Source: the human T2T-CHM13v2.0 reference genome, Homo sapiens. From it: 64,000 nt of DNA. The notes under the pieces were generated by a model. The model saw nothing but the letters and a program-made list of their open reading frames with translations. It had not been told where the DNA came from and made no database searches. Numbering within the stretch: the stretch's first letter is position 1; each line of letters starts with the position of its first letter. The stretch lies in assembly GCF_009914755.1 (NCBI RefSeq), contig NC_060934.1, one strand, 5' to 3'. Position numbers and translations under genes: made by a program. Positions 1-64,000 of this stretch are shown piece by piece.

Positions 1-1024
1 GAATTTTTAAAAACTTGTATTCACCACCAGGATCTTAACAGCTTCTTGATACTTCAAGACTTTTCTGTCAATATCCGTGATGATATTAATGAGTGTGATT
101 TTTTATATTACATAATGAAATGTGTTAACATCTGAAAGAGCTGCATAACTTAGCAAACTGATATATTTTCCTTATGACCAATACCACAAGCCATGCATAG
201 GTAAAATATTCTTTCAAAGTGCATGACCAAAAGATTGTGATGTAAAAACAGATATAAAAATTGCATTGATGTGTTTCAGATTACATATTATGACTAACTT
301 TTAGGAACTACCATTTCTCAAGTTTTATTGTATTACTGAAGAATAGCCATAATTATTGGAAAGACTATTAAAATATCAGCCCTCATTTTCTAACCCCATA
401 TCTTTGTAAGACCAAATTTTAATATACTGTACTTCAACTCAAACTGCATATCACAACAGATTGAATGCAGAAGCAGATATGAGAATTCAGCTTTTTCCTA
501 TTAAGTATATAAAAAAAAAAGTCATACATTAAAAAGAGTCGCGGCCGGGCACGGTGGCTCACGCCTGTAATCCCAGCACTTTGGGAGGCCTACGTGGGCG
601 GATCACGAGGTCAGGAGATCAAGACCATCCTGGCTAGCATGATGAAACCCCGTCTCTACTAAAAATACAAAAACTTAGTCGGGCGTGGTGGCGGGCACCT
701 GTAGTCCCCGCTACTCGGGAGGCTGAGGCAGGAGAATGGCGCCAACCCAGTAGGCGGAGCTTGCAGTGAGCAACAGAGCAAGACTCCGTCAAAAAAAAAG
801 AGAGTCACAAAAATGTAAAACAATGCCGTTTTCTACTTTTTTGTTTCAAAAAATGTAGTTATTTATAAAATGTTACCTACATTAATATATTTATTATTGG
901 GGGCTTAGCACTGTCATTTCTATGTAAATAAATATTTAAAATTTTTCTATCTTAATTTCTAATACCGTAAATAGTGACAACTGTAACTCACATAAGCAAA
1001 AGCTCTTTAGGGTCCTCAGTCATA
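1..1024 (+). mobile_element. Charlie1-type hAT DNA transposon remnant (3' part), interrupted by an AluY and then by an L1
   Basis: 452-505 translates to HNRLNAEADMRIQLFPIK, resembling the Charlie/Buster transposase C-terminus. It is followed by the Charlie1 subterminal sequence (cataagcaaaagctctttagggtcctca). The element continues at 3973-4022. Confidence 0.85.
543..799 (+). mobile_element. AluY with ~31-nt internal deletion in the right arm
   Basis: ggccgggcacggtggctcacgcc start; AluY diagnostics (gagatcaagaccatcctggcta, ggagaatggcg, ggcggagcttgcagtgag); short A tail; imperfect TSD aaaaagagtcgc / aagagagtcac. Confidence 0.95.
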
Positions 1025-1028
1025 TGAA

Positions 1029-3972
1029 ATTTTTTTTTAACTTTTAGTTTAAATCCAGGGGTACATGGGCAGTTTTGTTACATAGATAAACTTGCATTTT
1101 TACAGGGGTTTGTTGTACAGATTATTTCATCACCCAGGTATTAAGCCTAGTACACATTAGTTATTTTCCCTATTCCTCTCCTTCCTCCCATCCTCCACCC
1201 TTCAATAGGCCCCAGTGTGTGTTCTCCCCCTCTTTGTGTCTGTGTGGTCTCATTATTTAGCTCCCACTTGTAACTAAGAACATATGATATTTGGTTTTCT
1301 GTTCCTGTGTTAGTTTGTTAAGGATAAGGGCCTCCAGTTACATCCACGTCCCTGCAAAGGACATGACCTCATTCTTTTTTATGACTGCATAGTATTCCAC
1401 AGTGTATATGTATCACATTTTCTTTATCCAGTCTATCATTGATGAGCATGTAGGTTGATTCCATGTCTTTGCTATTGTGAATAGTGCTGCAATGAACATA
1501 TGCATGCATGTGTCTTTATAACAGAATTCTTCCACATAGTTGAACTAATTTACACTCTCACCAACAGTGCATAAGCATTTCTTTTCTTCCAAAATCTTAC
1601 CAGCATTTGCTGTCTTTTGACTTTTTAACAATAGCCATTCTGACTGGTATGAGATGGTATCTCATTCTGGTTTTGATTTACATTTCTCTAATGATCAGTG
1701 ATGTTGAGCTTCTTTCCATATGCTTGGCCACATGTATGTCTGCTTTTGAAAAGTGTCTGTTCATGTCCTTTGCCCATTTTTTAATGGGATTGTTTTTTTC
1801 TTTAAATTTGTTTAAGTTTCTTGTAGATGCTGGATATTATTAGACCCTTATCAGATGCATAGTTTGCGAAAATGTTCTCCCATTCTGTAGGTTGTATGTT
1901 TTCTCTCCTGATAGTTTTCTTTGCTGTGCAGAAGCTCTTTAGTTTAATTAGATATTATTTGTCAATTTTTGATTTTGTCACAATTGCTTTTGGCATCTCC
2001 TTCATGAAATCTTTGCCCATGCCTAAGTCCCAAATCGTACTGCCAAGTTGTCTTCCAGGGTTTTTATATTATTGGGTTTTACATTTAGGTCTTTAATCCA
2101 TTTTGAGTTAATATTTGTATATGGTGTAAGGAAGGGGTCCAGTTTCAATCTTCTGCATATGGCTAGCCAGTTATTCCTGCACCATTAATTAAATAGGGAA
2201 TCATTTCTCCATTGCTTGCTTTTGTCAGGTTTGTAGAAGATCAGATAGTTGTAGGTGTGTGGTCTTATTTCTGGGTTCTCTATTCCATTTCATTGCTCTA
2301 TGTATCTGTTTCTGTAATGCTACCATGTGGCTTTGGTTACCGTAGCCCGGTAGTATAGTTTGAAGTCTGGTAGCATTAGGCCTCCAGCTTTGTTCTTTTA
2401 ATTTAGGATTGCCTTAGCTATTCAGGCTCCTTTTTTGGTTCCATACGAATTGTAAAATAGTTTTTTTCTAGTTCTGTAAAGAATGTCAATTGTGGTTTAA
2501 TAGGAATAGCATTGAATCTATAAATTGCTTTGGGCAGTATGGCCATTTTAATGATATTAATTAAGCTAGCAGAAGACAAGAAATAACCAAAATCAGAGCT
2601 GAACTGAAGGATACTGAGACATGAAAAAACATCAAAAGATCAATAAATCCAAGAACTAATGTTTTGAAAATATTAATAAAATAGATAGATTATTAGCTAG
2701 ACTAATAAAGAAGAAAAGAGAGAAGATTCAAATAAACACAATCAGAAACAACAAGGGGGATATTACCACTGACTCCACGGAAATACAAACAACAATTACA
2801 GAATATTGTAAACACCTCTATGTACATAAACTAGAAAATCTACAAGAAATGGAAGGATTTCTGGACACATACCTCCTCCCAAGACTGAACCAGGAAGAAC
2901 TTGAGTCCCCGAATGGACCAATAACAAGCTCTGAAATGGGGACAGTAACAAATAACCTAAAACAAACAAACAAACAAAAAGCCCAGGACCAGACAGATTC
3001 ACAGCTGAATTCTACCAGATGTACAAAGTAGAGCTGGTACTATTCCTTCCGAAACTATTCCAAAAAATTGAGGAGGAGGGATTCCTCCCTAAGTCATTCT
3101 ATGGGGCCAGCATCATTCTGATACCAAAACCTAGCAGAGGTACAACAACAACAACAACAACAGCAATAAAAAGTTCAGGCCTAAATCCTTGATGAACACT
3201 GATGCAAAAATCCTCAACAAAATACTGGGAAACTGAATCCAGTAGCACATCAAAAAGCTTATCCACTAAGGTCAAGTAGGCTTCATTCCTGGAATGCAAG
3301 TTTGGTTCAACATACACAAATCAATAATTGTGATTTATTGCATAAGCAGGACTAAAGACAAAAACCACATGGTTATCTCAATAGATGCTGGAAAGGCTTT
3401 TGATAAAATTCAACATCCATTTATGTTAAAAATGCTTAATAAACTAGGTATTGCAGAAACATACCTCAAAATAATAAGAGCCATATATGACAAACCCACG
3501 GCCAACATCATATTGAATGGGCAAAAGCTGGAAGCATTCACCTTGAAAACCAGCACAAGACAAGTTTGCCCTCTCTCATCACTCCTATTCAACATAGTGT
3601 TGGAAGTTCTGGCCAGGGTAATCAGGCAAGAGAAATAAATAAAGGGCATTCAAATAGGAAGAGAGAAAATCAAACTATCCCTGTTCGTAGATGATACAAT
3701 CCTATGTCTAGAAAATCTCATTGTTTCAGCCCAAAACCTTCTTAAGCTGATAAACTACTTCAGCAAAGTCTCAGGATACAAAATCAATATGCAAAAATCA
3801 CTGGCATTCCTACACACCAACAAGAGCCAAGCTGAGAGCCAAATCATGAAAAAACTCCCATTCACAATTGCCACAAAAAGAATAAAATAACTTGGAATAC
3901 AGCTAACTAGGGAGGTGAAAGATCTCTACAAGGAGAACTGCAAACTACTGCTCAAAGAAATCAGAGTTGACA
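1029..3972 (-). mobile_element. 5'-truncated, 5'-inverted L1 (older L1PA, roughly PA11-16)
   Basis: Poly(T) at ~1029-1038, then antisense 3'UTR and ORF2 C-terminus to ~2561. Sense ORF2 (RT region; ORF 3294-3638 [10 protein letters not shown]...[14 protein letters not shown]) runs from ~2563 to 3972. There is also an internal deletion near 1527. Confidence 0.92.
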
Positions 3973-4022
3973 TACTTAAGGTTTGATAGAGGTCTTGAAG
4001 CCATAGAGTTTGAGAACCACTG
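3973..4022 (+). mobile_element. Charlie1 3' terminus with TIR (continuation of 1-1024)
   Basis: ggtcttgaagccatagagtttgagaaccactg matches the Charlie end ggtcctgagaccaaaaagtttgagaaccactg. Confidence 0.8.
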
Positions 4023-4222
4023 CCCTCAGGGTCAGAGGGAGGGACAAGAGGAAATGATAATCATCTTGCTTAAATCTGAAGTGGATGTTACTCAGCTGGG
4101 GTGGGGAAAGGTGTGTTGGGATCAGGGTTAGTTTAAGAGATATGGAGCCATGAAGCCAACCCTATGAAAGCCCGGGGCTGTAAAGGAAAGGGGCAGATGG
4201 AGAGGGAGGGCTGAGGAAATGG

Positions 4223-4378
4223 GAGAGCCAAATCATGAGTGAACTCCCATTCACAATTGCAACAAAGAAAATAAAATAGCTAAGAATACAACTTACAAGA
4301 GATGTGAAGGACCTCTTCATGGAGAACCACAAACCACTGCTCAGGGAAATAAGAGAGGACACAAACAAATGGAAAAAA
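4223..4378 (+). mobile_element. Short L1PA7/8-like ORF2 fragment
   Basis: gagagccaaatcatgagtgaactcccattcac...gggaaataagagaggacacaaacaaatgg; translates to [23 protein letters not shown]. Confidence 0.85.
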
Positions 4379-4384
4379 AAAGAA

Positions 4385-5650
<1,266 letters not shown>

Positions 5651-6035
5651 AGTCATTTGGCAATACATTTAAAATTGTGCTGAATCTGAAGGTTGGCAAG
5701 GGGAAGATGGTAAAGGTACAAATCTGTCAGACAAGTCACAGGAATAAGGTGGGCTAGTATCTTCTAGCAAGACACTTGGAATCTACTTCATATTATTTTC
5801 TTTCCTCAGTAATGAAATGACCAATAAGATGACATTGCAACAGGGCCTCTGTATGAAAGTTATGGGGAAGTAGAATAGAGAATGAACCATTGAGATTGAT
5901 TTTGGATTTGTTTTAAGAAAATCAGAAGATCATAATAAGATCTTCTGATAAGGTCATTATATGTATATGCGTAATGGTTCATTGTTTTGTGTAACTGACT
6001 AACCTTTAAAATGTTTTGTTAAAATAGTATTCTTT

Positions 6036-6260
<225 letters not shown>

Positions 6261-8607
6261 TCATATTTTAAGACCCATTGGTATTCCTCCCTATTTAAAG
6301 TTGAAGCATTGTGAAATATATAAGAACTTGCGTGCTGGGTAGTGTTTTGCACAAACCAGGAATTCATTGTGAATCTGTCTTTTCGGACACTTGGGGCACT
6401 GTGGAATTATTAATAGATGACTTTTTAAAATTTTACATTAAAAAATGTTTGTAGCCATAGAGAAGTCATATAACTGTCACAAACACAGTCTGTGTCTATA
6501 TGATGCCAACACAACCATTAAGGGAAGCACAAAATTGGATCAAACCAGTAATTTATTAGTTGTTTTATTCAATTTCTTTCCTTCTCATTTTTATTTTGTT
6601 TCATTATTTTCTTACTCCATGAAATAGGTTCACATGTGTAAACGCCGAGTTTATGTTTTAGTAATAGGCTTTTTTCCCCTCCAGAACACTAGTAGCATAC
6701 TTCCCACCTTAAAACTTTTAATTAAATAATTGAGCTGCCTTTTTTTTGTATTTTGTAGGCAGTGATATAAATATTTAAAACATTTTTTTAATGGACATAC
6801 ATTATGAGTTCGAAAGCCAATTAATTTTTTCTTCCAGAGGGTTTCTAAACTAACAGGATTTCTTCCAAAAATTTGACAAAAAATTGCATGATTTCTGATG
6901 TGCAGCAAAAACTAGGTATGTTCACCTTTGCATTTGTGGGTGCCTCCTATGTTTATGAATGGTTTCTTGTCCCATGGAGGTGGGAGGTGAAAAGTTTATA
7001 CTTGCTCACTAATGAATGCCTGGCAATGCCCAGTGAGGCAATATACATCTCTGCAGACTGAAAAAGCTGCTTTGAAAAACAAAATTTTAATTCATTATCC
7101 ACTACTGAATATTTTTATGAATCTAAACATTAGAAAAATGGACAGGATTAAATCTTCATCTTCATCTGTCCCAATTAAATCGTACTTTCTTCCACTTATA
7201 ACAATGCCATAATGCTATTCTAAGTGGTTTGTACTTCTAAGTTATTTACAAATTTGAAATATTGTATTTAAAATGTATGTCTGCTTTTCATCATTAAAAT
7301 ACCCTTCAATCACATCCAGTACTGAATTTGTATAACTGATAATTAAGGAATTTTAAAATGTAATAATAGGCATATTATCTCAAAGGAAGCCTTAATATTT
7401 CCAATCTGAAAATATTTATACATGCTGATTTTTTAATGCAAAATAATTTGACTAAGTACAGTTTAAATAGGCTCACCGTTTATTGGTGTGCGACCAAAAA
7501 GCTTGTTGGAATTATTGGCTTCTACATAGGCTGTTTTGATGTAAGCTAGAGGCAAACTAAGATGCTTTCCATTCCAGAAACTTTAAATATCTAGGAAATT
7601 CTACTGCATCCAAATATAAATGTGAAATTTCCATGAATATGAAAATTTAGTTGACTTGGGTTGTCAATATGACATATAGTTACGCATTTTGACTTTTAAA
7701 AAGTTTTTTTTTTCATTCTTTCATTTTTTTTTTTTTTAATGAGACTCAAATACACCTTCTGGGACAAATGAATGATTTTTTTGTGAGCAGAACTTAACAT
7801 AAACTAAGGTCTAATTTAGGGACCCTAACTGTCTGCATTTTAAGTTACTGGAGCAGGGGAATACCTAGAGTGCAGACATTAGGAGTTGTGTTGACAGAAA
7901 ACTGGCCCAGCTGCCACACTGGTCAAGTCACCCCACGGGTAAAACATCAAGAAAGATGCAAACTCAGTAACTTAGAATAAAGAAACCAAAATAAAAATAT
8001 CAACTGTATTTGACTCCTGTAACTTATCTGAATGGGTTTGCAATTGGTAAAAACACCTTGATATTGCAAAGTCACTGTGTTAGTAAGGCTATTTTTTTTA
8101 AATAATAAAAACATTTAAGTTTATAACTTCAACCCTGGTATGTTTCCCTCCCACATAATAGAATATTTAACTGAAATTATTTTTTTAAAGGGAGTCTTCT
8201 AATCTGGTTTGCATGTTAAGTACCAACTGAAAATAATAGCAAATGCTCAATAATTTTATAATTATTATGAGAAACTGAGTTATTAGTTGTAAATAGGCAT
8301 TGACCCATAATTAACCAATTAATTATTTATGGACTTGACTAAAATTAAAGAATAATATGAAGATGCCTCTATATCATGTCATGTATCCTAACACACCATT
8401 TTTTGTTGAATGAACTCTTTCCCATTAAAAATGATTAAGATACCTAGATCCTAACCACATATTTAATATCTTTTATAAAAACTAAAACAAAATTGCTGAT
8501 TCCCAGAGTAAAGAATTTGAATAACAGAGCCTATAGCTATTGATATAACTGTAGAGTGGTTTTAACACATTTTTAAAACTCTTTTTTTAAAGATTGATCT
8601 TAAAGCC

Positions 8608-8881
8608 TTCTCCTTTTTCTCTTTTCTTCCTCCCTTCCTTCCTTCTTTCCTCTCTTCCTCCTTCCATCCCTCCCCTCCCCTCCCCTCCCTTTCCCTCCTC
8701 GCCTCTCCCCTCCTCTCCCCTCTTCTCCTCTTCTCTCCCCTCTTCTCCCCTCCTCTGCCTTCCCGTCCCCTTCCCTCTCCTCTTCTCCCTTCCTTTGCTT
8801 TCCCTCCCTTCCCTTCTCTTCCTTCCTTCTTTCCTTCCCTTCCCTTCCTCCATTCCTTCCTTCCTTCCCTTCTTTTCTTTT
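8608..8881 (+). repeat. Polypyrimidine low-complexity tract (CCTT/CCTCC/CT units)
   Basis: ~270 bp almost entirely C/T on the + strand. Confidence 0.95.
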
Positions 8882-9279
8882 GTGAGATCCTATAGCCTAT
8901 GACTGGCTTTAGAAATATGTTTGCAGGCTGGTTTTACTAACATCTCAAACACTTTTTAAAATGCTTTTTTTTAAAGAATAAAATCAACTTGTACTACACC
9001 AAATAGAATCATCCTGTCGTTATTTTAATTTATCAAAAGCATTTTCAATTAAGAAGCTGTTAACTTAGACTTTAGGAAGACATCTAGGAGTAGTTAAATA
9101 TTACTAACTTATTTAATTTTATTAAAAAGAAAAATTAAGCTTTGTTGAGTATTAAGATCAGTATTAACATTAATATTTAGTATATATTTTGATCCTCAAA
9201 TGTTATCGTAGCCTGAACCTGGCTATACATTCCTTTGTATTATCTTTTTATTTGCTCCATCCAATTCTTTGTTTCACAG

Positions 9280-9413
9280 GTCAAAATGGAAAGACTTTGC
9301 AAGAATTATTTTTAAAAAACAGCAGCTACAAATCTGTTGTTATATTCATGATAATGAGAAACACATGGATTGATCCCCCTAAGTACTAAAGTTTCACAAT
9401 TCAGGGCAAGAAG
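9280..9413 (+). other. Candidate non-coding exon
   Basis: Acceptor ttctttgtttcacag|G and donor AAG|gtgagg enclose 134 nt with stops in all three frames. Motif evidence only. Confidence 0.3.
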
Positions 9414-9759
9414 GTGAGGAAAGACATTTGGGGCCTCATTGCTGAATACATCACTTTTTGCAGACTAAGATGGGTTGCTAAAAATAAAAACATGTAAATT
9501 TATCTCTCAATACAATTTTATTACAGATGCCTAATTGTGTTAATTATGTGTTACATGTGTTGTCTCACAAGGTAGCCAGCTATTTACATTTCAAACATGT
9601 TTCACATTTCTGTTCATCTCCTTCAGTGGGTGTGTAATTGCTTAACAAGCTGCTTCTATGACATTTAAAACAAAAATATAGCTGTTCCCAACTAGAACTA
9701 TGTTGCAATTTTAGAAAGCTCAGGAAGTCGGTCCCCTTTCTCCCTCCTTAGTTAAAAAA

Positions 9760-9790
9760 AAGAGAGAGAGAATGAGAGAGAGAGAGAGAG
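9760..9790 (+). repeat. (GA)n microsatellite
   Basis: agagagagagaatgagagagagagagagag. Confidence 0.9.
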
Positions 9791-10368
9791 GGCAGCAGGT
9801 AGGCGGATGCAGTTTAAAGCTTTGATCGATAAAAACTGGGATTAGAAAATCCCAGCTTGCGTGTATTGCATCAATAAAGTGAGCATTCTGAACACCCAAA
9901 CTGAATTTACCATTTGCACCAGGCTGCGCCCAGTGGCTTGAGCCCTCTCCTTGTACCACTTAGGACACTAGTAGAACAGCTGATCATGGGTTCTCCACCT
10001 GCACGGGAAAGAGAAGCAGAAGAACCAAAGCTATGCTATCCAGCCCCACCCTAGGCTCATAGCTCATGGCCCAATGCTTCCCTGGAAGATCTAAGGGTTG
10101 AGCAAGGGGCCGGGGTGCTCAAGGAAACCCCTCATTATGTTAACCAGAGGTATAGGGAATAAATAATACTAAAGGGCTACTTCAATTATTTTTCTTATGC
10201 AGGCTTCATCTTATGAAAGAACTGTTTCTGCCAAAGGAACTTCATCTTTTAAGCAGTAAATATAATTTCCAATTTTAATTTTTCAAGGCATATAAAACTA
10301 ACTGCCAATTGAGCAAAAACTAACCCATACTAACTCACAGATACTAACTCACAAATGAGTTAGCATTA

Positions 10369-10401
10369 TTAGGTTCGTGCAAAAGTAATCGTGGTTTTGC
10401 A
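10369..10401 (+). mobile_element. Half MADE1 / solo Hsmar1 terminal inverted repeat
   Basis: ttaggttcgtgcaaaagtaatcgtggttttgc resembles the MADE1 TIR ttaggttggtgcaaaagtaattgcggtttttgc; preceded by TA. Confidence 0.8.
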
Positions 10402-10740
10402 TCAAGCAAAAGCAAAGAAATTTGGTATATTATTTAGCTTCTGGTAAAATATCATTTACATTTTTGAAATATTTCATCTGGGTCTGAGATACCAATTATT
10501 ACTTTTGGGGCTCTCCAGGGATTATGGTAGCATGGATTGGAAACCACTGTTCCTCTCTTCATCCACTGAGACACTAAATCATTTTTTGTTCTTTTACTCA
10601 AGTAATTAATTACATTAAATATGAATGCAAAACAACAGATCTTCCCATTCTGAAACTTTCTAAATGAAGCTACATCCCAGGTTGATAGGTAGTAATCAAC
10701 CTTACCAGATGCTAAGTTCTTGTTTCAAGATTCTACGTGT

Positions 10741-10927
10741 AATAATAGCTATACTAATAATTATTCATAAAGAATCTACTACGTGTAAACCACTATGCTG
10801 GGCTTTTTGATTCACTCTGTAATTTATTTCCCCAAGTAACATTCAGACAGCTTAAGTAAATTGCCCATGGACACACAGTTTATAAGTAACAGATACAGGA
10901 TTTAACTCTAGTCTGTTTATTCCAAAC
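10741..10927 (-). mobile_element. MIR
   Basis: Antisense MIR core (ttaagtaaattgcccatggacacacagtttataagtaacaga...ggatttaactctagtctg). Confidence 0.7.
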
Positions 10928-10944
10928 TGTTTGCTATTTTCTTT

Positions 10945-11269
<325 letters not shown>

Positions 11270-11849
11270 ATGTTTGCTATTTTCTTTATACTAGTACAAG
11301 AAAAAGAAAGCTAAAAGGTATGAACTTTTATGCTCGTATGTTGCATATATCACAAAAGAAAGGAATTTTTGCTATGAAAGATTAAGAAATTTAATTTACT
11401 ATGTACATAAATTATTTTCCATCTCCGCTTGCCCGTTATTTCTCTTAATTTTTGTTAATACTATATTTTTAGTATGTCTATTAGTAATAACTTTTGGTAT
11501 TATAAATGTTACTTTTAAACTTATTTTTCTTGATCTATCGATTTTCAGTGGTGCTTTTTGATGCCACTTTAAGCAGTTTTTTATTTGTGCCATGATTTCT
11601 TAGACAGATTTCTGGTTTGCCTGGTGTTTTCAATGCCTTTTGTTTTTTTCTTATTGATAAAAGATGTTTATGACTTCGCTATACCACTAAAATCATTCAA
11701 ATTTCTAAATATAGCATTTTTAAAGTAATTCTTCTTGAAGATATTCTACTTGGATTTAGGTTAATTGACCACTGCCAACCTGAAATTACTATTCTTTGCA
11801 ACCATGAATTAAATCTACTTTTTCTTGGATACTGTATTTATTCTCCTGG

Positions 11850-12420
11850 TGAATGTTGTAAGTTTATGTTTTTATTCAGAAAATTTATTTTTAGGAATCT
11901 TACTTTTGCACTTTTGAAAGTACTTTTATTTTAATACTTGACAATGTCATGGAATACAAAATTTTAGGTAAAAATTTTTGCTATCAGGACTTTGAAGGCA
12001 TTTTTCCATCTTCTTTTAACTTGTGGTGTTGCTGATGAGAAATTTCATAACTATCTAATTTATTTCATTGTTCCTAACATATTCTTTCTCTCTACCAGCT
12101 TACATCATCTTCCTTATTTCTCTGTGTCCTGTCATTGTTGAAGCGCTTCCCAGTCGGTTTCCTTGTTTACTGTCCTAATTACTCTTTGGACTCTCCTGTT
12201 CAGCAAAAGTTCCTTTCCAATATTCCGTACACCCTTTGCTGCAGCCTCTTACATATTTATTCTGTCCTGTGGCTGCTTAAAGTGCCTTATTCTATAGTTC
12301 CTCAATCAGAAATTTATCAAAATCTCAAGTTTACTTATGATCGATATCTTCAGCACTGTAGGAAAAATTTTCCTTTTGTAAATATTACTGTTTCAGTAAG
12401 AAATTGGAAGGGAAGTAAAC
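11850..12420 (-). mobile_element. Ancient L1 (L1ME-like) fragment
   Basis: Degenerate antisense ORF1-region motifs (ggaatacaaaattttaggt, ctttgaaggcatttttccat, tgttgctgatgagaaattt). Confidence 0.5.
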
Positions 12421-13149
12421 AGGCATGGCTGGTCAACCTTCTTGAACTGTCATGAGTAGGATTTTGGTGTCATAAATAAAAGGAGGATAAGTATTATTGG
12501 AAATCTTCAACATTGACACCATACAGCAATCCTTCCAGATTCCCCAAATCAGTTAAGTTTCCTATTTGTTCTATTTACAATTTTAAATCTTCTTCAAAAT
12601 TCCTTGGCCTTCTAACTTACCACCTCCCAAGCAGTCTAGGTCTTGTAAAGAAAGAACATAGAACACATTGAAAGCAATTTTTGAAACTTCTCAATACAAA
12701 ATCTATACTTTGCTTGAATGCACACTTATTCTTTTCTTCCTTGCATGTGTTACATTTGGAAAAGGATTCTTTCCTCTTCTCTTAGGTAATCATTCCTTAA
12801 TGCCCAAGATCTCAGCCCCTTCTACTTCCTTATGGCCTAGTTCCACCATCAACCCCATGCTCTGCTCTGTCCACAACTTTTCCTCCACAATTGCCTCCTT
12901 CCTATTAAAATTGAATATGCTTGTCCGTCATCTCAGCCCAGCTGCCCTTGATTCTGTATTATCAACAACTGTTCCCCACATTGGTCACCTTCCTTTCATA
13001 GTCACGTTCTACAAAGGGCTTTCTATACTCATCTCCATTTTATATTATATATAATACATATTTATTTTATATACCATATAATATATACATACTATATTAT
13101 ATATATACACATACCATGTATAAATACATATAATATGTAGGTATGGTAA

Positions 13150-13500
13150 CCTACTATACTTGAAATGTAGCTTGCCTTTTTCACTTAACAATATATTGGA
13201 GGCAATATATTTAAAAAGTAGTTTTTAAAAGCTATGATGTATTCCTTTGTATAACTGTGCTATAATTTATCTAGTCAGTTGCATATTATATGCCATTTAT
13301 TATAGGTTTCTTTCAGTCTCATTATTGAAAACATTAATGCAAAAAAAGTTGGTGTCCATATGTCATTTCATGTTTGTAGGCTTATATATAGAGAGAATAA
13401 TTTCTGAATAGTTAAATCATGGGTTGAAGGATATGAGAATTCTTAATATTAACCAACATTGACAAATTGCTTGCCATGGAAATTATTCTGGCATTCTTTC
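13150..13500 (-). mobile_element. Ancient L1ME 3' fragment
   Basis: cttgcctttttcacttaacaatatatt...ataatttatctagtcagtt is typical of antisense L1ME 3'UTRs. Confidence 0.55.
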
Positions 13501-13509
13501 CTATAAGTA

Positions 13510-14648
13510 GTGGAGGAGAGGATCTGGTTCTCACACTCTCATGCTTCAGATGATGACTGCCCTGGTTTTCCTCTTCTTTCCTTTCCTTCTCCTGTTCAGT
13601 CTCTTCTGTTGTTCCTGCTTCCTCTTTCATCAACCATTGATGTTTTTCAGTCTCCCTCCAGGACCTTATGTTCTCACTCTACACACTTTCCCTGTGCAAT
13701 GTCACCTACTGTTTTGGCTTTATTTTCAATCTGTATATTGAAGACTCCCAAGTCTTTATCACCAGCCTGAATACTCTTGGGACCCATATATTAAATATCC
13801 TCTGGACTATCTTCCCTAGGATGTCTTTCAGGCATTGAAAACTGAAGAAGTCTGAAATGAAACTCATCTTCCTTCTGAAGCTGTTTTACTCTCAGCTTTC
13901 CCTAACTCTGTTAATAGACCCTGAATAGGGTCTAGACCCTGGAGTATTCCTTCATTCTTACTTTCCTTTATCAGCCCATTTTCTTCACTCCCTTTCCAAA
14001 TACCCAATAAGGATCTATGTTCAGCTGGTTCTATTTTACAAACCCTTGTCCAATCAATCTGTTTCTCTACATTCCCTCTGCTACCACCCTCATCAGGCTA
14101 CCCCTAACTCTTATGAAATGATTTTGATGACCTCCTAACTTATGCTTCTGCCCATAGTGTTCTCCTCCCATCTGGTCTCCAAAACCCTTTACAGAGATTA
14201 AAAAAAGAGTCATTTCACATCATTGCATAAAAAAATTTTCTATAACTCCCCAATATCTTTAGGATAAAGTGCTTCTCCTTCCTGACACTACTTCCCCATG
14301 AGATATAACCAAGTTGAACCTTATGCCTTCTCTCATTTACATAGTTTATTGTGCATCTATTCTCTGTGCCTGGACCACACTCTTCTCCACCATCCAATCA
14401 CAGCTGAAATGACGCCTCCTTAGAGAGACATTTGCTGGTTTCTATAAAAATGTTAGGTCTCCCTGAACTTTCTCCGTCATGATCATTCAACATTTTACCA
14501 TACATACTTGCTTAATGCCTTTATACTTTTTTTAAGAGTACGTTTTGTGATACTGAGGACAGTTTTGGTCTTGTCAACCACTATATTTCCAGTGCTTACT
14601 TAGTGCAGTGCCTCACACATAGTGTACACTCAATAAATGATGATTTAA
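13510..14648 (+). mobile_element. L2 3' portion
   Basis: L2 motifs (gaagactcccaagtctttatc, tctgaaatgaaactcatctt) and the 3' end cagtgcctcacacatagtgtacactcaataaat. Confidence 0.75.
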
Positions 14649-15179
14649 ATTTATGATTGAAGAACGATTAATTACATGTGTTGGTAGACATAAGATAGGC
14701 AAAAAATAAGACAGGAACACTAGGTTGTTTTCTTAAAAACGTGGATGGAGTCATGTTGATTCACCGATTTTAGTTTTTCTGTGATTCATGCTATGCATTT
14801 CTGAGATGTCAGGTTGATGGAGTAGTTGTTTTGTCTCTGACCTTGGAGCAGAATGGGACAGTAGTTTCACTGGTGCTAAAACCCATGACCTTATCCTTAT
14901 TAGCACATCTCTGTAAGGAGACTAGTGTTAACATGAAGCTATCAATTTTTAACAACTGTAACTTATGTAAAATTTGGTAAACTATATGCAGGAAACCATT
15001 CCCATATGGGGGGTTAACAAATGATTTTTGATGAGTACTATTATTATTGCCCAATTTTAATAAACTGCAGGGAAAGTTTCAAGAGTCCCTGATATAACAA
15101 CTATTTTACTAAGTTAATGTTTTTTCTTCTCTACTCTATGGTGCCTGCCAAAAGTGTGAGTAAAAAATCTGGATTACGA

Positions 15180-15380
15180 GGCATTTATTGGGTAAACAGC
15201 ATTTCATTTTTACACAAACGTTGACATTAATTAAGTCTTCCAACATCTGGGATGTAGGTAAGTGTTCTGCTAATTTTACAGAGGAGGAAATGAAATCACA
15301 GCGGACTGGCAGCTTGCCAAGGTCACTGAACAAGTTAGTGTCAGGACTGGGAGTACTACTCAGGAATTTTTGGCTGTGAA
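15180..15380 (-). mobile_element. MIR
   Basis: ttttacagaggaggaaatgaa...cttgccaaggtcac core. Confidence 0.7.
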
Positions 15381-15884
15381 TCTTCTTTTCAACAAAAGTA
15401 ACTCATAAGGAAAAAGCATATTGGGAATATATTCCTGTTTTTATGGTTCCTATCAAACCTGGAAGGCCCAGTAATCTCGTGAGAATTTCTTTTTTCAATC
15501 TCAATTTTATGAGTGAGTGTACCCTAGTAAGAATCACATATCCATTTACAATGTCATTCACTCATGTGGATCAGAATTTTGAAAAATCTGTTTACTATCC
15601 ATTGCTTTTTTCTCTTCATCTTATCTCTTTTTTTCTTTAAGAATTTCAGTCCACGAAGCCTAACCCTTTAAAAAATTATTGTGATTATAAAATGAAAGGC
15701 ATCCTAGCCTAACCAAATAAATGTCACACTTTGTATTTTTAAACACAATTTTATAATATGTGCTGGTTTGTTATATTGTGTAAATCAAAAATATAAGAAA
15801 ATGCTTACCCATTTTTGAAAGATAAATGCACCACAATTTCTTAAAAATGTATAGTGCAAGACCTAGGCAATGATTCTAGGATAG

Positions 15885-16135
15885 GTAGAATGATTAGGAG
15901 CCTAGACTCTGGTGCTAGGAAGCCTGTTTCAGTTCCACTTCTGCCACTGATATGCCAAGTGACCCCAGGAAAATCTTTTAACCTTTTGGTGCTTCAGTAT
16001 TTTCATCTGTAAAATAGGAATAATAGCAGCGTTCACCTCATGGGTTATTGCAAGGATTTAGTGAGTTTGTCCATATATGACTTAGAAAGGTGCCTGGCAC
16101 ACAGTTACGGGACACAATTATCAGTTACTAAAATT
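15885..16135 (+). mobile_element. MIR, near full length
   Basis: tagactctgg...cttcagtattttcatctgtaaaataggaataatag...cctcatgggttattgcaaggatt...gtgcctggcaca. Confidence 0.85.
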
Positions 16136-16419
16136 ATTTGAGGTATAATTGTCATACAGATTGAGCATCCCTAATAAAGAAAAATCTGAAACCCAAAATG
16201 CTCCAAAATCTGACACTTCTTGAGCACCAACATGACTCCACAGGTGGAACCCTCTGCAGCTGACATCATGTGATAGGTCACGGTCAAAACTGTTTTATGC
16301 ACAAATTTATTTAAAATATTGTATAAAATTTCCTTCATGCTATCTGTGTAAACTGCATATGAAACATAACTGAATTTTGTGTTTAGATTTGGGTCCCATC
16401 CCCAAGATATCTCATTATT

Positions 16420-16940
16420 CATAGTCATGCACCATATAATGAAGTTTCAGTCAATGATGGACTGCTTATTCGATAGTGGCCCCATAAGATTATAATACCA
16501 TATTTTCACTGTATTGTTTCTATTTCTAGATACATTTAAATACACAAGTACTTACCATTGTGCTCCAGTTGCCTATAGTATTCAGTATACTCGCATGCTG
16601 CACAGGTTTGTAGCCTAAGATGAATGGGTTGTACCATACAGCTTAGTGTGTAGTGGCCTCTACCATCTAGATTTGTGTAAGTTCACTCTATGATGTTTGC
16701 AGAAAGACAAAACCACCTAATGACGCATTTCTAAGAATGTATTCATTATTAATTAACACATAACATATATACATACACATACACACATGCACGTGCACAC
16801 ACACACACACATACACACAGTATTAGTTTGCTAACCCGTCTAAGTTTGTGTAAGTAACTGTATGATGTTTTCACAGTGATGAGATCTCCTAATGACGATT
16901 TCTTAAAATGTATGCCCGCCATTACATGACACATGACCAC
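16420..16940 (+). mobile_element. Tigger3a (MER7/Golem type) plus a second copy of its 3' end, separated by (CA)n
   Basis: tagtcatgcaccatataatgaagtttcagtcaatgatggac...cctaatgacgcatttctaagaatgtat to ~16765. The 3' ~105 bp recur at ~16835-16940. Confidence 0.82.
16766..16819 (+). repeat. (CA/TA)n microsatellite
   Basis: atatatacatacacatacacacatgcacgtgcacacacacacacacatacacaca. Confidence 0.85.
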
Positions 16941-18647
16941 ATATGCAAATATTCCAGAATCCAAAACCATCGAAATTTGCAATGCTTCTGGTCCCAAGCA
17001 TATAAGGGATACTCGACCTGTATTCTGTATTTCTGAAACCAGTCTTAGATAAATGTTAAATATGACATAGAACACATTAAGTGCCAAAGGAAAAAAAATG
17101 TGTTGTTAGGAGAGAGAGAGGCAGTTTGGCAGAAGGCCAGATTCCCATTTGTAGCTTATTTCTGTAACATTTCCACAAACTTCCCTTGAGTGCAATGAAA
17201 AACTGTGTAAAGCGATACTGCTGGCTTTAAATGAACCCACAACACAAGGGAATTCTTACAGTCAGATTGAAGAGGCTGGCCAAGGATGTTCAGCTACTTT
17301 TCCCTCACAAGAATGAATACAGGCAAATGTGGCCATATCGTTTTTAGCATATTTTAAAATTGCTCTCAGACATTAGGCAATTTTGCTAAGCATTTGCCAA
17401 GGGAACAGCAAGCTTGGCTGTGCTTTACATTTTATGGAGCTTCATGAAAGCTGGTATTTGAGGAGGAGCAGCCTTTATTCTATCTCTTCGGAGATAGAGA
17501 TAGCTGTCTAATAGCGCCCCTTGATAAGCAAGAAAATATTTGTAGGGTGTATGCTTTAAAGGTGCCACTAGTTGTCCAAAAGCAGTATTTAAGGAAGAGA
17601 AAGCATACTCTTTGATAGAGTAGTCATCTACAGGCTTAATAGTTGAAAACACAATTCCAAATTTGGGGTTGCTATGAAATTTTAGATAGTGTGTGTATTT
17701 TAGACAGTGTGTGTAACTGAGTGTTTTCAGTGTAGATAATCATGTAAAAACTTCTATCATATAGACATAAATCAAAATCATTTGATTTTTAATATCAGGG
17801 ACAGGTTAGCTATTGGCCCCTCAAGTTTTTACATTTCCATACAAGAGTTGTGCAAAACATGGATTTTAGTGATGTAGAACACAGAGTGCTTGGGAGTGTT
17901 CGGTGGGGGGAAAAAGGCATCACTCATCAAACTGAAATGCAGTTGGTGATTGTGACACAGAGCTCTATCTTGATAAATTGTGGTTTCCTAGTTTTACAGA
18001 GCCACAAAAAACCTGGAAACCACTTTGCTCTACTCAGCATTCATTTTACGGCTGTACAATTTCCAACAAAATTTTCCCCAGACATGGAAACTTAGGTAAT
18101 AAATTAGGAACCTCTTGAATTATCCCATGCTATCTTCTCTGGGATTTTGCTTGTCATACTTCACTTTTGAGATGAAAAACCCTACTTGTGAAACTTCTGG
18201 TAAGTGGATTTGTGCTTTCAAAGAGCAGTTCAGAAAATACAATAGCTTTTCCAAATATGCCAATAGAAAAAACCTTTTAACAGCTGTATGCAATTTTTAG
18301 GAAGGAAGCATTATTTCAGCATTTTAAGCACTACCCAAACCTTTTAGTCACTTTGCAAGTAAAGTTTAACTAAATGCAGTGGGATATAAGAGGATAATTA
18401 GAGTACATCTTATCTCTTCATGTAGTCAAATATAAGAAGATCGTCACTGGATATTATTTTGTCAGCCATTAGATTCTGTGCAGCCTAAAACATAAAACTC
18501 CTTTAAGACTTTTTTGCTAATTTAATTCAGTTCTTTTTTTCAATAATCATGTCTAATTAGTTAAATATGCATAGGAAATCCAAACTTTAGTTGAAAATCT
18601 GACCCTATTTAGAGTTAACTCCATTCTCTTAGGAATGCAGAATTTAA

Positions 18648-18812
18648 GCAGGGTCTCAAGAGCCATCTTTCTTGAAATTCATACAATAATTTTGGTGGTC
18701 CTTGGAGCAGCAAGAGTTTCTTGGAAATTCAGGATCTTGGGCCCCACTCTGGATTTCCTGAATCAGAATCTCTGTTACAACAAGACCCCCACTGAAGTTT
18801 AAGACCTGCTTT
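18648..18812. mobile_element. MER5-type hAT MITE remnant
   Basis: tgggccccactctggatttcctgaatcagaatctctg ... aagtttaagacctgct. Confidence 0.55.
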
Positions 18813-18814
18813 AA

Positions 18815-18885
18815 GTGTCCAGCACCTAGAAGAGTGACTGGCTCATAATAGGTGCTCAATAAATGTGTTGGTTGGCTGGCTGACT
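18815..18885 (+). mobile_element. L2 3' terminal fragment
   Basis: ccagcacctagaagagtgactggctcataataggtgctcaataaatgtgttg. Confidence 0.7.
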
Positions 18886-19975
18886 ACATAAATAAATGAT
18901 TTCATGGGAAACTGGCCAACAGCAACATGCTTCAATGAAAAATTTTAATCAGTGCATAAAACTTGGTATTCTAACCTGAGGTCACTTAAGTAGGTGCAAT
19001 GTTAATTCCTAATCAAAAGGACAGGTATTTAAAGCCATCTCATCATGAACGCAGCAAGATTTCTTTCAGAGTCTGAGACGAGAATCATTTTCTAATGATT
19101 CCAGGAGGAAGGAAAGAACTCTAGCTTGACTTTAAGAGGTATCTCTAAGAACAATGTTTAGAATTTTAATCATTATGATTGTAAAATTGAACATTGGCAC
19201 TCTTTCAGTGTGGCTTTTTCTGCCATGGGTGGTGATAAATTCTTACATAGATGATTTCATGATAATCAGTGCAGTAAATGAACATTATGATGTTGTATTG
19301 GCCTGTAATTTGAAATAAGTCTCCTAGATATCCTTTAGTAAGGCACATGCTTTGAGCAGCTTTTCCTATGGGGACAACCTGTGTGCACCAACCCAAGCCT
19401 CCTCTTCCAACCACCCTCTCTTTGACACATAGTCAAACTGGGGTACAGTCTGGGTGTGGGGCAGAACGCAAGCCCACTGAGCCCTATGGGAGTCAGACCC
19501 ATGACCCAGCCCTCAGTGACATAGGACTCCAGCTAGCCTCACACTCTGGCTACACTGTATACCAAATGAAAAGTTATTCTCTGGGGCATGGTAAAGGGAC
19601 ATGGGTGGTGTGTGTCATGGAGGATATGAAACAGTACACACCACTAAACACTCTTGTGAAGAACCATTGTCCTCAAAGACAGTAGAATCAATCAGTGATT
19701 CTCAAGAAGACGTAATAAATCACCAGGCTGCCCCATATGGCATGACAAAATGCTTGTGATTAAGAACATTTATTGATTGTATAACAACTAAGATGACTCT
19801 GATAAAATTTGCTTTTGTATGACAAATATTTTTTCCAATTTTTTTCTTTTCATAATAGTCATTTAATCCTATAGTAATTTCTTTGCTTAAAAATATAGGT
19901 TGTTGTGAGACTCATATAAAATAATTATATTATTATGCTATGCCCTTTCTGAAGCTGGATAGCCATAAGTTGTTA

Positions 19976-20305
<330 letters not shown>

Positions 20306-20404
20306 TTATCTTTTCTGGATGTTAAACAAAATAAAAATAAGACAAAACACATAACATATAGCCTAGATGCCCCAATGCATAGCTTTTAAGTAAAATGAAG
20401 TGTT

Positions 20405-21657
20405 TTGCATTTCTCTAGTGATCAGTGATGTTGAACATTTTTTCATGTGTTTATTGGCCGCATGTATGTCTGATTTTGAAAAGTATCTGTTCATGTTCTT
20501 TGACCTTTTTTTTAGTGGGGTTGCTTGGTTTTTTATTAGAAATTTGTTTAAGTTCCTTATAGATTCCAAATATTAGACCTTTGTTGGATCTGTAGTTTCC
20601 AAATATTTTCTCCCATTTGTAGCTTGTCTGTTTACTCTGTTGATAGTATCTTTCACTGTGCAGAAGCTCTTTAGTTTAATTAGGTCCCATATGTCAATTT
20701 TGTTTTTGTTGCACTTGTTTTTGGTATCTTTGTCATAAAATCTTTGCCAGGGTTCTATGTCCAGAATGGTATCTTCTAAGCTATCTTCCACAGTTTTTAT
20801 AATTTTAGGTTTCACATTTAAGTCTTTAATCCATCTTGAGTTGACTTTTGTGTATGGTATAAAGAAAACATCCAGTTTCAATCTTCCACATATGCCTAGT
20901 CAGTTATCTTAGTACCATTTGTTGAATAGGGAGTGTGAGATACCATCTCACACCAGTCAGAATGGCTATTATTAAAAAGTCAAAAGACCACAGATGCTGG
21001 TGAGGTTGTGGAGAAAAGGAAATACTTATACACACTGCTGGTGGGAATATGAATTAGTTCAGCCATTGTGGAAAGCAGTGTGGTGATTCCTCAAAGAACT
21101 TAAAATGGAATTACTATTTGACTCAGCAATCCCATCATTGGGTATATACCCAAAGGAATATCAATAATTATACCATAAAGACACATGCATGTGTATTTTC
21201 ATTGCAGCACTATTCACAATAGCAAGGACATGGAATTAGCCTAAATGCCCATTAAGGGTAGACTGGATAAAGAAAATGTGGAAGAGATACACCATGGAAT
21301 AAATACTATGCAGCCATGAAAAAGAATGAGATCATGTCCTTTGCAGCAACATGGGTGGAGCTGGAGGCTGTTATCCTAACCAAAAGAATGCAGGAACATA
21401 AAACCAGACACCGCATGTTCTTACTTATAAATGGGAGCTGAACAATGAAAATGCATGGACCCAAAGAAGGAAACAATATATACTGGGGCCTACTTGAGTG
21501 TGAAGAATGGGAGGAAGAAGAGGATCAGAAAAAAATACCTATCAGGTACTATACTTATTACCTGGGTGACAAAATTATCTGCTCACCAAATGCCTGTGAC
21601 ACACAGTTTACCTATATAATAAACTTGGACATATAACCCTGAACCTCAAAATTTAAA
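20405..21657 (+). mobile_element. 5'-inverted L1 (roughly L1PA15/16) with TSD
   Basis: Antisense ORF2 at 20405-~20934, then sense ORF2 end and 3'UTR at ~20935-21657. TSD aaaatgaagtgtt at 20392-20404 and 21658-21670. Confidence 0.93.
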
Positions 21658-21666
21658 AAAATGAAG

Positions 21667-22075
21667 TGTTAAAAGAAAATTTTTTTATAAATTAAATTTA
21701 GCGTGTTTATTTGAGCAAAGAATGATTCATGAATTGGACAGTAATCAGAACTAGGAAAGGTACTGGGAGCTCCAACCAGCAACATGGGGGCAGGGGCAGT
21801 ATTTATAGAAAAGAAATGTTCTACAGAAACAGCATGGTTGGTTACAGCTTGGAATTTGCCTTACTTAGGGATGGTGTGGTAAAGCATTTACCCTATATTG
21901 ACATGGTCTGATCAGCTGACAATCTGTGATCTGTGATTGGCCAAGACTCACCTGTTTGTTACAGGAATCAACTCTTCAGTTAGGCTGAAGTTTGTTTACA
22001 CACTGAGTTAGGTTGTAGTTTGCCATGGGAGGACTCAAAGTGGGAAGGCAGATTTAGGCCAAATTTAATTTAACA
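21667..22075 (-). mobile_element. ERV1 solo LTR (MER57/MER93-like)
   Basis: Termini tgttaaa...tttaaca; 4-bp TSD gaag on both sides; the minus strand begins tgttaaattaaatttggcctaaatctgcct. Confidence 0.85.
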
Positions 22076-22714
22076 GAAGTATTTAGCTTTGAATTTGATT
22101 CCCAAAATAAGATGATTGACTCTTTATCATATCATTACCACCATTACTTTTATTTTGTATACTTTGAAACGTTTTCAAATATTTTTGCATTTAAAACCTT
22201 TTTCATCTCCGTAACATCCCCTGATAGGACAGTCATTGTCCAATTTCACTAATGTAGAAAGTAAGACTCAGAAGTTTCATAATGATGAGGTAAATATAGA
22301 ATTCTATTTCCTTAACCATAGTGCTACTCATGTCTTTAAAGTATTTTTTATGCTTGCAGGGTGTTTACTTAAAAATAAATATAATACTAAAATTTATTTT
22401 TAGTTCCAGACTAAGTATCATAAAAATGATATAAATAAATTATCAATCACTACAAAATGTAGTTTATCAATGGAACATCTATTTGCAATATTCATACCCA
22501 TGACTGGTAACTATTAGATATATTTAGGAAATTATTCATTTTGGATAATGAGAAATTGAGGATTGAGGGCATATCTTTTCATTAATTAATGTCCATGTGC
22601 AAAACTTTTTTACACCCTGTTAGTGGTATACATTTTTGGCTCCATCTTTCTCCCACACCAGGTATTCCCCCAGCTCCGTAGCCAAGCTTCTGGAAAACAA
22701 CGGGCCTTAGCAGC

Positions 22715-23105
22715 TGCTATGGTTTGAATGCATCCCCTCCAAAATTCAGATGTTAAAACTTAATGGCCAATGGGATAACATTAAGAGGGGAGGTCTTCAA
22801 GAGGTGTGTAGGCCATGAGGACCCTCTCTCATGAATAGGGTTAAAACCCTTACAAAAGAAGCTTCATACAGCATTCAGCCTTCTTGCCCTCCTGCCTTCT
22901 GCATGTGAGAAGACAGTGTTCCTCCCCTCTGGAAGATGCAACAAGGCACCATCTTAGAAACAGAGATGAGCCTTCACCAGACACCAAACCTGGCAGTGTC
23001 TTGATATTGGACTTCCCAGCCTCCAGAACTGTGAGAAATAAATTTCTGTTATTTATAAATGGCTTATTCTTGAGTATTTTGTTATAGCACAGATGGACTA
23101 AGATA
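22715..23105 (+). mobile_element. MaLR solo LTR (MSTC/MLT1A-like)
   Basis: tgctatggtttgaatg...ggacttcccagcctccagaactgtgagaaataaatttctg...gactaagata. Confidence 0.9.
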
Positions 23106-23109
23106 GAGG

Positions 23110-23350
23110 CAATCACTGCATTTACTCAGCATTGTCATGTGCCAGCCTTTGCTCAGCTCTTTTGATACATCATTTCAGTTAATGCTCACAACATCTCCAT
23201 AGAGAAGGCATGAAGATTTTTTTCATTTTTATAGAAGATAAAACTAAAGCTTAGCAAGGAAAGTGGCATGTGCAAAGCTTCTTGGCTGTTAGATGTCAGA
23301 CTGAGGTCAATGCTTGAACCTAGTCTTTCTGATGTCAAAGCTTCTGTCTC
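23110..23350 (-). mobile_element. MIR
   Basis: cattttatagaagataaaactaaagcttag...ttgaacctagtctttctgatgtcaaagc. Confidence 0.65.
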
Positions 23351-23559
23351 ATTCTCTTTATATTGCTGTTTTCCTACAGTAGATCCACAAAGAGATGAAA
23401 CTTAAAAACACACCTCACAGTTTCAGACATGAGGAGGTTTTAGGTTCATTTATATCCATTCTGAATTGGGGAGAAAATAATATACTTGGTGAATATTTTC
23501 CAGGTCCAAAGCCAAATGCATTCATTTTAGAATAGAATCATCAATGGAAGTTGTCCACA

Positions 23560-23900
23560 TAGCATTTGTTGGGGACCTGTTGTACTATCGGCTTGGGCTA
23601 GGTATATAAAAAGCTACAAAAAAGAATAAGACAGCCCCTGGCTTATTGTCTAAGAGAGGAGACACATATGTTAATGAATAAAGCAATAAATATTATGATT
23701 TTAAATAAGAAAACAAAGGGCTATAGAAAGAGGAGAAGTGATTAACTTTGCTTGGGGCATCCTGGGATACTTTAGAGGAAAGATGAAACTTTAACTGTGT
23801 ATTTAAGGATAAAGAGGAATTTCCAGGGCAGATAAATAAAGTGGGGTTAGGTTGACAGATTGGCATGCACACAATCTGATGTTCTCAAAAGATGGTGAAT
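23560..23900 (-). mobile_element. L2 fragment
   Basis: gcatttgttggggacctgttgtacta...gaataagacagcccctg...tttaaggataaagaggaatttccagggcaga. Confidence 0.55.
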
Positions 23901-24317
23901 AGAGAAGACTGGAGTAGCTTAACCCCAGAAGGATTGAGCTTCATTCCACCTTTACAGACAATTCACAGACAATTTATCTAAACAGTCTAGGTATGGTTAA
24001 TTTGTAAAAAAGGAAAAGTACATTTTGATTTGGGGGATGGACTTGTTGGGAAAGCAGGATCAGTACATGGATAGGGGATGGGAACGATGAAGGTCCTTGA
24101 CTAACGATGGGGCTATTGGGCAGAAACTCTTGGCCTTTGAAAATCACCCAGGGAGATGGCAGTAGCTGGTGCCAATTCCTGAGATGTAATAACAGGATTA
24201 ATCTGATTCTTGTAGATATTCTCTCTTACTTTTAATGTATGGATGATTTCCTCTGTTTGAGTACATTTCATATTTGAGCCTCACACCTGTCCCATTAAAG
24301 ATCTCTAAAGAGGGGGG

Positions 24318-24718
24318 TGTCTTAGTTCATTTTATGCTGCTATGACAAAACACCATAGACTGGGTAATTTATAGAGAGCAGAAATTTATTCTTTCAAAAT
24401 TCTGGGAACTGGGAAGTCCAAAATTAAGGCACAGGCAGGTTAGGGCCTTAGGGCCTGGTCTGTCTGCTTTCCAGATAGAGACTTGAATCATGCATTCTCT
24501 GGAGAGGAGGAATATTTTATCCTCACATGGCAGGAGAGCAGGAGAAAATCCCCACTCTTGCAAGTCCTTTTCATAGCAGCATTAATCCATTCACAAGAGA
24601 AGAGCCCTCATGACATAAACACCTTCCATTAGGTCTCAGCTCCCAGTGCTGTCGCCTTAAGAATTAAGTTTGGAGATTAACAAGTTTTGGAGGGGACAAA
24701 AACATCCAAACCATAGAA
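24318..24718 (-). mobile_element. MaLR solo LTR (MST/MLT1A-like)
   Basis: tgtcttagttcattttatgctgctat...ggaggggacaaaaacatccaaaccatag. Confidence 0.9.
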
Positions 24719-24829
24719 AGGAGGAAAAGTTCAGGGGACCTGAGAAAGGTAAGCTTTTGCTCAATTCCTTTCCTCCATATGACTTCATAAGACTTGATTT
24801 ATTAATGTAAATTAATATTAATTATAGTT

Positions 24830-25050
24830 ATAATAATAATGGTACCAATATCTGTCGGATGCTGGAGACATCTGGGCTAAACTCTCTATTGAATCATTTC
24901 ATAAGATTCTCTTAGCAACCCCATAACATGGTGCTGCATTTACCTCCTGTTTCCTGTGAAATTGAGTCATAGAGAGGTTAAGAAACATGTTCAAATTATG
25001 CAGTTTGTCAGGAACAGAGCTGAGATTTGCGCTCAAGCCTGATGGAGAGT
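24830..25050 (-). mobile_element. MIR
   Basis: gaaattgagtcatagagaggttaagaaacatgttcaa...agagctgagatttg. Confidence 0.65.
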
Positions 25051-27143
25051 TCTTTACGTAGTTGACCTCTCCCATTTATCTCCAATTATCCTGCAGCACA
25101 GTAACAATTATTCAATATCATTAACTAAAACATTAAACTTCTCTATTAATTTTTTGATGATACTGAACTTGTTTCACATAGTCATCACTTTCACAGGTTT
25201 TTGCTCACTTAGTAAATCGAATTTAAATCATGGTTGAGCAGATAGAATTTTAATCAATCGAAAGGAACTTTGGCTACAAGTGGACAATTTATGACTGTTA
25301 CTCTGTAGTTCACAAGCTGGAAGCTGCCCTGTACTCATTCAAAAGCGCTTTCAATATTTGAAAAGTTATATATAAAAATGCCACGATTTTTAACTCTTTG
25401 GGGTTTTCTAATCATGGGTGAAAATAGCAAAGGAGAATCTTGATAGAACAATGTGTTTCAGAGTCAGGATAGGACACTTTGGAGAACAGAGTGAACCTTG
25501 TGGACAGTTAGTTCTCCCACAAAATCTTTGACATTTGCTGGATAGAGTACAGAATAATAGTACAAAGTTCTGAAATATCCATCACTAGGTTTCTGGAAAA
25601 AAATTAGGATAAAATAATATTTTAATGAATTTTGAGTAATTCCCAGAAGATGAAAATCAGATATTGACTATTTTAATGACTTTCATATTTGTATTGTTTT
25701 AAAAATTATTTTTCCATTGTATGAACTTTCTTATGTACCCCTGATATTCTCCCACAGTGATTTGATTAAAATGTAGTAGAATATATCATGCAACGTATTT
25801 TGGTGTGAAACAAACACTGGATCAAAGTTTTCATAGTTTTCTTTATTTTTACTTGCATTTTGTTGTTTTGATTTTTTTAAAAAACCCCACAATAGCAAAC
25901 AAAAAATGTCATGTGAGCCTGAATTTTATGAACGCTTAAGGAAAAATTTTCAGAAAAGAATATCTTCTCCATTAACTCCATGAGCATAGCTCCCAGATTA
26001 TAAGGACTTTAAAGATCAATTTCTCCAATAGCCATAGAGAAAATTTTCTCTTTTCCTGTGCAGGGTCACTTGAACTGTAAACACTAGTGGAGTATTTATT
26101 TGGAAAATAGCCTCATGAGGTTCTGAACTGATCTGAGAGAAAAAGAACGCTTCAGGACAGCCTCTATGATAATATGTTTCAATATTAAAACCAAACTTAA
26201 GTGGTCTGTTTATATGAACTAAAAAAGCTATATGCCAATTTAAAAAATGAATTTTGGGTTATATCTTGCCACAGGTTCTAAGACAATGGTCTTGGAGAGT
26301 AGCTCCATTTTCTGTATTCACTGTGGCTTGTAGATAACTCAGTTATCTGAGCTGATGGTTATATAGTTCTGAATTGAATGTCCAGTTATTATAGAAATGT
26401 ATCTTGGAAGTTTATTTATCTCTGAATCTTTTTTATCCTATACTTCAATGGATTTTTTTTTGGAAACCTGCTTTAAATATTACTAACATCAAAATATCTT
26501 GTCTTGGAGTAAACATTGCTTTTGAAACAAGAGGATCATGAATTTGATTCCTAATTGTGCCTCCTTAGTGAAAGATGTGGGCGTGCTTTAATGCAAAGAA
26601 TGTACCTAATATCTGTTTTGATGGGCCAAATAGAATCCTTTATATTTTAACAAAAGGACATTCAAAAGCTAAGTTAATCTAGGGTTTGTTCTACAGTCCT
26701 AAATCCACAAAGTCTGCTGGTTCTGAACATCATAAGTAAATAAAAGACTGAAGACATTCTAACACTTAAACAGTCTTAAGCCAAGAAAAATAACACAAGT
26801 AGAAAGGAGCCAAATGCAAACATAATTATGTATCCAGTGTCCTCTGTGTTTTGGGTTTGGAATGAAACTGCTGCACAATCCACTAAAAGAATCTCATAGA
26901 TCCAAGTCCGTCTACGCCTCCATTTACTGTTTCTAGTTTATGACAACCTTCCATTTTCAGCTCAACTGGTAGAGAGGAGTGAGTTTCCTAACAACTTAAT
27001 TTCTAGGCTATCTTTATCATCTACCAATAAGAAACTGAGAGCAGTGTCAATAATTTCTTCACCTATCTGCAATTTTATTCATGTTCTTTAAAAATAGCAC
27101 TGCTGCATTTTAAAAATCTCAGCAGGAGTGGGAACTCACACAT

Positions 27144-27195
<52 letters not shown>

Positions 27196-27212
27196 GCCTA
27201 TCTATCTCTCTA
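27144..27212 (+). repeat. (TATC)n / GATA tetranucleotide STR
   Basis: 11 perfect TATC units at 27151-27194 with degenerate flanks. Confidence 0.95.
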
Positions 27213-28373
27213 GTCTATCACCTATTTGTTCATCTCACATCTAGGTGGCTGAGATAATATTTGAAATCTATAATTAATAAGTAATAAAAGAGAAACGCAT
27301 TATTGTACTCAATTTATATAAAGAAATATGTTTACATTGATGGACATAGGTAATCAATTTATAAATACATATTTCTTATTTGGAATTCATCTTCATTAAC
27401 TGCAACACCAAAATACCTGGACTAAGTACTTCATTGTGCTCTCTGGAGAGGTAACTAAATTAACATAATAATATTGCTAGATATTAAATCAGTTCAAGTT
27501 CAGACAAAGAATATGAGTTAAACATGGAATATTGATTGGCATGTGTTTATCTCCTCTTTCTCCTAAAACACAAATAAAAATAACAGTAAAGGAATTTTTC
27601 CAAAAAGCATACTAACTCATAAAGGTAATGGGAAGATTGCAGCAGGCAAAACATTTATGCTAATTTTGGAAAGACAGAGTTTGGGAGTGATGTGTGACTT
27701 AGGAAAGCAGGAGAAATTATACAAATTATAACTTGAGAGGCTGTGGAGTTCACAATACCAATGAAGTTGTGTCAATTTGCTCCATAGAAACTATAAAGGG
27801 TCATCATTCAAAGGCACTGGCCCCAGAGGAGGCAGCTGTAAACAAAACATGGATTGAAATCCATTTTCAAGTAGGCAGTTTTTCCCATCCTGCTGAGGCA
27901 GGGATTGGCCCTGGCCCTGACATCTGTCACAGACCACAGTCTTCTTTTCTGCAGAAGCCAAGCTAAAGAGGCTCCAGCCTTGGTGAAGCGAGATACAAGG
28001 GAAGGTAGAGATTCTGTGTGGGGCTAAAAATAGAAAAGAGTGAGTAAGAGGAACTTCCTTTTCTCTCCTGGACTTACAATTCTTACCTCCACAGACAGAA
28101 ACCTGGGGAATTCTACTGTGGAGAAACTGGTTAAACAAGAAAACAACAAATATGTAATACCTCATCATAGATATTTGGGGTGCCCTTCAGGAAAAGACCA
28201 GGGCTTTTTTGCCCTATAAAAAGGCTTGATTGCCCTAAAATAACCCCATCCAACAACTCCTGTTCTCATACACGGGACTTCTAACCTGCTCTTACTGTCC
28301 CCTTCTAAGATATGAGATGACCACACAGATCACCAGACATGTAAGTTGTAAAACTCAAACAAATTAAGAAATG

Positions 28374-28488
28374 AAAGGAAGGAAAAAGGAAGGAAGGAAG
28401 GAAGGAAGGAAGGAAGGAAAGAGAAGGAAGGGGAGGGGAGGAAGGAAAGAGGAAAGAAAGGAGGGAAAGAAGAAAGGAAGGAAGGAAA
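28374..28488 (+). repeat. (GGAA)n purine-rich repeat
   Basis: aaggaaggaaggaaggaaggaaggaagg.... Confidence 0.92.
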
Positions 28489-28519
28489 CAGGTTACCGAG
28501 GGAGCAGAAAACAAACTAT

Positions 28520-28772
28520 GGCTGTACCATAGAGTAATTCTATTTTAATTTTTTTGAAGAACTGCTATACTATTTTTCATAGTGGTCGCTCCATTTTACA
28601 TTCCCATCAAGAGTATACAGGGGTTCTAGTTTCTGCACATTCTAAACAGCACATTTTTTTTTAAATAGCCATCCTAACAGGTGTGAGGTGATATTGCCAT
28701 TTCGTTTTACATTTTCCCAATGATTAGTGATGTGCACCTTTTCATATATCTGTTGACCATTTGTATGTCTTT
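28520..28772 (-). mobile_element. Antisense L1M ORF2 3' fragment
   Basis: ttctattttaatttttttgaagaactgctatact...tagccatcctaacaggtgtgaggtgatat. Confidence 0.75.
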
Positions 28773-29989
28773 GAACATGACAATAAAAAAGAAAAAAATG
28801 AAAACATTCTAAAAAAGATGTCCTTAAAACACAAGAAACATTAATAATATTTCAGAAGCAAGAACTTTAAAGAGTAAGATTAAAAGATAAAGTTGATAAT
28901 ACCCCCCAGTGAATAAGAACAAATAAAAAGAAAGTAAACAGTTTAGAAAAAGTAAAGTTAGAAATTGACAAAGGGGTCCAGAATTCAATTAATAGACATT
29001 TCAGAAAGAGAAAACAGGGAAAAAAAATAGAAAGAAATTATCAGTGAATGACTGAAAACAATTCCCAGAATCGAATGCCATCCATCTCCTCCTGACTGAA
29101 AAACACCAGGTACTGGCACTGCAAATGTAAAAATGCCCACAGCAAGGAGCCTTATTGTAAGACAAAAATCCTAGACAGTATTTTGGGAAAAAATAATTCA
29201 CACACAAAAGAAAGAGAATCAAAATGGTATTCAACTTTTTTCCTGTAACTGCAAAAGCTAGAAAACAAAGAACTAATGACTTCAAAATTCTGGGAAAAAA
29301 ATTATTTCCAATCTACAGCTCTTTTTTCAGAAAAAAGTTAATCAGAGATGAGGAGAGATTAAACACATATTTTCAGCATGCAAAAACTTAAACCAAGAAC
29401 GTATATTTCTTATCCTTTCTTGGGAAGCTGCTGGAAGGACATGTTTAAGGAAAGTGATATTTATAAAGAAAATTATAGCTTTATATTCCTATATTAAAAA
29501 AGAAAAATAAATAGTCTAAATTTTTTCCTTAAGTAGCTAGAAGAGCAAACTTAACCAAAATAGTTGATGCAAGGATGTAATAAGGATAGAAACAATAATT
29601 AATTAAAACAAAAAAACCAAATTACAAAAAAATCATTGAAGCAAAAATCCTCACAAAATACCAATCAGAATGAAAGTGAGTATATTCCTGAAAATCTTTT
29701 ATATATTAAAAAGAAAAAAAGTAATACTAAAATAAATTTCTTGCTAATAATTGCAAAAATATAAATGAAATAGAAAAAGACATATAAAACAACTCATAAA
29801 AATTAATAAGATGAATTAGGAATCCAAATAATCCTATATTTAATAAAGAATTAAATTTATTATTATAAAAAATCCTCCCATACAGAACACTCCAAGCCCA
29901 TATGGTTGCATTTATACAATCTCTTTTAGAAAAAAAAAGGGGGGGTTATAGAATCACTTCACATTTTGTTTTATGAGGCTAGCATAATT

Positions 29990-30480
29990 ATATCGGTTTT
30001 CTACTGCTGTTTAATGAACAGCCACAAAAACCGGTGGTTTAAAACACAAAAATTTATTATTTGTAGGGTTCTATGTGGTTGGCTGGTCTCAGCTCTGTGG
30101 TACATTGCTCCTTGCTGTGTCAGCTGGTGTCACTCATATTGCTGTATTCAGATATTAGATGAGCAGGGCTGGAGGACTTTAGTCTACCCACATGCCTGGG
30201 GCACTGGGAGAGATCATTAGAAGACTGTGCTATTTCTCTCTCTATGTGTTCCCTTATCATTGAATTGCTCACATTGGGTCCTACCAGACCTAAAGTGGAA
30301 GCTGTCAGCCCTGTAACATGTGGACAGAGAACTGCCAAGTGTTACCACATTCTACTGGTCGCAGCAAGTTACAAGACTAACCCAGACTGAAGAGGAAAGG
30401 AAAGAGACTGAAACTCTTGGTGGTTGTGGTGGTGACATTTATGTACAGGATAGGGATTTTGGTAGAGATGCTCACATAAT
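29990..30480 (-). mobile_element. MLT1-type MaLR LTR inserted in the old L1
   Basis: ccacaaaaaccggtggtttaaaacacaaaaatttattatt...ccacattctactggtcgcagcaagttacaagactaacccagact. Confidence 0.75.
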
Positions 30481-32766
30481 TTACCATGACAAACTTGATA
30501 TCAAAACCTGACAAAGCTACTACAAGAAAAAAATAAAAAAAAACCTCTCATGAACATAGAAGCAAAAGTCCTTTAGAAAATGTTAGCAAATTAAATCCAA
30601 AAATATACAAAAATAGAAGCACCATGATCTTATGGAGTATAGGCAAGAAATGCAAATTTGGTTTAACAGTTTAAAATCAATGAATTTAATTCATATTATT
30701 AATAGACAAAAGAAGAAAATAATTTCGATAGATGCAGAAAAAGCATTTGACCAAAAAAAATTATTAATTTTTTTAATTAGAAAACTAGGAATAGAAGGGA
30801 ACTTCTTCAATACTATCAGCTAAAGGAAACATCTATAATTAACATCAAACTAAATGATCAAGGTCTGAACATTTTCCCACTAAGACTGGGAATAGGCACT
30901 AAGTATTGAAATGGAGGTCCTGGTCAGTGCAATGAAGCAAAGAATAAAATCAAATAATGCAGATTGGAAGGGAAGAAGCAACACTCTCTCTGTTCTCAAG
31001 AGATCTGATTGTTTGCATAGGAAATTGTAAGGGATCTACAAAGCAATTACTAAATTAGTAAGTAAATTTAGCCAATGGCAAGGTAACATGTTGACAAACA
31101 AAAATCAATTGTATTTTTAAAACTTGAATCCCATAATTAGATTTTTAAATTCCATTTCTAATACTCTTAGAAAGCATAAAATACTAAGAAATAAATCTAG
31201 CAAGAACAGAGCAAGACCTCTAAAATAAATATAAAACCTGATTCGAGAAAATAAAGAATACTAAATAAAAAAACCACGTTCATGAATAAGAAAATTCAAT
31301 ATTGTTAATATATCAATTCTCCCCAAATTTATAGATTCACTGATTCAGTAACAATCGCGATCCTAGAATTTCTTTTATAAAAATTGATGAGGTGATTTAA
31401 AAATTTATACAGAAAACAAGGGACTTAGAATAGCTAAAAGAGTCTTAAAAATTAAAACAACTTTGAAAGATACAAAATACATGACTTTAAGATTTACTAT
31501 AAAGCTACAGTAATCAAGGCAGTGTGGTACTGGGGTAAGGATGATCAAGAATTCAAATGGAACAGAACATGTAGTCCATAAGTAGACTTACAAGCATAGG
31601 TTAATTGATTTTCAGCAAAGCCATCAAGGCATTTCTATAATGAAAGTTCTTTCAACAAACGGTGCTAGAACAACTAGATATACATTTGGGGAAGAAAATG
31701 AGCTAAAAGTTTACCTCTACTACAAACATAATTCACTCAACCTAGATTATAGACCAAAGTATAAAAACTGAAGTTATAAAGCCTCTGGAAGAAAATATAA
31801 AATAATATCTTCATGACTATAATGTTGGCAAATATTGTGAAGGGCACAGAAAGAAGTAGTCAACAAAAGAAGAAAAAAATGAGAAATTAAACTACATAAA
31901 GTTACAGACTTCTGCTCCTCAGAAGAAATCATGAAGAAAAAGAACATTATTAAATAGAAGAATAAAATATTCTTAAAACATCTGACCAAAATCTTTCATG
32001 AACAGAATAGATTTTCAAAACTTTGATAACTCATCAGAAAGGTAAACAACAAAACATGAGAATAGATTGGAACAGTTATTTCACAAAAGAAATAATATTT
32101 AATAAGCACATGAAAAAGTCCTCAGCAGCATTAATAATTAAGGGACTCCAAATTAGAACCACAATAAGATACTACTACACATCCACTAGAATGATTGAGA
32201 TTAAAATGAAACAAAAGAAGACTGACAATATCAAATGTGGGGAAGGACACATTGCTTGTGATTGTGTAAAATGTCACAACTACTAAGGAAAATCATTTTT
32301 CAGTTTTTCATAGAGGTAAGCATATACCTATTCTGTGACCCAGCAAATTCCTCTGGTAGATATTAATCCTAGGGAAATGAAAATGTATGAAAGGACATCA
32401 TAAAGAATACTGATAACATCATTACACATAGTAGTCCTGAATTGAAAATATCCCTTATGTCTGTTAACAGGAAAATGAAATTGCTGTATCTAATGGAATA
32501 TTATGCTCTAATAATAGGAGAAGAAATACTGATATATCGAATAACCCAAACAAGTCTGGAAGACACATGCTAAGACAAAGAAGCTGATGTAAAAGACTAC
32601 AAGCTGTATTATTGTATTTATGTACAGCTTTAGGAGAGGCAAAATTAATCATGATGCAATAAATCTGAACAGTCATTTGCTGGGGGAGCCTGTAGGTTGC
32701 AAATAGCTGGGAGGGGCATGAGGGAACTTTCTGGGTGATGGGAACATTCTGTATCATAATAAGGGT

Positions 32767-33252
32767 GTGTGCTACTTGGGTTTTCCAAGAATGGCCACAG
32801 AAATATTTCCAATCCCATATGTTCTTTTGGCACATTGCTACCAAGATCCAAGTTTATTGTTATCAATAACCAAGCCTGAGAAATTTACTTTCATTAAATC
32901 TGGATGGGCTTGTGGCTTTCAAGGCCAGGTCATAAAAAAGATAAAGAGTGTTGGTGGGCTGTCCCTTTCTTGAGAAGCTTGGAATTCAGGCACTATACTG
33001 CCAGGAAACCACTGTGCACAGATTTCAACAAGCAGCATTGACTGCCAGACAGGTGAGTAAGCAAACCTAGAGATGAGTGTAGACTCTCACTTCGACCCCA
33101 CCAGGTAAGGCCTCAGACATAAGACATCAGAGTTAGGCCACACACACTGGGTCCTGCCTTAATGCCTTACTCTCAGAATCTATGAGGATAAGAAATGCCT
33201 ATTTCATATTATTGTGTTTTGGGGTGATTTGTTACACAACCATGGTAACTCC
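32767..33252 (+). mobile_element. MLT1-type MaLR LTR
   Basis: Start ...aagaatggccacagaaatatttcc; end tcagaatctatgag...tttggggtgatttgttacacaaccatggtaact. Confidence 0.7.
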
Positions 33253-34033
33253 ATCATACTACGTAATCAATTATGTATTTTTCTTTATGCATTTAAAAAA
33301 TTGTCTCTTAACTATGCCAAGTTATATATTTGAATTATTCATAGCTTGGCATCTTCTGGCATATTTTTGCATTCTGAATGTAAGTCAATCTTTGTGCAAA
33401 TGAAGCAGCATTGTCTATATTTTGTTTTATTCTGTTCCATGCAGAACCATAAAGATAAAACAATCTAATTTTTTAAAACAAGAAGATAATTTGTCAATTT
33501 TCTGACTTTTTGACTTAGGTGGCAAATAATTATGGATTTACTCTTCATAAACTTGATCATATTACAAACCTGCCTTTTAATGACAGTATTGTGAGGTCAC
33601 CTGGACGCACTAATTTTAAATATAGCAAACGGTAAGATGAAATGATTTATTTACATGATGTAGTTTGGGAAAATGAGACCATGGCAGGTTATGAATTAGA
33701 CATTAACTCTAATAGTATAATTGTATCAAACCAATGGAATTTCTCTGAGTGAAGACATGATGGAGGAGTGGCACTTTATAAAGTCTGAAAACTGTTCAGA
33801 TTTACAACCTGGTGCAGGGTGATAAAGACAGACCAAATTTACTGATGTGTATGTCTTGTTTCCCATGTGAAAAGAAGCAGTGAACCGGTATTTGCTGAAC
33901 TCTAGCTTCTAAATAAAATCAGATGGGTGCTTTACATTTAAATGTTTTTCATTCTATTTTTTTTACCAAAAATATGAAAAATAAAGTATGAACTTTTAAT
34001 ATTATACAAAGTTATTTTCCCTAAAGTGATTTA

Positions 34034-34099
34034 ACCAGCCTGGGCAATAGAGTGAGACCCCATGTCTATATATAAGTAAATCAACAAATAACTAATAAA
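34034..34099 (+). mobile_element. Extremely 5'-truncated Alu (last ~35 nt plus tail)
   Basis: ccagcctgggcaatagagtgagacccc plus a TAAA-type tail; TSD taaagtgattta / taaagttattta. Confidence 0.8.
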
Positions 34100-35564
34100 T
34101 AAAGTTATTTACATACCTATAAAGAGAACAGTAGATTTTGAAACTTTAACAATAGAATCAGATTTTGAGGTTTTCCCATGTTAATATTGAGTCACCAAAA
34201 CATGAAGTAGAAAATTCGATGAAATTGATAGATTCTGCAGATAATCTTGGCAGCAGTCAGGCTACCTATAGGTTTGCTTATATTCTAGATTAGAAAAACA
34301 GAGAGCAAATGTGTGCTCTGCTCACCAATTGATAGATGAGTTTGATTCTGGAGGCCCTGGATCAAGCAACACTTGACTTCACATGCAATTCTGGTATAGC
34401 CAACCCTGCTGACACAGCAAACAGAAAGAAAAGAGGGAAATTCAGGCTTCCCTCAGGCCACAAAAAAAATGTTCCAGCAGAAATTAGAAAATGCAGTCTG
34501 ACATTAGGATATGTGAAGAATACAGCCAGCCTCAGGTCACAGAAAGGAAATCCTATTTCACCAGGAATCCAAGTATGTTAGAACAGGCAACTTACTCTTT
34601 TTCATTATAAAACAAGAAGAACTAAAACAAAAGCAACAATGAAGAGTTTCCCACAGGAGAGTTGATGTGTGCTGCATTTTCCTTTTCAGCTTCGTCACTC
34701 TTTGGTTTTTCGTTTCCCCTCCCAAGGCTACCTTTACAAAGGTTTTAAGGTCTGTTCCAGGGACGTACACTACAGCATGTGCCATTATTCAGAATGCTCA
34801 CCAAAGTATAGTTTACTTTGAGTACATCATTCCTGGGGGTTCCTTCTCCTAGTAAATAATTTCCTGGTGAAAATAAGTGAAAAATATCGACATTGACTTT
34901 GCATCCACAGTACTTCTGCCAGGCAATTCTCTAACATTTTTATATTTGTATGTATAATCCAACCTACATAAAAACTTATACAGTTGAGGAGCCTATGTCA
35001 GAGAAGTTGAAGCAACAGAGAGAGTGGCAAAGCAGGACTCACATGCTGCTTGCCTTCTTCCCACCCGCACTCTGCAGTGGAGCTCAGTGACTGCCAGCCT
35101 CAGCTGTCAGTGCCCTGTGAGCACGGGGGAGGAATCAGGGGAAGAATTCAGGAATGGATTATTGTATGGACAAACTATGAAATGCAAGGGCTTAAAAATG
35201 AAGAGGTTAAAAACTAAGAAGTATTGCCCAGCCTTAAGGAGTTTATAATGGATGTGGAACACATGAGAAATATCCACACATAACTATAAAGTGAAACAGA
35301 ATATGACAAGGTGTCTAAGACCAAAGATCTATGAATACTCAACAAAGTGAAAAATTACACCTACAAAGGCTATGTATGGAAGATGAATGAATTCGAGCTG
35401 GGGATTGATAAGTGGGAGAGTTCGGTGAGGCAGCACAAAGTGAATGTTTCTCGAAGGTAGAAACCAAAACACACAGGCTCCTAATAAATCATGCATCAGA
35501 CTTCTTTCAAGATAAAAAATAATAATTTTTGAAAAAAGCATTAAAATACTCATACATATTGTAC

Positions 35565-37799
35565 AGGGTGGGGCCAAGATGGCTGACTAGAAGCAACAAC
35601 ATTCGGAGGCTCCCATCCAAAAAAACCATAATAAGCATGTGAATCCTTCACCGGCAACCAAGGTATCCAGGTTCTCTCATCAAAACTGACTAGAAGGTTG
35701 GCATGACCCACAGAGAGAGGGAAGAACAGTGCTGTGTGGCGGCCCACCTGAGAGCCACAAGGGGAAGAGGGACCCCCACCCCACAGCCAAGGGAGGCAGC
35801 GAGTGAGCACACTACCCAGTGGGGGAAACTGTGCTTTCTCCGTGGAACTGGGCAACCCAAAGATCAGGAGATCCCACTCGTGAACCCATGCCACCAGGGT
35901 CTAACATCCCAATCCCAGCCCCAAAACTTCTTGAACTGATAAGAAACTTCAGCAAAGTCTCAGGATACAAAATCAATGAGCAAAAATCACAAGCATTTTT
36001 TAAACCAACAATAGGCAAGCAGAGAGCAACATCATGAATGAACTCCCATCCACAGTTGCTACAAAGAGAATAAAACAGCTAGGAATACAGAGAACAAGGG
36101 ATGTGAAGAACCTCTTCAAGGAGAACTACAAACCACTGCTGAGGGAAATAAGAGAGGACACAAACAAGTGGAAAAACATTCCATCCTCATGGATAGGAAG
36201 AATCAATATCATGAAAATGGCCATACTGCCCAAAGTAACTTATAGATTCAATGCTATTCCCATCAAACTACCATTGACATTCTTCACAGAATTAGAAAAA
36301 AAACTATGTTAAATTTCACATGGAATCAAAGAAGACCACGTATAGCCAAGACAATCCTAAGGAAAAGAACAAAGCTGGAGGCATCACGCTACCTGACTTC
36401 AAACTATACTACAAGGCTACAATAACAAAAGCAGCATGGTACTGGTACCGAAACAGACATACAGACCAATGGAACAAAACAGAGGCCTCAGAAATAACAC
36501 CACACATCTACAACCATCTAATCTTTGACAAACCTGACAAAAACAAGCAATGGGAAAAGGATCTCCTATTAAGTAAATGGTGCTGGGTAAACTGGCTAGC
36601 CATATGCAGAAAACTGAAACTGGACCCCTTCCTTATACCTTATACAAGAATTAACTCAAGATGGATTAAAGACTTACATGTAAAACCCAAAACCGTAAAA
36701 ACCCTAGAAGAAAACCTAGGCAATACCATTCAGGACGTAGGCATGGGCAAAGACTTCATGACAAAAACACCAAAACCAACTGCAACAGAAGCCAAAATTG
36801 ACAAATGGATCTAATTAAACTAAAGAGTTTCTGCACAGCAAAAGAAACTATCATCAGAGTGAACACGCAACCTGCAGAATGGGAAAAAATTTTTGCAATC
36901 TATCCATCTGATAAAGGTCTAATATTCAGAATTTACAAGGAACATAAACATATTTACAAGGAAAAAACCACCTCATCAAAAAGCGGGCAAAGGATATGAA
37001 CAGACACTTCTCAAAAGAAGACATTTACATGGCCAACAAACATGAAAAGAAAGCTCAACATCACTGATCTTAAAAGAAATGCAAATAAGAACTACAATGA
37101 GATACCATCTCATGACAGTCAGAATGAGGGTTATTAAAAAGTCAGGAAACAACAGATGCTGGCAGGGCTGTGGAGAAACAGGAATGCTTATACACTGTTA
37201 GTGGGGATGTAAATTAGTTCAACCATTGTGGAAGACAGTCTGGCGATCCCTCAAGGATCTAGAATCAGAAATACCATTTGACCCAGCAATCTCATTACTG
37301 GGTGTATATCAAAAGGAATATAAATAATTCTACATAAATACACATGCATGTTTACTGCAGCACTATTTACAATAGCAAAAACAGAACCAACCCAAATGCC
37401 CATCAATGATAGACTAGATAAAGAAAATGTGGTACATATACACCATGGAATACTACGCAGCCATAAAAAAGGAATGAGATCGTGTCCTTTGCAGGGACAT
37501 GGATGAAGATGGAAGCCATCATCCTCAGCCGACTAACACAGGAAAAGAAAACCAAACACCGCATGTTGTCACTCATAAGTGGGAGTTGAACATTGAGAAT
37601 ACATGGACACAGAGAGGGGAACAATACATACCAGGACCTGTTGGGGGGTGGAGGGTAGGGGGAGGGAACTTAGAGGATGGGTCAATAGGTGCAGCAAACC
37701 ACCATGACACACATATACCTATGTAACAAACCTGCACGGTCTGCACATGTATCCCATTTTGTTTTGTTTTGTTTTGTTTTTAGGAGAAATGAATAAAAT
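35565..37799 (+). mobile_element. L1PA8A-type element with intact 5' end and a multi-kb internal deletion
   Basis: 5'UTR start gggtggggccaagatggctgactagaagc joins at ~35915 directly to ORF2 (cagccccaaaacttcttgaactgataag). ORF2 C-terminal ORFs lie at 36034-36999. The 3' end ggaacttagaggatgggtcaatagg...tatccc(T-rich)aggagaaat is L1PA8A-like. TSD core aaaatactcat at 35543 and 37800. Confidence 0.9.
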
Positions 37800-37999
37800 A
37801 AAATACTCATTGCATATTTGTGGATCATATTTGACAATATGCAAGACACATTTACGGAGTATAATGTGGTAGAAGAAATAAGAGGTTTAAAATAACTCTA
37901 ATAAAAATCATTAGAAAGGAACACATATTCTGTGGTTTTCTGTGGAGGAAGTGGTCATTTCATTTTCAGAATTATTAACAAAAATAGTATGATGCTAGC

Positions 38000-38212
38000 A
38001 AACATGTGTAGGCCTTTAATTCTGTACCATAATGTGCTAAGGTATTTCCTCATGCAGTATTATCTCATGTAACATTTAGGATAAGTTTCTGAGGTAAGTG
38101 TTATGCCCATTTTACAGAGGAGGAAACAGAGGCTGAGGAGAAGTGAAGTAAGTTGTCTGAGGTCACACAGGTAGGCAGTGACAGAGGCACGGTTTGAATG
38201 TCATTGGTCACA
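38000..38212 (-). mobile_element. MIR
   Basis: cccattttacagaggaggaaacagaggctgaggagaagtgaagtaagttgtctgaggtcacacag. Confidence 0.85.
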
Positions 38213-38448
38213 TGTCAAGCTCCAATGTAGGGAAGGATTTGAGTTGGACTCTGAAAGATGGATGCGGTTTCGGCATGTAGAGATGGTCTGGGGAGATTGG
38301 TTTGCATTTGCGAAGATCATGTGAATACAGTTCTAAAGTTGAGAGAAAATAATTTAGCTTGTTTAAACACAAAATCACTTTGAGGAGTTGTAGTGTCCTT
38401 AAGAGGGTTGGTTGGGATAAAGACAACAAACATCAAAATGAAGGCACC

Positions 38449-38659
38449 AAGAAAGAGAGAAGGAGAAGAGGAGAGTAGAGAAAGAAAAGGAGGAAGAAAG
38501 GAAAGAAAGAAGTAAGGAAAGGAGGAAGGCAGGGAGGAAGGGAGAGGGAGAAAAAAAGAAAGAGAGAAAGAAAATGAAAGAAAGAAAGAAAAGAAAAGAA
38601 AAAGAAAGAAAGAAGAAAGAGAGAGAGAATGGGAGAAAGGGGGAGATGGAAAAAAAAAA
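38449..38659 (+). repeat. Polypurine (GAAA/GGAA/GA) low-complexity tract, probably within L2 remnants
   Basis: ~210 bp almost entirely A/G. Confidence 0.92.
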
Positions 38660-41600
38660 CCCTGTATGCAGTTAAGGAATTTGGACATGCAGGAAGCAAA
38701 ATCCATAAATTGAATTTGGTTGCAGGGGACAGTGCTATGTCTCACCTGCCTTTGTTTCTTCCTACGATATTTAATTAAACGCTTTGAAAAATGTTTGAAT
38801 GAACATAATAATAATCAATAAGAATTGCATTTTAGGAAGGTTAACTTAAAAGGGTTGTATACAAGGATTTCATTTTCAGGGAGACAATTTTTAGACTCCT
38901 ACATACTCTGTATACTACTTTTACTTTCTTAAATTTTTTTCTGGGCAAGATTTCCATTTCATGTCAGCAGAGCAAAAATTTATTCAATAAATGGCTTCTT
39001 GTCAGAGAAGGTGGGTTTAAACTATTTTTCCTCTAGGTTTCGATCATTATTCCAGTTCTTATAAGTTGTAATTCTTAAATCAGCCTATAAGACTGTGTTA
39101 TGCACTCATAAGTTTTTTTTATACAAAAAAATAACTGCAGCCCTATCATTCTCCATCCTGTGCTATCAGCATGCAACATTGAGTGTTTTCTGACACTTCT
39201 GGTTCCCAGTTCTCTAAATGAGATTTAAATGAGCCTGAATCGTTGTAATTCTGCCTTAGTTCAATGACATCTGGGAAATTCCAGAGTTTTCACATTTTTT
39301 CTGCGTTTCCAGCAAGTCACTTGGCTGAATTGTTCCTGAGTTGTGTTTATACTTAACTTGCTCTGCTGCCTTCCTGGCTAGAATTGGGGTATCCAGTTTT
39401 TCTGAGTTCGGTGTTGTTCTTAGGTGGTCTAAAGTGTTCTGGAACTTAGGCTTAAGCCTAGCAATGATTCTTGTGTCTCCCTTCTGGTCATTGCGGCTTA
39501 AAGATTCACAGTAGAATACCTTTATAAAGATGAATTATGCTTTTCAGGGTATTTTCTCCCATGACATGATATTCTGAATATTTAAATACCAACCAGTATT
39601 ATGTTTGAGTTTACTGGAAGATTTGACTATATAATTTGTTCACCTAATCATATTATTGTTATTATGGTTGATGTTTGTCTCCTTCCAAAAATGTATTTGA
39701 AATTGTTAAAATTAAATATCAAAAAATAAAAATAAGACAATTAGTAATAAAATAGAGAAATCGATAGAGATAGTTTAAAGGAAGCGGAGAGGAATGATAC
39801 TACTATACATTTAAGATGGTAAGATTCATATAATTCATCACCGAATCTGGCTTTCTGTTTTCTGGCTGCTAAGTTAAAGGGAAAACATGTCATGTTGCAT
39901 GGATTCTACTTCCTGACAGATAAATGAATGTACCTTTGTCTGCAGAAAATTTTTTCTTAATTTAACACAAACAGAAATTTTTTGTGCAGACTTATCAAGA
40001 TCTTTGAGTAACATAATAGATATTTCCTACTAAAATTTAATAAAATTTTCAAATAATCCTCTTTTTATGGACAGGACAAACAGCTTGTATTACATATTTG
40101 TTTTTCACATTTTCATCTGGATAATAAAAATACCTCAGAGGAACAAAATGGTGGGGGGAGTCCCTTTAGGCCTGACCTGCCCTTTTGATTACCTGAACAA
40201 ACGGAATTATACCCAAATCTACAAAGGATGCAGAGGCTGGCCACCAAAGATTTGAATTTCCAACTCCTACAGTGTGAGCTCAGTTATAAAATCATAGAAG
40301 AGGAGCTTAAGATGAACAAAATCAATCCCTTCATTCACAAAAGAAGAAACTAAAGCAGGGGAAAATGTAGCCTCGGTTTGACTAGATTGTTGAGCATACC
40401 GATGTAGAATGTGGACAGCCTTGCTCCTGTCCATCACAAAAGAGGATTGCATATTTGTTTTAGGAAGCCCTCACTATGCTTCCCATCTTAATGCTCCCAT
40501 TCTTTCTCTGCCAACCATCGAGAAGAGATCAGGAGTAGAATTCAGACACTGGAGCAAAGCTTCATATAATCAAAAAAGTCCAAAGTGTGCAATTTTGTTT
40601 GAAGTTAATATAACACACAACTTATACTCTTCTCATACTGAAAGTTCATAATGAACTTTTGGGAATAGTCCTAATTTAACGTAATATCTTTTTTATAAAG
40701 ATGATTTATATAGTATGGAACTAAAGGCGATTTACTTTTTCACAGGGTTACAATATTTATCCCGCAAATCAGAAAAAAACTTATTTATCAAACCATGTAT
40801 TTCATTCAAATTTAGAGGCTGTCATCATGACACATATTAAGTATTAGGTATAGCAATCTTTTCTTCCAATTACTAAGGAGATATTTTTACCAACTTACAG
40901 ATTCTCCTATGCTTCACCAGATTCAATTTGTCCAAAAAATTATCTAGAAATTTCAGAGAGAGGTTTAAATGATTTTCTGCTTATCTTCTCCCATTTTTAT
41001 TCTCCTCATTCCCATCTCCCCCGCTACTCTGGTGAAAATTTCCTACATATCCTGGTTTTTGAAGGGGTCTGTGAAAACGTCTCATCATTTCCTTACTTCA
41101 GCTATTAAGCCACTGGAAATTAGCAAGATCTGACATTACGCTTCATCACCATTTTTAAGTGCATTCTGTCTGCCTGGAGTATAGCAGTTCTTATGCTCCA
41201 CAAAACAGCATGTGAGGGCTACTTGTTTAGTTAATAATGTGACACTGAGCAGCTGTTCAAAGAGAGCCCCTACACCAAAATAGAGAAAGCTCTGTCCACT
41301 TGCTGGCATTTCTTTCTTCCTTTCTTTTTCTCTGCTGTGCTCCCTGGCTTCCTGATGCACAGATGCTGCTGTTGGTCATTTCAGCCACTTTCCAGAGGGA
41401 TTATTAAGATCCCCTTGAGCCAAGTTTGCAGGAAACAAATGGGTTTTATAAATGTATATTAATCTGTTCAGCTTCAGATAATGAAAACATACTACTCTGG
41501 TATGAATCATATGTGGCATGTGAAGCCCTAGTCCCACCCCAAGGAATGTAACCAAAGACGCTGAGGTGTTGGAATGTGGCCTCAGAGTCAGGGTGCTTCA

Positions 41601-42219
41601 TGGGAGGTATTCACAATGCAAAATAACAGATCCATATTAGGGGCATTTTGATTTTGGAATGAGGAGTAAAGCTCTGGCCTCTGTCTGTCCTGGAGGTCAA
41701 GAGAGGACACCTAGAATCAGGCCTGAATGAATGGACCTGGTCTTCCTAAGGACACCATTTTAAGTAAATATCTCAGCAGGTGGTTGCTGCATCTCAAGAA
41801 GACTATGGGGCATGTGTACCTTTGCCCTCAGTCCTGGTCCTCCTTTGCTCACGGGCTTGCTGGGCCCGCCATGCCCATTAGGACAGGGTGGGCGTTGGTT
41901 CCTGTGTGCAAACCCAAGGCAGTTCCTGGGTGCTCCGAGCCACAGCTCTGACTCAGAGAGTCAAGTCAGCCTTGGGACTACATCTACAGTTCATTTACTG
42001 ACCCCCCAGGATATTTTCAAACAGTATTGTGTTTCTGTGTTTGAAGAAGAGAATTTTACGTCATTCTTGGGGAAATAGCGCCACTAAAGACTTTTCTTTC
42101 GCAATGCTGCCGCATTGGAATATAAAACTCAGCGATATAGCAGATAACTACTTCATCCTCAGTGCAGATTAACTGACTGCATATCCAGAATTTACTCTGG
42201 GTAATCTAGTCTCTGGGAA

Positions 42220-42450
42220 GGCATAGGGTAGAGTGGAAAGTCTTCTGAATGGGGAGTCCTGACAATCATCTCTAGACCCTTTCTCTACCACAAGCTGGTG
42301 ACTTTGAACAAATGACTCGCTTGCCCGCTGAGAGCCTATTTCTTCTTCTGTTCATAGAAAAAATAACTACCTGTCCTACAAATTTCACAAGATTATCTGT
42401 TCAAAATAAATAGATAACATGCATAAATTACTTTGCAAATGTTAAATTTT
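42220..42450 (+). mobile_element. MIR
   Basis: gtgactttgaacaaatgact...gagcctatttcttcttctgt...aataactacctgtcctaca. Confidence 0.6.
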
Positions 42451-43606
42451 AGGAATTTAAGAAATTATACTTTAAACAGAATAAAATAGTGCTAAATATT
42501 TTTAAAGTACAAACAATAGGAATATAATGTGTTAAAGAGTACAATGACTTATAATGAAGCATATATAAATGGTAACACATTATATTAAGTCTCTGATACA
42601 GACTCATAAGAATATACTAAAATACCTATATTTCTGCAGGCTTAGAACATGAAATTATGTACTTGTCAGTCAAATACTACAAGTCTTACATATTTTCTTC
42701 AATGTTACCTACATGTAATTGCTCACAGAACTTAAAAACTTGTTTACACTGGATTTTCTGGCTTAGTGCACCCTCATTCTTCCCTTTGGTCTATGTACAA
42801 CGTCTGCATTCCATGAACCCTGGGGCAGCAGGATCACCCACTGATAAGACAGATACATTTGAGACAGGATATAAATCAGCCTGATCTTTGCCTAGGATAA
42901 GCTCTAACAGAGAATCAACCTTTAGCCTTGTGGACAGTGACTAGATCCAGTTCACTCCATTTCCCTATAAATTAGTCTAAACTAATCTGAATACATTCAT
43001 TTCAGAGACTTTATACTGAGGCCATTTCTCAGTTGCTTGTGCTGGAATTAAACCAAACCCCTTTGCTTTGGGGAATGCTCAACTGGTAAGGTTCAGAGAA
43101 GGCAGTTTCAGATCACAGACCTCACACCAAGTGATTACACAAGTAAGACACGTGCATCAATCCTTCTAACCACAGTCATCCAAGTGGGCTGTTGGGTTTT
43201 GTCACTTTGCTAAGTGCTGACTTCGGATCCCATTTGTAATCTGAAATGTACCAAGTGTACTCTTGTTGATACATTTGGAGTTGCTTCCACGGTTCAAACA
43301 TTTAGGGTTACGTGTATTTTTTCAAGTATGACCTATATTATTAGTATCGTTTTGTTTAGTTTCATTAACAGTGGCAGTGCAAGCACAGTGGTGGTGACGG
43401 AGGAAACACAGTCCTTTTATTTCAGCACCTGCCAAGGCAGGGCATTATGTGAGGAGCTTCAGATAAATTGCTAATAAGGTCATGAAAGTTTGGCAAGATT
43501 TATTTTATCATCCTTATTTTACTGATGAGAAAGCTGTCAGCTGACTTGAGCCTCCATTACAAGTGACTGCAAACCCTACTCTTTCTGACTCTTAAAACTG
43601 GCTACA

Positions 43607-43896
43607 GGCCAGGCGCAGTGGCTCATTCCTGTAATCCCAGGACTTTGGGAGGCCGAGGAGGGCGGATCTCGAGGTCAGGAGATCAAGACCATCCTGGCTA
43701 ACAGAGTGAAACCCCGTCTCTACTAAAAATACAAAAAATTAGCTGGGCGTGGTGGTGGGCACCTGTAGTTCCAGCTATTCGGGAGGCTGAGGCAGGAGAA
43801 TAGCGTGAACCCGGGAGGCAGAGCTTTTGCAGTGAGCTGAGATCACGCCACTGCCCTCCGTCTCAAAACAAAAAAACAAAAAAAAAAAAACCCACA
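43607..43896 (+). mobile_element. AluY with 25-nt internal deletion in the right arm
   Basis: AluY diagnostics (gagatcaagaccatcctggctaac, gcgtgaacccgggagg); exact TSD aaaactggctaca at 43594-43606 and 43897-43909. Confidence 0.95.
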
Positions 43897-44695
43897 AAAA
43901 CTGGCTACAAAACTAGTGGCAACTTCAGGAATACAGAATAATCATAGAAAATATACTTGACTTGCATGAATATATTAGATCATTCTAGAAGTTTCCAGAG
44001 ACCACAAAGGACCCTGCCCTCCCAGGGCTCTGCAACATTCCTTGCCCTCTGGCATGATCAGAGGCCCCTGTGGCTCATGTTTCTGCCTTGGTGTTGGATA
44101 ATAAATTATTCCAGTGGCTGGTGATTTGGTTGAATCTAAATCTCAGCCAGTAAATGATAAAATGTGGCAAGCAAAGTTTTGCATAGGCCTCTTCTCTGGG
44201 TTGTGTGTATGGGGCTCAATTCCTCTCCACAACAGCAGGGATCTCAGTGCTCCAGAAATGCTCCCATGATGGGAAGCCCCACAAACTGATGGTGTTGGAA
44301 TTGAAAGATAGGAAGGACAACATGTGAGGGAAGAAAGCTCTGTCTCTAACATTTGGAGCTTTACTGCCAACCCAATTCCCATTTGCCTAACTGAAGACAC
44401 ACAGCTGTAATAGGAAAAAGTGGTGCATTGGTATCTGCTTTAAGATGCTCCAAGTTTCTCAGAGTGGGCAGCTCTATGGTAGTTGGGGGACAGTGGTCAT
44501 TTAGTCACTGTCCTCTTTAGACAATGGTGGAATGTATGCAGGATACAATGGCATGGCCAAAGTCAAGCATGACAATTTCATATTTGGGACAGAAATCCAG
44601 GTAAAGAAAACTGAAGCTTTCTTGATGAGAAAATTCAAATTATCCAAAGACAAAAGATGTTCTAGCCCTGCTTCCTGCATTATGAAGACATTATG

Positions 44696-45384
44696 AGCCT
44701 CGCCGTGGGTGCTGATGGCGGGGAGGGGCGTGTGGGAGGCCTGGGTTGCGAACCTGAGTCAACTGCCCACTCCTCACAGTCCCAGACCCAGGAGATACGG
44801 GAAGGCACGCACAGAGGAGTCACCAAGGAGCTTTTCGCGGAGGGTGGTGATGTGTGGGGGCATCCTTCCTCCCACATGGGTCCAGGGAGATTCACCTCTC
44901 AGGGGCTCCTGAGCATGTGGGCCTGGACCCCACAGGGCATGCAGGGGCGGGCGGGCTTCCATGCAGGATGAGTGAGTGGAGAGAAACGCTCTGGTTAGAG
45001 AATTCCCGGCCTACACGTCGCCCCCTCACCAAGATAGAGAGCTCCTGATTTCCCCGGGTGGACAGGTGTCAGTGTGTGCCTTTCAGTGTCAACCCGTGTG
45101 GCAGATGGGTGAAATACAAGTCTTGTGAAATTCGAATGCGAAACTTGTGAAATCAAAAGGGTTTTATTAATGACCATCAGGGAGTCATGATCAAGGTGAA
45201 GCCTTCCAGCAAAACCAGCGATTGGCTTGTTGGCAGATACACCCAAGGGAGGCTTCATACCTTAAGGTGACCTGGATGGTGTTTTGGAGATAATGCAGGC
45301 CCACTTGTGACCCTGGTCCCTTCTACTGGGACTGTAAATAAAAATAAACGGTGGGCCAGAGGTCTCCTGGAAAAAAAAAAAAAA
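44696..45384 (+). pseudogene. L1-mediated retroposed unique sequence (5'-truncated retrocopy or orphan 3' transduction), source unidentified
   Basis: Exact TSD aagacattatg at 44685-44695 and 45385-45395. Tandem AATAAA at 45337-45342 and 45343-45348; pure A run at 45371-45386. GC- and CpG-rich, unlike the flanks, and not recognisable as Alu, L1 or LTR. Confidence 0.88.
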
Positions 45385-47744
45385 AAGACATTATGTTTGA
45401 TTCACACCATTTTATCTTCCATTCCACTCTTCATGAAATAACTTCGACAGTGGAAAATGAGGAAAAACCTGAATTGGTCTAGAAGCTGGAGAAGAAAATT
45501 ATTGAAATATCAGCATTTTGGGGGACTTTCTCCTACTTATAACACTAATGGGACATTAAAGACTGGAGGGCCAATTTGAAAGTTTCCTGTTGGAGGGAGT
45601 GGTATAGTTTTTCACTGAGATATTAGAAAGATCCTGGAACTCACAATCATCCTCCCTGTAGGAGTAAAGGCTGAATGCTGATGGGGATTATTACCCTCAC
45701 TGGGACAATATTATTTTAATCCCGTAGTCATTGACGGTTGTGGTGACTGCCCAGCTCATGGTCAAAGATTGTTGAAATTATAAAAAATAAAATTTTCTGA
45801 TTCAAAAGCAGAAGCAAAGTAATTAAATTCTTATTTAAATTTAAGAAAACATGATTTTTATTAGGAAATATATAAATGACGAGATGGTAACAATACAGAT
45901 GGTGATAACATTAGCTGGGTTAGAAACAAGTCAAAAATAATTTTTAAAAGAGTTCATAGTTATAAAGAAAGAATAGTTTGAAATAAAATAGGAGTAAATG
46001 TAAATTTAAAATGCATTAGAAGGAGCCAATTTACAAAGCCAATTGACTTTGCGGAAAATAAAGTCAGCAATTCAGAAACTAACCTATAGAGAATCTTCCA
46101 TTATGGAGAAAAGACTAAGAAATGGGGAAAAAATAACAGACTTGGGGAGATGTAGAGGCAAATTGTGCAATTAAAATTTATGGGTAATACTCCTTCAAAA
46201 GAAATTAAAATAAATAGGATGGAAAAATATTTAAAGGTTAAAACAAAAATAGTATATTAATAGTAATAAGAAGCTATGTTTAGTAAGATTGTATTTTTGA
46301 AATGGAAGACTGTTTCAATATTAGCAAAATGAATTACATACCCACAGAAAATATTTCAAAATTTATAAAAATTTATATCTACTTCTACTTTAAAAATTGC
46401 TAATAAACTAAAAATAGAAAGATGCTTTTTTTACATGAATAAAACTCTTGAGTCATTATTTTTTATGTTATTAAAATTTTGAAATTGATGTTTAAAATTA
46501 TATGTATCTGCTATGTACAACATGGTTCAAAATATATATGCATTGTGGAATGATAAAATCTATCTAATTAATTTATGCATTACCTCACATAGTTATCATT
46601 TTTGCAATGAAAACACTTTGCATCCATTCTCAGCATTTTTTAAGAAAGCAGTATATTATTAACTTTAGTCACCATGTTATACAATAGATCTCTTGAACTT
46701 ATCCCTCCTCTCTAACTAAAATTTTGTATTCTTTCATCTTCTCCTTCTCCATCGCCTCCTCCAACCTCCCCCCAGTCTCTGGTGACCACCATTATAATCT
46801 TTACTTCTGTGAGATCAGCTTTTCCGTATTTCACATATGAATGAGACGACTCACTGTTTGTCTTTCTGTTTCTGGCTTATTTTACTTAAAAAAATGTCCT
46901 CCAGGTTCATCCATGTTGTCACAAATGATAGAATTAATTTCTTTCTTTATTGCTCATGGCTGAACATATTCTGTTGTATGTATATACAACTGTGTAGGTT
47001 GTCTCTTCACTCTGTTGATTGATAACGTTACTGTGCAAAAGTTTTTTAGTTTGATGTAATCCTATTTGTCTGTTTTTTCTTCTATTGCCTGTGCTTTTGG
47101 AGTCAAATTCAAAAGATCATTTACCACACCAATGTCATGGAGCTTTCCCCTTATGTTTTCTTCTAGTAGTTTCATAGTTTCAGTTTTTAAGTTTTGAATG
47201 TATTCTGAGTTGATTTTTATATATGGTGTAAGATATTGCATATGATAGGGTCTAATTTCATTCTGCATGTGGATATCCTGTTTTCCCAGTGTCATTTATT
47301 GAAGGGATTTGACTTTCTTCATTGGTGACTGTTGAAAATCAGTCTGCTTTAAATGTGAAGATTTATTTCTGAGCTCTCAAGTTTGTTCCGTGGGTCAATA
47401 TGTCTGTTTTTATGACAGTACCATGCTGTTTTGATTACTATAGCTCTGTCATATATATTATCTAGTTAGATTGACCATTTTATTATTATATAATGATCTT
47501 CTTTGTCTCTTTTTAAAGTTTTGACTTAAAGTCTGTCTAATGTGATATAAATGCTACTTTTCCTCCTCTCTTTTGGTTTCCATTTTTATGGAATGTATTT
47601 TTCTATCTATTCATTCAGTCTGTGTAAGTCCTTACAAGTGAAGTGAGTCTCTTATAGGCAGCATACAGTTGAATCTTTTTTTAAAAAAATCCATTAAGCC
47701 TCTGGGTGTATTGTAAATGGATAATTTGATCTGTTTACATTTAA

Positions 47745-47954
<210 letters not shown>

Positions 47955-50900
47955 TAAGGGCATATGACTGACAATTTGTTACCTGTTTTCTTGTTTTGTA
48001 AAATAGATCCTTTGTTCCTTTTTTCCTAACTGTCTTGTTTTGTAGCTAAGTGATTTTTTTCTAACGTTATGTTTTGATACATTCCTTTTTAGTTTTGGGG
48101 AATCTACTGTTTTTTGCTTTATGGTTATAATTAGGTTTACAAAAAACATTTTACAGTTATGATACTTTCTTTTAAACTCATAACAACTTAACTTTGACCC
48201 AAAAAATGCTGTACTTCCACTCCATTCTCCCCCAACATTTAAAGTTTTTGATGTCACAATTTACATGTTCTTACATTGCATATGCATTAATAAGTTATTT
48301 TAGTTATTATTTTTAATCGTTTTATCTTTCAACTTTTAAACTAAAGATAGACATAATTTATATATCACTGTTACAGTATTAGAGTATTCTGAATTTGACT
48401 GTGTATTTACTTTTACCAGTAAGTTTTGTACATTCAGAAGTTTTTTATGTAACTCATTAGGGTTTTTTCTTTTAGCATGAAGGACTCCCTTTAGCATTTC
48501 TTACAAAACAGGTCTGGTGGTGATGAACACCCTCTCCTTTTGTTTGTGTGAGAAAGTCTTTATCTCTACAATTTTGAATGACAGTTTTGCTGGGTATAGA
48601 ATATTTGGTTGCACATTTTTTTCTCCTTCAGCACCTTGACCATATCATCTCACTCTCTTTGGTCTATAAGGTTTCTGCCAAGAAGTATGCAGTTAGCAAG
48701 ACTTCTGCTATTCACATGTTTATATCTTTCACCAAGTTTAGAAAGTTTTCTGTTACTGTTTTTAAATAAGCTTTTGATTCCTTTATTTTTCTCTCCTCCT
48801 TTTTCAACTCCTATAAATGAAACTTTGCCCTTTTGAGGGTGTGCCATAATTTTTGTGGGTACATAGTAGGTATATATCTTTATGGATTACATGGGATATT
48901 TTATACTGCCATGCAATGAATAATAATCACATGAGGGTAAGTGGGGTATCCCTCACCTGAAGCATTTATCCTTTGTGTTAAAAACAACCCAATTATACAC
49001 TTTTGGTTATTTTTAAATGCACTACAAAATTATTTTTCACTATAGTTACCCTGTTGTTCTAGCAAATACTAGGTCTTATTCATTCTTTCTAACTATTTTT
49101 TTTGTACCCATTAGCCATCTCCACCCACCCACCTGATTCTCATTCCCATCCTCTGGTAACCATCCTTCTACTGTCTATCTCCATGAGTTCAATTGTTTAA
49201 TTTTTTAGCCCCCACAAATAAGTGAGGATATATGAAGTTTGTCTTTCAGTGCCTGGCTTATTTCAATTAATATAATGAGCTTCAGTTGCATATATGTTGC
49301 TGCAAATGACACAATCTCATTTTTTATGACTAAGTAATACTCTTTGTGTATATGTACCAGATTTTATTTATCCATTCATCTGATGGACACTTAGGTTAGG
49401 TTGCTTCTAAATCTTGGCTATTGTAAATAGTCCTGCAATAAACATGGGAGTGCAGATATCTCCTCCATATACTGATTTCCTTTATTGGGGGTATATACCT
49501 AGGAGTGAGCTTGCTGATCATATGGTAGCCTCTATTTTTAGATTTTTTTGCAGAACCTCCAAATTGTTCTCCATAATGGTTGTACTAATTTACATCCCTA
49601 CCAACAGTGTACTTGGGTTCCCTTTTCTTCAAATGCCCACTAGCATTTGTTAGTGCCTGTCCTTTGGATAAAAGCCATTTTAACTGGGGTAAGGTAATAT
49701 CTCACAATTTTGATTTGCATTTCTCTGATAATCAATGATGTTGAGCACCTTTTCATATGCCTGTTTGCCATTTATATGTATTCTTTTGAGAAACAGCTAT
49801 TCAAATCTTTTGCCTATTTTTAAATTACATTGTTAGATTTTTTTTCCTATAGCGTTGTTTGAGCTCCTTGTATATTCCAGTTATTAATCCTTTGTCAGAT
49901 GGATAGTTTGCAAATATTTTTCTCATTCTGTGGGTTGTCTCTTCACTTTTTTGGTTGTTCCCTTTTTGCACAGAAGCTTCTTAACTAGATTTGATCCCAT
50001 TTGTCCATTTCTTTTCCTTGGTTGCCTCTGCTTGCGAGGTATTGCTCAAATCTTTGCCTAGTCCAATGTCTGGAAGAGTTTCATTACTGTTTTCTTGTAG
50101 TAGTTTCACAGTTTGAGGTCTTATATTCAAGGTCTTATATTCAAGTCTTTAATCCCTTTTGATTTCATTTTTGTAAATGGTGAGAGATAGGGGTCTAGTT
50201 TCATTCTTCTGCATATAGATACCTAGTTTTCCAAGCATCATTTACTGAAGAAACATTTATTCCCATTGTATGTTCTTTGCACCTTTGAAAAAATTTTACT
50301 ACAGGTATGTGGATTTATTTCTGGGTTCTCTTTCATTGGTCTATGTATCTATTTTTATGACAGCACAATGCCATTTTGGATACTATAGCTCTGTAGTAAA
50401 ATTTGAAGTCAGGTAATGTGATTCATCCAGTTTCGGTGGATGTTTCTGTTTTTGATTTTGTTTTGTGCTTAGGATGACTTTGGCTATTTGGGTCTTCTGT
50501 CATTCTACATGTATTTTAGGATTTTTTTCTATTTCTGTGAAGAATGACATTGGTATTTTGATAGGAATTGCACTGAATCTGTAGATTGCTGTGGGTAGTA
50601 TGGGCATTTTCACAATATTTATTCTTCCAATCCATAAACATGCAATATCTTTCCATTTTTTACATCTTCTGCAATTTCTTTCATTAATGTTTTGTAGTTT
50701 TTATTGTAGAGATCTTTCACTTCTTTGGTTAAGTTAATTCCTTAGTATTTAATTTTATTTGTAGCTATTGTAAATGGGATTATTTCTTGATTGCTTTTTC
50801 AAATTGTCTGCTATTGGCATATAAAAATGCTACTGTTTTTTGTAGGACGATTTTGTATACTGCAACTTTTCTGAATTTATCAGTTCTAATAGTGTTTTGA

Positions 50901-50978
50901 TGGAGTCCTCAGGTTTTTCCAAATATAAAAGTATAACATCTGCGAACAATATAATTTGACTTATTTCCCTCCAATTCA

Positions 50979-51068
<90 letters not shown>

Positions 51069-52238
51069 TCATGTTTCCAATCAGCAAAAAGGCTTTTAGA
51101 TTTTCCCCATTCAGTATGATACTAGCTATGGGTCTGTCATATCTGGCTTTTGTTATGCTGAGGTATGTTTATTCTGCACACATATACCCAGTTTTTGAGG
51201 TTTTTTCATGAAGGGATGTTGAATTTTATCAAATGCATTTTCAGCATCAATTGAAATAATCATATGACTTTTGTCCTTCATTCTGTTGACCTAATGTATC
51301 ACATTAATTGATTTGTACATGTTGAAGCATTCTTTCACCTCTGTGGTAAATCCCGCTGGGTCATGATGAATGATCTTAATTTGTTGTTGAATTCAGTTTA
51401 CTAGTATTTTCTTGAGGAGTTTTACATAAATATTCATCAATGATATTGGCCTATAGTTTTCTCCTTTTTTAAATGTGTCTCTTTCTGGTTTTTGTATGAG
51501 AGTAATACTGGCTTCATAGTATAAGTTTGGAAGTTATTCCTCTTCCTCTACTTTTTGGAATAGTTTGAGTGGGATTGTTGTTAATTATTCTTTAAGTATT
51601 TGATAATATTCAGCAGTTAAACCATTGGGTTACAGGCTTTCTTTTACTGAGAGACATTTTATTATGGTTTTTATCTTGTCACTTGTTACTGGTCTGTTCA
51701 TGTTTTTCATTTCCTAATGGTTCAATATTGGTAGGTTTTATGTGGCTAGGAATTTGTTCATTTCTCCCAGATTTTCCAGTTTATTGGCATATAGTTGCTC
51801 ATGGTAGCTACTAATCCTGTGAATTTCTGCAGTGTCATTGTAATATCTCCTTTTTCGTCTTTGATTTTATTTATTTAAGTCTTTTTTTCTTAATCTGGCT
51901 AATGATTTGTCATTTTTTATCTTTTCAAAAGTCCAACTTTGTGTGTGTTTATCTTTTGTATTGTTTTATTCATTTCAAATTTATTGATTTCTGCTCTTAT
52001 CTCTATTATTTCTTTTCATCTATCTATTTTGGGTTTGGTTTGCCTTTGCTTTTCTAGTTCTTTCAGATGCAACATTATGTTATTTATTTGAAATTTTTCT
52101 TCTTTTTTGATGTAGGCACTTATAGCTATAAACTTCTTTCTTGTACTGCTTTTGCTGTATCCCATTGGTTTGGGTATGTTCTGTTCCATATTCTTTTTTT
52201 TTTTTTTCAAGAAATTTTTATTTTTTCTCTTAATTTCT

Positions 52239-52558
52239 CCTTCCTTCCTTCCTTCCTTCCTTTCTTCCTTTCTTTCCTTCTTTCGAGTCTCACTCTGTTG
52301 CCAAGCTGGAGTGCAGTGGCGCAATCTCGGCTCACTGCAATCTCCGCCTCCCTGGGTTCAAGTGGTTCCTCTGCCTCAGCCTTCAGAGTAGCTGTGACTA
52401 CAGGAGCGCACCACCACACCCAGCTAATTTTTTGTGTTTGAGTAGAGACAGGGTTTCACCATGTTGGCCAGGATGGTCTCGATCTCCTGACCTCGTGATC
52501 CTCCTGCCTTGGCCACCCAAAGTGCTGGGATTACAGGCATGAGCCACCACGCCCAGCC
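52239..52558 (-). mobile_element. AluSc-type with (CTTC)n-converted tail
   Basis: ggccaggatggtctcgatctcctgacctcgtgatcc; TSD ttt(t/c)ctcttaatttct. Confidence 0.93.
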
Positions 52559-53763
52559 AGATTTCCTCTTAATTTCTTCATTGACCCACTGGTCATTTAG
52601 AAGCATATTTTTTAATCCATGCATTTGTATAGTTTTCAAAATTCTCTGTGTTATTGATTCCTAGTTTTATTCCATTGTGGTCAGAGAAGCTACTTGATAT
52701 TATTTCCACTTTTTTTGAATGTTTGAAGACTTGTTTTGTGATCTAAGCTATGATCAATCCTTCAGAGAGATCCATGTGCTGAGGAAAAGAATGTGTATTT
52801 TTTAGCTCTTGGATGAAATGTTCTGTAATTATATATTAGATCCAATTGGTTTATACTGCAGATTAAATCCAATATTTCTTTGTTGATTTTCTGTCTGGAA
52901 GATCTGTCCAATGCTGAAAATGAGGTGTTGAAGTCTCCTGCTATTACCGTATTGAGGTCTATCTCTCTCTTTAGCTCTAATAATATTTGCTTTATATATC
53001 TGAGTGCTCCAGTGTTGGGTGCATATATATTTACAATTATTATATCCTCTTGCTGAATTGATCCCTTTATCATTATGTAGTGACCTTCTTTGTCTCTTCT
53101 TACAGTTTTTGTCTTGAAATCTATTTTGTCTGATATAAATATAGCTACTCTTGCTTTCTTTTGGTTTCCACTGATATGGAATATATTTTTCTATCGCTTT
53201 ATTTTCAGCCTATGTGTGTCTTTATAGGTGAAGAATGCTTCCTGTAGGCAACAGATCAATGGGTCTTGTTTTTTTAATCCTTTCAACCACTCTATGTCTT
53301 TTGATTGAAGAGTGTGGATCATTTACATTCAATGTTATTATTGGTAAGTAAGGACTTACTCCTGCCATTTTGTTATTTGTTTTCTGGTTATTTTGTAGTC
53401 TTTTCTTTCTTCTTTCCTTTCCTCCTGTCTTCCTGTTAGTGAAGGTAATTTTCTCTGGTGATATAATTTAGTTTCTTGCTTTTTATATTTTGAGTCTCCG
53501 TTGTATGGTTTTGATTTGAAGTTACCCACTACATACTATCTTATAACCCATTATTTTAAGCTGATAACAACTTAAAACTGTTTGCATAAACAAATAAACA
53601 ATGAGACAGACAACTAGTAAAAATTCTGCACTTTTTATTCCTCCACTCTTAAACTTTTTGTTGTTTCCATTTATATCTCCTTGTACTATGTCTTGAAAAG
53701 TTGTTGTAGATATTATTTTTGGTTGGTTCCTCATTTAATCTTTCTACTTAAGAGTAGTTACAT

Positions 53764-54066
53764 GTCCAGGCTCAGTGGCTTATGCCTGTAATCCCAGCAC
53801 TTTGGGAGCCCAAGGTGGGCAAATCACCTGAGGTCAGGAATTCGAGACCAGCCTGGCCAACATGGCAAAATCCCATCTCTACTAAAAATACAAAAATTAG
53901 CCAGGCATGGTGGCGGACTTCTGTAATCCCAGCTACTTGGGAGGTTGAGGCAGCGAGAATTGCTTGAACCAGGGAGGCGGAGGTTACAGTGAGCCAAGAT
54001 CGCACTACTGCACTCCAGCCTGGGTGCCAGAGTGAGGCTCTGTCTCAAAAAAACAAAAACAAAAAC
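53764..54066 (+). mobile_element. AluSx/Sz-type
   Basis: Full dimer with (AAAAAC)n tail; TSD-like agtagttaca / agtagtttaca. Confidence 0.94.
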
Positions 54067-54979
54067 AGTAGTTTACACACAACAGTTACACTCATAATGT
54101 TCTGTGTTTTTCTGTGTAATTACTAGTACCAGTGAGTTTTTGTAACTTCAGATGATTTCTTATTGCTCATGAACATCCTTTTTCTTTTGGATTGAAATAT
54201 TCTCTTTAACGTTTCCTGTAGGACAGGTCTGATACTGATAAAATCCCCCAGCTTTTGCTTGTCTTGGTAAGTCTTCATTTCTCCTTCATGTTTGAGGGAT
54301 AATTTCACTGGATATACTATTCTAGGGTAAAAGGTTTTTTCCTTTAGCACTTTTAAGTATGTCTGTCACATGACTCTCTCCTCTCCTGTAAGGTTTCTGC
54401 TGAAAAGTCTGCTGCCAAACATATTGCAGCTCCATTGTGTGCTGTTTGTTTCTTTTCTTTGCTGCTTTTTTGGTCCTTTCTTTATTCTTGATCTTTGGGA
54501 GTTTGATTATTAAATACCTTGAGGTATTCTTATTTGGGTTAGATCTGTTTGGTGTTCAATAACCTTCTTGTACTAGAGTATTAATATTAATATATTTCTT
54601 TAGGTTTGAGAAGTTCTCTGTTATTATCCATTTGAGTAAACTTTCTACACTTCTCTCTTTCTCTACCTCCTCTTTAAGGCCAATAACTCTTAGATTTGCC
54701 CTTTTGAGGCTGTTTTTCAGATTCTGTATGTTTACTTTATTCTTTTTATTTTTTTTCTCTTGTCTCCTCTGACTGCATATTTGCAAGTATCTGTCTTCAA
54801 GCTCACTAATTTTTCTGCTTGATCAAGTCTGCTGTTAAAAGATTCTGTTATATTCTTTAGTATGTTTATTGCTTTTATTAACTTCAGAATTTTTGCTGGA
54901 TTCATTTCAATTATTTCAATCTCTTTGTTCAGTTTATCTGATAGAATTCTGAATTCCTTCTCTGTGTTATCTTTTTTTT

Positions 54980-55611
54980 CCAGAACCCAGACTTTTTTTT
55001 ATTGATACCTAATAATTGGACATGTTTATGGGGTACATGTGATATTTTGATACATTTGTACAATGGTAATAACGTAATCAGGGTAATTAGGATACCCATC
55101 ATCTCAAACATTTATTATTTCTTTGTGTTAGAAATATCTAAATCTCCTCTTCTAGCTAATTTGAAATATGCAGTAAGTTATTGTTTATTACAGTCACCTC
55201 ACTGTGCTACCAAACACTAGAATTTATTTCATCTTTCTAACTGCATTTTTGTACCCATTAACCTATCTCTCTTCATCTCCTCCTCCTTATCCTTCCCAGC
55301 CTCTGGTAACCATCATTCTACCTTTTACATCCATGGGATCAACTTTTTTAGCTCTCACATATGAGTGAGAACATGTGATATTTGTCTCTATGTGCCTGGC
55401 TTATTTCACTTAACATAATAACTTCTAGTTCCATCCATATTGCTGCAAATGATAGGATTTCCTTCTTTTTTTATGGCTAAATAATAACCCAGAATCTCTG
55501 TGTGTATGTGTGTGTGCCTGTGAACACTTAGGTTTATTTTACAACTTAGCTATTGTGAATACTTCTGCAATAAGCGTGGGAGTGCAGATATCTCTTTGAC
55601 ATACTAATTTT
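54980..55611 (-). mobile_element. Old L1MA3/4-type 3' end, probably carried as a 3' transduction
   Basis: Antisense L1MA 3'UTR (tttatggggtacatgtgatattttgatac...) plus ~13 nt of non-L1 sequence, lying between two poly(T) tracts. Confidence 0.75.
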
Positions 55612-56110
55612 CTTTCTTTCTTTTTTATTGTTATTATACTTTAAGTTTTAGGGTACATGTGCACAATGTGCAGGTTAGTTACATATGTATACGTGTGCCA
55701 TGCTGGTGTGCTGCACCCATTAACTCATCATTTAACATTAGGTATATCTCCTAATGCTATCCCTCCCCCCTCCCCCCACCCCACAACACTCCCCAGAGTG
55801 TGATGTTCCCCTTCCTGTGTCCATGTGTTCTCATTGTTCAATTCCAACCTATGAGTGAAAACATGCGGTGTTCGGTTTTTTGTCCTTGCGATAGTTTACT
55901 GAGAATGATGATTTCCAGTTTCATCCATGTCCCTACAAAGGACATGAACTCATCATTTTTTATGGCTGCATAGTATTCCATGGTGTATATGTGCCACATT
56001 TTCTTAATCCAGTCTATCATTGTTGGACATTTGGGTTAGTTCCAAGTCTTTGCTATTGTGAATAGTGCTGCAATAAACATACGTGTGCATGTGTCTTTAC
56101 AGCAGCATGA
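55612..56110 (-). mobile_element. 5'-truncated young L1 (L1PA3-like)
   Basis: ttatactttaagttttagggtacatgtgcacaatgtgcaggttagttac... close to the young L1PA 3'UTR. ORF 55838-56020 is the ORF2 C-terminus (DWIKKMWHIYTMEYYAAIKNDEFMSF). Confidence 0.95.
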
Positions 56111-59100
56111 TTATCTTGAATCTCTTTGAGTTTCCTCAAAACAGCTATTTGAATTCTCTATTTAAAAGATCACATATCTCTGTTTCTTCAAGATTGGGCC
56201 CTGATGCCTTATTTAGTTTGTTGGGTGAGGTCTTGTTTTACCATTTGGTGTTGATACTTACGTATGTTCTTCAGTGTCTAGGAACTGAAGCATTAGGTAT
56301 TTATTGTAATATTTGTAGTCTGGGCTTGTTTGTACCCTTCCTTCTTGGGAAGGCTTTTCAGGTATCAATAGGATTTGGGTGTTGTGACCTAAGCCATATC
56401 TGCATTAGGGGGCCCAAAAGCCCAGTAATGCTGTGGTTCTTGCAGACTCACAAAAGTACTGCCTTGATGATCTTGGATAATATCTGGAAGAATTCTCTGG
56501 ATTATGAGGCAGACACTCTTGTTCTCTTCCCTGACTTTCCCTCACACAAATGGAGTGTCTCTCTCTCTCCCTCTCTCTCTGTTCTGAACTGCTTGCAGCT
56601 AAGGGTTGGGTGGCATGAGTACTTCTGTGTACACCATCACTGGGATTCTATTGGGTCAGACCTGAAGCCACCACAGCAGTGGGTCTCTCCCAAGGTCTGC
56701 TGTAACCACTACCTGGCTACCACCTATGTTCCCTGAAGGCCCTAGGGCTCTATAATCAGTAGGTGGTGAAAACAGCCAGCCTTATGTCCTCTCCTTCAGG
56801 GTGCTGAGCTCTCCTAGGTCCTGGGAGAGCCAGATATGCTGTCCAAGAGCCAGATAATAGAGTCAAAAGCCTTAGACATCTACCTGGTGTTCTACGATAT
56901 TGAGGCTAAGCTGGCATTCAAACCACAAGAGGTAGTCCTTCCTATTCTTCCTCCACTCCCCTGCACCCCATTCCATAGACAGAGAAGCCTCAGCCCATGG
57001 CCGTCAGCACCACAGGCCTATAGGGAGTACTGTGAGGCTACTGCCAATATTTCCTTAAGGCCCAAAGACTCTTTGGTCAGCTTGTGATGAAAGTTGCCTG
57101 GCCTGGGACTCACCCTTTAGGGCAATGGGCTTCTCCATGGCCCAGGGAAGATCCAGAAATGCCATCCAAGAGCCAAGGCCTAGAATTGGAAAAAGAACTT
57201 GTTTAAAGCTCTACCCTCCCCATAGCTGAAGTGGTACCTACGGTGCAAGGCTTTAATTAATTTACATTTGCCTCTGCTTTTCTCAAGCAGAGGGAACCTC
57301 TCCCCATAGCCACCACAGTTAAGAATATGCTGAGTCCCACCTGAAGCCAGTTAGTCTCAGAGTCTCACCTAAGGCTTGTGGTGTACTACTGGATATTGTT
57401 GGCTATTATTCAGGGTCCAAGACCTTTTTAGTCAGCAGGTGATGGGTCTTGCTGGGAATGGGTCCTTAGCTTCAAGGCAGCCTGTTTCTTTCTGTCCCAA
57501 GATGTGTTTAGAAATATCATCTGGGAGCTTGGACCTCACAACTCTGACTAGTGTCCCATCCTGTTGTGGCTGAGCTGGTATCCAAGATGCCAGACTAAGT
57601 CCTCTTGACTCTTCCCTCTCCTCCCCTCAAGTAAAAGGAAGGGGTCTCTTCTGGAGCAAGAAACTACATCCTGAGGTTGAGGAGAAGGGGTGCAAGCACT
57701 CACTTGGCTGCCCTGGAAGTCCACTGTGAGCCCAGTTCGGTAGTAGGACTTGCCTGGGAGTTGCAGTCCTTGTGACCTAGACTCTCTTTCAAGTTTCTTT
57801 AGGTCCCAAGAGCACTTTAGCTTGTGGTGTAGGGCTTGCAGGAACTCAAATTCTGACCTCTGGGATGGGCAATTCTCCTCTGATTGGAGCTGGTTTCAAT
57901 ACTTCCTCCATGGGCAGGCTTCAGCTGAGTTCAACCTAGTTTTGCTTTCTGCTGTGACAGGGCAGCACTGAGTTCAACACGTTTCCCAGTCCCTGTGCTC
58001 TCCCTCTCTCAAGTGTGCAGATTCTCTCTCTGCACCATGTGGCTGCTGTGGGGGATGGGGAGGAGAAGTATTGGCAATTCAAGACTGTCTTTCCCCCTCT
58101 TCTGTGCCTTTTTCAGCCGTATGAAATTAAAATCAGGTATGTGGGTGCCCACCTGATTTTTGGTTCTTCTGAGGATATTGTTAAACTGTTGTTTTTGCGG
58201 GGGAGAGGATGACTGGTGGAGACTTCTGTTTGGCCATTTGTTCCACCTCTCTGAGTTGAATTTTAAAATTTTGTTTATTCCAGCTCCAGTGCTTCTTTTT
58301 TTGTCAATTATTTCAATCTCTCTACTAAATTTTTCTTCCTGCCCATTTATCATTTTCCTCATTTTATTGAATTTTTTCTGTATTTTATTAAAGTAGTCTG
58401 AGGTTTCTTAAAACAGTTACTTTAAAATCTTTTCAGATGGTTCATACATGTCTGTTTCTTTAGAGTTAGTCACTAGCTCATTGTTTTGTCCATTTTGGTG
58501 ATGTTATGTTTCCCTGATTTTTTCGATCCTTGTGATCATGCATCAGTGTCTGTGCATCTGAAGTAGTAGGTATTTATTCAATTCTTTGCAGACTGGTTTT
58601 GTCTGGGAAACCTCTGCAGCAGGCACAGTGCTGGGGTGTGCCAGAAACCTTGGAAAGCTGTGGCCATAACAGTGTTGCTAGAAGTCTGGGGCCCACTAAG
58701 GCTGGTGCAGTGCTAGGGTGGTCCAGAAGGCTAAGACAGATGTGGCTAGAGCAGCTTAGTGACACTTCAGAACCCCATGGCCACTAAGGACTGTCTGCCC
58801 TTGAGGGATGTCCAGAACCCCAGGGTCAGTGACTGGACTTATTTGTGATGCATGGAAGAGTTCGGCATGCAAGCCTGAAGCCTGGGGCTGTATGGTCCAC
58901 TTATGCTAGGGTGGGTCTAGAGGTTCAGTCCATGAGTACTGGCCTGGACTGTTATGCTCTGAGGGTCTCCCCAGTTGTGTGTTTTACTGTGGTGAGCCTG
59001 GTGTTGGGGCTTAACATTCTGTGCACACTTCTCTCTCTTTCCCCCAAATTGGACAATATCTTTCTCCATGCTTTGCTACCTGGGGATTAGGCACATGTGA

Positions 59101-60334
59101 TGTGAGTAATACAAAACCATCCTTTCTACCCTCTTCGATGTGTCTTTTCTTATTACTGTGCTACAACTAGGTACTGTGAGCTGCCACCTGGTTTCGTTAG
59201 TTCTTATGAAGGTATTTTCATGAGTGGATAGTTGTTTGATTTGGTGTTTTTTTCAGACGGATAATCACTGGGAGTACTACTTCACCATTTTGTTCTGTCC
59301 CTCATTGAGTCATTATTCTTAATTGGAAGGGTAAGCAATTCAATCAGTAAGAAATAAAAAGGTAAATAGTCCAGTTTAATTCTGAATATTTAGCATATAT
59401 ATCAGATATTAAGAATATTAAGAACATTAAGTATTAAGGATATCTTTAATATTTGGCTAAATTTTGAGTATGATTTAGTAATCCACAATAATAAATTATA
59501 CACTTTGAGTGACAGATTGGCATGTGGTGTCATTTTCCAACACACCTAATTTTTATGTGGTAACGTAAGTTTTATTTGCTCATCCTTATTGACCTCTGGA
59601 AATAACTTTTTTCTGAAAATATTGTAAAGTGTAGTAATTACTTTGGGTCCCTTTTTAAGGTTTTACAATGATTTTGTCATATTTATTGTTAGAATTGTTT
59701 CTTCCCAACTTCAGATGCATGTGTTTTCATGTAGATGTAACTCAACTAGTGTAAATTTTCTATCCTCTAGCCCTTTACTTCATTTCATATTGGTGAAGTC
59801 AGTTGCCTTATTGGAAAGTTTAGGATAGGGACTTGGTAGGTGTGCATGAGCTTTTTCCTATCTTCTTCTCCTTCTCCTTCGTTCTTGGGAGTCAGGATGC
59901 CTACCTAGAGCACAAGTTCTTCTCTTGTACACCATGATTAAATTTGACTGGACATCTCTACCCTATAACAGGAAATTTGCCCTAGTCCAGCTGTTTGTGA
60001 CAGAGGTACATCTGTCTAATTTTGGTTGTTAGTATTAGAAAGTCTACTTCCAAACAAATATAATTCATTTCTCCTAATATCAACATTATTACTACTAATA
60101 GTAATGATGATATTTGAGAATCTGCTTTCTTTTTCATCTATCAATTGGTTCATACCACAAATAAAGTTATGCTATTTATTGGCCATATTCAGGGCTTCAA
60201 ATATTGAGAAATAAATTCAGAGTAAAAAATGAGGGGGGTTAAGATGTACAAAAGAATAGCTCTGGTGCAACCAATGTTCATGACTTATGATTTGGATGGT
60301 TTTGACTGTGATGGTTGGTAATAAATGATGCCAT

Positions 60335-60526
60335 ATGTCAGCAAATTTTTCCTATAAGAGGCCAAACAGTAAATATTTTTGCCTTTGTAGGGTCATAGAG
60401 TGTCTGTTACAACCACTCAACTCTGTCACTATAGTGCAAAAGTAGCCATAGACAGTACATTAAAAGAAATTTACAAAAATAGGCAATGGACCAGATTGGC
60501 CCACAAATTTAGTTTTTGGATCCCTG
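60335..60526 (+). mobile_element. MER58A-type hAT MITE
   Basis: tcagcaaatttttcctataagaggccaaacagtaaatatttt...caaccactcaactctgtcactatagtgcaaaagtagccatagaca...gatccctg. Confidence 0.8.
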
Positions 60527-60760
60527 AGCTATATTGTGCTATGTGGCTGGTATTTTAAATTTGTTCTTTGCTTAATGCACTTATTTAGGTATTTCCTTCA
60601 TTATTTTTTAATAACAATAATAGTTAACATTTCATGTTAACTCACAATGTTCCAAAAAAGGACTGAGGGCTGAGTGTTTTGGATAATTTAATTCAATACT
60701 CAGAACAACCCTATAAACTGAGATTCTGAGGAATTCAGTAAATTGTCCAAGGTGACCAAT

Positions 60761-61130
60761 TGTATTTGTCTGTTTTCACACTGCTGATAAAGACATACTG
60801 GAGACCAGGCAATTTACCAGGGAAAGAGGTTTAATTGGACTTACAGTTCCACATGGCTGGGGAGGCCTCATAATCATGGTGGAAGGCAAGGAGGAGCAAG
60901 TCACATCTTATGTGGATGGTGGCAGGCAAAAAAAAAGAGCTTGTGCATGCAAACCCTGTTTTTAAAAACCATCAGATCTCCTGAGACACACTCACTATCA
61001 TGAGAACAGCATGGGAAAGACCCGCCCCCACGATTCAATCATCTCCCACTGGGCCCCCTCCCACAACACATGGGAATTACAGGAGCTACAAGATGAGATT
61101 TGGGTGGGGACACAGAGCCAAACCATATCA
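60761..61130 (-). mobile_element. THE1 (B/C-like) solo LTR, inserted in a MIR remnant
   Basis: tgtatttgtctgttttcacactgctgataaagacata...gggtggggacacagagccaaaccatatca. Confidence 0.92.
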
Positions 61131-61161
61131 CTATTGGAATCAATGTGAGGTGAGGAGAAGA

Positions 61162-61468
<307 letters not shown>

Positions 61469-61658
61469 TAGTATTTCATGTCCATGTGACTTTCAAGTGT
61501 GAGTGCTTAACGCTGTGTAGTTCATCACTTTTTGGAATGTAGCATTTTAATTAATGACAAATAAAAAGTAGAGGTAAATTTGTCTCAGATGGTAGGATAA
61601 ATAAATTCTAGCTACATTTTTCTTAAACAATCAGAATTTTCTTGAAAAGAAAGCCAGA

Positions 61659-61973
<315 letters not shown>

Positions 61974-63931
61974 TTACAAAGTGGGTATGTGTGAGACAAG
62001 AAATATGCATCAGAATAAATAAGCAGCACAATAGTGGGCACCTTGAAAGCAAGAGTGTTACAGCTTAGCAGCCTGGTAACAAAAGAAAAATTTGTTGGTT
62101 TGATTCAGTACTTATTTAGTGCATCCACAGGAAGGCCAGATAGTCTGCCTGCAGTTAAACAAACCAGCGAGAATTTTATTCGCATTCCATTCTATTCTAA
62201 GCATGGAGATCTAACTAGGTTCACATCTGTGTACAGGTGGCCTGAGCCAGAGTGAAATGTCCTTATATGGATATCTGCACTTCTACCTTTAGCAATTCAT
62301 TTCTTTTGGGAAAGCATCATCTTTTCTTTGTAGTCCTCTTTTAAATTGCAAATAATCTATGCAAAAGAACACTTTGTTTTTCTAATAGAGTCTTAGGGGA
62401 AATAAATTTAATATTTCACTTTTTTCCTCCACTTTTTCCCCCTTCACTTTGTGAAATTCCTGTGACTACTTAATCTTGGTTTCCATTACATATCTATTTC
62501 CAAAGTCAATTCTTAACTCTTTAAGTTTCTCAAAGTGAACAATATATGCCTAAGGTAATTTTTATAATAATAATTTGGAAAGCCATACTAAACCTAGATG
62601 CAAGTTCACTTAATGATGAGTGGTAAACATGATGCAATAGTGTCATACTCATACATTTTTTTCTGCGTTAGTAAACATTATAAAAAATGGTTTAAAAAAT
62701 GAGTTTTTAAAACAATTTGAATTAAAATTGTAAAAAGTTTTACTTAATCAGGCCCTTTTTTAAAGTAAGAAAGTTAAATTATTGATTTAATCTTTTAATG
62801 AATTATCTAAATATGTTGGGTTGGGAAGAACCCACATTTGTTTTCCAGATACTATTCATCCTTAAATGTAAATGTCTTCAAGAAGTAAAAACATTATACC
62901 TGATATTTAATGAGTTTTTTCGTAAGTCCTCAAAGCATCTCTTGGTAGAACTACTTGACATCCTACCAAAAAATATCATCAGTCTTTTCCTTCTTAGCTT
63001 TTTAAAAAATTATTTCTCTCTTGGTCAGAATGTTATAGTTTTTGGCCTATGTAAAACTTTCCATGAGAAGGGTGATTCTCATATCCAGTGTTTTTTTTTT
63101 TAGTGTGGATTACTCACACCGCTGGCCTTATCTATACACATGCAACCTTATCTATACATGTGCAAGGCTTATTGATACATGTGCTACCTTGTTTACTTAC
63201 TGCCCTTTCTTCCTGTCTCCCCATTGCACACCTTTGGATTTTTATGCCTTTATTCATCTGTCGGATTTCAAGCAATGGAAAGATAAAAAGTCAAATCAGT
63301 TTATTTTACTATTTCTTCACATATTTTTTTAAAGTTGATGAAAGATTTAAGATATTAATTGAGAAGAGTCATACAACAATTGTTATTAATTATGTTCAAT
63401 CAGTTCTTAATTATTTATGTCAACACCTTGCCTTTGTGAATATGTGAGGGATAGTAGAACAAGAGACATTCAAGTTTTGACATTACCCTGTGAGACAAGG
63501 TATGGTTCTAATGAAGGTGATAAATGAATTAAGCAAATACCACCTGGGATGTAGAAAGGTATTTGTGCAGTGTTAGAATCCACACTTGCTTCTTCTGGCA
63601 AAAGCAGCCACTAATTGTTTGCTGTAGTAGAACCAATTTTCACTGAAAATAATTTTTATTTGAATTTTGCACATGGATTAATCAACAGCAGATTTGAAAA
63701 AGTGCTGCCTTAAGACCAGTCTCAAAGTTTGCTTAATATTTACTTGATCTAAACTCAACCCAAAATAAATCCTAAAACACTCAGACAAATAGAAAATATA
63801 CAATGTACATGTGTATTATTTTTCCATTTTTACCATTTTTTAAGTGGGTTGTTTTTGATTATTCTGCCTATTTTTTATGTTCTACTTTCTCAGCCACTTT
63901 TTTTTAACTCATTCCTCCCTTCTTTTCACAG

Positions 63932-64000
63932 GTATAAAAACACCCAAAAGATGTCTCTGAAATACATTGCCAAAGAAAGAGCTTCAAATAGAGTCACTGT
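63932..64000 (+). other. Candidate exon start (runs off the window)
   Basis: Branch-like tttaac, long pyrimidine tract and cag|G (ttttttaactcattcctcccttcttttcacag|gtat). Motif evidence only. Confidence 0.3.

What the first reader, a model, noticed from the sequence alone, without database searches (positions are those of the whole stretch)
44685..45395. Young retroposed non-repeat cassette: orphan transduction or retrocopy of an unidentified GC-rich transcript
Seen: 675 bp (44696-45370) of GC-rich sequence with about 20 CpGs sits in AT-rich, CpG-poor DNA. It is bounded by a perfect 11-bp TSD (aagacattatg). Tandem AATAAA motifs end 22 nt before an uninterrupted poly(A). The target site tg|aaga resembles the L1 endonuclease TT|AAAA motif. 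Established: these are hallmarks of target-primed reverse transcription by L1 ORF2p. Inference: I recognise no L1, Alu or SVA body and no convincing ORF. It is therefore either a 5'-truncated copy of an mRNA/lncRNA 3' end or an orphan 3' transduction from a source L1/SVA. The perfect TSD, pure tail and retained CpGs suggest a recent, possibly lineage-specific or polymorphic insertion. It imports a poly(A) site and CpG-rich DNA that could truncate a + strand host transcript.
Basis: partly seen in the sequence, partly recalled or inferred. Interest (0 to 1): 0.8.

Follow-up and report, generated by a model that had tools for sequence, protein, structure and literature searches.

The report
Old retrocopy of HMGA1-upstream antisense RNA
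This is an old, inert copy, pasted into chromosome 10 by the L1 machinery, of a short non-coding RNA that is transcribed away from the HMGA1 gene promoter on chromosome 6; it is an ordinary kind of genomic fossil, not a young insertion.

Summary
Window 44696-45370 is a GC-rich insert with 21 CpGs. It is flanked by a perfect 11-bp target-site duplication, has two AATAAA signals, and its A-run starts 22 nt after the second signal.

A search of the whole assembly found one other copy, at chr6:34059774-34060451 on the minus strand. That locus has no A-tail and no duplication. Homology stops exactly at the chr10 A-tail. It starts 22-31 nt downstream of a TTTAAAA box that abuts the published Oct-1/Oct-2 octamer of the HMGA1 promoter. 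HMGA1 coding exons lie about 4 kb away on the opposite strand.

So the insert is an L1-mediated, probably full-length retrocopy of an unspliced, polyadenylated RNA of about 690 nt with no long ORF. That RNA is transcribed divergently from the HMGA1 upstream promoter.

It is not young. There are 93 mismatches in 673 aligned sites and 11 indels, non-CpG K2P distance is 0.107, and only 12 of the parent's 42 CpGs are shared. The substitution spectrum is strand-symmetric. It is not an orphan transduction, because no L1 or SVA lies upstream of the donor. It is not a repeat family, because the genome holds only two copies. No gene is annotated nearby, and it is most likely inert.

The parts
44685..44695 (.). 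Left copy of the 11-bp target-site duplication (AAGACATTATG). The inferred L1 endonuclease nick is on the bottom strand between 44684 and 44685 (bottom strand 5'-TCTT|CA-3').
   Evidence: 11 of 11 identical to 45385-45395; chance control.
44696..45370 (+). Body of the retrocopy. It is colinear and unspliced relative to chr6:34059774-34060461 minus strand, the RNA transcribed divergently from the HMGA1 upstream promoter.
   Evidence: it is the only other genomic match, at 84% identity; alignment with 580 matches, 93 mismatches and 11 indel events; no convincing ORF.
45113..45153 (+). Internal imperfect 19-nt direct repeat inherited from the parent RNA, which carries the same repeat.
   Evidence: family D1. 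The alignment shows it in both copies.
45337..45348 (+). Two abutting AATAAA polyadenylation signals, identical in the chr6 parent.
45371..45384 (+). Remnant poly(A) tail. The pure A-run spans 45371-45386; the first two A may be templated and the last two belong to the TSD.
   Evidence: At this point the parent continues with G+C-rich sequence and has no A-run.
45385..45395 (.). Right copy of the 11-bp target-site duplication.

Best explanation
Window 44696-45370 is an L1-mediated retrocopy, a processed-pseudogene-type insertion, of a non-coding RNA.

The parent is an unspliced, polyadenylated transcript of about 690 nt on the minus strand of chr6 at T2T 34059774-34060461. By my offset estimate this is roughly hg38 chr6:34.2361-34.2368 Mb. 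It is transcribed head-to-head with HMGA1. Its start lies 22-31 nt downstream of a TTTAAAA box and 43-50 nt downstream of the octamer that Oct-1/Oct-2 bind in the HMGA1 promoter. It ends about 22-24 nt after a tandem AATAAA.

Inferred mechanism: in a germline or early-embryo cell, L1 ORF2p nicked the chr10 bottom strand at TCTT|CA. It primed on the RNA's poly(A) tail, copied it to or near its 5' end, and staggered second-strand cleavage produced the 11-bp duplication.

The insertion is old, on the order of tens of millions of years. That is about the divergence I recall between human and New World monkeys. The copy arrived without its promoter, lies in a gene desert, has lost most of its CpGs, and is most likely inert.

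Shown: the two-copy relationship, the breakpoints, the TSD, the tail, the divergence and the identity of the neighbouring gene. Inferred: L1 as the agent, full length of the copy, the age in years, and lack of function.
For: - Copy number: searches of the whole assembly with the insert and with the chr6 locus each return only these two places (2 candidates, 2 scored).
- 3' end: homology ends at ...CCTGGAA. chr10 continues with the A-run and the TSD; chr6 continues with unrelated G+C-rich DNA.
- 5' end: the insert's first base aligns to L002 2188, which is 31 nt after the first T of TTTAAAA (L002 2219-2213). An alternative gapped alignment puts it at 22 nt.
- Promoter identity: the 30-nt HMGA1 promoter octamer segment of Chiefari 2013 Table 1 (human, -3980 from the ATG) matches L002 2221-2250 exactly. 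My distance from the octamer to the ATG is 3982.
- Neighbouring gene: HMGA1 coding exons lie on the opposite strand in L003. One exon matches PDB 2ezd, HMG-I/HMG-Y, at E 7e-10.
- Coding potential: the parent RNA strand has no ATG ORF longer than 34 aa.
- Age: 93 mismatches in 673 sites; non-CpG K2P 0.107 (57 differences in 575 sites); 20 parent-CpG to TpG/CpA changes in the copy against 5 in the reverse direction; 42 versus 21 CpGs with 12 shared.
- Substitution spectrum: strand-symmetric, C>T 19 and G>A 21, with all 12 classes present.
- Independent hint from mouse: transcripts running in the opposite direction from the Hmga1 promoter are reported in HSV-1/ICP27-treated cells (PMC12711578, passages only).
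Against: - No expression data were available. That the chr6 locus is transcribed today is inferred from the retrocopy and the promoter-like motifs.
- The parent is colinear with the copy, so there is no intron-loss proof of an RNA intermediate. The case rests on the tail, the TSD and the ends.
- The first 9 nt of the insert align poorly, in G+C-rich low-complexity sequence, so the exact 5' end is uncertain by about 10 nt. The parent has T where the copy begins with A.
- The target site matches the L1 consensus at only 4 of 6 positions.
- No other primate genome could be searched, so the age rests on divergence and on recalled calibration values.
- I found no paper or annotation that names the parent RNA.
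- One of my two hg38 landmarks is off by 2 bp.
Confidence: 0.85

Rival explanations
1. The insert is a 5'-truncated retrocopy of a longer antisense transcript. That transcript would start further upstream, for example inside HMGA1 exon 1 or intron 1. The coincidence of the copy's 5' end with the TATA-like box would then be chance.
For: L1-mediated copies are often 5'-truncated (Casola and Betran 2017, passages). The first 9 nt of the insert align weakly. A second A/T-rich run lies about 90 nt further upstream on the same strand (L002 2310-2304).
Against: The copy's end falls 22-31 nt downstream of TTTAAAA. By recall that is the canonical TATA-to-start spacing, and it is one narrow position among about 700 possible truncation points. 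The octamer and GC box sit just upstream, in a core-promoter arrangement.
Confidence: 0.1
2. The insert is an orphan 3' transduction: read-through RNA from a source L1 or SVA, severely 5'-truncated so that only the flanking sequence was inserted.
For: The insert contains no repeat body but has the TPRT hallmarks.
Against: The only donor in the assembly is preceded on the transcribed strand by the HMGA1 CpG island (GC 0.69). It has no L1, SVA or Alu-like sequence, and Rfam at E<=1 finds nothing in L002. The donor has its own promoter-like module and its own poly(A) signal.
Confidence: 0.01
3. The insertion is young, lineage-specific or polymorphic. The donor would be either fast-evolving or not the chr6 locus.
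For: The TSD is perfect, the A-run is uninterrupted, and CpG o/e (0.41) is still above that of the flanks.
Against: Substitution divergence is 14%, with 11 indels against the only other copy in a telomere-to-telomere assembly. The spectrum is symmetric, so there is no editing artefact. Only 12 of 42 parental CpGs are shared. An intact 11-bp TSD is expected with probability about 0.29 at this divergence, and the tail is short at 12-16 nt.
Confidence: 0.02
4. The copy arose by DNA-level segmental duplication of the chr6 segment, with a fortuitous A-run and a fortuitous direct repeat.
For: The copy is colinear with genomic DNA, so no intron has been removed.
Against: The copied segment runs exactly from a promoter-proximal start to 22-24 nt past AATAAA. 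It is followed by A(n) that is absent from the donor and is bracketed by an 11-bp duplication of the target.
Confidence: 0.01

Closest known systems
L1-mediated processed pseudogenes (retrocopies) of cellular polyadenylated RNAs
   Same: It has a poly(A) remnant at the parent's cleavage site, an 11-bp TSD, an A/T-rich nick site and no promoter, and it has decayed neutrally. The hallmarks are as summarised in Casola and Betran 2017 (passages).
   Different: The parent is not a spliced protein-coding mRNA. It is a short unspliced RNA with no long ORF, so the usual intron-loss criterion cannot be applied. Retrocopy catalogues seeded with proteins would, I infer, miss it.
Promoter upstream / upstream antisense transcripts (PROMPTs, uaRNAs) of bidirectional CpG-island promoters
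   Same: The parent starts inside the HMGA1 upstream promoter and runs away from the gene. It is unspliced, under 1 kb, and ends at a promoter-proximal AATAAA. By recall this is the pattern described for such RNAs.
   Different: Exosome sensitivity and instability, which define PROMPTs, could not be tested. An RNA stable and abundant enough to be retrocopied may instead be a conventional divergent lncRNA. It also has its own TATA-like box and octamer.
Orphan 3' transductions of L1 and SVA
   Same: A non-repeat insert with TPRT hallmarks.
   Different: There is no source element upstream of the donor.
HMGA1 processed pseudogenes (the HMGA1P series; name recalled, not checked here)
   Same: They derive from the same locus and arose by the same machinery.
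   Different: Those copies come from the sense HMGA1 mRNA. This one copies the opposite strand upstream of the gene and contains no HMGA1 exon sequence.

Membership tests
L1-mediated retrocopy (TPRT insertion of a cellular RNA) | Poly(A) tract at the 3' end, positioned at the parent RNA's cleavage site and absent from the parent locus | tested here: met
   A 16-A run starts 22 nt after the second AATAAA. The parent continues with G+C-rich DNA.
L1-mediated retrocopy (TPRT insertion of a cellular RNA) | Target-site duplication of about 7-20 bp flanking body plus tail | tested here: met
   The 11-bp repeat is 11 of 11 identical at both breakpoints. Chance control: 14 of 63189 positions.
L1-mediated retrocopy (TPRT insertion of a cellular RNA) | Nick site resembling 5'-TTTT|AA-3' on the primed strand | tested here: inconclusive
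   The bottom strand reads TCTT|CA, which is 4 of 6 positions. The consensus is recalled.
L1-mediated retrocopy (TPRT insertion of a cellular RNA) | A parent locus elsewhere that lacks the tail and the TSD | tested here: met
   chr6:34059774-34060451 is the only other copy in the assembly.
L1-mediated retrocopy (TPRT insertion of a cellular RNA) | Loss of the parent's introns | not testable with these tools
   The copy is colinear with the parent DNA, with indels of 4 nt or less. The parent RNA is therefore unspliced and the criterion cannot discriminate.
Orphan 3' transduction | Source L1 or SVA immediately upstream of the donor sequence on the same strand | tested here: not met
   Upstream of the donor lies the HMGA1 CpG island, promoter octamer and 5' exons. 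There is no Rfam SRP/Alu-like hit in L002.
Interspersed repeat family (L1, Alu, SVA, LTR) | Many dispersed copies in the genome | tested here: not met
   There are two places in 3.1 Gb. No Dfam or RepeatMasker library was available. The hub table shows 44696-45370 as unmasked apart from the nearby stretch 43601-43903.
Young or polymorphic insertion | Near-identity to the donor | tested here: not met
   86% identity, non-CpG K2P 0.107 and 11 indel events. The spectrum is symmetric.
Divergent promoter transcript (PROMPT / uaRNA) as parent | Start within the promoter of a gene, on the opposite strand and pointing away from it | tested here: met
   The parent start (L002 2188-2197) lies 24-33 nt from the published HMGA1 promoter 30-mer (L002 2221-2250). 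HMGA1 exons are on the other strand. The MANE start is about 1.15 kb away, by my offset from Hawkes 2024. A nearer upstream HMGA1 start, about 115 bp away, is recalled only.
Divergent promoter transcript (PROMPT / uaRNA) as parent | Short, unspliced and terminated at a promoter-proximal poly(A) signal | tested here: met
   It is about 690 nt, colinear with the DNA, and carries a tandem AATAAA.
Divergent promoter transcript (PROMPT / uaRNA) as parent | Rapid degradation by the nuclear exosome | not testable with these tools
   No expression data were available.

The most novel reading that the evidence does not exclude
The chr10 element is a full-length fossil of the upstream antisense RNA of the HMGA1 promoter. 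It would record that, tens of millions of years ago, this RNA already started about 30 nt downstream of the TTTAAAA box and ended at the same tandem AATAAA. It would also record that the RNA was abundant enough in germline or early-embryo cells to be captured by L1. It would further imply that the conserved Oct-1/Oct-2 octamer, studied as an HMGA1 promoter element, sits with the TATA-like box in a canonical core-promoter arrangement (about -50 and -31). That arrangement serves the antisense RNA rather than the TATA-less HMGA1 starts, so octamer effects on HMGA1 may act through a shared bidirectional promoter.
Probability: 0.5. Interest if true: 0.4.

Novelty: new member of a known kind. Interest (0 to 1): 0.25.

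Why it matters
On its own the chr10 element is a dead retrocopy in a gene desert and has no expected consequence.

Its modest value is as a record. It shows that the DNA just upstream of HMGA1 produces, or once produced, a discrete unspliced polyadenylated antisense RNA with defined ends. HMGA1 is a growth and height locus with regulatory variants in this same promoter (Hawkes 2024, passages).

It also places the known octamer in a core-promoter position for that RNA. It illustrates that retrocopies of RNAs with no protein-coding frame exist and are not listed in the RefSeq gene table supplied for this window.

Finally, it is a caution for first-pass reading. A perfect TSD and a pure short A-run do not by themselves indicate youth.

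Tried and rejected
- Rfam at E<=1 on both loci: 0 hits in the insert or in the chr6 locus. The 3 hits listed are all in an Alu upstream of the insert.
- ORFs: nothing convincing in the insert. The longest frame uses an ATG supplied by the TSD. The parent RNA strand has no ATG ORF over 34 aa.
- Paralogous empty site: searches with the left and right flanks each returned only the locus itself. No empty-site stand-in exists, but the flanks are shown to be unique.
- APOBEC-type editing as a cause of false age: rejected, because the spectrum is symmetric.
- Name of the parent RNA: searches for HMGA1-DT, HMGA1-AS1, 'HMGA1 divergent' and 'HMGA1 antisense', for HMGA1 + 'bidirectional promoter' + lncRNA, and for lnc-HMGA1 and 'upstream of HMGA1' found no description of it.
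- RP11-513I15.6, which I recalled as a lncRNA near HMGA1: it is tied to SNPs at 6:34232864-34240886 in a paper that states no genome build in the passages I saw. I could not place it and do not equate it with the parent.
- lnc-HMGA1-2 isoforms are named in one paper without coordinates.
- PDB search with the first HMGA1 coding exon found nothing. The second exon matched.
- Literature phrases for retrocopies of lncRNAs gave no relevant paper. This covers only those phrases in that library.
- No primate genomes, Dfam, expression tracks or pangenome data were on hand.
Full report
**1. The observation**

- The 11-mer AAGACATTATG occurs at 44685-44695 and again at 45385-45395.
- Between them lie 675 bp (44696-45370) of GC 0.56 with 21 CpGs (observed/expected 0.41), followed by 16 uninterrupted A (45371-45386).
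- The 2-kb flanks have GC 0.43 and 0.31 and CpG o/e 0.19 and 0.21.
- Two abutting AATAAA (45337-45348) end 22 nt before the A-run.
- As a control, only 14 of 63189 positions in the window have an identical 11-mer anywhere 600-800 bp downstream. A match located exactly at both breakpoints is therefore not chance.
- The pre-insertion site reads tatg|aaga on the top strand, which is TCTT|CA on the primed strand. This is a loose match to the recalled L1 endonuclease consensus TTTT|AA.

**2. The donor**

A search of the whole 3.1-Gb assembly with the insert returned only itself and chr6:34059774-34060451 on the minus strand, at 84% identity. The reciprocal search with the chr6 segment returned the same two places. 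The sequence is therefore not an interspersed repeat.

The alignments show that homology ends at ...CCTGGAA. chr10 then has the A-run and the TSD, while chr6 continues with unrelated G+C-rich DNA and has neither. The direction of copying is therefore chr6 to chr10 through a polyadenylated RNA cleaved about 22-24 nt after the tandem AATAAA.

The two are colinear throughout, with indels of at most 4 nt, so the RNA was unspliced.

**3. What the donor is**

Read on the transcribed strand, the chr6 homology is preceded by a GC box, the octamer ATGCAAAT (L002 2238-2231) and a TTTAAAA box (L002 2219-2213).

The first base of the insert aligns to L002 2188, which is 31 nt after the first T of that box. 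A gapped alternative alignment places it at 22 nt. Either value fits the TATA-to-start spacing I recall as canonical, so the copy is most likely full length.

Several results tie this region to HMGA1:

- The 30-nt segment that Chiefari et al. 2013 print as the conserved octamer region of the human HMGA1 promoter, at -3980 from the ATG, is identical in mouse and chimpanzee and differs at two positions in cow (PMC3867479, section 12 and passages). It matches L002 2221-2250 exactly.
- On the opposite strand, about 4 kb away, stop-to-stop frames in L003 read as the HMGA1 coding exons. One of them matches PDB 2ezd, 'high mobility group protein HMG-I/HMG-Y', at E 7e-10. The first coding exon found no PDB match.
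- My octamer-to-ATG distance is 3982, in line with the paper.
- Hawkes et al. 2024 (PMC11450065, passages) give the MANE HMGA1 start at hg38 6:34237902 and a common indel, 6:34237688 G>GGAGCCC. A (GAGCCC)3 tract with a preceding G sits at L002 3120-3138. This gives hg38 = T2T + about 176,295 and puts the MANE start about 1.15 kb from the donor's start. A second landmark, the variant at 34236873, is off by 2 bp, so the offset is approximate.
- From memory only, a more upstream HMGA1 start lies about 115 bp from the donor start.

The donor is therefore an RNA transcribed divergently from the HMGA1 upstream promoter. It has no ATG ORF above 34 aa on its own strand and no Rfam match.

I found no paper naming it. 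RP11-513I15.6, a lncRNA name linked to this neighbourhood, could not be placed from the passages I saw.

In mouse cells, transcripts 'in the opposite direction' from the Hmga1 promoter are reported when 3' processing is disturbed by HSV-1/ICP27 (PMC12711578, passages). This is independent, indirect support for divergent transcription at this promoter.

**4. Age**

- Of 673 ungapped columns, 580 match and 93 differ, and there are 11 indel events.
- At non-CpG sites there are 57 differences in 575 (K2P 0.107). Over all sites K2P is 0.154.
- The parent segment has 42 CpGs (o/e 0.69, a CpG island) and the copy has 21, with 12 shared.
- There are 20 parent-CpG to TpG/CpA changes in the copy against 5 in the reverse direction.
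- The spectrum is strand-symmetric (C>T 19, G>A 21, all 12 classes present), so cDNA editing does not explain the divergence.
- At this divergence, two 11-nt TSD copies stay identical with probability about 0.29, and a 14-nt A-run stays pure with probability about 0.46.

Using recalled genome-wide values (human-macaque about 6-7%, human-New World monkey about 11-12%), the pair is about as diverged as human and a New World monkey. That puts the insertion at tens of millions of years ago, if both copies drift neutrally. This date is an inference, and no other primate genome could be searched.

**5. Mechanism and function**

The shown facts fit trans-mobilisation of a cellular poly(A) RNA by L1 ORF2p. 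The steps are a nick at TCTT|CA, priming on the tail, reverse transcription to the 5' end, and an 11-bp staggered second nick. L1 as the agent is inferred from these hallmarks (Casola and Betran 2017, passages).

The copy begins at or just after the RNA start, so it brought no promoter. The flanks are unique sequence, and the hub table lists no gene in the window or within 100 kb. I therefore rate it as inert. The idea that it truncates a host transcript has no transcript to act on.

**6. Rivals**

- 5' truncation of a longer antisense RNA remains possible (about 0.1), because the first 9 nt align weakly.
- Orphan transduction is rejected, because no L1 or SVA lies upstream of the donor.
- Recent insertion is rejected on divergence.
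- DNA-level duplication is rejected because of the tail, the TSD and the transcript-shaped boundaries.

**7. Comparison, novelty and verdict**

This is a processed-pseudogene-type retrocopy whose parent is a short unspliced divergent promoter RNA with no long ORF, rather than a spliced mRNA. It is a new member of a known kind.

The mildly interesting by-products are two. The fossil fixes the ancestral ends of the HMGA1 upstream antisense RNA. The octamer studied as an HMGA1 element sits, together with a TATA-like box, in a core-promoter position for that antisense RNA.

Interest is 0.25.

Noticed in passing
L002 2213-2250 (chr6, T2T 34060486-34060523): The published HMGA1 promoter octamer directly abuts a TTTAAAA box and a GC box. 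Together they form an octamer-TATA module pointing away from HMGA1. By recall this resembles the histone H2B promoter layout. Chiefari 2013 describe the HMGA1 regulatory region as TATA-less.
   Followed up: partly
L002 3120-3138 (chr6): A (GAGCCC)3 hexamer tract preceded by G fits the common height-associated indel 6:34237688 G>GGAGCCC of Hawkes 2024. I used it only to estimate the offset between T2T and hg38.
   Followed up: partly
window 44678-44695: The target site already contained a 7-nt internal repeat, CATTATG, at 44678-44684 and 44689-44695. The second copy lies within the TSD.
   Followed up: no
window 45113-45153 and the matching part of L002: An imperfect 19-nt tandem-like direct repeat ending in CTTGTGAAAT is present in both the retrocopy and the parent RNA. 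Its meaning is unknown.
   Followed up: no
window 43608-43866 (L001 413-671): Rfam hits below gathering score to Metazoa_SRP and mir-1268 mark an Alu. This agrees with the masked stretch 43601-43903 in the hub table.
   Followed up: no
window 45800-46600: A very A+T-rich stretch (GC 0.19-0.33) with strong G-over-C skew, up to 0.57, lies just downstream of the insertion. It was not examined.
   Followed up: no
L002 2420-2478 (chr6): An A/T-only microsatellite-like run lies inside the otherwise 69% GC island. By the splice-site-like junctions and my recollection of the gene structure, it lies in the first HMGA1 intron.
   Followed up: no
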